Shown in pieces: positions 1 through 64,000 of a DNA stretch of 64,000 nucleotides (within the stretch, counting starts at the first letter, position 1; each line of letters begins with the position of its first letter). A model generated the notes under the pieces. That model made no database searches. It was not told the DNA's origin and saw nothing but the letters and a program-made list of their open reading frames with translations. A program made the translations under genes and the position numbers. Source of the stretch: Sphaerodactylus townsendi. Lineage: Eukaryota. The stretch is taken from contig NC_059425.1 of assembly GCF_021028975.2 (NCBI RefSeq), positions 24,242,001-24,306,000 on the forward strand, given 5' to 3'.

Positions 1-354
1 AAAACTTATCCAAGCAACCTGCCACCTCACAGCCAAACCTCACGCACAGCAGCAAGGACAGACAGCTTTATTCTTCAGTTTCACATCTTTTTTTTAATTA
101 AAGGGAAACACAACCAAAGCAAAGATAGTCCTGGAAGAAGAAACAAGGATCTATCAGGGCTTCCCTGAAACTTGGATTATAATCCCAGAATCTCTTTCCC
201 GTTCAAGTGCCATTGGGCAAAACTTCCTGCAAATCACACTCTTCTCAGCACCGAGTAACTGGAACCAGCTTCCCCCCACAAATGCTGAAATTAGGGAACA
301 GGAGCATGCAGTGTTCGAGCGTTCTCTCCTCGTACCGGCGGCAGTCTTCCCACT

Positions 355-2121
355 TCAGAGTAAAGTAGAGTCTTGAGCAGCATCGATGCTCTCCAGCCCC
401 CCTGCTTCCCCCTTGGCACCCCTCGGGAGGGACCCTCTGACATACTGGAGGCAGGGGTAGCTCTTCCCCTCTGCCAATTCCTCCACAGGGTTTGAGAAGT
501 CCTGACAGAAGCGAATTCGGTGTTGACGGTCTGGAGTTCTGCCTGGCCCGTTCCCCTCTTGGTAACTGGTGAAGCTAAAGCCTCCCAGTCTGCCAGTCTG
601 GAGGGGTTCCTTCCCTAGGGTCTTCTCTTGCCCGGAGTTCTTGCGGAGCAGGCTGTCTAACATCTTCTGGGCGGCCTGATAATCTAGGTGGGATCCCGAT
701 GCCTTCTCCATCAAGCCTGGGCACCACGAGACCTCGCCGTCGTCAGAACTCTCAGAGCTGCTGACCTCTGGGACTCGCTCGAGTGGCCCGCTTGGTGGAA
801 CGCCAGAGGGGGAAGTAGGATGCACCAATCCAAAGACAACAGACTCTGGGCCTGGCAAAGGAGGGAAACTGCTAGGGCCTGAGGGAGCCACCAGGGCCTC
901 TTGCCTCAAGTATAAGAAGCGTGGTGTTGGGAGAGGGCACAGCGGAGTTGTTTCCTCTCCACTGTACTCGCCCTCTGCCGAGTTGACGTGCTCAACCGAG
1001 AATTTTGTGGATGTCTGCTTCCAAGGCTTGAAGGCGGTCACCTGGGTGTGGTTTCTGCAATGCCTGCTGGGTACTTCTGGTGGTGGGGATAGGGCTTTGT
1101 AGCTCAGCAGTGGGATCTCCTCTCCATTGGGGGTAGCTGTGTCTGACTCAGAGCTGCAGCCTAACTTACTGGTTTCAGTGGCCGAGTCAAACTGGATGGG
1201 TGTGGGGTGAGCGTCGGAGATGCCATCCCTGAAATCAGGAGGGGGTACGATGTCCAGGATGGTCAGCGAACAAAAGCTGTCAGGGGAGTCGGCCTTTTCG
1301 TGCTGGTGCTCCGCAGTGGATTTGGACAGCAGTCCTGAGATCTGAAAAAGGTCAAAGAAGAAGAGTTTGAATTTATACCTCACCTTTCTCTCATGTGAGT
1401 AGTCTCAAAGTGGCTTACAGTCGCCTTCCCTTCCTCTCCCCACAAACAGACATCTTGTGAGGTAGGTACAGCTGTGGGAATTCAGAGAAAACTGTTATTA
1501 GCCAAAGGTCACCCAGCAGGTTTTCTGCGTAGGAGTAGGGAAATCACCACCAGGAAATCACCACCAGTCCACCAGAAAAGAGTCTGCCACTCATGTGCCC
1601 CTCCCCTCCCCTCCCATCCCTTGAATGCCACCCCTCACTCGCTCCCCTCCCTCTCCTCCCTTGCATGCCACCCCTCCCTTTCCCCCTCCCTCTACTAGGG
1701 TGGGCGGACCATGTCCAGGTGCCGGCCTCCTCCCCTTCCCTCGTATACCATCCCTGGTCTTGGCTATGGGTCAATGGGGGAGCTGAGAGACGCCTGCCAT
1801 GTCTCCAGATTAGAGTTCACCGTTCTTAACCGCTACACACTTACTCTCTTAGGATTGAAAAGATACCACAGGCCAGTCAGACATGACTTCTGTGCAGACA
1901 AGCATACATTTTTATTGATTTCAAACCACAGGGATGGGTAACTGTAGTTTGGTGAGAACTGTAATTTGTAATTTGGTGATGTTGCTAAGAATTTTATGTT
2001 AGAGATACCTAAGCCCCTCACAGAATTACAGCTCCTGGGATTCCCTGAGGAGGACTGAGTACTATATCTATGTTAATTCTGTGATGTAGATACACAGTTC
2101 TCTTCTCTAGTACAGCCTTTT

Positions 2122-2156
<35 letters not shown>

Positions 2157-5100
2157 GAAGAAGAAGAAGAAGAAGAAGAGGAGGAGGAGGAGGAGGAGGA
2201 GGAGTTTAGATTTATATCCCCCCTTTCTCTCCTGAAGGAGACTCAAAGGGGCTGACAATCTCCTTGCCCTTCCCGCCTCACAACAAACACCCTGTGAAGT
2301 GGGTGGGGGCTGAGAGAGCTCCGAGAAGCTGTGACTAGCCCAAGGTCACCCCGCTATTGTGTGTTGGGAGTGCACAGGCTCATCTGAATTCCCTAGATAA
2401 GCTTCCACAGCTCAGGTGGCAGAGCAGGGAATCAAACCCGGTTCCTCCAGATCAGAGTGCACCTGCTCTTAGCCACTACGCCACTGCTGCTCACAGCAGA
2501 GAGCAGTGGACTATCTTAAATTACTTATTCCATATACAAAGCCACACAATTAAAGTGGCATACATCCAATATAAGCTGTAATGCTGGTTGTCGCACTATA
2601 CATGGTGTTAGGAGGAGCAAGTTCGGTGTAACAGTGAGTGGTGGATAGAGATCTGGGTTCAAATCCCCGAGGGCATATCTACCAAAAATTGTGCCTGTCT
2701 TCCTGCTGGCCGCCTATGCACCTTGTTGCTGGCTCAAGGTGGCAGGAGCCTCTCCCTGAAACTCAGCTAGGTGCAGGGTATATGCAGCTGCCTAGCCTAG
2801 CCTCAACCAGGTTTACCCTTGAATAAGAAAGGCCCTGGAGGACTGGCCCCTCCTATGCTTTCTGCAGAAGTTACACAGTTCAAAGGCCCATCCCCAAGTA
2901 ACCCGAGCATGGAATCCCAACCTTCAGCAAGTTTGCTGAGAATCCTCCTCCATATCACTCCCCAGAACGTTGGCAGTCTGGCTACCAAGTTCCACACTCT
3001 TCCCCTGCTTCTTCATGATTCAGGCCAGCAAGAGGCTTTGGATGGCTGCCAAGCAGAATGAGAGCGGCATCCAGAAGAAGCCCAAGCTGTCCACCATCCT
3101 GGGCACAGGTAGCAGGCCCCCCAGGGAGCCTGTTGAAGCCATGCTGAGCACTCCAGAGCTGCATCCACATAGCCTCCTGCAGCTTTCTTCTGGTACACCA
3201 GCATCAGGGGCTCAGCTGGAGGAGCTGGCCCCTGCACCCTGCTACCAGCCTGCCACCCAGAAGAGGGAAGCCAACCATCCCGGGTCATGTGGGGTGGTGG
3301 GCCAGCTGCACGTGTGGCCAGTGGGGAGGTGAGCACATGCTTGGAAACCCACACAGACTTTTGTGCGCCCAGCTCTCCTCGCTGCTGCCTCTCCAGCAGG
3401 CTCCCTTCCACCCTGCTAGGTGTCTCCCTGGCTCTGGCCTCATCAACACATGGAGCCCAGTGCTTGCTGGAGCTCCTTTTGGCAAGTTTGCATTTGCAGG
3501 GAGCTTTAAGACGTTTGGCTGTAGCAGGTGGTGGGGACAGGCAGGCAGGGATGTTACCCTCTTCAAGCGGCACCCAGGGCATATATCATGACTGCCCTAT
3601 CATAGGAGTTTTATCAGTGGTGGGATCCAAAAATGTTAGTAACAGGTACCCTCGCCAGCCCCCCCTCAGCAAAGGGGGAAGAGGCGTGCCTAGGCAAACC
3701 TGAGCCCTGGGCAAAATCTGAGTTAGGCGCCCCCATGGGCAGCCACCCCACCACGACCCCCCAAAATTTTTTTGCACCAGGTCATTTCTAAATCATTATC
3801 ACATTACAGAAAATGCCCCAACTCACAAATCTGAACACAGCAATGGTGAAACACACAGGTTCTTTGATAGAGACTGGTGAGATAAAAGGTACAAAAGGCT
3901 GAGAATCAATGAATTGCAGTACCTGAAAGGGATTAACCCAGTTCAGGGAGTTATATTATTAGTCGCAATTGCTATATGGAACCTTCATCGCTTCAAAGGC
4001 AGTATGCCTCCTTTGGGAGAGTGCAAGGGCGCGGAGATGGAAAAGCTGACCCACTCATAGGTAACCCCTCTCGGCACAATAACAAATAATTAGTAACTCC
4101 ACTCCTCGAACTGGTGGAGAGGAACCTGCTGGATCCCACCTCTGGTTTTAAGTATAAGCATTTGGTTGTCATTGTGCACGCATAAATCCAAATTTTACAG
4201 CAGCATTCCTCGATGCAAACAATTCACCAGACTCATTATCATCATCTCTTCCACCCATCCCTACACACAGCCCCAAATACATCAATATGAAGTAGCGAGT
4301 TTAGCATAGCCACAGCTCTAGAGTAGAAGCCGTCTCTAAGCCCCTTTGTCCTAGTTCTTGAGGGTTCCCGTATCAGCCTGCCAGATGGTAGCAGTTTAAA
4401 AAGAGAGTGTGCTGATGAGACGGGTCCCTTTTAGAATATTTTTGGGCTTCTTTATTTAGGCTTCGGGCATTATAGATTTCTTCCAAGGAGGGAGAGGGCA
4501 GCCGCATAATCCTTTGTACAGTAGTGATCACCCTTTTGAGCTGCCTCTTCCTATTCGCCACTGTGCAAATTGAGAAATCCATAGCGCTAACAGATGCTGC
4601 AGGTTAGGACACTCTCTATAGCACATTACGGGTAAAAGGACAATCAGGAGTTTCTCCATCCAGCTAGCTGCTTCCCCTTAAAGTCTCAGATAGTACAGTC
4701 TTTGCTGCTACTTTCTTAACTACCGCCAAGCAGTCTGTAAATTCCTGCGGTCAAATCCTTTCTTAATCATAACGCCCAGAAATTTAAAACTAGCTACCCG
4801 CTTCCACTTTGACTTCCATTTATAGTCAAGGGCTGAATTCTGAGCTATTCCTTCTATAGTCCACTATGAGCCCTCTTTGTCTTGTTAGTGTTAAGAACTA
4901 TGGCTATTTTCCCCTGCACCATGAGAGTAGTCGGTCCACTTCATTCGAGCAAGGCAGACTCTATCCCTCCAGAGATGAGCCCCACCACCGCTAAAGTCAG
5001 GTCAGCAAATTTGATAATGGTGTTACTATGATAGACAGGAGTACAATCATATGTATAAAGGGTGAACAGGAAAAGGCTCAACACACAGCCCTGTGGCGTT

Positions 5101-8100
5101 CCTCATATTTAGAGTAAGAACTGAGGGAAACCCGACGCAGTCTAACCTCTGGGGAACGCCCAGACAAGAAGCAAGTCCCTAATCCACAAACAGATTGAAT
5201 GTGAGAGTCCAAGATCCACAAGTTTTATCACCAGTCTTTGTGGCGAAGATTGTATTAAAATGCAGAACTAAAGTCCGCGAAGAGCATCTTCGCATTACAA
5301 TTCTGCCGTTGTCCAGATGCGCCTAAAGCTGTGCGGGAGGTAGCTGATGGCACGATGGCGCTCCTCGTGAGATCTATTAGTCCGATATGCTAATCCGGAG
5401 GTTTATCAAATGTATTTCCGGAAGGCAAGAACTAATATGCCTACATGGACCAGTTTTTCAAAACACTTCATGATGATGGGTGGGGGTGGAGTGCCACTTG
5501 GTCTATAATCCCGAAGATTGTCAGCAGGAAATCTCTTTGCAGTGAAAATTAATGGTGGAAGCTGCAAACAAGATGTGGATGGTGGATCAGATAGAGGATC
5601 GCATTGCAAAGATCCCAGCAAAACACCAGCCAGCTTGGTTACGCGATTCCTTTAACACCGAATCGAATACGTCATCCGGCTCAGCAGCCTTCCTTGGATT
5701 CATTAAGCCCTCAAAATCCTGTCTTCACCTCATGTTCCTCCAATAGTGAGGTGTGAGTCTGTAATCACCTTAGTGGTTGTGTACATCTCTTCCTGATAAA
5801 CCTGTTTCAAAAGCTGGCAAAAAAGTGGGATTTAGCTGTTCTAGCCAGTGAGAAGAAGAATCCCCCTTAATCTACAGAAATGCCTCATTGTTCCTTTGGT
5901 TTTATGATTGGTAATTTTGCTTTCGAATCCTTGCCACACCTGCCCTTATGTTGTTATTATTAAAATAATCTTCAATTTTTCTCTTATAACTCATCTTGGC
6001 TTGTCGAATGCCTCTCTTGAGACTGGCTCACGCCAAGACATCTATACTTCGTTGCCTCCATCACCAGATCTGCCAATATTCCTATCATGCGCAAAGTTTG
6101 GACCTCCCTTGTCATCCAGGGTTTATGGTTGGAGTAAATCCGGATGCGCTTATCCACAATTATGAGGACAAATGTAATGGAATCCTTGGGAAAGAGTAGG
6201 TAAAAATGCAAGTGAGACTTATGACTCTCCCCATTCCCTTAACCACTAGCCTGCAACACACTGACCTATTTTAGTGGGTGGTTTGTATGTGAAGCCATTT
6301 CTAAACTCCAAATTATGGTGCCAATAGCAAGCCCATTGTTTTGTAAAATGCTCCATTCCCATATTTCCCAGAGACGAAACAGCAACTTGGAAGAATGATC
6401 AACAACAGCTCTGACCATAGATAAAAGGATTGTTGTTCTAGTAGAGGTGAGAATTGAAGGCCAAATCATTTCAGACATGATATGTTGATATCAGAAGGCT
6501 GGCTTAAGCTTGCCCGCCTTGCCCCCACCTTCAGGGTACCAGCTCCACCATCTCAGACCAGACAGCCCCTCATCATACACCTCTTCTCTATGCCCCTCTG
6601 TGATTCCAAAACTCACGTTGAGTTTCTCCAAGGTGTTAAGGGTGTTTTGAGACATGACAAGTCTCTCCAGGAGTTCATTAATCCGCTGGTTCAATGCCTG
6701 CCTCTCTTCAGCCATGATCTGAGCCTGGAGGGAAGGAATGGCAGGTTAACAAGAGTGCGTTGATACAGTATAAATGTATATCCGTTTCATGCCAGTTTCA
6801 CAGTGATGCTAATACACCAAAGAATTCTGGAGATTCAATAAGAGGGAGTAACTGAAAGATTTCCTCATCTTCCTTGATAAAATCCCTTAATCAGGGTTCC
6901 CAAGAAAGAACGAGAAGGACTATTGGGTAATAAAACCAGTTTTCTTCAAGTCACAAGTCACATTTGACTTAAGGCAACCACTGGTGCTGTTTTCAAAGTA
7001 AGAGCCATTCAGAGATGGCTTGCCATTGCCTGTCTGTCCCTCACGACCCTGGTATTCGTGCCAGGGTCGGCCCTACTTAGCTTCTGAGATTTTTTAAGCA
7101 GAAAAAATGAAATGCACAGATATAGGATGGGTGACACCTGGCTTGACAACACTACATGCGAAAGGGATCTGGGAGTCTTAGTAGACCACAAGCTGAACAT
7201 GAGTCAGCAGTTTGATGCGGCAGCCAAGAAAGCTGGGATGCATCGATAGGAGTATAGTATCTAGATCAAGAGACAAAATGGTACCTCTCTATTCTGCAAT
7301 GGTCAGGCCTCACCTTGAGTACTGTGTTCAATTTTGGGCCCCACAATTTGAGAATGATATTGACTACATGTCCAGAGGAGAGCGACCAAAATGGTAAAAG
7401 CTCTGCCCTAGGAGTTGGTTTTTACACCTTGATTTCTCTAACTCAAGGAGTCTCAAATTGGCTTACAATAGCCTCCCCCACCCTCAGGCACCTGGAGAGG
7501 GAGAGGGAGATGAGAGTTCTGAGAGAACTGTGACTAGCTCTAGGCCACCCAGCAGGCTTCATGTGCAGGAGTGGGAAATCAAACCTGGTTCTCCGGATTA
7601 GAGTCCACCACTGTTAACCACAATGCCATGCTGGCTCTCCCTTCAGTTCTTCATTTCTACTCATTAAGCCTGATAGGACATTTTTCTCCAGCCCTGTAGG
7701 CAACAGGATCGCTACAAGTGTGTTCCTATTTTTATCTGTGAGATATGGGGAGGGGTAAGGAGCCAGTTTGCCCTTTAACCCGCATAACTTGCCAAAAGTG
7801 CTTAAAATCAAGGGTTCCCAATACATCCTCTGCCACATCCCCTCACAAAGTCTCCCTTACAATATTCTGAAGTTTCTCTTCCAGCAGTTGGTTGGTCTGC
7901 CGCGTGTCTGAATAATCTTGCTGAAACCTAGGAGGAAGCATATACAAAACCAGTTATCAGAGTTGCAAAAGGGGACTGTTCAAAAAATCCACATTTCTAG
8001 TTCCAGATTAAATTCCCCGACAAGAGGGCTGTCCCTTGCACAACGGCCGCAAAGTGGCCAACTTACTTGCTAAAATTTTCCTTTAAGGATTCCAGTTCTT

Positions 8101-11100
8101 CCCAAGTTTTCTGTAGATCTTTCTGGCCTGATCGAGACTGTTCCTCATCCTTCCTGACTGAGGATGTTGGCTGTTGCAACTGGGGAGAGCTGTAATGACA
8201 GGAGGAACCAAAGTGCTTGATGAGTGTGTATCTAGAAGGAATCGGTTCTAGGGAACACCAGCAGAGAATTGAAACCAAAGGTGGCAGCCTTGTAGTCAAT
8301 CATTGTAGATTGTTTACAGCAATGGTGCTTATTCTGCAGTTCGTGGAGAGCCGTATTCATAACTACTATGACATGAGGCCTGTCATGAGGCCTACACCTC
8401 AGGGAGGCTCATGTTTTACGTTTTCTTCTGGAAACCACCAGTCAAACACAAGCCACAACCAGGCCTTGTACACTTTTCTGAAACACATGGGTGCCATATT
8501 GGAGGATAGTCCTCTGAACAGCCACAAGGGGGCATAATAAAAAGAGCCACTCCCAGTCACAGGATATCACTGGTATTAAACAAAGTTTGTGTCATACTTT
8601 CAAGTCTCAGATGGCCTCTTTTTATAAAGTTCGCAGTAGCAGATATTACAAGACGTGGGGAAATGTGAGAATAGGGGTTGGAAGTGCCAAATTAGCTGTA
8701 CTTTTAAGTTTAACTTGATGTGTAGACAGGAGGAACTGACCCTCACAAATATGGACAATGAGGGAAACATGGGATCATAACCAGTACCTGAACTTGTTAT
8801 CCCAAATCAAAGCAACGTAGAGCTAGATACTCACATACGTTGTTCTGTGTTCACCTCTTCCAGAAATTCCTGGAGAGACAAAGAGAAAATACATCCCCAG
8901 TCCAAACTACTGTTAAAATTGGGGTTCATATATTTATTTTTAGAGCTTTTATACCCCCCAACTCTCCAGAATTTGCAAAAGTCATTAAATATGCTGTGCT
9001 TGGACTGTTGCATTGCAAGAGGCTCATAACTCCATACAAAAATAACTTGAATGGCCCATTCATTGCACAGTGAAAATAAAGGCATACTTGTACCACCACT
9101 ATTCTCTTTCTCATGCCAAAGTTCACTGTTGAAGGTCACCATTAAACATTGCTGGACACTCATTCATAGTCTGTCCTCCACTGATTAGAAAACACGCTTG
9201 TTGAAAAATTATTGCCAATAATGAAAGCAGTGGAACTCAAATTAATAAATCTTACTACATGTTTTATTAATTTTTATTGTATTTAGTTAGACTGTTTTAT
9301 TAATTAGATAGTTTTTTTCTGTTCCAATTGTTGATATAAGTTTAGTTTCTGGGAGATGTCCAGGAGCATACAGAACTTAGCCCACACACCCCTTTGACAC
9401 TCCTAGGATGTAATTTCATCAAGATGATGGATTTACAAATCAAAACACAAAGGACTTACAAGGAGGGTTCAAGATTCGCCCTTCTTTTCTCTTTTAACCA
9501 GACCCATGGCTGGAGCTTCGGATGTTGGGTGAAACCAGCACCCAACCTTCCTGGACCCATAATCTTCAGCACCTCACATAAGGACTATTTGCTGCTTTTA
9601 GATTTCCCGCTGCCAGGAACTCTCACTTGGAGCGTGATATCGCAAGAGTCCCTCGTATCCATTCACAGAAACTCGTGCTATGTATTGTGTTTCTGATTGC
9701 TCTCTTTGAAGTTAACAGCGTGATATTGTGTAACTCAATTTGCCTTTATGTAGCCTTTGATAGAAACGTATAAAACCAGTGGCGTATTTGCCTAGGGACA
9801 AGGGGTGCCCCAGGACTGCGTTTTCCCTAGATACGTCTCTGAGTCCCACAATTCCCAAAGTCGCCTTTTCAGCAGTTAAAGGGGATCCCTTGCTTCACTC
9901 GCCAGTTGAAAAGCTGGATACAACCCATTATGTGAGTGTATATGTGTGCACTCTATTATAAAAACATTATTTGTATGCGCAAGACATTAAAATACTAAGT
10001 AAAAGTGTCTCTATTAGGGTTGCCAGCTGCAGGATAGGAAATACCTGGAGAATTTAGGAGTGGAGCCTGAGGACAGCAGGGATGTTACTGGGGTATAATG
10101 CCATAGACCCCACCTTTCAAGCGGCCATTTTCTCCAGGTGAACTAATCTGTCACCTGGAAACCGTCTGTAATAGCAGGAGCTCTCCAGCCAGCACCTGGA
10201 GGTTGGAAACCTTATGACATTAGAAGCATTCCAACCTTAAAATGCAGACTTCTTTGCAAGAAGATCCTGGTTTTGAATGCAAACATTTAGCTATGGAACA
10301 TATGAAAAAATTTTTTTAAAAAAAATTAGTACTTCTGTGCCTGAGCATTCCATCAAAGTTTTAAAACAGGTACAAAGATTAGAAATCAAGAAAAAGCCCA
10401 GTGATTCTTGAGTAGACTACAGCAGGCCTCTCCCCCCTCCCCCCACATATGATGGTGATGGTTGCGCAGCAAGACAGCAAGAAATGCTCTCTGCTGACGT
10501 AAGACCTTGGCGAGAACCCTTGTACCTTGCTCAGTGTCCTGGTCTTCCCCGCCCGGTTCTCCTGATGGTCTGTGGTACTTGGCTTCTCAGCAACTCCTGC
10601 CATGTCCTCCTCAGCTTTCTGAAGGGGCAATTCTTGACCTTCACTGTCTTTGCCGAGCCCTGCTTTGGTTTCCTGCAGTTTCTTTCGCCCCTGGCTCGCC
10701 TCTCCTGGTTGCTTTGGCAAACTCCCCCAGCTGACTGTCAGAGGAGCAGGAGGGCCACATTCTGGACTGGTGCTAGTCTCGTCAGTGGTCCTGGCAGGAG
10801 CTGGGCTAGGCTGTTGTCTAGTGTAGTGATTGTGGGCAAAATCCCCTTTGGCTGAGGGCCTCACCAGTCTCCTTCTCCCTCGTGAAGGTTTTTCCTCCTT
10901 CCCCTCAGCCACGTCCAGAAAGGACCCAGGTGAGCTGGCTTTGCTGCTGGAGCCTTTGGAATCGGACCCATCAGTGCTGGGGGGTTTGCTGGCCAAGGCA
11001 ACAGCTGGGGGCTTCCAGCCCAGGGAACAGAGACTAGAAGGGCTCATTACTTGCTGAGTGATCTCATTGAGGAACTGTGAAAAACGCATCTTCTCGTCGG

Positions 11101-11971
11101 TCAGCTTCCTCCGTTTCATGTTGGGTGACTTCTTGGGGGCACTCAGATCTAGGCTGCTCGGGGGCTGCTTCTGTCGCTGCAGAGGACCAACAGGCCCAGG
11201 AGGAGGCCGAGATTCTCCTTCCAGCGAGCGTACAGTGATGGTCTCAATGGACTTTGCCTTCCGCAGCCGGTCACCTCTGGTAACTGCCCCGTTTTTCAAG
11301 ATCCCTTTGCTGGGGCCTGAAGCTGCAGTTTGGCGAGGTTGCCCTGGGGCAAGGATTTCGGCCTGCTCATTGAACATGAGACTGCGCTCTAGGCCGGGGG
11401 ACTTATACAGGCGTCTGTCAATGCTGTCGGTTTGACCTGGTAACAACTGGACTTCCTGATGGCCCTGGCGACGGGACAGCCGATCAGCGCTCTTGCTCTG
11501 GCCTTTCCTCAGCCGAACCATGGAACCAGATGGATCTCCCACCTTGTAGGCCACTTTCTGATCTCGGCCGTGATGGAAAGCACTGGCTTGACTTGAGATG
11601 TCCACGCAGGACTGAGAATGCTGAGAGTGAGGACTGGCCTTCAGGAAGGTCTTCTTGTTGAAACTGGCCTCTGAAGACCAAGATGCTGAGGAGGTGGAGG
11701 CTGTGGTGGAAGAGGACCAAGAGAGGGTAGAACCCCGATCACTGCGGCTGTCCGCCCACTGCTGGTGGCAGCTCCTCAGATCCATATCAGCAGCTCCCTT
11801 CCCCTCCTTGCCTGATGGCACGGGTGTGAAGAACTTCTCCATGACCTGCAGTTTACCAGCCGGCACTTCCACGCCTCCACCATGATTCCCCTCCCACTGG
11901 ATGGGAGCAAAAGCCTCTGCCTCTTGCTGGGCTTTCTTGTAGGACTTTCGGCGGATGGCTGAGGTGCTCAT
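355..11971 (-). CDS. Uncharacterized TJAP1/BEGAIN-family coiled-coil protein, ~906 aa; coding exons 11971-10526, 8179-8067, 7927-7861, 6724-6617, 1341-355
   Basis: Two long ORFs (10379-11971 and 355-1383) are joined by three small exons with canonical splice sites and matching phases (AAG|gtacaa; ccccag|TTG..AA|gtaagt; ctag|G..ATT|gtaagg; ctccag|GCT..AAC|gtgagt; ttttcag|ATC). The small exons encode ELESLKENFSKFQQDYSDTRQTNQLLEEKLQNIAQIMAEERQALNQRINELLERLVMSQNTLNTLEKLN, which resembles the TJAP1/BEGAIN coiled coil as I recall it. An AG sits 1 nt before the ATG, so an upstream 5' exon is likely. Confidence 0.75.
1352..1545 (-). mobile_element. Squam3-like tRNA-derived SINE, partial
   Basis: Has the (CTT) tail and body (cttcccttcctctccccacaaacagacatcttgtgaggtagg) shared with the other copies in the window. 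Confidence 0.65.
2121..2203. repeat. Compound trinucleotide microsatellite (ATG)n(AAG)n(AGG)n at a SINE tail
   Basis: Directly visible in the sequence. Confidence 0.9.
2204..2490 (-). mobile_element. Squam3-like SINE, full length
   Basis: On the minus strand: tRNA-like A box (TGGCGTAGTGG), B-box-like GGTTTGATTCC and a ggatataaatc tail. Near-identical to the copy at 24613-24906. Confidence 0.8.
3615..4144. mobile_element. Non-autonomous DNA transposon (hAT-like TIRs)
   Basis: Terminal inverted repeats CAGTGGTGGGATCC / GGATCCCACCTCTG. TSD is not clean. Confidence 0.55.
4370..6160 (-). mobile_element. Rex1/Babar-type LINE fragment (degenerate RT)
   Basis: Minus-strand motifs RIYSNHKPWMT, DYRP...IIMKCFEKLV, PQGCVLS..LFTLYTYDC and IIKFAD; many frameshifts. 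Confidence 0.7.
6940..7090 (-). mobile_element. 5S rRNA-headed Sauria-type SINE fragment
   Basis: On the minus strand ATCTCAGAAGCTAAGTAGGGCCGACCCTGG (5S-like), followed by aggcaatggcaagccatctctg. Confidence 0.55.
7095..7397 (+). mobile_element. CR1 LINE ORF2 fragment
   Basis: Encodes ERDLGVLVDHKLNMSQQ and MVPLYSAMVRPHLEYCVQFWAPQF. Confidence 0.85.
7415..7640 (-). mobile_element. Squam3-like SINE, diverged
   Basis: aaatcaaacctggttctccggattagagtcc..ttaaccacaatgcc matches the other copies. Confidence 0.6.
10016..10213. mobile_element. Non-autonomous DNA element with AGGGTTGCCA/TGG(C/A)AACC termini; related copies at ~40198-40406, ~40995-41192 and ~43752-43962
   Basis: Shared core gggtataatgccatag..cacc..ttttctccaggtgaactaatct in all four copies. 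Confidence 0.6.
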
Positions 11972-12624
11972 CCTAGAGCATTAGGACGCTTGGGCTAAGC
12001 CCATCTGTCGTTGAACATAGTTTACCTTCAAAACTTATTCAGCTACGCAGGTCTGTTCAGTAGAGCGGAAAATGAGAATGCCAATATAATGGGCACTGGA
12101 GCATTGGACTAAACAAAGAGAAGTAGGCCGAGTTGTGTCATTTGTTCCGCCTCCCCTGCCCCACCCCCTCAAAAGATCACATTTTGAATGCAATAGGATA
12201 GCCCAATGGAAGCGTTCTATTCACTATTCACCAGAACAGAAAGTACATGACACATTCCCAAGAAGTCTCCTATTGAAGAAACCCAGATTTTGTTGACTTC
12301 TGCCTGCAGACCACTCCCTAAAATGTGGTCGAGGAAAGCAAAACATTGTTGGGATACTACATCAGTTGGCTTTCCTTTCACCTACCTCTGACAGTCGTTG
12401 GATAGCACAGCTGAAGCAGACAGTGGCAGAGCAAACATACAAAACCCACTATTCCAAGCAAGATCACTAGTCTGTCTTGCTTGCTGTTGGCTGGCCGACT
12501 GGCTGTAGATTTAACATAAAGAGAGATCTTTTGCAGCATCTGCTGCCTGGGATCCTTTAGTTGGAGATGTCGTGGATTAAACCTGGAACCTTCTGCAAAC
12601 AGACCATGCTCTTTACTAAGGCGC

Positions 12625-13158
12625 AGTGAAAAGCAGAAAACTTGTATCAACCGGGCTACAATAATTACTTCAAAAAATTTTGTCTCCCACTAGAGTAGCA
12701 ATTGACTTATAAGTAACCAAAATAATTTTACAACACAATATAATCTTAATATAAAGATAACAGCTAGCCAGGGTCTAGATAATTAACTGGCCTCGTTTTA
12801 ATTCAAGGCTGTTAAAGGCAGGTCAAGGTTTTTCAAAAGGACGCTTGGAGAAGCATAAGAATAAAACTAATTGCAGAGCGCTGTTCTCCTTGATTATAAG
12901 CACTATTGTGCTTCTGAAAAACCTCGACCTGCCTTTAACAGCCTTGTATTAATGCAGTGCCGTTCTAACTGTATACAAAAAAGGTTTTTTTTTCATTACT
13001 CCAGTGGGAGAGATGTAATAATTGTTTCTGAAACATTTTGTTATTGTGTTGTAAAATTATTTTGGTTACTTATAAGTAAATTGCTACACCAGTGGGAGAC
13101 AAAAAAATTTTGAAGTTATTATTGTAGCCTGGTTGGTACAAGTTTTCTTCTTTTCACT
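12625..13158. repeat. Foldback (long inverted-repeat) element
   Basis: Arms 12625-12740 and 13042-13158 are imperfect reverse complements. There is an inner inverted pair at ~12805-12835 and ~12914-12946. Confidence 0.75.
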
Positions 13159-13504
13159 TTGGTTGCGTACCTCCCCCTTTACTAGGGCACAGCCTCTCCC
13201 CGAAAGGGATCGAGAGGATGTATTTTGTTACCTGTGGTGGTATTGCCCTACCGACATGGTATCAACTGTTCAACATATTCATCAGCAACCATAGCTTGTG
13301 AAATGGCCAGCAGTGTGCTGCATCACAACTTAGCATTCAGACACAGGCAACCGAGACAAGACCTATCCCACTTGATTTCTTGATCCAGATCAGGGAGCAA
13401 TGCTAGAAACTGACACTAACTCATATTGTGGCCTTCAGCTAAGTCAGTCCTTTGACCTATCAAAGTCATTGCTCAGAATGGCAGCAGCTTTCCAGCGTGC
13501 CAGG

Positions 13505-13690
13505 CAGATCTGAGATTGCAAATGCCTTAGCAGACCAGGTGCTCAGAGCAGCAGCAGCAGCAGCAGGCCATTGCTTTCACATCCTGCACATGAGCTCCCA
13601 AAGGCACCTGGTGGGCCACTGCGAGTAGCAGAGTGCTGGACTAGATGGACTCTGGTCTGATCCAGCAGGATAGTTCTTATGTTCTTATGC
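13505..13690 (+). mobile_element. CR1 3' UTR fragment
   Basis: Matches the 3' part of 41620-42016; (GTTCTTAT)n tail. Confidence 0.75.
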
Positions 13691-13829
13691 CTTTTACATC
13701 ACCAACTACCTGATTCTTTTAATTGGAGATGCTGGGATTGAACCTGGGAACTTCTGCGTGCCAAAGAGACGCTCTAGCACTGAGCCATGGATCTGCCCCA
13801 CTAACATTTTAAGAAAGCATCCCCTAATA

Positions 13830-13964
13830 CACAGGTGTCAAACTCGCAGCCCTCCAGATGTTATGGACTACAGTTCCCATCATCCCCTGCCAGCATCATT
13901 CTGGCAGGGGATGATGAGAACTGTAGTCCATAACATCTGGAGGGCTGCGAGTTTGACACCTATG
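13830..13964. mobile_element. Palindromic hAT-type MITE
   Basis: Near-perfect hairpin with 8-bp TSD CCCTAATA (13822-13829 and 13965-13972). Confidence 0.85.
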
Positions 13965-14339
13965 CCCTAATAGCAAAACAAACAAAACCCTTACCCTGCA
14001 AATTCATCATTTTAATTTCTTCCTATGTGCATTACATTTGTATTTAACCCTTCTTCCGAAGAGCAATGACAACCATCTCTAATTATCCTCACAACTACCC
14101 TGTGAAGGTAGCTTAAGCTGAAAAATCACACATCAAACTGCCACTAAAGTGAGATGCTAGCTAGCCAGTGACACCTCCTTCATGTCTCCATAAGCTCAGT
14201 CTCTGAGCAGGACGTGGGTCCGTCTTGTCCCTGGCACAAGAGCCAACTTCCCTCTCATGGCACAAGATGCACCTCTTGTGTACAAAGGCAAGGTGTACAA
14301 AGAGCGCCGAGTCCCACAAAGTGCAGAAGTACTAGCAGA

Positions 14340-14600
14340 TTTATTTATTTATTTATTTATTTTATTTATTCATTCCACTTTTATACCGCCCTCCCCCAAA
14401 GGGCTCAGGGCGGTTAACAACATAATACATACAAGTGGATAATAAGATAAAATACTAAAATTTATACAAGTTAAAATGCAGCGCTCCAACTTATAAATAT
14501 TTAAAACAGATGGCGTCTAACCTTTCACTCCTCTGACTCTGAGGGGGGAACAGCGGATCACAGTTGTTAACGGGCACCTATCAGCAGCCGGCCTCCCCAA
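14340..14600 (-). mobile_element. L2-type LINE 3' end
   Basis: (ATTT)n tail; closely similar to 56626-56880. Confidence 0.7.
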
Positions 14601-14688
14601 AGGATGAGGGAGAGGCTGCATTGAGGAGGCAGACTGAACCCAACTGCCTGCCCCCATCGCACCAATGGAAAGTTTGCTTCAGCATGCT

Positions 14689-14975
14689 TGCCAGTGTGGT
14701 GTAGTGGTTAAGAGTGGGCGAATTCTAATCTGGAGAGCAGGGTTTGATTCCCCACTCCACCTGAATGGCAGAGGCTTATCTGGTGAACCAGATGTGTTTC
14801 CACATTCCTACATTCCAGCTGGGTGACCTTGGGCTAGTCAGTTCTCTCAGAACTCTCTCAGCTCCACCTATCTCACAAGATGTGTGGAGAGGAAGGGAAA
14901 GGAGTTTGAAAGCCGCCTTGAGTCTCCTTATAGGAGAGAAAGGTGGGATATAAACCCAAACTCTTCTTCTTCATC
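14689..14975 (+). mobile_element. Squam3-like SINE
   Basis: gccagtgtggtgtagtggttaagag..ggtttgattcccc..gggatataaacccaaactcttcttct. Confidence 0.8.
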
Positions 14976-15124
14976 ATCAGCAAGAGAATTTTCACCCTAG
15001 TTGTCTTCCTGAGCCTCGTGGCATTTTCTCCTTGAGATCCCACCCCCCAAACACTGCATCACCTTTGGGGATGAGGGGGAGGGTAACGTGCCTCCACAAG
15101 TCCCTTGCACTTCAGGGAATCCAA

Positions 15125-15585
15125 TGTAGTCGTACCCACGAGGCCCCAATGAAGAGACGAGACGCGGAGATTTCATCTGGTGGAGAGAGCCAGCAAGCAG
15201 GAAGCGCGGGATCCCGTGATCCTGGCAACTCTGCCGTGCGCTCGCCCCTCACACCTTTTATTAGGGTTTCAACGGGGGCATGTAAAGGGGTCGGGCAGGC
15301 GGGAGAACGGGAGGTCGGGAGATCCGGAGAGCGGGAGATCATCATGTGATGCATGATCTCATCGGGCTGCTACGTGCGGGAGGAAGTATCCGTGTCTGGG
15401 TCTAATCTTCACCTGAGGGCAGGAGCCCTTTTGTCCTTTTGTATGGGACACCTGGTGACCGCGAGTCAGGCAGTTCATGACCAGTGACTCATGGGGGAGC
15501 GTGTGCGCCCGGAAGGCCGTAGCCGGCACCGGCATGCCTGGCGCTCCTTCTACGGTTCTGCCGGGTTCGCGGGCTCACCCCTACA
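15125..15585 (-). mobile_element. Solo LTR (ERV/LTR retrotransposon), 461 bp
   Basis: TGTAG...CTACA inverted termini and a 5-bp TSD TCCAA (15120-15124 and 15586-15590). CpG-rich, with an AATAAAAG box on the minus strand at ~15254-15261. Confidence 0.8.
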
Positions 15586-16895
15586 TCCAACCCACAAATT
15601 GAAACATTAAGGTGCCGTGCTTTGCAGTTTGCCCTATCCCCATCCCAAAGGTTCTGAGATACATTTTTGAGTGACTGATAACATACATTGATTTGAGATA
15701 CTGTTGATCTCAAACTTGTTTTCTGATAACATGGGAAGGCAATTACGTTTTACTTTAACTTAAAGAACCACAACAGGGCTGAGTTTTCAGCAATCTGGGG
15801 GCAGGAGACCCAAGCAGTGATCCTTGACATGTGACCAGGGATGGTGCAAGTTTGGCCCCGTGTCCATCTTTGAGACAGAAGACATTATGTCATTCACTCG
15901 AGGACAGAAACCAGAAGAGACTGGTCAACAGGGAAAGTTCTAGTTTGTGGCAGAAAAATTTGGAAGGGAGCTGAGCAAAAACACAACACCCCCAGGATCG
16001 GTATATGGCTGACCGTGCTTTTCCTGGCCTCCGGTTACAAAAGACAACCAAAGAAAATATTGAACTGCAATAACGACATCAACAAATCACAATGCACTTG
16101 CATAAATTAACTGGCAGAGGTGTTATTTTTAGCCAGGCTTTGTATACTGCTGGCAGGCGGAAGTCTGCAGAGCAGAACTCCTGTTTATGGTTAAACCGCC
16201 CCTCATCCTTCTTTGAAGGCCCACCCTGGCCCAGGCAAACCACCACATGACTGGTGCAGAAGCCTTCTGATCAGACGAGAAATCTCCCCCCCCCCGCCGC
16301 CACGGTTGGTGGAGATCAGGGTGCCCAGCTTGGCCTTCCTCACTGCAAGCAAGGAGACCTCAAGGTCAAGCATGGCTTTGCCCTGCAGCTGCTTCCCTGT
16401 GACTGGCAGGAAATCAATCTGGGAGAGAAACATTATTAAAACAGAGGAGAAATTATTGTAATCAGATGACTCCCAATAGGGCAGGCAGCCCAGCCTACCC
16501 ACTATGCCCTAGCCAACCAGATTAATCCATAGATGACTCATCCCTGACTCCGGGACTTTCACTGATATTGTTTCACCTCTGGAGGCCGCCGTACCTGCAG
16601 ACAGGAGAGCTGAGCAAACTCGTGACAGCAACCCAGCTGTTGGAAGCCATGGTTTGCCTGTAATATGTTTGGGACCTTAAAACATGTGTTTGTATTCTGA
16701 GCTTTGGTTTGCAGTGATGTCTGTGTACCCCAACTCTCTTTGAAGGGTGAACTATTTGAACTGTTTCCTCAGATCCCATGCAGAGATACCAAATGGGATA
16801 TACACTCAGTAAAATGTGGCACAGCTTGCAATACAAGGGACCCCGACTGGAAAGGAGGGGAGGGCAGCCGAGTACGTAACATGATTTAAAAACCT

Positions 16896-16901
16896 TTTAT
16901 T
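16896..16901 (-). terminator. Probable CDCA5 polyadenylation signal
   Basis: TTTATT on + (AATAAA on -) ~1.5 kb after the CDCA5 stop codon. Confidence 0.45.
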
Positions 16902-17777
16902 ACTGACACATCGTACCAACATGCCGGTTGCTCAAAAGCACCGAAAGCACTTACGAACGAGGCCGGGACAAAAACATACACACCAGCACACGTGGCACAG
17001 AACTTTTTAATGTGCTATTCTTACAACAAGATTTTAAAGTCAAACACGCTTTCCCCCAGTTGCCTTAAGTACATCCTTGTTCTGAGTCTTCTGTGCTTTT
17101 TGCTAGCTTATGTATCACCCCCACCTTAAAATGAGGAACAAGCTCTTCAAAACCAATGAATGAAACAAATAAAGATCAAAAAGATTTCAAGCTTACTTGC
17201 ATGATGCTGTTCGGTTGTGGTGTCGTCCGATCCATCCACCCATCCCCCAAAAAACCAAGGCAATACCACTGTGAGGAAATACCCTCATAACTCTTCCACA
17301 TTATAAGACAGAAAAAGAGCCACAGAAAAAAAATCTTTCTTGAATGAAAGGATCTCCTGGATCCAGCAGATCTGTTCTGCTAAAGGGGAGGTTTTTTCCC
17401 TCCAGGAACAAGGAATGCTCCCATGATGCAACAGGTTCTCAAGAGCCAAGGGGAAACGGGAAATCCAACCAACATCCACAGTAAAATCAAATTCATTTAT
17501 AAACATCCCTCATGCCGACAAAGGGGGTCTAGCTCCTTTCCCGTTTGTGCTCCTAAGAAGGCAAATATGAATTTCTTGGACGCCAACACAGAAAAAGAAA
17601 ACACAAACTATGGAGGGGGACAGGAGACTGCTTAATACATTGCCATACATTTTGAAAATGAAGACAACTTTTGACACCTGCCCTCTATAGAAAGAGGCGA
17701 GAAGCCAGCTACAAGTCCTTTGGAAAAGTAACACGCAGTTAAATAGACAAGGACTGTGTGACTGGATCTCCCTAAAT

Positions 17778-17909
17778 CAGCGGTCTGCAACCTGCGGCTC
17801 TCCAGATGTTCATGAACCACAATTCCCATCAGCCCCTGTCAGCATGGCCAATTGGCCATGGGAATTGTGGTTCATGAACATCTGGAGAGCCGCAGGTTGC
17901 AGACCCCTG
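17778..17909. mobile_element. Palindromic hAT-type MITE in the CDCA5 3' UTR
   Basis: Hairpin with 8-bp TSD CCCTAAAT (17770-17777 and 17910-17917). Confidence 0.85.
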
Positions 17910-18430
17910 CCCTAAATGGACTTTAATGTTAAAGAGCAGCCATGGGGAACTTTGATTTTCACCTGGAGCTTGGCTAGCGGGTGAGGAGAACAACACATAA
18001 ACCACCCCTCCCGAAACTGCGATCCCCAACAGGGAAACAGGAGAGGCCCCATCCAGATGTGCCATTTGACATTAATTCTGGGCAGAAATATAGACATTGA
18101 CAGTGTCATTAGTTCCAAGCGCACAAATTGTTTCAGAAAATATTATACCAAAATGTAGCCACCTCCCCGCCCCCCACCCGAGCACTACAGTTATGACCTC
18201 TGTCACAACTCAAGAGAAATCCAAACACGACAAAGCTGGGCCCGTGTGACTTTCTGATGTTTTACAACCATCTACAAAGAGCATCTACATGCCAGCCACC
18301 AAGTCCTTCTAAAAGCAAAGGCGCATCATGCTTTTGAGATCAGGCAGAGTCCATCCTGGTAGGTCCTGGATCCATATGTACAAAGCATTCAGGTGACCCC
18401 ACGCATCAAGTTCCAGGGGAAGCGGCATCT

Positions 18431-21400
18431 TTATTCCACAAGAAGGTCAAACCTCTCTGCTTCGTCAAACTCTGCATTCATCTGGGCAGCCCATTCATCC
18501 AGCTCCGTCTTCTGAAAAGATAAGGAAAGACACATTTTATTCTTAAGTGTATTAATGGCAACCAAGATCAAGTTAATTCATGCTACTGAGTTCCTGTATG
18601 AAGAAACTGGTTGACTCTATTGAATTAACACCTGCGAGCCAACTCACTATTCTTTCTCGTTTTAACTACAGCTGTGAATGCTAAATAGCTGCCCACACTT
18701 ACTGGTGTGGCTGTTGCCTGGCATTAGAATTAGATGGAAACCTTAAGAAAAACTGGGTTTTGTAAAACAACAGGAGGAAGAGAGGTTGTATTTACTCCGA
18801 AACTGTGGGTTGTTTTGCTCGTTTCACTTGTTCTTTTTCAAGACCTCGTTGGATTTTGCTATTTGTTTTGTTCGATTTGTGGTTGTACAGAAAGCCTTTA
18901 TTGGCATGTTGAAAGAACACCGCAGCTACAAAACAAACCAATACAGCAAAACACATCCAATACAAACCCGCAAGACACAGCAGTCCATGTTCACATCTTC
19001 AACAAAAAGAAGGCCACCAATTCACATTACGCTAAGCCCGAACCACTCAACAACAAGCAAATTCTGTCTGCATCATACTGGCCATATTTGTTATGATTAC
19101 TATTAGCAAGAGACAGAAATTAAGACACATATTAAATCTAAAATTAATACCGCAGATAAACATTTCAGAGCTGCTACAGAGACATGCTAAATTCCAAGGT
19201 TAATATATTGTACTATAGGAATAAAATATTAAAGTAAGGTGGCATAATAAGGAAGAGAGAAGTGAATTGCTTATGCTCTAAACATCCTTAGACCCAATAC
19301 TGGATTATTTGCATTCAATTATTTCAAGGAGAAAGTTTGCCACAATCTCAGGGTTGGTATTATTCAGGAGAATTGGAATTGCAACCGAGTCAGCAGGGGC
19401 CATGGTGAGTAGTGGTATGGAATTTACATATCTATCTCTGACTCCCTTGGTTCTCAAGCAGTGAAAAAGAGAATGAGCTATGGTTTCAATCTGGGTTTGG
19501 TTGTAGTTTTATCAAGATTATTGAACCTGCCACATAAAAAAGCGGAGGGCATAACATTAAATCTGGCAAGCGTCAAGGCTTGCCGTTGTGTTGGGTTAAC
19601 CAGAGTAATTAGATAGTTGGCCATTTGGCCTTGGATCGGGGGTATTGCTAGATTAAGGGGTGAGCATGTCCTTTTCGCTGCCTTGATCAGTGTTTGAAAT
19701 TCCACATCAAGCAGTTTCCCTTTCAGGGTGTTATAAGCCTCAGTAAAGGTAAGCATACTGAGCGATTCCAAGGATAGGCCAATGGTTTCAATTTTGGTTT
19801 TGATAATATTTGACCATAACGTTGAATTGCTATCTTGCAGAAAAGAGTGAATGAAACTGGAAGAGTCCTGTTGATAATGGATTTTGAGCCAATATTTGAA
19901 TGCTCTTAACCAAGCCAAGGTCTCAAAAGTGATCTGTCCTGTTTCCAGGCAAATAGCAGCAAAGGGAACACAGTTAGGTAGGCCCATTATTTTGTGTAGA
20001 AATTTGGATTGTAGGGTGTTAATGGTTTTATTAACTGCAGAGATCCAAATTGGGGACCCGTATAACCGATTTGTGGTTAATTGTTGTTCCTACCGAATGG
20101 AAGAAGTTTGTTAAAATTGCTTGAACACATGTTGATGGCATTGGCGTCTGGACTCAGTGCTTGCGAGTGCAACATTCCAGAAATGGACCCAAGGGGGAGG
20201 CCCTTGAGAAATGAGGCGAGCTTATGCCCTTTTAAGCAGATCGAACTGTTCTTCATCTGCTGTAGAAGCAGCTCGTTCATATAGTATGCATGGGTGTGAA
20301 AGTTGGACAATTAAGAAAGCTGACAGGAAGAAAGTAGATTCCTTTGCGATGTGGAGTGTTACGGAAATCATGGCTTGCTAAAAAACAAATAAGTGAGTTC
20401 GAGATTAAATTAATCCTGAATGGTCCCTAGAAGCTAAAATGACTGAACTGAGGCTATCGTACTTTGGTCACGTTATGAGAAGATGAGAGCCGCTGAAAAA
20501 GACAATAATGCTAGGAAAGGTTAAAAACAGCAGGAAAAGAGGAAAACCCAACACGAGATGGATAGATTCATTCAAGGAAGCCTCGGCCCTCAGTGTGCAA
20601 CACCTGAGCAAGGCTGTTAACAATAGGATGTTCTGGAGGACACTGATTCATAGGGTCTCCTTAACAGCACTTAATACACACAAACTAGGTGGTCAAATGA
20701 GGACTGGTTTATCAGAAGTGTCAGGAAAGCCCAGCTGCTAATTAGCACTTTTCAGGGCAGACTGTTTCACAGTCACAAACAGAAAGCAGAACATTGACTA
20801 CTGGACACCCTGGACAGTGCATGTACACACATACAAATGCCAGTTTTTAAGATGTCAAGCAGACATTGCTTTCAAGCCACAAGGGCTAGAAACTTCCTTT
20901 AAAAACACAGAAACAGAAAAGGAAAGCTAAGGTTTGCAGGATGCCAAGATTTGCAAGATGACCACTTCCTGCTCTATTTGTTTCTGGATTACATCACCTC
21001 CTCTCCCACAATCGCTCCATGCATTTGACCAATGGCATCTTTTTCTGAACTTTTATCTCACTCTTTTAACTACAATACCTCAGTTATTCCTACAGGAATG
21101 ATCCTTTAGTGGCCCTCTGGCTTCTAAAATCCCAACCCACAAAAGGACTGGGCCACTGGGGTTATTTTCTCCAGCTGTGTCCCACAACGAATCCTTACTT
21201 TGAACTGCGGCACCTTCTTCTTCTTCCGTTTCTCCTTCATAAACGAAATGCCTGGGATGTCTGTATCAGGCTCCTTGGAGACGCTGGATCCCAGCAGTGT
21301 CGATGCCAACTTGGGGCTGGTCCTCGTGTCCTCAGGAGGCACGTCGTCGGAACCTTCTGGAACCAGCAGCTTGTCGAAACCAAAAAGCGTGTGTCGCTTG

Positions 21401-24400
21401 CTCAGGCCGTGGTTAGGCGTGGAGGTGTCTGAGAAGCCAGAGACAGGGGACTCCCTGCCTCTCACGAAGCTGTGGTTGAAGGAGACCTCCAGGCGGCTAT
21501 AGGACCGACGCACCCTCTTGGCCATGGCCATGTCCTGCTGATCCTCAGGTGGGGACTCCTGTGCATTGGTGTTAATTGGAGACAGCACATCTGCTCCTCC
21601 TAGCAGGCTCCCTGTCCCAGAGCTCAAAGGACAGCTTGGTGGAGAAGGTGCCAACTTGGCTTTGGTATCACCTTTTCCTGGGCTTTTGCCCTTGTCATTT
21701 CCCCCAAGGAGGTTCTCCTTGTCTTCTTTAAAGGAGACCTGCAATAGAGAAGAGGCCAATCTTCAGTACAAATATACAACAAGCTGGTGGAACTACTTGG
21801 CTCGCAGATAACATTCCACAAGGGTCGCGGCCCAGTGGCAGAACATATGCTTTACATGCAGAAGGTCCCAGTTTCAAACCTCAGCAGCTCCAGTTAGAGG
21901 CTGTCTAAAGCTCGTGTTAGTACAGTCTTTTTCCTGGCCTGAGATTCTGGAGGACTGGTGTCAGTCAGCTTCTGGCAGGTGAAAAAGAGGAAGCAGCAGC
22001 TGAGCTCCACCTGACCTAAGTTTGTCTGTCTCTCTCGGCAGGTAACTATAGAGCTTGGCCATGTCTAGAGGTGTGAGTCCTTGGGCACAAGCACAGGGCA
22101 AAATCCAAAGAGCTTTTGGTCCTTACACTGTGCTTGAGCGAGCCGCCTGTTGAACCTCAGCAAACCCGAAATAGACTGTATTGTCGAAGGCTTTCACGGC
22201 CAGATTCAACTGGTTGTGGGTTTTCTGGGCTGTGTGGCCGTGGCCTGGTAGATCTTGTTCCTAACGTTTCGCCTGCATCTGTGGCTGGCATCTTCAGAGG
22301 TGTATCACAGAGAGAAGTCTGTTACACACTGTGTCTAGTGAGAAAGGAATGTTTAGTGGGGTATATACTGTCCATGTCCCAGGGTGGGGAACCAATCAGT
22401 AAGTGTTTGGGTGGAACTTACTATGCAAGGGTGTGGTTGAGTGCATTGTATTGCGGGTGGGGTTAAGACTCCATTTACATTTGCAGTCGCATTTGCATTC
22501 CCTGCAGCAGCAGCAGCATTGGTGAATGCAAATCCTTTGTCTTGGTGGAGTCCATTGTCCATGAACTTAGCATGCCGTTGGCCTTTGATTCTGGTGTTTT
22601 TAAGTACTGGTAGCCAAGCTTTGTTAATTCAGGAATTTAGGAACAAGATCTACCAGACCACGGCCACACAACCCGGAAAACCCACCACAACCAGTTGAAT
22701 CCGGCTGTGAAAGCCTTCGACAATGCATTGTTGTTTTTGTCTATCCGGCTTATTTGTATTGTATTTTTCTCTTGCTATGGTAAGTCAACTCAAGTCCCTT
22801 CAAAGGGGAGCGGGGAACTAGACATACATTCAAAATAGAAATAAGATTGGGAAAAGCAATGGCCTGATCAAGGCAAGCCAGTTTCTCATTAAAGGTCCAT
22901 AGTGCAGTGGGGAAAGCAAAACGTTTCATGTAAAAGATTACAATTCAACCCCCTGGTTAAAAAGTTCTTAAGTAGCAACTCTGGGAAAGACTGTTCTGTC
23001 TCTGTCCTTGGCAAGGCACTGCCTATCAAGAGTAATGCTGGGCTTGAGAGATGAGTGAGTCTGATTCTGGGAGCTGAGTATGGTGGTACATTTTCTGCAG
23101 TGTTACCTGCCTGCCCACCTTGCAACCGTATGACAACAGATATCACTGTGACAGTGATACTTTCCCCCAAAAAGACAAGATGGCCACAGGACTGCTTATT
23201 GCCTGCCTCATCCAGAAGGCTCAAGGTGGATAACCGAAGAAAACGTCTTCAAATTAAAATGCATGGAAATTCTTCCTCAATTCTGCCCCAAAGCCTCTGT
23301 GAGGTATCGAGCTGCTTTAACTGCAATTTACGATCAGTGCTGCAGTTTTTAAATGACTTCAGCAGCTGCTTTGTGAAGATTTTTGAGCATGAACTAAAAG
23401 CTGGGTATACATTATTATCTAAATAAATAAATGTCAAAACACACACACGCAAGAAGCCATTTGTGCACTTATAGAATCAAGACAGTGACTAATCAGCTCC
23501 ACACAAACACAGGACAACTATAGACAATAGCAACCAAGGAAACAAAGACCAGGATACTTCTATTCAGATGCATTCACCTATTGACCTTACTATCTTCACT
23601 GTTACTCCCAGGCTACAGACTTCTTTGTGACTCACATACCAGGCTACTCTAGTCAGAGGGCCTCACCTTTTGACCTCACAGTATATATACTCCACTTGCT
23701 TTCCATTCCTACTATCAGATCCTCTGAAGATGCCAGCCACAGATGCAGGCAAAACGTCAGGAGAGAATGCTGCTAGAACACGGCCATACAGCCCGGAAAC
23801 CACACAGCACCCCATTTGTGCACTGTTAACTGAAGGTTTTGAGATCTGCATCGGCAGTTGTGACATGTATTGGAACTTTGGCTGAAACACTGGGTGGGGA
23901 GCAGAAAATTGCCTGCAACCTCCCCACTGCTGTAAGCACATAGAGGTTGACCAGAAGGCTGGTGCACAGCTGCCCCTGCTGCCATCTACTTTGTTCTGGC
24001 AGTAATAGGGCTTGGCACTGCTTGTGGACCTTCTGTCCTCACAATACTGCCAGGGCTGAAAGGTAACCCAACAAAAAATGGTCCTGAAATATCTAGAGAA
24101 TTCAGACTTCTCCTCCCTAAGTACTAACATGTACATCAGTCCCACGGAGTTCAAACAAATGCAGAGAAACTAACTGGCATTACTCTCATCTCAGGGTTAA
24201 GGAAGAAGCTGTTGGATGCCAACAGGGAGTCCGTCTCCTTTGCACTGCAAGACTCCAGCCATTGGTAATGAAAACAAGTGACAAATAGGGAGGGTGGTTT
24301 TCTAAGCCTTTCCCTTTAAAATCGGCCTTGCAACTGGGTGGCTCCAGCTTCCCTCTGTATGTGTGATGTTTGCTGACCAGTTCAAAGCTTTCATTTTCTT

Positions 24401-27400
24401 AAAGAATTAAGCAGAACTTGATGGTGCTTGGAAGACAATTCCTTTCTTAAATGTCTTCTGAATAACTTTTTTGCCCTCCAGTTGCCAAGGGCAGAAATCC
24501 TTATTGGCAAGCTCAGTGACGTGCTCCAATCCTGCACCATTGCAAAAACTCATTCAGCTCCTCAGCAGGCAGAGACTGAAATGGAGCTAACAGGCATGGA
24601 TTTTGCCCATAGAAGAAGAGTTTGGATTTATATCCCCCCTTTCTCTCCTGTAGGAGACTCAAAGGGGATTACAATCTCCTTTCCCTTCCCCACTCATAGC
24701 AAACACCCTGTGAGGTAGGTGGGGCTGAGAGAGCTCCGAAGAGCTGTGATTAGCCCAAGGTCACCCAGCTGGCATGTGTTGGAATACCCAGGCTAATCTG
24801 AATTCCCCAGATAAGCCTCCACAGCTCAGGCGGCAGAGTGGGGAATCAAACCCAGTTCCTCCAGATTAGAATGCACCTGCTCTTAACCACTACGCCACTG
24901 CTGCTTCCATAGCAACTATAAGAACAGATAACCAAGTAAGGTTATTTCCCAAGTTCCTTGAGGTGGCTGTTTGGACATATGAAGCACAAATCTAGAGGAC
25001 ACTTACCCGAGGACTGCGCCTGGGGGTTACGGTGGACTCTTTTATCTGATTTGGAAGAAAAAGAAAAGAAAACCAACATCCTCACATTAATGCAGTGCTC
25101 AGAATTCAAACCATTACTCACATTATCTTCTTGCACACCAACAACACTGTAATGTAAGCCAATATCTCCATATTGCAAATGAGGGGCTGAGAGAGATAGA
25201 GCAACTTGCATAAGGCCACCCAGAACTGAGATCTAAACTGACTCCTGAATCACGGCTCCGCCAACGAATGATGTAATACAGTGACAGTGAATGAATAGTA
25301 CATCTTACAGAGGCAACAGAGAGCTGTTATTGGAGCAAGCCCTCATGATCTGGAACTCCCCAGCTTGGGATCTTTTCTTGTTTGCCTAGAACTACAGAGC
25401 AGGCTTTAGCAAATCAACTTGCTTCTGCTTTATGCTACAGGGAACCACTTGTACTACATAAAGCAACCAAATTAGAAGTTTTGTTGGATTGCATCAACAA
25501 CAACCACTTTGTAGGCAGCATACGAACTTAATACAATGTAAAGACAGAGCTGCCTTATACTAAACAGCTCACTTAGCTCAATACTATGTGCTCTGATGAG
25601 AAGGGGCTTTCCATAAAGTTTTCCCTTCTGTCTATCACTATTGCCTGTGAACTATACTGGGCTGTATCTTAAAAGCTGCTGTCCTCACAAATGGCAGACA
25701 TCAGAAGACTCATAAATAAAACCTCTCAAAAGGAATAGTCAAATTAACAGTAACACTTAATCTCTGTAGAGTGCTATCAAGTCTTCAGAGCACTGTACAT
25801 GTAATATACTGGTACAATGCTTACCACAGCGCTGTAATGTAGGGGAGTATTAGTATTCTTATATTGCATATGGTATAAGTTGCATATCTGCCTCTAAAAA
25901 GAAAAACCTGCATATGCCCAAGTATAGAAACTGTTCTTTCCTCTGCTTTTGGTCACCTTAAAGAGAGGAAGAAACCAACACGTACAGTAAATATTTTAAA
26001 AAATGGATCCTCTGTGACAGCTGCTGATTAAAAGTGCATTCTGCATGTGTTATCAGATCACAGAATGAATTCACAGATGATCACACCATGAGGAAAACTG
26101 CTGCAAAACACCTAAACCCCCACGTACCTGCCGACTGCGTGGCACAATCTTTTTCAGAGTTATTGGCCTTGTTGCAAATGGTACTGGAACCTGCAGAGAT
26201 TGACAGAGCATGCGTTTTATCAGCGGATAGGTGCGTTACCAGAGATAGATAAGTGCAGTTGAAGACGGCTTGGCACAGCAGACAAATAACTTCACCACAC
26301 AGTAGCTTCACTTCAAAGAAGGAATTTTACTTTCAGGTGCAAGCTATATACAAGTGAATATCAAAGAACAAACCAGCAGCATGCCTCGCAGTAAACATAT
26401 ATCCCTAACAGCTAATGTGCACAGATAGTGCTCCACTATTATACAAACACTGCCCAATCACAGTGAAGGCCACATCACCGGACCAGACTGGTTTGATTCA
26501 GTTACATCAGGCTTTTGCCAACTGACCCTGGCTGACAGGTGCTGTCATCTAGATCTTCATGATCTGTGCACAAGATGCACACCTCTTTATTTTGATTCCC
26601 TGACAGAGATTACAGAAGACAACCCAGGTGAGATGCAGGAATCCTACCATAGTTTCAGTTCCAAACTCAGCTTTTCACACAGGTCATTTAGATTTCTGAC
26701 TGTGAACTCTTTGGCTATGAGGATCTATTTTTTTAGGTTACTTTGCAATGCACCGTGCATTTTGAGGGGGGCAAATAATGTATCCTACAATATCTTGATT
26801 TGTCTCTGCTTGCGTTGGCTTAAGAGGAGGCTTACATTACAGTCACAAGAAATACTATTAAGCAGAGCCAGCTAAAGATAAGTCAGTGTTGGGGACAAAT
26901 AATACAAATGGGGCTATTTGGTATGATCCAGTAGGATATTATGCTGTGCAAGCATTATAGCTCTCAATCATTCATTACAACTGGTCTTGTGCAACTCAAG
27001 TGGTATCCCATGTCTACACACAGCTGTCCACCCCAGACACTTTTAATGCTTCATGAAGATCCCAGGGACGCTGTAGGAACTGAACTGCCTGGAGGCACTT
27101 TTGAGGTAGATTTGGGTAATAAACTGAATAATCCCAACAGGATGGAAGTACTATTGGTAAAAGGAAGGCCTGAACCAGGACTGAAGGTGTCCTTTGTCTC
27201 AGTATGATTAAATTCCCCTTGAAGAAATAGCTTTGTACCTTGGAGCTGTTCCTAGATCAAGATCTACTGTTGGATAATCAGGCAGCAGCACACCTAGCAA
27301 CGCTTTTTACCAGCTTCAAGTGGTTTGCTATCTGAAGCCTTTCCTGCACAGAAAAGATCTGTCCACTGTGGTATATCATCTGGTGTCACCTACATTAGAT

Positions 27401-29006
27401 TACTATGCCGTATATGGGGCAGCCTTTGAAAAGCACTTGGAAACATAAACTGGAACAAATGCTGCAGCCAAAATTTTGACTGCAGAGAGTTACAGGGACC
27501 ACAGTCTTGGCTTATCTACACTAGTTCCCAATCTGTTTTCAACGCTAATTCAAGATCTTGATGTTGACCTTTGAAGCACCAAATGACTTAGAGACAACCA
27601 TACCTGAAGGACCACCTACTCTCATATGAACCTATCGGATCACCAAGGTTATCTTTTGAGACCCAGCTTTCAGTGCCTCTGCCTTCTGGGATGAGAGAGC
27701 CTTCTCGGTCGTCGAACCAAAACTATGCAACTCTCTCTCCAAGGATATTCATCTGTGTCCTCCTGTCATTGTCTTCAGCCTACGGGTGAAGACTTCATTT
27801 TGTATGGCATTTCATTCATGATCTCTCCTTTCACCCTATTTTTAATTATTGTTTTGCACACTATTTAATATTCTTTTAGTCTAGGTTTTAATTGCTTCTA
27901 TTATAGGTTTATAATTTGTTTTTCAACTGTTAGCTCCTTGGTAGCCACCTTTAGAAAGATAGAATTGCAAGCTTTGTAAACAAATAAATGATTCCAGATC
28001 AGTAGGATATGGACTTTGCGCTGCTAGGAAACTGAGGTGAGCGACAGTAATTTATCCCTGGGTCTCAGGTCACACTTAACCCCTCCCAGATCAAGCATTT
28101 ATGAAAAAAAAGCAACTCACTGGGCTGCTCATCATCTTGCTTGCCACCAACCGAGGTTTCCCTTGGGACACAGGCTGAGCAGTGGATGCCATGTTCCTTT
28201 CAGATCTGCGCCTTGGAGGAGAGCAAACAGCATCTGGAGGAAAAAGAGAAAAGAACAGGCCATCTTCAGAGCAACATATAATTTCTTGCCTTGAAATCCG
28301 CATGGTGTCTGGAGTTGCTACGGACCGTGCACTTTTGCAACTTGGCAACACACCCTTATATTGTTCCCTTGCAAAGAGACTAGCTCAGTTTAGGCAGGCA
28401 AGCTCTGAAGAACAAACAAGATGCCAAAAATCAAGCCAGCCCCATCCAGGCTAAACAGGAAACCAGGCCTGTCTGGTAAAAAGGCAGAATTGCATACACT
28501 CCAACAAGCCCTAAGGAGGTTGCAGTGACTGAATGTATAGCTTAAATATTTTGCTGTACTGCAGGTTGTTAGGGAACTGGTAGTCTGAGGACCAGTCCAA
28601 AGATAACATTACCCTAGTTATCAAAGAAAGCAGCTATACCAAAATGTTTTCTTTCCTCTTCCCATCCCTTATTTTAGGATTTGCATCTGACAGATTACAA
28701 GGCAGTGGCTAGTTTATCTCAAAGCTGCCCTGCGATGTAGGAGGATGAAAGTAAAGAGTTTAGTGGCTGAGCGAGAACATAAACGGCAATCCCGCAGTCC
28801 TCATAAACAAGAAACAATTCTGCAAGGAAACCCTCAACAGCCGAAATCTTTCACCATTCAGCTCTCAGCGAAGCTCTCACCAGGCAACGTTCCTATGGGT
28901 TTGTCACCCTCTCCCTCTCACCTGCCCCCGCGTCTCCAGCAGACCGAGCCCGCCTTAGACGACAACGAACGGGCCCACGGCCGCCGCCCTCTCCCCCTCC
29001 CGCCAT
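18431..29006 (-). CDS. CDCA5: Sororin (cell division cycle associated 5), 306 aa; coding exons 29006-28922, 28233-28121, 26190-26128, 25045-25007, 21738-21199, 18511-18431
   Basis: All introns are GT-AG and in phase. Motifs: RPITLKKIVPR, PRRSPR, KEN box (DKENL), VRRSYSRL (YSR), TLFGF (FGF motif), KKKKVPQF and the C-terminal ELDEWAAQMNAEFDEAERFDLLVE*. Head-to-head with ZFPL1, as in human. Confidence 0.95.
19300..20110 (-). mobile_element. Non-LTR retrotransposon ORF2 C-terminal fragment (RTE-X-like, tentative)
   Basis: The 169-aa ORF MGLPNCVPFAAICLETG..KYWLKI..LTLARFNVMPS has LINE C-terminal character and lies in a CDCA5 intron. Confidence 0.55.
20250..20682 (+). mobile_element. RTE/BovB LINE 3' fragment
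   Basis: Encodes GCESWTIKKADRKKVDSF, LRLSYFGHVMRR and MLGKVKNSRKRGKPNTRWID. Confidence 0.8.
22177..22727 (-). mobile_element. Penelope-like element: ORF 3' end plus pLTR, with an inverted partial pLTR
   Basis: Minus-strand peptide KAWLPVLKNTRIK (Penelope-like C-terminus); inverted arms at 22177-22263 and 22637-22727; contains a hammerhead motif. Confidence 0.75.
22260..22300 (-). ncRNA. Minimal type I hammerhead ribozyme (Penelope-associated), intact core
   Basis: On the minus strand: CCU CUGAAGA U GCCAGC CACAGAU GCAGGC GAAA CG UU AGG. This has both conserved core boxes, helix I CCU/AGG, helix II and the palindromic ACGU helix III. Confidence 0.7.
23640..23812 (+). mobile_element. Penelope-like pLTR fragment (second subfamily) with a degenerate hammerhead
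   Basis: TCCT CTGAAGA TGCC..GGC AAAACGTC AGGA at 23720-23762; GAAA is changed to AAAA. Confidence 0.65.
24613..24906 (-). mobile_element. Squam3-like SINE, full length
   Basis: Same family as 2204-2490; flanked by a CCATAG duplication (24607-24612 and 24907-24912). Confidence 0.8.
27090..27990 (+). mobile_element. Old L2-type LINE 3' fragment
   Basis: Degenerate (T)LDY..YMGQPLK..KLEQ and FKILMLTF motifs, ending in an aaataaa tail. Confidence 0.55.
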
Positions 29007-29029
29007 AATCATCTCCAAGCTCTCCTCCT

Positions 29030-29560
29030 CTAGCTTCGCTTTGCCGTTTAGAATTGCCCGCCACCCCTTCGCCGGAAGTGACGTTCACATAGTCGCATCA
29101 CTGAAGTTCCGGGAAGAGCCAAAGCGGTCATGAGTTTCGACTAGTGGCATCTATCTAGCATTTTCAACTCTGTGGTAGAACGCCCTATTGGGAAAGAGTG
29201 TGGAAAATCTGTTCAGTTTTCAAACAGTAACAGTTTATTCCTCTACCCTTTTCGGCTTCTATGACTTGCGCGTCCGGCCAATTAGGTTCCTCTCCCGGCT
29301 TCCTATGTAAAAGGCGGACACACGTCATCATAGAGAAGCTAAGGCGCGCCCATAGTGTGTGTTAAGACACTTCCGGATCATGACGACCCTGACAACTGAA
29401 AACCGGAAGTCCTGTTTGCGTGGTTGTGAAGATTGCCTCTATGGTATGATGACTTCCCTTTAGCATCGCGCGTTGTTTTTCTCTTGGGCGCCGATATCAT
29501 ATATGACGGCATCACAGTGCGACTTTCCCGGAAGAGACGTGGCAGTTGAGCCAAGGGTCA
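29030..29560. promoter_or_regulatory. Bidirectional CpG-rich promoter for CDCA5 (-) and ZFPL1 (+)
   Basis: ETS-CRE composite CCGGAAGTGACGT at 29072-29084; further ETS sites at ~29368 (ACTTCCGG) and 29403 (CCGGAAGT); CCAAT boxes at 29187-29191 and 29278-29282; CHR-like TTTGAA on the minus strand at 29219-29224; probable noncoding ZFPL1 exon-1 donor ATG|gtatga at ~29443. Confidence 0.7.
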
Positions 29561-30692
29561 AAAAAAGAGAAAAAGCGCCCCCCCCCCCGTCTGACTCTCC
29601 CCGCCCTTTATCGTGTTTTCTGTGATTTGTGGCTGCTGAAGTCTCCTGTGTAGAGGTTTTTCTCTCTGAGCAGGGGAAGAAGCAGGTGGAGAAGAGCGAG
29701 GGCTGGGGCGCCTGGGTTTCTAAAGAGAGGAAAAGGCGGAACTGGATACCTGGGGAGCCTGTTTTTCTTTCTCTGGGGCGGGGGAGTGCAAAAAAGGTGT
29801 TGCGACTAGGACACCTGGATTCCTTTTTGAGTGAAGATTCACCAGGAGGTTATAATATTGTGAGTAGATCACTGAATTTCTTTGACTAGGAAGCCAATTG
29901 GTGGGTCTGGAGGTTGGGACGATTAGTCTCAGGCAGGTGTGAGCAAGTGGTAGATCAGTTTTCGAAATATGTAAAATTTTAGTTTTTTAAGTGTAACGTT
30001 TCAAGTTAGTATATGTTTATGAACAAGTAAACACCCCTTACTTGCTGGGACTTGCTTCCACTAATAGGATTGGAATGTATAGGAGGTGTGAGTTAGGATG
30101 CCTGAATTGCTTTCGTAGGAGGCCTGTCATTTCTTTGTCTGGGACACTGGTGCAGCGTATGGCTTACTTCTAATGTTGTTAACTGTCAAATGAACTTAAA
30201 TTACATTATGCCTACTGGTAAATTTAGAGCACATGGGCTGTTTCTGTCATGATGTGTTGTTTCACCTTTGAAAACTGTGTAAGAGACAGAAGGTTTCCAA
30301 GGCCTGTTTTTTCATTCAGAGCATCTACAAATTTGATAAAGGTGCAGGAGCCGTGTAAGAGGAAGGAAGGAAAAGAGGGCAACTGTAGGAGGCAGAGCTG
30401 TGAAGGCATTGATTAAAGTGTCAGGAAGGGTTGATCAAGGTGTGTTTATTTTTGAAGAAAAAAGGAAGTGATGTTAGACTAAGATTCTAAACTTCTATGG
30501 CAGGGAATACTAGGGAAGTAATGTACAGAGGGTGTTAGGGAATGAGTTTTGTAGTCTGGAGATCAAATAAGTATGCTGTTTTACTGCAGCAGGCAGTAGT
30601 CAGGCATGTGGAAGAAAAGCTTCTGACCCAGGCAAGACTTTAAACCCCATTTCTGTGCTTTTCTTACCCTGTCCAGCTCATTTTCGTCCTGA

Positions 30693-37130
<6,438 letters not shown>

Positions 37131-38928
37131 GCAGGGCAGCTTTCGCCCCCGCTGCTGTGCACCCTTCCCTTCTCCAGACCTCCTGGTGACTTGGGGAAGA
37201 CGGAACTAGGGGATGATCTGTGGGAAAACTGCTGCAGCCAGATGGAACCGCCTTCCCTGGAAGAGCACATCAAGGCTCTGGTGCCTGCAAGGTCCACTAG
37301 GGAAGTTTAGAGAAAGATGCCTGGAGTGAAGGCAAGTCGTCCTCTTTCTCTCTTCGAACTGTGGATCCGGAGCTTGAGACATTAACTGTTTGGAGCCTAC
37401 AGTTGGCAGCCTTCAAGGATACTGGTCTACAAGTTCAACGGGGCAGCAGAGGAGGCCCACAAGATGGACTTCCAGCAGGGGGCAGTGTCTGCCAGATTGC
37501 CCTGATGTTGTAGAGGAAAAGAGGGGTTCTGGATCTGGTTTTCCCAGCTGCCATCTCCTGGAATCCCTTCTTTCTGTTCTCACCCAGGCCTGCATCTACT
37601 GTAGAGAAGGACATCCCAGGTTTAGCCCTTGTCACTCGGCCATGTTCTCTGCTCAGCTGTAATGGGGGCTGAGAGGTTTGTTTGCTTTTTCCTGATATAT
37701 TGTTTGAAATTTATAATGGAGGGCTAGGGTTCTATCAACCCTCATGCAAGGTCACTTTCTCAAGCCTTCAGTAGTGTGTGATTCAGTTTGGTCTCCGGGT
37801 GTTGGTAATCTTTCTCCTCCTACATCAAGTTGGACCAATATTCAACAAGCCACATGTATTCCAAGAACATCAGGAATGCTTCCTGAGATCTGCAGGGCTT
37901 GGCTGGAAGAGCACACGAGGGTGTTCGCAACTGATACAGTGGTGCTGTCCAAATCAGGACACTTGCCAGACTGGCAACGTTCCTGAGTGTCTCTTTTCAA
38001 TGCAGCCCTGTTCCAAATGAAACAGGTTGTTTACCCATTAGCAGGTCTACCCTGCCTTCTTTTGTTTGCCTGTCTGCAGGGCCTCTGCAGCTTTTAGAGG
38101 ACCATCTAGCCACAGGAGGATTTCCCCCCACCCCCCATCTTATTATGTGGGTGTAGGAAGCAGGACCTTGCTGTCATAGCTCCCGCAATATTCTGCTGCG
38201 TTACTGGCCCCAGTAAAATGTTTGTTCTGGTTGGGCTTAAATCCCATACTGCCACAATGGACTCTTTCATAATATTCAGAGGCTGATTATTGGAATAAGG
38301 TACAGGACTGTAATGGCTACTTCTCTACGAAGCTGGTAAAGAAACGTTTGGGGGTTGTAGTTTTTTCTTCTTGGGGTCCTGTTCCTGGGGGAGGGTAAGG
38401 AGGTCATGTTTTTAAGTTATTTTTGTGATCTGAAGTGCCCTGAAATCAATAGATGGGCTGTCAGATCTCTGCACAGTCAACTTCTCGGCTCCAGGCCTTT
38501 ACCCTTCCCTCCACCACCCCAGCCTCCCATGGTGGTCCCTGAGCTGGACAGCTAGCAACTGTGTTACCCAAGACCCTAAAATGGCAGATACTGCTCTACA
38601 GGCAGCAGCTGAGAGTCTGAATGCATTGTGTGCTGTGAGCTTCCGTACCAGTTACTGGGTTACTCCTTTGTTCTAATGCTGTTGCGGAACAGCACTAAAA
38701 AGGCCACGTGGCTTTTTTTTACTGCCTTGATTCATAGGGTGTGTGGAAAGCCTGGTAGAAACACAAGACTGTGTAAGTCACTAAAGCAATAGACCTGTAT
38801 GTTGCAATTCTATTAAACGCTGTTGGCTAATCCTGAGCTCCATTTGTTGCTCCTGTTCCTCAAAAGTAAACTGTAATGGCCTTTTCTGGATCCTGGGGAA
38901 ATTACTGTCTCTTCTTCAATGCGATCCT

Positions 38929-40870
38929 CTAGTAGTGCTCTTCCCTGTAGGCAATGGTGAGGTACTCCATGATAAAACGGACGATGAAGACTGCGAAGTT
39001 CAGGGCTAGGTAGAAAGAGGATGAGTCTGATCATGTTGTGTGTTCTTAGCAACTAGATGAAGCTCCTAGATCCTAGCTTTCTTCTGCACTGGTTGGGAAA
39101 TTTGGGGAGGGTTCTGTTATAGAGCACCTGCAGTGCATCCAAAACGCCCCAGGTGAGTCTCTGGAGTTTCCTGTTGAAAGATCTTGGGAGGGGTGCAAAA
39201 AACCCCTGCTACCAACCAGATGATACTGGTCAGACCAGTGATCTGGCTCATGGTCATGCCCCCCCCCCCCCCCCCCATCCCCATGTCACTGTACATTGCA
39301 CTAGTAATGGGAAAGTTTTTGGATTTCCTCCACCCCATCCTGTTGGATTTCTTAGATGCCAAACTATGTTGCTAAACATTCTGTTTAACTATGTGTGGGT
39401 GTAAGACTGAGAGGAGATGGGACTGTTTTTCTAGGATTTGAGAAATTGCTGCCCCCACCAAACACATGCACTTGGGGGAAGGCAGTGTTTCAAAATATCT
39501 TCCCCAGAAGCAGGATTATTAAAACATGAAAGAGACTGCCTTCAGCAATTTTTCTTCCTCTTTCCTACTCCTTTGAGCTGCTGTGCCTGCATTATTTACC
39601 TGAGCCTATAACAACTTATCTGGAGGCAATCATCAGCATTCTAGAAATCTGAATAACTGCTGTGAAAAGTCCCTTTAATGAAGGAGAACAGGGCAGAAAG
39701 AATGATTTATTAGAGCCGTGGACATTGAGAAGCTCAAGAAGGCTAAAAGTGTAAAGATGAAGGGGAAAAATGTTTCTGCCCCAGCCTCTTCAGTGGTACA
39801 TCACAGCTTGTTTTTGTCTTTAATGGAACTGGGACTCGAGTTCTAGTTGCTTGCCACATCCCTAATTACACTAGCTGATGGCTCTTTTGTAACCTGTGAT
39901 GGCTCTACCCCCTTTCTGATGTGATTGTCTATCCTTCCAACTCCATCGCCCCCCCCCCCCCGCAAACCTTAAGTTGCAAATCCTCACCGAAAGACGTGAG
40001 AGCGAAGCACATCAGCACACTGTCTTCTGCTTGCAAGGTATAGATGGTTGCGAGCAGAGCCCAGTAAAAGCTGACCACTTGGGAGAACTGCAGAACAAAA
40101 AAAGGCAATGTAAAAATCTTTGTTTCGAGGTAGTGGGTGGGTGCACATTTTTGCTAGCAGGAAGTACAGCCCTGAATGGTTTTTGAGTCCAGTTATAGAG
40201 TTGTCAGATCCAGATTGAGAAATCCTTGGAGATTTGGGGGCTGAAGTCTGAGGAGGGCAATGTTTAGGATGGGGAGGGATCTCAGCACGCTATAATGCCA
40301 TACAGTCCACCTTCAGTACAACAATTTTTTCCAGGTGAGTTGATCTTTGTCACCTGGAGATCAGTTGTAATCCCAGATTTCCATCTACCTGCAAATTGTT
40401 AACCTTAATCCAGTAGCCTCTTAGAGACCCCAAAGATTTTCAGGGTGAAAGCTTTCAAGAGTCAAAGCTATTTTTATCGAATAGTACGTTCTATGCAACT
40501 CTGGAGTTAATTATTTAATTTTTCAGCCCTTATAAAACGATTCAACCCTTATAACGTTTCTTAAGTTTTCACGTAGCCTAATCTTTAGTTTGACTTCTGT
40601 CCCAGCCAGGGATTATCTATTTTTTATGGCCACAATCCAAAAAGAAAATCTCTCACACCAGCTTCTGTAATTTTGGCAAAGGGGGATTAAGTTTACCAAC
40701 AGTGTTATGGTATAATGGAAACTCATTAGATCCACCCTTTGGGATCCAAGGAAGTGATACAGGTCTCCAACGATGATTCCAGTATGGATGAGAAACAGGA
40801 GGATGGAGGAAATGGTGAGGACAACTTTGCTGGGGAAGGTGATGGTTATAAATGGATCCTTCCAGCTCAT
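38929..40870 (-). CDS. TMEM262: Transmembrane protein 262 / CatSper auxiliary subunit eta, 116 aa; coding exons 40870-40697, 40087-39988, 39005-38929
   Basis: Three exons give MSWKDPFITITFPSKVV...FHYTITLL / FSQVVSFYWALLATIYTLQAEDSVLMCFALTSF / ALNFAVFIVRFIMEYLTIAYREEHY*, with three hydrophobic segments. The position between ZFPL1 and VPS51 matches human. Confidence 0.9.
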
Positions 40871-41619
40871 CCTCTCTACCCTCTTGCAGCCAGAAGTCAC
40901 GTGAATTTCACAAAGCTAAGGGCAGGATGTGCCAGTTTGTAAAAGGGATCCTGAATTCATGAGGTCATAAAGATCCAATGGTTCTAAAAGGGTGGGGTAG
41001 AGTTGTCATTTTCCATGTGGACCCTAGAGTTTTCATGGAATTACAAATATCTCCAGACTATAGAGACCAGTTTCTGTGGAAGAAATGGCAGCTTCAGAAG
41101 GTACACAGAATCACATCCCTGCCGAAATCCCTCCCCAGGCATCACACCCATTTTTTTTAAAAAAAATCCCAAATCAGAGTTGACAACCTTCAAGTGAGAT
41201 TACATGCTTACAAATAAGAAGCTGGAAGGACGCAGTACGTTAGGAATGCTTTGCTTGCAGCTATTCACTGTAGTTACATTCTGCTTGCCATTTCTAACTT
41301 GCTTCATGCATTACCCAAATCAGGCCTGTATTCTGGTATGCCTTTGCCAATCAAGGGATATCAGTCAGGAGGAGACAGGGTTAAAAAAACATAGATATTT
41401 ATTGCAATAAAGGGAGCTGCTCCTAAAGCAACAGAAACATTGGAGGCTCGCTCAGTCTCTGGGTCCTTTTATACCAAATAGTACAGCTTTCCAGAATTCT
41501 CCATCCATCCAGTAGTAATAGTGTTGGTTATTTCTGATGGGTTATACATGAATTTATTATTTCTGTGATTGGTTCTTACATGCTATACAACTGCATACCT
41601 TCTCTTTGGTGTAATGCTT

Positions 41620-42016
41620 ATACTAGAACCAGGGGGCATTCATTGAAAATGCTGGGGGGAAGAATTAGGACTAATAAAAGGAAACACTTCTTCACGCAAC
41701 GTGTGATTGGTGTTTGGAATATGCTGCCACAGGAGGTGGTGATGGCCACTAACCTGGATAGCTTTAAAAGGGGCTTGGACAGATTTATGGAGGAGAAGTC
41801 GATTTATGGCTACCAATCTTGATCCTCTTTGATCTGAGATTGCAAATACCTTAACAGACCAGGTGATTGGGAGCAACAGCCGCAGAAGGCCATTGCGTTC
41901 ACATCCTACATGTGAGCTCCCAAAGGCACCTGGTGGGCCACTGCGAGTAGCAGAGAGCTGGACTAGATGGACTTTGGTCTGATCCAGCTGGCTTGTTCTT
42001 ATGTTCTTATGTTCTT
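41620..42016 (+). mobile_element. CR1 LINE 3' end
   Basis: Encodes RTRGHSLKMLGGRIRTNKRKHFFTQRVIGVWNMLPQEVV..FKRGLDRFM, followed by the 3' UTR and a (GTTCTTAT)n tail. Confidence 0.9.
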
Positions 42017-42789
42017 ACCTTAATTGGTTTCTCCCAATTATTTTTACCATTTATCTTTGTGGCCATTAGAAGTATAGATTTGCTTGTTAGTGTAAAATAT
42101 TCCTCATTCAGTAACTGACTACTGTTACCTCCTTGATCCCTGGTATAATTCTAATTAAGCTTTGATCTACAATGGCAAGTGCAAAGATACCATTCTAATT
42201 AGGAAAGAACAAAATTGTCCTTGACCACTAAACAGTCCCTTTTAACCTACCATATCAGGTGGAAAAAGTTATTACACTCTCTTACTGGAATTTATTTCAT
42301 TATTTTCCAAACAACTTTCTATACATCTTTTTAACTGGATACTTAAAATGGGATTCCTTGCCCTTAATATCACTTCTGTTTCTGCGTGGTCTTCTAGTTA
42401 CATCTGTTTGATAAGCGTTTTCTACATCCCTAACACATGGAAATTAAAGAGGATATTTTCTTAATTTTTTAAAATTAAAAAACCTGGCAAATAAAGACCT
42501 TTCTTCTTCTTTGCCTCTTTTGTTGTATTTGTACACACATCTGAATCATGATCTATTTAAAAAGGATTAAAATTTATGAATTATAAATTCCAGAGAGGTA
42601 GTTGTGTCAATCTGTCTCAATCAAAATAGCACCTTAAACACAAACACGTATAGTGGCACCAGCTTTCAAGACACCGAGCTAAATACATTTGTTAGTCTTT
42701 AAAATGCCGCAAGACCATTTAATAATTTTAAAAAGGTGATTCCAGTGAGAACTTAAGATGCAAACACGTTAGGTGTTGCTAAAACTTTT

Positions 42790-43242
42790 CTACCAAAGAT
42801 TTTTTGTTCCCGCAAACCGGCCTCGACCAATAGTTGAAGGCAAACCCGGGGCTGGAAGGCACCACAGCTGAAAACTTCTCTTTTGCAAATGCATTCCCTG
42901 CATATGAAAAACAACTTTATGAGGAAGAAGAACGCGAAACTTTTAGCGTTGTTTTGCTGGAAGTGAATGGACAAGGCAAGGAAGTGGGTGGAGGCCATAG
43001 AAAAGTAGTTCCCATTAGTGAATTCCCAACAGCGGTTCCCTTTATTTTTCCGCATAGGGGAGCCTATGCGGTTTCCATGGCATTCAACAAAACTTTATTA
43101 TCCCCGGAAGTGATTTCTGACAGCGAACTTTATTGTTCCCGGAAGTGGTATTCGGTGCAGCGCCTCTTATATATCCCATTCGTAGCCTACTTATTGACGT
43201 TTCCAAGGCGGATTGGAGGCGGCTGGGGGGTCGGCCAGACTG
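42790..43242 (+). promoter_or_regulatory. VPS51 CpG-rich promoter (head-to-head with TMEM262)
   Basis: Tandem ETS motifs CCGGAAGTG at ~43104 and ~43139, ATTGG at ~43212, and elevated CpG directly upstream of the ATG at 43243. Confidence 0.6.
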
Positions 43243-46200
43243 ATGGCGGCTCAGCCGGCCGAGCGCGGCCCTGAGCCGCCGGGGGGAAAGCGCAGGCCTC
43301 ACGGGATGCTGAAACTCTACTATGGGCTCCCGGACTCATCTGCAGAAAACTTGGCGGGCCCGGCCAGAGGGGAGCTCGGGGGCCCCACAGACATCAACGG
43401 GCCCCACTTCGACCCGGAAGTTTTCCTCACTAAGGTGATGGTTTCAGAACTCGGGCCCGTAGCAATAAGCCTCCCCCATACTCGTCTTTGGGGCAAACCG
43501 CTCTTCAGGGAACTTCCCTCTGTTCTAGAGTCACTCCCTCTTTGCAGATCTCACAGGGGGAGGCCCTTGCCAACGCTTGTCTGTTAAAACTGTGACGCTT
43601 GAAGCTGAATGCCTCTAATAATACTGAGATCTAGTTCCGCCACCTCCCACAACGATCACGAAAAAGAAATGTGCCTCTGAGCATGAACAGAGTTCTTTTG
43701 TTAGCGTTTTATAGCAGTTTGCAACAGTAGGGCTTGGGGATACCTGGGTTTCAGGTTTCCAGTGCCGGGTTGGTAAATTACTGGAGAGGTGGGGATGAAG
43801 CCTAGGGAGTGTGGTGTTTGGGGAGAGGATCTCAGTGGGGTAGATGTCCTAGAACACACCATCAAAAGCAGCTGTTTTGTTCAGGAAAACTGATCCTATA
43901 GTCTGGAGATCACTTGTAGCTTTGTGAAGTTTCCGTGACTCACTTAGAAGTTGGCAACCTTACTGGATTGAAATGTCAATTTTGCCATGAAGTTTGTGGA
44001 ATGATCTTGGGCTGGTCACTCTTAGCCTGACAGGTTCTTGTGAGGATAAGATGGAGAGTTGGAGTATGCTGCCTGGAGCAACTTGGGGTAAGAGTGGGAT
44101 GAAAGCATGATCAAAATGCCAAAGCCCAATAGGAAAGTAGTATACTTACAGAGTGAGATGGAGTTTCCATCTTTGGAGTTTTTAAATGGAGGCTGGATCT
44201 GTCTTTAATTGTGTGTTCCTGCATGGAAGGGAATTGGATGATCCCTTCCAACTCTATGATTGTATACTCAGTTTTCTCGCTATTTAGCATTTCTTTAGTG
44301 TCAAGGAGGTGCTGGACACAGTGCAGAATGTGACTGTCATCCAGGATTTTTGGCAGTTTTCTAAGGGAGGGGTGAGATTGCCACACAGATTAGCGAAGGA
44401 GTAGTAGGTGTTTGAGGGAGAAGTGTTGGGACCCCGGAGGTTTGCAAGAAAACTGAACCCACTCCCAATATTTCAAGAAATTAACACTGTATGGTTGCTT
44501 TAAAACTTCTTTATAACCTTACTTCGTTCTTAATTAGTGTCATTTTAATTGGTACGTTCAAATAATGTTACAATATAGGAGAATAAAAGCCAGAAAAAGC
44601 ATCTAAGTGCCTTTTGTTATGTGTTGCTTGCAGCATCCGAATAACATATGAAGTTTTCTTGTACTGAGAGAGTCAGCTTATCATCTGTCTAGCTAGCTAC
44701 ATATCGTGTACTTGAAATGGCAATGATTCAACAAGATTCCAGGCTGCTGTTCCTTTTCTCCATTGAGCCTGGTGCCTTTCCCTGTGGAGGGGGCCGTGAC
44801 TCAGTGATAATGTATCTGCTTGACAAGAAGGTTTCAGGTTCAATTCCCAGTTTCTCCAGTTAAAAGAATCAGGTGTGAAAGGCCTGAGATCCTGAGAGCT
44901 GGTGTGAGTCTGAGTTGACAGTGCTGACCTTAATATAATCTGATTCACCATAAGGCAGTTTCATTCATATATATCTGTATCTCTCTATCTATAGATAGAG
45001 AGATACAGATATATATGAATGAAACTGCCTTATGGCATTGATATTGCCTTATGATATATTGCCTTATGGTATTGATATTGATATATCTATAGAGAGATAC
45101 AGATATATATGAATGAAACTGCCTTATGGCATTGATATTGCCTTATGATATATTGCCTTATGGTATTGATATTGATATATATGGTCCGTACATCATGAGT
45201 CAAGCTAATGGTCCACTTAGGCTACAATCTTAAGGACTCTTTCCAACCAGTAAGCCCCACTTAACAAAACAGGCCTCTCTTCTCAGCTGACCTGCTCAGG
45301 ATTGCTCCTTTAGTCTTGCATTGTCTCATGCAGCTAGCAAGGGCTCTCTAGGAAGTTGGGCAAAGATCTGTGCCCTCCTTTAAGAGAAAAACATTTGCCT
45401 GAAATGAGGAGATCAAAATTAAGAGCCAGGAGGTGGGGCCAAATGGGGTCTGCTGCTTACTACTCTGTTCTGTGCACCAGATGCGGAAGGAGTGCCCACT
45501 GGCTCATCTGATGGACTGTGAGACTGACATGGTGAAGCAGATCCGAGCCCTGGACAGTGATATGCAGACACTGGTGTATGAGAATTATAACAAGTTCATC
45601 TCTGCCACAGGTACTGAAGGGACTCAGCCACCTGAGCCCTTCTGTCTTGGTGTATCCTTGGGTAGGGCAGAGTGGGGCTGCTGCTTTAAAAATCCTAAAG
45701 GAGACCTGTTTTTCTTCCCCAGTTATCGTTTCTATAGCTCCTACGTTTGCAGTTGGGTTAATCTCAAGGTCCACCTAATCTAGTGTCATGTTTTCACCAG
45801 TGGCTGAGCTGGTTCTTTCACAAACAGAGCCTGAATGAAACAGCTTTACCCTGCTGCTTGCCTCTCAGCAGCTGATAGTCGGCGTTCCGCTGCCTCTGAA
45901 CATGGAAGTTTATTTTATTTTTTAGGACTCATAGCTATTGGTATACATTTCCTCCTTTAATTTCTCTGATCTGTCTTTAAAAGTCAAGTGTGCCCTTGAG
46001 CATGGGCACATTTTATAACTGCACTTTTTCTGTTGAGCTAACCACCTCCCTGGAGATGTTGGTTCAGTGTCTGGAGGTCATGGCTGGATAAGTTGTCTAA
46101 ATTGCTGTCACTGACTATTGGGAATGTTTTAACTTATGTATTGATTGATGTTTTATTGTTTCAAACATGTATGTTAACTGCCCTGAGCCCAGCTTCAGTT

Positions 46201-49200
46201 GGGAAGGGTGAGATATTCAATCAAACAATATACTTTTTATTATACAGTTCTTCACATCTGTCACTGTATTTAGCTTTCTACCAGCTCCAGAAAAAAGTCC
46301 GGTACAGCAAATCCCATTTTAAAGCCAGGGACTAGATTCACATAGGTTGGCCCACGGTCACATATAGGCTGCCCTTCAGCTCTGAAGTGGGTATGCCCTC
46401 TGGGAGACTGAGTCCCTCCCTCTTTCTCTGAATTTCCCTGCTGTTCAGACACAATCCGCAAGATGAAGAATGACTTCAAGAAGATGGAGGACGAGATGGA
46501 CTGCTTGGCAGCCAACATGGCTGTGATCACCGAGTTCAGCGCCAGCATCAGCTGCACCTTACAGGATCAGCACGAGCAGATCACCAAGTTGTCAGGTGAG
46601 GACGGTGTTTCTTTGGGGGCTGCTAATGGGGAAAGCCCATGCCAGGGCCCTTGGATCTGCTCCGTGGCCTTATGGGATGAGTTGGGGAAGAAGCCTGTTG
46701 ACTGGATGTTGTATGGCAAAGAAGCATGGCATTGCATGAGCAAGAAACCCATTGCAAACAGATTTCTATGAGCAGAGGAGCTGTTCAGCTGCTGGGATTT
46801 TTTAAAGTGACAGACAAGCAGAATTCCAGAAGTGGAATAAATTATTTAGATTAGGCAGATTGACATTTTCTCAATTTGTACTCATTCATTACATTTCCCT
46901 TTCACTTTTCTTGCCATCGTGGCATTTGTAATGGGCATATTCCCATTCCACCATGCTCCAAGCCATCTATTTATTAGTACTCCCTGTTTTCATAAGCATT
47001 TGGTTTTGCCTTCTCTTTGATGGCCACATACAGATGAAGCATTGGCTTGCAAATCTGGAGCCAGCCTTAGGAACATGGACCCTGTTGTCCTCCCTTTTTG
47101 TTGGTGTCCCCTGTAGTTTTTGCAAAGACCTCGATGAATGTACAGGACACAGCAGCTAATGTGGTGTTCCTGAGGCTGTGCAGGCATGAGCTTGACTCAA
47201 TAACTTGGTTGGGAGACCACTGAAAGACTCATTTAGGAGCAGTGGATAGCAGGCAGATGGAAAAAGATGTAGATCAAACCCATGTGGCACAATTCACTGG
47301 GGGACGTTCTCCTGCTCAAGCCCCATTGGAATGAAAGGAGGTGTGAGAATCTGGCATATTTCATGGATCATGTTTACAAGAACTTGTTCGTTACTTGAAG
47401 GCAGGAGGGAATTCTCATACGGCCTTGACGTGGATATGCCATGATCCGACTACCTTCCTTCCTTCTCCCACCAGGTGTTCACACACTCCTGCGTAAGCTG
47501 CAGTTCCTTTTCGAGCTGCCTGCCCGCCTGACTAAGTGCGTGGAGCTTGAAGCCTACGCACAGGCAGTTCGCTACTACAGCAAAGCTCGCTCCATCCTCC
47601 ACCAGTACCAACACATGCCCTCCTTCCGAGGTATCCAGGATGACTGCCAGAAGATCATGGCTGATCTGGCTCAGAAGCTGCGTGAGAAGTTCAGGTAGGA
47701 AATGGCAATGGCCAGTAGGCATCGAGGACCTGTATGCAGGGAGCCCGTGTGCTCAACTGGCATAGACTGGGCTATGCTAGAGGGCTGTTGTGATTTTAAA
47801 TAAAGCAAGAGGCCTGAAACTCAGGAGGCAGACCTGAAATGACCTCCATGTTTAGAGGTTAGTAAGCCACTAAATGTCATTCTCTGGGGACAGTAACAAG
47901 GAAGGGTCATTGCTGCTATGTCCTACTTGAGGAACCATCTGCCAGGACATGGTGGGAACCAGGAAGCTGGACTCCCCCAAAAGAATCTTGGGAATTGTAG
48001 TTTGGTGAGAGACCCTTACAGAGCTATGGTTCCACGAGGGCTCCAAGGGGAGAGGGGGCAGCTGCTATAGGGGAGATAAGCTCTAAGAGTCCCTCCTTTC
48101 TCCTCAGGGATGGGGGATCCGATGCCAAGGACTTAGCTGAATGCGTGGAGCTTCTGCTGCAGCTGGGAGAGCCAGCTGAGGAGCTGTGCGACGAATTCCT
48201 CTCTCATGCCCGCTCTCGTCTAGAGGCTGAACTGCAGACCCTGGAGGCCGAGCTGGGGGATGGGCAGCCCCTGGGTATTTCCAGCCCGGCCACTGACATC
48301 CTTGAATTCACTGACCGCGGGTGTAACAGCTTTGTCAGCAACATGTGCCTGGTGATCGCCTCATACCAGGAGCTGTTTGTCAATCGGGAGGGTGCTGGAG
48401 AGATTGCCCTCATGGCCCACGACAAGCTGGTGGCCTTTGTGGATGGCCTGATGGGGCGCTATTTTGCCCTGGTGGAGCGGCGCATCCAGCTTGAGAGGGG
48501 TTTAGGGGACAACTCGCTGCTGGTGCGAGCCCTGGACCGCTTCCACCGTCGCCTGCAGGCCTTGGCTAAGCTCTTGCCGGCCTCACAGGCAGCAGCTGAA
48601 GGCACGGAGATTGTGGTGCGCGCAGCCAAAGAGCGCATCCGCCAGTACCTCCAGGCCCTGCAGAGCTTCTACGTGGATTGCCTGACAGATGTGCGCCAGT
48701 CCCTGGCAGCCCCACGGCTCATGGGCAAGGACAGCCCCAACCTGGCGGAACTCCTGGGCACCATCTCCGCTTCCATCCTGAACCAGATTAAATCAGTGCT
48801 CACCTACGTTCACCTCTTCACTGCCAAGGACATCACTTTCTCCAACAAGCCTTATTTCAAGGTACACAATTGGAAAAGGTGTTTGTTTGTTTTTTGCAGC
48901 CTATTTGGGTTTGCAGTAGCCCAGAGAAATCCAGGACAGGTAATGATAAATTAAAATATGTGTTGATATGTATTAGAAATATGTGCTCTGCAGCTTTCAT
49001 TTTGACCTTTCCATTATAGAAAAAGGCCACCTCTGATAAGTCCTGCCCTTTTTAAGAGAGGGGCCCTGGCTCAGTGGGAAACTTCCATTGGGATGGGATT
49101 CTGTGTTTTTTTGTGGCCGCTGCTTCAAGAAAACTATTTCTGCCTCCTTGCCTAGGAAGGGTTAAGCGTACCAAATATCTGCCAGTTCAGCTTACAATAG

Positions 49201-52200
49201 AGATAGGCACCTGGAGATCCAGATTCTCAGTCTGCCTGCAGAGGCCTCCTATATCAGCGGTTTCTCAACCTGTGGGTCGCGACCCCTTTGGGGGTTGAAC
49301 GACCCTTTCACAGGGGTTGCCTAAGACCATCGGAAAACGGTCTTTTTATATTTTATGTATACCAATTTTATGGTTGGGGGTCACCACAACATGAGGAACT
49401 GTATTAAAGGTTGCGGCATTAGGAAGGTTGAGAACCACTGTCCTATATGGTCACTTAATGCTTAGGATATACTTTTTGTGATTCATCTGCTTTGTCATGA
49501 TACAGGATTCCAAGGGCTATTTAAACCCTCCTCCTCCTCAATGTGAGCAGCAACCAAAGACTTTGCTGGCAACCTCTCATTCAGTCTCTTGTCTGCTTGT
49601 TCCTTTGTATGAGCCCAGGCAAGGAAGCGGTACACTGAGGGGAGGGGCTGTGGCTCCATGGAAAAGCTTCTGCTTGGTATGCAGAAGGTCGCAGGTTCCA
49701 TCCCAAGCACCTCCAGTTAAAGGGATCAGGTGATAGGTTATATGAAAGATCCTTGCCTGAGACCCTGCTGCTGCTTCCAGCCTGAGTGGGCAATGTTTAC
49801 CTTGATGGACCAGTGGTCTGATTCAGTATGGGGTAGGTTCAGGTGTGCCAATGTATGATAAGGAAAGAATTCTGCTACAGGCCATCTTTCCTATTCACAG
49901 TAGATCAGAGGTAGTTAAAGGCTTGTCTTGCCTTTGCTCATGACTCTGCTCAGGTGGGAGCAAGACAGTGGATGGCACTTCTGTCCTTGGCCCTTACTGG
50001 CCCGTGTTCAATTGATGAGTTTCTAACCAGCAATTTTCAGGCTTTCTCCATTCATTTCATCAACTTGCTTTCCCCTCCTTGTGCTCCTAGGGGGAATTCT
50101 GCAGCCAGGGTGTCCGCGAAGGCCTCATTGTCAGTTTCATCAAGTCCATCTGCCAGACGGCACGGCAGTTCTGCGAGAGCACGGGGGACAAGGGCGGATC
50201 GACGCCTCCTGCACTTCTACTGCTCCTCTCCCGCCTCTGCCTGGACTATGAGACCTCCACCATCAGCTACATCCTCACACTGACTGATGAGCAATTCCTA
50301 GTGCAGGTATTCCCCCCCCCCCTCCCACCTCCCAATTTATTCAACAAATTTGTATGCCATTTTTCCAGAATTTTGAGTGTATGGAAAGTGGATGTGGGAT
50401 AACTTGTGACAGAATGAGGAATGTATGACTTATAAATCATCACATGTCAGGGACAGCTTTCTGTTTCCTTCTGTTCAGAACTGAGTTCTTTGGGACTGAG
50501 GCTAATCTATGCCACAAATACGCAGAGTCAGAATGTCACTTTAAAATGTTTCTAGTCCTCATGACTATAAGTTGGGGTTGATTTTCTATTTTATCATTTT
50601 GTTTTATTGCTATGGTTTTATTTATGATGTTTTTATTGGTATATTTTACTACTTCAATTTTTTTATGAGCTACCTAGAGACCTTTGTATAAGGCGAGGTA
50701 CAAATGACCCTGGTGAGTTCCGCAGGGCCTGTAAAACGGTTTTGTTCCACAGGGCTTTTGGCGAGGCCGGCTGCGGATTCCCCCTCCAGGATGCCCCTGT
50801 GTTGCGTGCTGTTCCGCTCTTGGCACGCCCAATATAATATCTGAAGTGCACTGCTGCCCCGCCTGGCCTTAGGACGGGCATCACACTGTTATAATGTATT
50901 TTATAATGCTGTCTGATGCTGCTCGGTTTTAAGACATCTGTAAATTGTTTTAACTTATTTAATGTATTTTATGGTGTGTAATGTAATGGCCTATTGTATA
51001 TAATATTGTTTTGGCCTTCTGTACACCGCCCAGAGCCCTTTGGGGGTGGGCGGTTTAAAATCTAAGATAGATATATATATATAATATTTACTAATAAAAT
51101 AAATAAGGCTACCCATGAATGGTGCAGTAGGACTAGGGTTATACAATTAGAGAACAATGCTAACAACCAACTGTCTAAAGCAGAGTATTTCATAAGCAAT
51201 ATGGAAAGTGGCTTGCAAGGTGTAAGACATTTCAGTAATAGAAAGTGCCTTGCTCGTGCCTGTTTTTATTATTTACGATGGGGGATTTTTTGCACTTCTT
51301 CCTCTCCAGGACCACTCCCCTGTGACCCCAGTGACAGGGCTGTGTACTGAAGCCCGTGAAGCTGCCCAGAAACTGTTGAACCATTACGTCAAGGTGCAAG
51401 GCCTGATCATCTCACAGATGCTGCGCAAGAGCGTGGAGACCCGTGACTGGATCACAACCATTGAGCCACGCAACGTCCGTGCTGTCATGAAGCGTGTGGT
51501 GGAGGATGCCACTACTATTGATGTACAGGTGAGCGGAGGGGGTTGGGCTTCATTCAACGTGAGCCCAGTGGTGTGCAGCTTTGCCTATTATATTTTAAGT
51601 GGCGTTCAAATGTAAGATCTGATACCATTCGAAGTAAACCAAGATACAGAGCCATAGGTGCACAGTCTGTAAGGATTGCAGGTGAGGAGACAAGAGCCAT
51701 CTATAGACTCCCTTGGAAGCAAGCTCATCTTTCCAGGAGACCCCAAAGCAATGAGTGGCCTCTTGCCTCCACGCCCCCAGGGAGCATCAAATAAAGTCTT
51801 CATTCCCTAGTGTGCAACCACCAGTGAAAAGAGGTTCTGCGCTTTTCCTAATAAGAACAGAATCAGCCACCAGAAATAAAAAACAGAGCTAAGAAACATG
51901 TATCAGTCAATTAAAAAAAACTCATTAAATTTGATAGAACAGCAAAGAGACAAAATGCACACAGCTCAACCATTGACTTCTTGTGGAATAAAAAAAGTCA
52001 GAACCTGGCTCAGAACATGACTGCAATATTGGAATCTCAGCCACCTGTCTGGAGAAGATATTTCAGAAACAAGGGTCCACAAATTGAAAAGGCCAGCAGC
52101 CTCTCAAGAAGACCTTAAATAGGGGGCAAGTTCTTCTAGTAGAAGGTGGTCCTTTTATCATTCATATAGCGGTGGGAGAGAAAGGTAGTGCACTGTGGGG

Positions 52201-55200
52201 GAATCCTACTTGTTCCCCCCCACCGCCCCCCGAGGAAATACTATGCTAGAGAGTAGTTAGCTGGACAAAAGCATCCTATTGGATACAGAGATAGGGGTGA
52301 AATTTCTCCAGCTTGTCAATTTCCTGACATGAGAGGGAACTCCTCCAAAGAAACAGAAAGTTGGAAGCAGCTCCTTTTGTCCACTCTCAGATCCCAAAGC
52401 TGATAAACTACTGGCAACACAGCCAGAAAAATCAAATTTCAATTACAACTGTGATAAAGCTGGTCTGAATTAAACTATAGTCATAAGGACCTCAGTGAAG
52501 AATTTAATACAAAATAACAAGTCGCTTCTTTGGGCTTCAATGGCAAAATTGTCACACACAGGACAACAAACAGTTGAAAAACCCTGTGTACAAACCACAC
52601 AGTATTGAAAGTAAACTGCAAATCATGAAATCCCCATGCAGGGTTATAATACACTAAGGATGAAAACAGAACATGTGGCACTCACAGTTTTTCAACTGAG
52701 AAATTAATTCCCCACAAAGCACTATTTCTATAGGGGACCTGGTCCCTCACAATCAAAGCGATATTCACAGTACAAACATATCCAAAATTGAACGCTTCAC
52801 AGAATTATATTATTACGAGCAAAATGCACCAGCAATGATTTAACAAACACAATCACTCCCTCCAACCCGAAGTGCTAGCTTTTATATTTTGGTTTTGCAA
52901 ACTGTTTATTTAGGGCAGATAAATAATGAGGACACGTTTGGCTTCCTTCCTGGATTTCTCTGAATAGCCAGTCCTGCTTTGCCTCAATGCTTATCATGTA
53001 CACATATTTTTGCATTTAATTAGCAGCGTTGTGCTAGAACACATCATTCACCTAAGTGTTACTAAGGCATCCGGCAAAGTGGCGTCCAGATCCCAGGCAG
53101 GCGATGCTCTCTGAATAGTAAAGGCAAAGTGTCCTCATTTCTCTTATTGCAAGTGCCCTTTGGAAAGGAAAATCAGCCTGTAAGCATCTAAGGACTTCTG
53201 TGCTTAAATCACATTGTATAGAATATTATATACAATTTCTGGCATACCTTTTCTCTCTTAGCATATTTTCATTACTTCTGCCCCAAAACCTGGTTATGTT
53301 GTTAAGTTCTTATTGTTACAACAGCAAGGCTGAACATAACAAAATGCCTCCAAGCTAGAGATGTAAAATTTCCAGAAATTTTGAAATCACAGGGGGGGGG
53401 AACATTTTTTTTTTTGTTCCCCCTGGGAAAAAGCAGAACTTGGGGGGAGAAATTCGATTCGAGTTTTGTCAACTAATTTTATTGCTTTAACAGCATAAAA
53501 CGCACAATTTATAACTTACCCAGCTTATAAAATTGCAATTTTTTATTAACTTTAAAGCTTATAAATGTTTTAGTTTGTTGCAAGCAAAGTTGCTAATACA
53601 GTGGAACCTTGGTTTTCATTGCCTTCGGTTTTCATCGGTTTCGGTTTTTGTCGATTTGCAGTAAGGTGCAGGGGTTTGTGGAGAAAAATCACCCAGACAA
53701 AGCTGTTGCAGGCCGTGTCTGCAACTTGTTTAATGACAATGTCGTGCCCCATTTCAGAGGCATCAGAAGCAGACCTCTTTGGACAGCTTTCTGCTGTGAC
53801 ATTGGTCCACTGGCTCTGAAGCTAGTTCTAGTGTTATTGTTTGTTACTGTTTTCAGCATTAAACAGTACGTTTATTCACCAAAAATGTGTTTTTGGTATG
53901 TTTTTTGGAGTGCCTAGAACGGATTAATTGGATTTACATTGATTCCTATGGAAAAGTTTGCCTCGGTTTTCACCGGTTTCGGTTTTCATTGATTCTTTTC
54001 GGACGGATTACCAACGAAAACTTAGGTTCCACTGTATACCCAGTACTTCAGAGGAAACTGTGAGCCGATGCACCCTATGCTATATTAGCACGTGAATCTT
54101 AATTTTGGCTATTTGGTTTTCCTCTGAGGCTGTGGTGCAGTTTCTGCTCCACACCCTCCTGATTTTTCACCTGGTCTGTGGGTAAATGTGTCACAGTGGT
54201 TTGAGGGAGAGGTGAAAAGGTCAACCACGAGGTCAAAAGAACAACAGAAGGCTCGCAGCTGTTGGGAAGCAATGAAAGCCCATGCATGTTCCCTCCGTGA
54301 TGACTCAGTATCCTTCTAGGTGCAGAAATGCATCTTGGATTTAACAGATGTGTATGTCTACAAGAGGCCTACCAATGTCTTTAACAGCCTTTCCCTCATT
54401 CAAAAAGAAAATATTTAATAGGAGTTCTTTTTTTCAGCACTCCCAAAATTTCCAATTTTTTCCACTGGAAAAATGGAAAAAAGGCATTGGGGAAGAAATG
54501 GTTTTTTTCCGGGGGGGGTGGGGGGTGGCGGGTTCCCACTCTCTTTGCTCTACTCTGAGGTTCTGAAAAATTGTGCTGTTGCTGCTGAGTAGCCACAGCT
54601 CAGTCTCTGGGATTGGGAAGGCATGGCTACGAGAAACCTCACGGCCCAGCAGGGCTCATTTCAGAGACTGGCTACGATGAGATGCTGGTCCATTTCCCCT
54701 CTCCCATCTCTCAAATGTTGCCTCTCACCACAGGTGGGGCTTCTGTACGAGGAAGGTGTGCGCAAAGCACAGAGCAGTGACTCCAGTAAAAGGACCTTTT
54801 CGGTGTACAGTAGCTCCCGACAGCAGAGTCGTTACGCACCCAGCTACACGCCCAGGTGAGCAAGACAGGTGGGACTTTTCTAACCTTCCTTGTGCATGTT
54901 CGATACCAGGAGCCCCCCCTCCGTCAGCTCAGGTTGGGCCTGCAGCTGTTTCCTAGATCTGTCCCCATCCCTAGCCACTCTACCTGATCTAAATTCATTG
55001 CAGAACACTGTGTAAAAACAGACACAGGCTCGTCTTCTTTTCCTCCTCCCTCCTCATCTGTTTTAAGCTATGGCAAAAGGAAGGCATTTAGAGAATGTGA
55101 TTGTTCACAGTCCTTGCCACGCCAGAGCTGATATGTTTACCAAGAGCTTCTGTGCCTGGTCACCTGGGGGTGATCTTTTGCTCTCCCTAGGCAACCAGAT

Positions 55201-56042
55201 TAATGACTTCTAGATTAATTGAGTCTTTCTTGTCCCACCCCTAGTGCACCCATGGATACTAACCTGCTGAGCAACATCCAGAAGCTGTTCTCAGAGCGGA
55301 TTGATATCTTCAGCCCCGCGGAGTTCAACAAGGTGAGGAGGCTGCCACGACTCTTCTTCAATCTCATTTTATTTTCAGTTTGGGCAGTTAGGGAACAAAA
55401 CAAGAAGTTCCTCAACCCATCTATGGATGTGAACCAATGGGTTGAGGACCATCAAACCAACCAGTTATTACTGTCATGAATGGTCACTGTGCTTACCTTG
55501 AATGGATTCGAGTTTTGCATAAAAGCTACATCTTGTATTTTGTGCCTTTTAGAATCCAGCATTCACATTTCCCCCTCTGTAGTCATTTCTGTGTATGTGT
55601 GTGTTAGCTGTTGACTGAAGAGACAATTCATGCATTTTATGAACTGGCTTTAGTCCCATTAAAATCTCCGCCAAAATAACACTGAGTGCCACAGGGCTCA
55701 TTTTTGAAATAAGTTTGAAATTTTCTGAAGTTCCAGAGATGAGCTTTTGCATTTCACCTCTGCTGTCTGTCCTTCACTCAGGTCTCTGTGCTGACGGGCA
55801 TCATCAAGATCAGCTTGAAGACATTCTTAGAGTGCGTCCGTTTGCGCACTTTTGGGCGTTTTGGTCTGCAGCAGATCCAGGTGGACTGTTACTATCTGCA
55901 GCTTTACCTGTGGCGCTTCGTCTCCGATGAGAATCTGGTGCACTTCTTGCTAGATGAGATTGTAGGTAGCACAGCCCACCGCTGTCTTGACCCTGTGCCC
56001 ATGGAGCAGAGTGTGATCGAAGTCATCTGTGAGCGTGGATAG
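43243..56042 (+). CDS. VPS51: VPS51 subunit of GARP/EARP complex, 782 aa; coding exons 43243-43434, 45481-45610, 46449-46595, 47475-47694, 48108-48861, 50091-50306, 51310-51528, 54734-54855, 55245-55332, 55782-56042
   Basis: Motifs [56 protein letters not shown] and [16 protein letters not shown]...ICERG*. Ten in-phase exons sum to 2349 nt. Confidence 0.98.
44790..44965 (+). mobile_element. Second tRNA-derived SINE family; other copies at ~21825-21965, ~36470-36645, ~49645-49850 and ~60040-60175 (-)
   Basis: Shared ggctcagtgg..ctgcttgg..gcagaaggtccc..ttc..ccc..ctccagttaa..gagaccct..attcagtat consensus. Confidence 0.6.
44948..45180. repeat. 88-bp perfect palindrome (44948-45035) plus a tandem duplication with 94-bp period
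   Basis: The palindrome arms were checked base by base. The unit starting tagagagatacag occurs at 44996 and 45090. Confidence 0.9.
49255..49440 (+). mobile_element. SPIN (Space Invader)/URR1-type non-autonomous hAT element
   Basis: Begins CAGCGGTTTCTCAACCTGTGGGTCGCGACCCCTTTGGGGGT and ends GGTCACCACAACATGAGGAACTGTATTAAAGG..GGTTGAGAACCACTG; 8-bp TSD TCCTATAT (49247-49254 and 49441-49448). Confidence 0.85.
50710..51065 (+). mobile_element. L2-type LINE 3' end
   Basis: gagttccgcagggcctgtaaaacgg..ttccacagggctttt..ccgcccagagccctttgggggtgggcggt. Confidence 0.65.
53599..54034. mobile_element. Tc1/mariner (Tigger-like) non-autonomous element
   Basis: TIRs CAGTGGAACCTTGGTTTTC / GAAAACTTAGGTTCCACTG, flanked by TA on both sides. 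Confidence 0.8.
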
Positions 56043-56261
56043 TGTGGGTGCCAGATCAGGCGCACATGTGTGTATGTACTCTTGGGCATGTACAGGAGAT
56101 GGGGAGAAATGCCTTGGAAACCTGCTGCAGTTGTGGATCTCGCTTCCAGACCTCAAAACCCAGCGTGACAAAAGAAATAATCCCATTGTGTCTTCAGTGT
56201 TCAGCACAGACCACACACATATTTATTTTCACTGCAACCAGGCATCTGGAACACTGGAGAA

Positions 56262-56267
56262 AATAAA
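56262..56267 (+). terminator. VPS51 polyadenylation signal AATAAA
   Basis: AATAAA 220 nt after the stop codon, followed by a GT/T-rich downstream tract. Confidence 0.6.
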
Positions 56268-56625
56268 ACCATGTCAGTTAAAAGCACTTGCTTAATTTTG
56301 TGCATTGTTTCTTCTGATGTGATTCAACTTTTCAGAACAGGCTATCAAGTCCCCAGTGGGGGAAAGGAATCCCCCTCCCCCAGGTCCTGTTGTTTGCTGA
56401 GTGGCAATGGGAGAAAAAAGTTTGTGTGTCCTTGTGCATTTACCAGAAGTTTTTTATAGGAAGCAATGAAGGTAGCTCTAGCAATTGACTGAAACTGTTA
56501 TGGTTTTGCCTCCTGCACAATGCTGTTTTATAATGATTTTTTCGTGGAAGGAAAGGACACTGCCAGACTAAAGACTAAGCTTGTATCTAACTGGAAAGTG
56601 TAGCTAATCCGACGTCCCTGATAAT

Positions 56626-58660
56626 TTTATTTATTTATTTATTTATTTTATTAGTTCCACTTTTATACCGCCCTCCCCCAAAGGGCTCAGGGTGGTTTAC
56701 ATCACAATAAAAAGCGGATAACAGAGTAAAATACTAAAAATTCATATCAGTTAAAAGCAGCGCTCCTAATTCATAATCAGTTAAAACAGATGGCGTTCAG
56801 CCATTAACTCCTCAACTCCCCCAAGAGGGGAACAGCGGATCTTAGTTGTTAATGGGCACCTATCAGCAGCCGGCCTCCCCAAAAGCCCGGTGGAATAACT
56901 CAGTCTTACAGGCCCTGCGGAACTCACGTAGGTCCCGCAGGGCCCGGACAGTTGGAGGAAGAGTATTCCACCAGGCAGGGGCCAGGGCCGTAAAAGCCCT
57001 GGCCCTGGTGGAGGCCAGCCGCATCATAGAGGGGGCGGGGATCTCCAGTAAATTGGCCTCTGCGAGCGCAGAGACCGACGTGGGACATATGGGGCCAGAC
57101 GGTCCCTGAGGTACGAGGGTCCCAAACCGCGTAAGGCCTTAAAGGTTAACACCAATACCTTGAAGACGATTCGGAATTCAACTGGAAGCCAGTGCAGACA
57201 GTGCAACACGGGCGTGATGTGATCTCTAGAGGCACCGCCCGTGAGCAGACGAGCCGCCGCATGCTGGACCAGTTTCAATTTCCGGATCAGCCTCAAGGGT
57301 AGGCCCGCGTAGAGCGACTTGCAATAGTCTAATCTGGAGGTGACCGTTGCATGAATCACTGTGGCCAGATCCGCCTGGGAGAGGAAGGGGGCCAGCCACG
57401 CGAGGTCTGGCGAAGATGGAAAAGCATGACCTACCTGGGTTACATGGGCCACCTGGAGTGCTCCATAGAAAAGAGCCGAATCCCAGGTGGACCCCGGAAG
57501 GCTGCGGGTGAACGAGGGGCGGTGCCAATCGAGACCCCCTCCTCACACTGGCCCGGCTGGAAACCCTCCGCCCGGCGACCTAGCCAAAAGAGTTTCCGTC
57601 TTTGCTGGGTTCAGTTTTAACCTGCTCTGCGTCAAGCCAACCAGCAACCACCTCCAGACAATGCTGTAGGAAGGCTGCAGAGGCGTCTGCTCCCCCTCCA
57701 TCGACAGAATGAGCTGGGTATCATCAGCATACTGATGGCACTCCAGCCCAAAGCTCATTACCAGCTGAGCAAGGGGTGGCATATAGATGTTAAATAACAG
57801 GCGGGGACAATGGCCAGCTCCCTGGGGCACACCGCCCGGTAAAGCGAGGCACCTCCGGGAAGCTTGGTCCCCGCGCACCCTGCACTTGCTGACTCCGGTC
57901 CCGGAGAAAGCAGAGGCCAATCCATTGAAGGACCAAGTACCCCGTACCCGAGGAAACGGCCAGGCCCGGATTGGGTCAAAAAAAAGATCATGGTGCCGAC
58001 CACATCAAGCGCTCGCGAGGGTGAGATCTAACAACACCAGCTTAGCGCCCGATCACGCGCCCTCCAGTCAAGCTGCATACGGAGGCGTATCTGTGGCGGC
58101 CGGCGAGAACAGTCTCCGTCCCATGCCCAGCAGGAAGCCGGACTGGAAGGGATCAAAGGGCGATGTGTCCTCCAGAAAACCCTGAAGCTGCTCCAACACC
58201 ACTCTCTCAATTACAGCTTCCCCAGAAAGGCGAAGATTCGAAACTTGAGCGGTAAGCGTGGTGGCGGATCACTAGGATCTAAAGGCGGTCTTTTTTTTTA
58301 AGAGTGGGCGGACCACTGCCTCAACTTCAACCCACCCGGACAAACTCCTTGCTCAAAGGGAGCAATTGATTATAGTCCAACAGGTGGGGTGGTAACTCCT
58401 CCCGACATGCTTTTAATAAGCCAGGAGGGGCACGGATCCAGAAGGACAGGTAGTAGGTCTTAACAGCAGCTAGGGCTCTGTCAACATGTCGTCTTCGGAG
58501 AGCAAGGGGAAAAACTGGGCCAGACAAAGGGCCCATAAAGGCGGGCAAGGGAGCCTCCGGCAGTTCACTAATTGTCTCCAAAGGTGGTAGAGGAGAGTCA
58601 CTGGCGGGCGGCCAGCGATTTTATCTGCAAAATAGCTCATAAATGCCTCACAGCTAATAG
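56626..58660 (-). mobile_element. L2-type LINE, 5'-truncated (RT region to 3' end)
   Basis: Motifs GVPQG, YADDTQL, SRLKLNPAKTE, HATVTSRLDYCKSLYAGLP and LHWLPVEFRIVFKVLVL; (ATTT)n tail; frameshifted. Confidence 0.88.
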
Positions 58661-59014
58661 CCAATTGATCATTTTTTGAACCCTCTGATAAGGAGGGTTC
58701 AAAAAATAAGGATAAGTGCATTTATGCTATACCTTAGTGTTTTACACTGCTCTTTCAGAAATTCAGTTAAAATGACAAAAAAGTTATAAACCTTTAAAGA
58801 GGCCAAATGAATTAAATAGACTGCCAGACAGTTAAGATCTGCTACAGAGGAACAGTTTTATGTGTTCTTCAGAAACCGGGCCTTTTTGGTAGCAGCACCT
58901 TAGTTTTGGAATTCCATCCCTGTGGTGATTTAATTAGCATCAAGCTTTTAAAGCTTTCAGCGGAAGGTTAAAAATGCTGATAATGTAGTATCATCTGACC
59001 GAGAAAGCTCCAGG

Positions 59015-59212
59015 CTAGCCTGATCTCATCAAATCTCACAAGCTAAGCAGGGTTGGTCCTGGTTTGTATTTGGATGAGTGACCTCCGAAGAATAGCAGAG
59101 TTGTGATGCAGAGGCAGGCAATTGGAAAACCTCCTCTGTCAGTCTTTCACTTTGAAAACCCTACAGGGTCACCTTATGTCAGCTGTGACTTGACAGTTCT
59201 ATATACGCACAC
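59015..59212 (+). mobile_element. 5S rRNA-headed Sauria-type SINE
   Basis: GCCTGATCTCATCAAATCTCACAAGCTAAGCAGGGTTGGTCCTGG..TTGGATG is 5S-like and is followed by a Sauria-like body. Confidence 0.7.
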
Positions 59213-59229
59213 ATCTGTATATCTCCCAT

Positions 59230-59420
59230 CAGTTTTTTCACCGTCTTCATGTAATCTTAATCAGGCTTTCCTTGTAATGTGTTCCTCATAGATTGAACAG
59301 ACAGGGAGATAACATACACCACTGTCTGACACTTTTGCCAATTGGGAACCATTCTGTTTCTCCATATTCTGTTTTGACAGTAGCCTCTTTCCAGAATGTA
59401 GGTTGTGCATCAAACAACCA
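59230..59420 (-). mobile_element. RTE/BovB LINE fragment
   Basis: Encodes EATVKTEYGETEWFPIGKSVRQWCMLSPCLFNL. Confidence 0.75.
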
Positions 59421-59424
59421 GACG

Positions 59425-59930
59425 TTTGTTTGTTTGTTTATTATATTTATATACTGCCCTCCCCAAAGGCTCAGGGCGGTGTCCATCAATAATAAAACAA
59501 TTTAAAACATCATAATATATAATTTACATAAAATAATACATAAAACCAAGACTACAGATGGCTTCAATCCCTCCCTCCCCCCTTTATATACCCACGGGAG
59601 GCCAGATGTTCTTATGGCGGAGTTGACATCATCCCGGCTGGCCAAACGCATCCAGAAGCGTGAAACAGATCCGTTTTACAGGCCCTGCTGTGAAGCTTTG
59701 CTTAAAAGATCCTGCAGGGCCCTGATCTCACCCCTGGAAGTCTGTTTCCACCAGGTAGGGGCCAGAGCCGTGAAAGGCTCCTGGCCCTTGTAGAGGCCAA
59801 CCCGGATCGCCTTGGGGCCAGGGGATCACTCTTTCAGTAGGTCCACCTCCCGATGAGCGAGGGAGGGGGCCACAAAAGAGGCGATATATAGGGAGAGACG
59901 GTCCCTCAGATAAGCAGGGCCAAGGCCGTG
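59425..59930 (-). mobile_element. L2-type LINE 3' fragment
   Basis: (TTTG/ATTT) tail plus similarity to 56640-57130. Confidence 0.65.
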
Positions 59931-60746
59931 AATGTTGTGGTACACCTACTCCTTTTAAAACCAACCATAGACTTTCACTAAAATATCTTATACACCTTTG
60001 GTCCATCAAAATCAGTACTATCTACTCAGTCTGGCATCAACTCTCCGGGGTCATAGGTAGAGGTCTTGCACATACCATACTACATGGTCTTTTTTTGGTG
60101 GAGATTCTGGGAATTGAACCTGGGACCTTCTGCATGCCAAGCAGAGAGGCTCTATCCCTGAGCCACAGCTCCTTCCATTGAACACTCTTGCTTGGGGTGG
60201 CGGACAATGTTAAATAATGTTTATTTCCAAGATGGAATTTCAAACTGACACATAAGAACTGAAGAGGTACAAATTGCCTTTGGTGGTGTGTGCTACACTA
60301 GCAGAAACTTGGTTCCAGCATATCAGGGAATGTTCCTGCGCAAGCCCCATGAAGTTTAATAGAAGCCTCACAAACAGATCTTGCACTAGAGAATGCCACC
60401 TATTGAGGCAACGCTTTGGGGGCTTTCCTGGTTTCCTTTTCCAAGCACCAGGCCCGCTTTGGAAGTCTGACAGGCTCCCGCCATGGCCTGTCCCTTCAAT
60501 CATTTTTTTCATCTCCAAACTGGCTACCTCCCAGTGTATTTTATGTTCTCTCTCGCCCGCTCTTGCGTGATAAGGTAATTTGCTGTGCAAGTTGCGCCAC
60601 TGCCGAGACTGGCGAAAGATCAGTGGTTGGGCAATGCCATAAACAAAGCACCCACTGTCCCTTTTGTGGTGGGAACAAACTGTCCTTTTTGGAGCTGGTG
60701 CCTTCAATCCTTGAGAAGTACCACGATCCATTGAGCAAGGGGAGAG

Positions 60747-61380
60747 ATTTATTTATTTATTTTATTAGGCTTTTCTACCACCCCATCCCCGGAGGGCTCT
60801 GGGCGGTGTACAGCATATAAAAATAGCAGTATAAAACAATCAGACATTTAAAGCAGCGGTAAAAGCTAAAAGTTTAAATTATGCAATACATCACGATAAA
60901 TGGCATAGTTGGCGTCCAATATTCCAGATTAAAATTCCCCCTCCCCCAAAAAAGGGAGGAATGGTGAGTCTCGATAGATGGTAAGTGGCCTAGATGACTG
61001 GCCACAAAAAGAGGGGGGGGGGCACCATTAGCGGTCGGTTCCTCCAAAGGCCCGGCGGAACAGCTCCGTCTTGCTGGTGACCCGCGGAATCCTGGGTTAA
61101 GACCCGCAAGAGGGCCCGGATACAGCTGGAGGAAAGAAGCTGCTCCACTGTGGGGGCCGGGAGACCCAGGGCAGTAAAGGCCCTGGCCCGCGTGGAGGCT
61201 AAACGCGCAGACGCCCTGAGGGGCCGGGACTACCAGTAGATTGGCCTCCATCGAATCGGAGAGGCCGTAGGGACATATGGGGTGATGCGGTCTCGAAGGT
61301 ATGATGGTCCCAGGCCGCGTAAGGCCTTAAAGGTCAACACCAACACCTTGAAGGTGATCCGGAACTCTACTGGGAGCCCT
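60747..61380 (-). mobile_element. L2-type LINE 3' fragment
   Basis: Encodes LPVEFRITFKVLVLTFKALRGLGPSYLRDRITPY; (ATTT)n tail. Confidence 0.75.
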
Positions 61381-61851
61381 GGCTGAGGGAATGTTAAGAA
61401 TTCCTGTCTTAAGCAAGCTAGCCTGCTTAGCCAAAAGGAGTGGCCCCTTCTGGTATTCAAGCAACACAAGTATCTACTATCCATATCCTTTACTCCAGCT
61501 CCAGGCTTCACACAGGCCTATCAGCTGATATTTCCTGCAGCAAACTTGCAAAAGTACAGAGAGCATGTATGCATCTTTAAATGTTGTGTACCCACATCGA
61601 TGGGTCCCAATGTTTTGCAGACATTTTTAAAAAGAACTGTTTTGGCCTTCTTCTCCCGCACAGTGCAGGAAAATTAAGCGTTTCAGACCAAAACAGTTCT
61701 TTTTTCCCACCTGCCACCTGATGAAGTTTGTCAGTTTCATTTTGTTGCACCCACCATTCTCATACTGAGTCGTCATATGGAGCTTCAAAGATGTCTCACT
61801 GAAAACCAAAAAAAGGAAAAACTTGTGGGCAGGATTACCAGTCTAAACTAA

Positions 61852-62010
61852 TGTATTGTCGAAGGCTTTCAAGGCCGGATTCAACTGGTTCTGGTGGGTT
61901 TTCCGGGCTGTGTGGCCATGGTCTGATAGATCTTGTTCCTAATGTTTCGCCTGCATCTGTGCCTGGCATCTTCAGAGGTGTATCACAGAGAAGTCTGTTA
62001 CACACGGTGT
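61852..62010 (-). mobile_element. Penelope-like pLTR fragment with a near-intact hammerhead (61938-61978)
   Basis: Same family as 22177. The core boxes are intact but ACGT is changed to ACAT in helix III. Confidence 0.7.
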
Positions 62011-63274
62011 CCACTGTGCCCTGTCTGCAACTGAACCTGGTTAGATAGTTAATCTGAAGTACAGCTAAGGATCTGTTGACCTCAGGATTATTGCTCATGA
62101 GTTGGCAAGATGGGGGTGGGGTGGGGAGAATGCCACTGGTAACGTGCTAAAAAGGCCGCAGGGGAATTTCCCTAGTATTTCCCCATTACACAAGTTGCCA
62201 AACAACTTTTTGAGTCAATACTGGGCTGTTGACGTATATCCTGGGGTATCCTGCAACAAGCAACATGCTCCAAGGGGGTTTATATGGGGCGATGGCAATC
62301 AGAGTCTGAGAAGAAAAGCGAGAGATACTTACCCGCTTTGTACAGGTACCACAATGCAGAAGTTTCATCCGCGAAGCAAACGTTGGAGAGCTCAGAGAGG
62401 TGAGTAATAAAAGAGCAATGGAGTTGGGGCACTAGCATGGAGGTGGGGAAGGATTTACCCTGTTTTGTGGCAGAGATGGCCCATAATTTGGTTGAAGACC
62501 AGAATACCAATCTGTTTCCAGCTCCTGTTGCTATGCCTTTATCAGAGGCATGATCTACAAGCTTTAAGGAGGTGTTTGTGCTTATCTTGAAAAATTTGTC
62601 TTACTGATTTCTGCAAATCAAATTGCTATTTAAGGCAATGCACCAGGCCAGGCTGGGTTCCTGCTCCCTGGTCAGTTGGCAACTGTGGTTTAGATTACAC
62701 TCAGCGCATAAAAGGTTCTATGTTTGATTTCCAGCATCCAAACACAAAATAATTCCTGACATCACAGCTGGGAAACATCTTTCTTTGAAAGTCTCACCTG
62801 CAGAATGTCTGAATACCATGCAACTGCTAAAGGCACAGGAGTCCTGCCAGGAAAAGAACTGGCAACACTTTGAGATTGGCAGGAAAGGAGAGAGAAAAAT
62901 TGCTTTCAAGACCAACTGTGACAGACAGCTGTTTTACTGTGCGGGAGCCCTTGTATAGATCTCAAGCGTTCAGAATATAAGCATTATCCCTGATCTGAAC
63001 CTAAATTCTGGGGCTGCCTGTTGGAGTGGCACTTGTCTGAACATAATGGCTGGAGGGAGGTTTGATCCTTTGCTCTCTATGGTATCCTGGCATTATCTGG
63101 ATTATAAGAGCGGGGTCACCAAGGCACAATAATGCCACAATTCTGTGTGAAGCAAAACAAGGCAAGAGACTGGCTCCTGTTCACAGAGAGATGGTGGAAG
63201 GCTATCAGGTCTTGCAGTGTATTAGTCCTGCCAGCTTGCTGTTTTAAAAAGTGTTGGCATTCAAAAGTGTTGAC

Positions 63275-63385
63275 TTCTCTCTGTGATACACCTCTAAAGA
63301 TGCCAGCCACAGATGCAGGTGAAATGTTAGGAACAAGATCTACCAGACCACGGCCACACAGCCCGGAAAACTCACCACAACCTGT
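63275..63385 (+). mobile_element. Penelope-like pLTR fragment, degenerate hammerhead (63291-63331)
   Basis: CTAAAGA replaces CTGAAGA; GAAATGTT. Confidence 0.65.
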
Positions 63386-63761
63386 TGGCATTCAGTCTCT
63401 CTCCAACAACAGTGTTGCTTATTTATTTATTATTTATTATTTAAAAGTATATGTCGCCTCTCTAGAGACCAGGTGTTCTTCCAGTTGCCTTCAGCTCTAA
63501 CTAGCTGACAGTTGAGTTACAAGATTTTCTCCTGACGTACCTTTGTAGACACACACAAAAAGTTAATGGTGGGCAATGACCCTTCTCTTCAGGATACTCA
63601 AAGCAACAAAAAACAACATGACAGAACAGAGGCAGGCCAATGTTACAGCCAAGGTCGGTCACAGCCAAAGCAGCCAAGCTAGTTAGAGGCCAATAAACCA
63701 TCTGCTTGGAGCTGAGCAAGTGAGCTTCCTGCCCTCCAGCATTTCACAAATAGATCTAGGA

Positions 63762-64000
63762 CAGTGGTGGCGAACCTTTTTGAGACCAAGTGCCCAAATT
63801 GCAACCCAAACCCCACTTATTTACCGCAAAGTGCCAACACGGCAATTTAACGCTTGAATGCTGAGGTTTTAGTTTAGAAAAACCGGTTGGCTCCTCTTCC
63901 TCAGCCCCCACCTCGGCTCGAGCAGGGCCAGCCTGCTCCCCAGCCTCCCAGCAAGTCCTCCACTCTGTGCCTCTTTAGCATCTCTGCCTCCTCTGCGCCC
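63762..64000 (+). mobile_element. hAT element left end (runs off the window)
   Basis: Terminus CAGTGGTGGCGAACCT. Confidence 0.6.

What the first reader, a model, noticed from the sequence alone, without database searches (positions are those of the whole stretch)
22260..22300. Intact minimal hammerhead ribozyme in sense orientation within CDCA5 intron 4
Seen: on the CDCA5 strand, CCU-CUGAAGA-U-GCCAGC(CACAGAU)GCAGGC-GAAA-CG-UU^AGG, with every core nucleotide retained. It is the only one of six hammerhead cores in this window with no lesion. Established: Penelope-like elements carry minimal type I hammerheads with a palindromic helix III that are thought to cleave as dimers. Inference: a latent self-cleaving site in the pre-mRNA of an essential cohesion gene. 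It is probably weak as a monomer, but could be activated in trans by another pLTR transcript.
Basis: partly seen in the sequence, partly recalled or inferred. Interest (0 to 1): 0.7.

Follow-up and report, generated by a model that had tools for sequence, protein, structure and literature searches.

The report
Hairpin-locked Penelope hammerhead in CDCA5 intron
This self-cutting RNA motif is one of about 14,700 undamaged copies that Penelope-type jumping genes have spread through this genome, and in the CDCA5 intron its cut site is predicted to be sealed by the element's own mirror-image copy, so it is likely an ordinary, inactive passenger.

Summary
The minimal type I hammerhead lies at 22300-22260 on the CDCA5 strand, in intron 4 of a six-exon model, and is the only lesion-free core of six in the window. 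It is not special: the genome has 2,791 identical 41-mers and 14,702 lesion-free cores, and 11 of 30 copies picked by their flanks are intact. It belongs to the end repeat of a truncated Penelope-like insertion (22177-22727) whose spacing matches the Anolis element PAc. The insertion's inverted arm (22637-22727) is transcribed first and is predicted to pair with the cut site in an ~88-bp duplex (pairing probability at least 0.96, helix I zero, 13.7 kcal/mol penalty). No same-strand partner lies in the gene. Published minimal hammerheads were inactive as monomers, weak as dimers or protein-dependent. In a trans dimer the partner's core would cut, so this copy's intact core is irrelevant to its own cleavage. 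Rfam gave no hammerhead hit; no RNA run was listed. The scan noted similar stubs in other genomes, one also hairpin-locked. Verdict: ordinary, likely inert.

The parts
22260..22300 (-). Minimal type I hammerhead motif: 3-bp helix I (CCU/AGG), core CUGAAGA plus an extra U, helix II of 5 bp with an A-A mismatch, GAAA, palindromic ACGU helix III with no loop, GUU triplet, cut at 22263/22262
   Evidence: 2,791 exact copies in the genome
22177..22355 (-). pLTR / 3' end of a Penelope-like element; the upstream edge is approximate. It holds the element's start codon (ATG at 22291-22289, 26 nt before the cut) and ends at +115 from the ATG, the family's long-tail end
   Evidence: same spacings reported for Anolis PAc (PMC11167929)
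22356..22628 (-). Remnant of the C-terminal end of the Penelope ORF (INKAWLPVLK...), continuous in relatives with a GIY-YIG-like region
   Evidence: 83% identical to the L123 frame over aligned columns; L123 matches the element continuously at the DNA level; weak PF01541 hit on L123, E 0.012, below cut-off
22637..22727 (+). Inverted, 5'-truncated pLTR copy beginning 2 nt before the cut site; on the CDCA5 transcript it is the antisense arm predicted to pair with 22264-22177
   Evidence: 92-93% complementary; duplex -157.6 kcal/mol
23721..23806 (+). Separate Penelope pLTR fragment of the GUC subfamily with a G12-to-A lesion, antisense to CDCA5 in the same intron; it cannot be a cis dimer partner and is complementary to the core
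   Evidence: duplex -131.1 kcal/mol when folded as a separate pair
21739..25006 (-). CDCA5 (sororin) intron 4, the host intron
18431..29006 (-). CDCA5 coding span: exons 29006-28922, 28233-28121, 26190-26128, 25045-25007, 21738-21199, 18511-18431
   Evidence: model built by hand, no RNA data

Best explanation
This is one ordinary copy of the hammerhead motif carried in the end repeat of a very abundant Penelope-like retroelement, left in CDCA5 intron 4 by a truncated insertion, and it is predicted to be inactive there because the element's own inverted arm would pair with the cut site. Shown: the sequence, the host intron, the copy numbers, the element anatomy and the complementarity of the arm. 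Inferred: the insertion arose by reverse transcription starting at the family's +115 site, with a second truncated copy joined in inverted orientation. RNA polymerase II makes the antisense arm first; once 22264-22177 emerge they would form an ~88-bp duplex that holds U16.1, U17 and the 3' strand of helix I, so neither a monomer nor a trans dimer could assemble on this site. The hairpin would be spliced out with the intron. The core is likely intact by chance of limited decay, not by selection.
For: 2,791 exact and 14,702 lesion-free copies, evenly split between strands, controls 0. 11 of 30 flank-picked copies are lesion-free and 6 of 30 identical, with most changes at the two CpGs. This copy differs from the family majority at 6 of 162 positions, most of them family-variable sites. 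Folding 22150-22760 pairs 22263 at 0.96 and 22262-22260 at 0.996 or more with the arm; helix I probability is 0 and forcing the hammerhead costs 13.7 kcal/mol. 17 of 27 exact-core copies have such an upstream lock, a layout described for PLEs (PMC8557442). The other same-strand cores (32546-32586, 61938-61978) lie outside the CDCA5 coding span and are damaged. The modelled double hammerhead of two 41-mers (-11.7) is less stable than two monomer folds (-14.4). Literature: a single minimal HHR showed no cleavage and dimers little (PMC4209133); the PAc HHR cut only with protein and no RNA-seq reads ended at its site (PMC11167929); 1 of 9 Xenopus dimers cut, and 42-44% of retrozyme copies overlap introns (preprint).
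Against: All core positions are intact and the motif is sense to an essential gene. Folding is an equilibrium nearest-neighbour model without hammerhead tertiary energy, proteins or transcription kinetics; without the arm, helix I has about 0.10 probability. The homologous PAc hammerhead does cut with its protein. The flank-picked sample favours less diverged copies. Both insertion junctions are present in all 4 runs laid (3 samples, 1 study, two organism labels), so the insertion has persisted, and I could not read its core in those runs.
Confidence: 0.9

Rival explanations
1. Latent site cut in trans: another pLTR transcript, helped by Penelope protein, pairs with ACGUU/AGG of nascent CDCA5 RNA before the hairpin closes and cleaves a fraction of the pre-mRNA.
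For: Substrate nucleotides are intact; thousands of intact cores could supply partners; PAc protein enables cleavage in vitro.
Against: Only about 7 intermolecular base pairs; the modelled dimer is less stable than monomer folds; the site is predicted to be duplexed; the longest open frame among the 150 scored (of 9,324 candidate) endonuclease-region matches is 448 aa, so no full-length ORF was seen in that subset; no RNA ends were seen at the PAc site in Anolis. This route does not need the CDCA5 copy's own core.
Confidence: 0.04
2. Domesticated intronic ribozyme that tunes CDCA5 splicing or dose, like the conserved amniote intronic hammerheads (RECK and others).
For: Intronic, sense, intact core; precedent described in PMC6155905 (passages).
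Against: Identical to thousands of repeat copies, still inside a whole retroelement stub, no added helix III or extended helix I, no Rfam hammerhead match, cut site predicted to be sequestered.
Confidence: 0.02
3. The inverted arm begins at the cut site because it was copied from a ribozyme-cleaved RNA, so the insertion is a fossil of cleavage in vivo.
For: The arm starts 2 nt before the cut. A whole-genome pattern for breaks exactly at the cut gave 72 matches against 40 at a control position 3 nt downstream.
Against: In 92 fetched of 983 matches, 67 were junctions; 1 lay exactly at the cut and 8 at +1 to -2, against 6.5 expected if uniform over 31 positions, while position +8 alone had 8. By eye, 15 of the 72 end in GCA, which fits a deletion between the two CCT repeats. 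The arm keeps both U residues 5' of the cut. PAc inserts from uncleaved RNA.
Confidence: 0.04

Closest known systems
Minimal type I hammerheads (min-HHR) in pLTRs of metazoan Penelope-like elements (Cervera and de la Pena 2014, PMC4209133; parts 1-2 of 4 read)
   Same: [quoted passage not shown]
   Different: Helix I is 3 bp and helix II 5 bp with an A-A mismatch, against 4-5 bp and 7-8 bp described for the Schistosoma motifs. Activity untested here.
PAc, the Poseidon element of Anolis carolinensis (Frangieh et al. 2024, PMC11167929; parts 1-2 of 4 read, figures not seen)
   Same: ORF starts at stem II; cut 26 nt after the start codon; genomic copies end at two sites about 36 nt apart, the distal one at +110 to +119 (35 of 97 ends) against the reported RT start at 111-118; C-terminal GIY-YIG-like region.
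   Different: This is a 551-bp truncated non-coding stub. No sequence comparison with PAc was possible (supplement search found nothing), so the clade is assigned by layout only.
Conserved intronic hammerheads of amniotes (RECK, DTNB and others; PMC6155905, passages)
   Same: Type I hammerhead on the sense strand of a host intron.
   Different: Those are conserved across amniotes. This one is a high-copy repeat without a helix III stem-loop, has no Rfam hammerhead match and shows no sign of host selection.
Animal non-LTR retrozymes (PMC7229834, passages; bioRxiv 10.64898/2026.07.22.740005, parts 1-3 of 5)
   Same: Type I hammerhead in a pLTR-derived repeat.
   Different: Retrozymes are tandem arrays that supply cis partners; this copy is solitary and carries an ORF remnant and an inverted arm.

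Membership tests
Minimal type I hammerhead of PLEs | Conserved core CUGANGA ... GAAA ... UH | tested here: met
Minimal type I hammerhead of PLEs | Extra nucleotide between 9 and 10.1, G10.1-C11.1 pair, palindromic 15.2/16.2 | tested here: met
   U at 22290, G22289-C22271, ACGU; features listed in PMC4209133
Minimal type I hammerhead of PLEs | Helix I of 4-5 bp and helix II of 7-8 bp (sizes given for the Schistosoma families) | tested here: inconclusive
   3 bp and 5 bp plus A-A here; these sizes are this subfamily's norm, and 19 of 20 GUC-subfamily copies have a 4-bp helix I
Minimal type I hammerhead of PLEs | Location in the pLTR of a Penelope-like element | tested here: met
Minimal type I hammerhead of PLEs | Self-cleavage as a dimer or with protein | not testable with these tools
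   folding models only
Rfam hammerhead families | Covariance-model match | tested here: not met
   no hit at E up to 10; also none in 7 control loci holding intact family copies
EN+ Penelope/Poseidon element | ORF with a C-terminal GIY-YIG endonuclease | tested here: inconclusive
   window holds only the last 91 codons; linked copy L123 gives PF01541 at E 0.012, under the cut-off; L125 gave no GIY-YIG hit
EN+ Penelope/Poseidon element | Telomerase-like reverse transcriptase and clade placement | not tested
   no RT sequence in the insertion; no tree built
EN+ Penelope/Poseidon element | 5' truncation, adjacent inverted truncated copy, 30-40 bp tail | tested here: met
   layout in PMC8557442
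Domesticated amniote intronic hammerhead | Low copy number and conservation at the orthologous intron across species | tested here: not met
   2,791 exact copies; cross-species conservation not testable here, as only close samples were available
Non-LTR retrozyme | At least two tandem units with complete hammerheads | tested here: not met
   single same-strand copy in the gene

The most novel reading that the evidence does not exclude
When Penelope elements are derepressed, their protein and pLTR RNA assemble a trans double hammerhead on nascent CDCA5 RNA before the mirror-image hairpin closes and cut intron 4, lowering sororin. The inverted arms that lock most intact copies would then be what lets thousands of sense-strand intronic hammerheads persist, predicting a genome-wide deficit of unlocked, intact, sense-intronic copies.
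Probability: 0.04. Interest if true: 0.65.

Novelty: new member of a known kind. Interest (0 to 1): 0.08.

Why it matters
As read here it matters little: it is one of thousands of equal copies of a described motif. The useful lessons are that an intact core in a gene's intron is expected in such genomes (about one lesion-free core per 123 kb) and that the element's inverted arm should be checked before a cut site is called latent. If cleavage did occur in vivo, it would be evidence that dispersed Penelope hammerheads act on host pre-mRNA, which the papers read here leave open.

Tried and rejected
Rfam scans of the window, of 22150-22450 and of 7 control loci found no hammerhead family. No RNA holder was listed; this says nothing about expression, and the proposed search for RNA ends could not be done. 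Laying DNA contigs could not resolve the core of this copy because the repeat swamps it. The 41-mer alone folds no better than shuffles (z 0.02) and its best fold is not the hammerhead. I tested the idea that the inverted arm marks ribozyme cleavage and found no peak in 67 junctions (92 of 983 matches fetched, 25 set aside as indels or internal deletions, 8 of the 100 listed not fetched); the 72 versus 40 pattern count rests on one control position and is mixed with small deletions. Pfam found nothing on the window's ORF remnant or on L022. Lunse et al. 2017 on dimer cleavage was not held; I saw only its title and a review's summary (PMC6765202, passages). A search for CDCA5 plus hammerhead found 0 papers; hammerhead ribozyme plus intron, lizard and Penelope found 1. 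The PAc supplement held no searchable sequence, and its figures and the preprint's supplements were not visible; they may bear on the clade assignment. Orientation bias of intact copies in introns could not be tested without a gene annotation.

Full report
Observation. I rebuilt the host gene by hand: six exons with GT-AG introns give an open 306-aa frame, and exon 5 matches Pfam Sororin_middle. The motif lies in intron 4 (25006-21739), sense to CDCA5. BLAST finds six cores in the window. The other five carry G12-to-A, G5-to-A, U4/G8 or helix III lesions. A descriptor that demands core and helices hits once here and never in 100 simulated windows, so the motif is not chance, although the loose core pattern alone is (4 against 7.3 expected). 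Rfam gives no hammerhead hit. It also misses intact family copies in 7 control loci, so this reflects the models, not this copy.

What it is. The motif sits in a 551-bp insertion at 22177-22727. On the minus strand it runs: an inverted pLTR fragment (22727-22637), the last 91 codons of an ORF (22628-22356), then the pLTR with the hammerhead, ending at 22177. The ORF remnant is 83% identical over aligned columns to a frame in locus L123, which matches the element continuously and extends upstream into a GIY-YIG-like region (PF01541 E 0.012, under cut-off). The spacings match the Anolis Poseidon element PAc (PMC11167929): an ATG at the start of stem II, the cut 26 nt after it, and genomic ends at two sites. 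Of 97 aligned ends in 56 fetched loci (some loci overlap), 46 fall at +75 to +89 and 35 at +110 to +119; this copy ends at +115, within the reported RT start of 111-118. A truncated copy with an adjacent inverted copy and a 30-40 bp tail is the described PLE layout (PMC8557442, passages). The species was not identified; a lizard is my inference from these resemblances.

Is intactness remarkable? No. The same 41 bases occur 2,791 times in the 1.81-Gb genome, and a pattern that fixes the core and pairing positions matches 14,702 times, about once per 123 kb, equally on both strands. Among the first 30 of 6,554 copies picked only by their flanks, 11 are lesion-free and 6 identical, and changes cluster at the two CpGs. 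That sample favours less diverged copies, but one intact core in six fits simple decay. This copy differs from the family majority at 6 of 162 positions, most of them variable in the family. It belongs to the GUU subfamily with a 3-bp helix I. Most of the first 100 listed intact cores are a GUC subfamily, in which 19 of 20 fetched copies have a 4-bp helix I. That GUU is a poorer triplet than GUC is recalled, not tested. In Xenopus 42-44% of retrozyme copies overlap introns (preprint), so an intronic site is also ordinary.

How it most likely behaves. Helix III has no loop, so it needs a second copy. No other same-strand core lies in the CDCA5 coding span; the neighbour at 23721 is antisense and damaged. 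The inverted arm is 92-93% complementary to 22264-22177 and is transcribed about 370 nt earlier. Folding the insertion pairs U17 (22263) at 0.96 and the AGG after the cut at 0.996 or more with that arm, gives helix I zero probability, and costs 13.7 kcal/mol to force the hammerhead; the arm duplex is -157.6 kcal/mol. Such a lock precedes 17 of 27 exact-core copies examined (three loci dropped as overlaps). Without the arm, helix I reaches about 0.10, and a double hammerhead of two 41-mers (-11.7) is less stable than two monomer folds (-14.4). These models lack tertiary energy, proteins and kinetics. The literature agrees in direction: a single minimal hammerhead did not cut and dimers cut weakly (PMC4209133); the PAc hammerhead cut only with its protein, cleavage was not needed for insertion, and no RNA-seq reads ended at the site; 1 of 9 Xenopus dimers cut.

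The trans idea. In a double hammerhead each core cuts the other copy's UH site (inference from the architecture). CDCA5 RNA would be cut by a partner's core, needing only ACGUU/AGG, which is the part that is predicted to be duplexed. Protein help would need an intact element; among 150 scored of 9,324 candidate endonuclease-region matches the longest open frame is 448 aa, which does not exclude one elsewhere.

A lead followed and dropped. The inverted arm starts 2 nt before the cut, which could mark a cleaved template. Of 983 pattern matches I fetched 92; 67 were junctions, 1 exactly at the cut and 8 at +1 to -2 against 6.5 expected. A whole-genome count gave 72 breaks at the cut against 40 at one control position, which leans the other way, but by eye 15 of the 72 fit a deletion between two CCT repeats, and positions vary several-fold. 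I rate it unlikely.

Other samples. Single-copy contigs enter the insertion from both flanks in all 4 runs laid (3 samples, 1 study, two organism labels), so the insertion is shared among them. The core of this copy could not be read there. No RNA run was listed.

Comparison and verdict. It works like, and by sequence and position is, a PLE minimal hammerhead; activity is untested. It fails the tests for a domesticated amniote intronic hammerhead (copy number) and for a retrozyme (no tandem). A search for CDCA5 with hammerhead found no paper. Earlier notes of this scan describe the same kind of stub in other genomes, one also hairpin-locked (looked up); none lies near this place. New member of a known kind, interest 0.08.

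Noticed in passing
L008:1437-3002 (G000:C1:4702437-4704002): Tandem array of about 14 units of ~109 nt, each a pLTR piece with the hammerhead; three units have the exact intact 41-mer. This retrozyme-like array is where cis dimers could form. The later units are rich in small indels and may partly be assembly error.
   Followed up: partly
window 32462-32702: Two damaged pLTR copies back to back on opposite strands, joined near 32604; the typical inverted Penelope stub.
   Followed up: partly
window 61850-62011 and 63272-63387: Two more pLTR copies on opposite strands, each with a CpG-type lesion in helix III.
   Followed up: partly
genome-wide, listing and L158-L177: A GUC-triplet subfamily with a 4-bp helix I makes up most of the first 100 listed intact cores and looks more uniform; it is the better candidate for cleavage assays.
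   Followed up: partly
window 22177-22264 with 22637-22727: The predicted ~88-bp intronic RNA duplex would be a likely A-to-I editing substrate (inference; no RNA data).
   Followed up: no
window 22291-22178 (-): The hammerhead overlaps the first codons of the element's ORF (MPATDAGETLG...), which may explain why the A-A mismatch in helix II is kept in the family.
   Followed up: no
window 19478-20089 (-): 203-aa open frame in CDCA5 intron 5 that looks by eye like the C-terminal part of a LINE ORF; no Pfam hit.
   Followed up: partly
window 10379-11980 (-): 533-aa open frame downstream of CDCA5, probably a large exon of a neighbouring gene; no Pfam hit.
   Followed up: partly
window 13856-13938, 17796-17891, 44950-45033: Near-perfect short palindromes that give sub-threshold Rfam miRNA hits on both strands; likely miniature inverted-repeat elements.
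   Followed up: no
window 60099-60172 (-): tRNA-like match above Rfam's gathering score (33.1 bits); possibly a SINE head.
   Followed up: no
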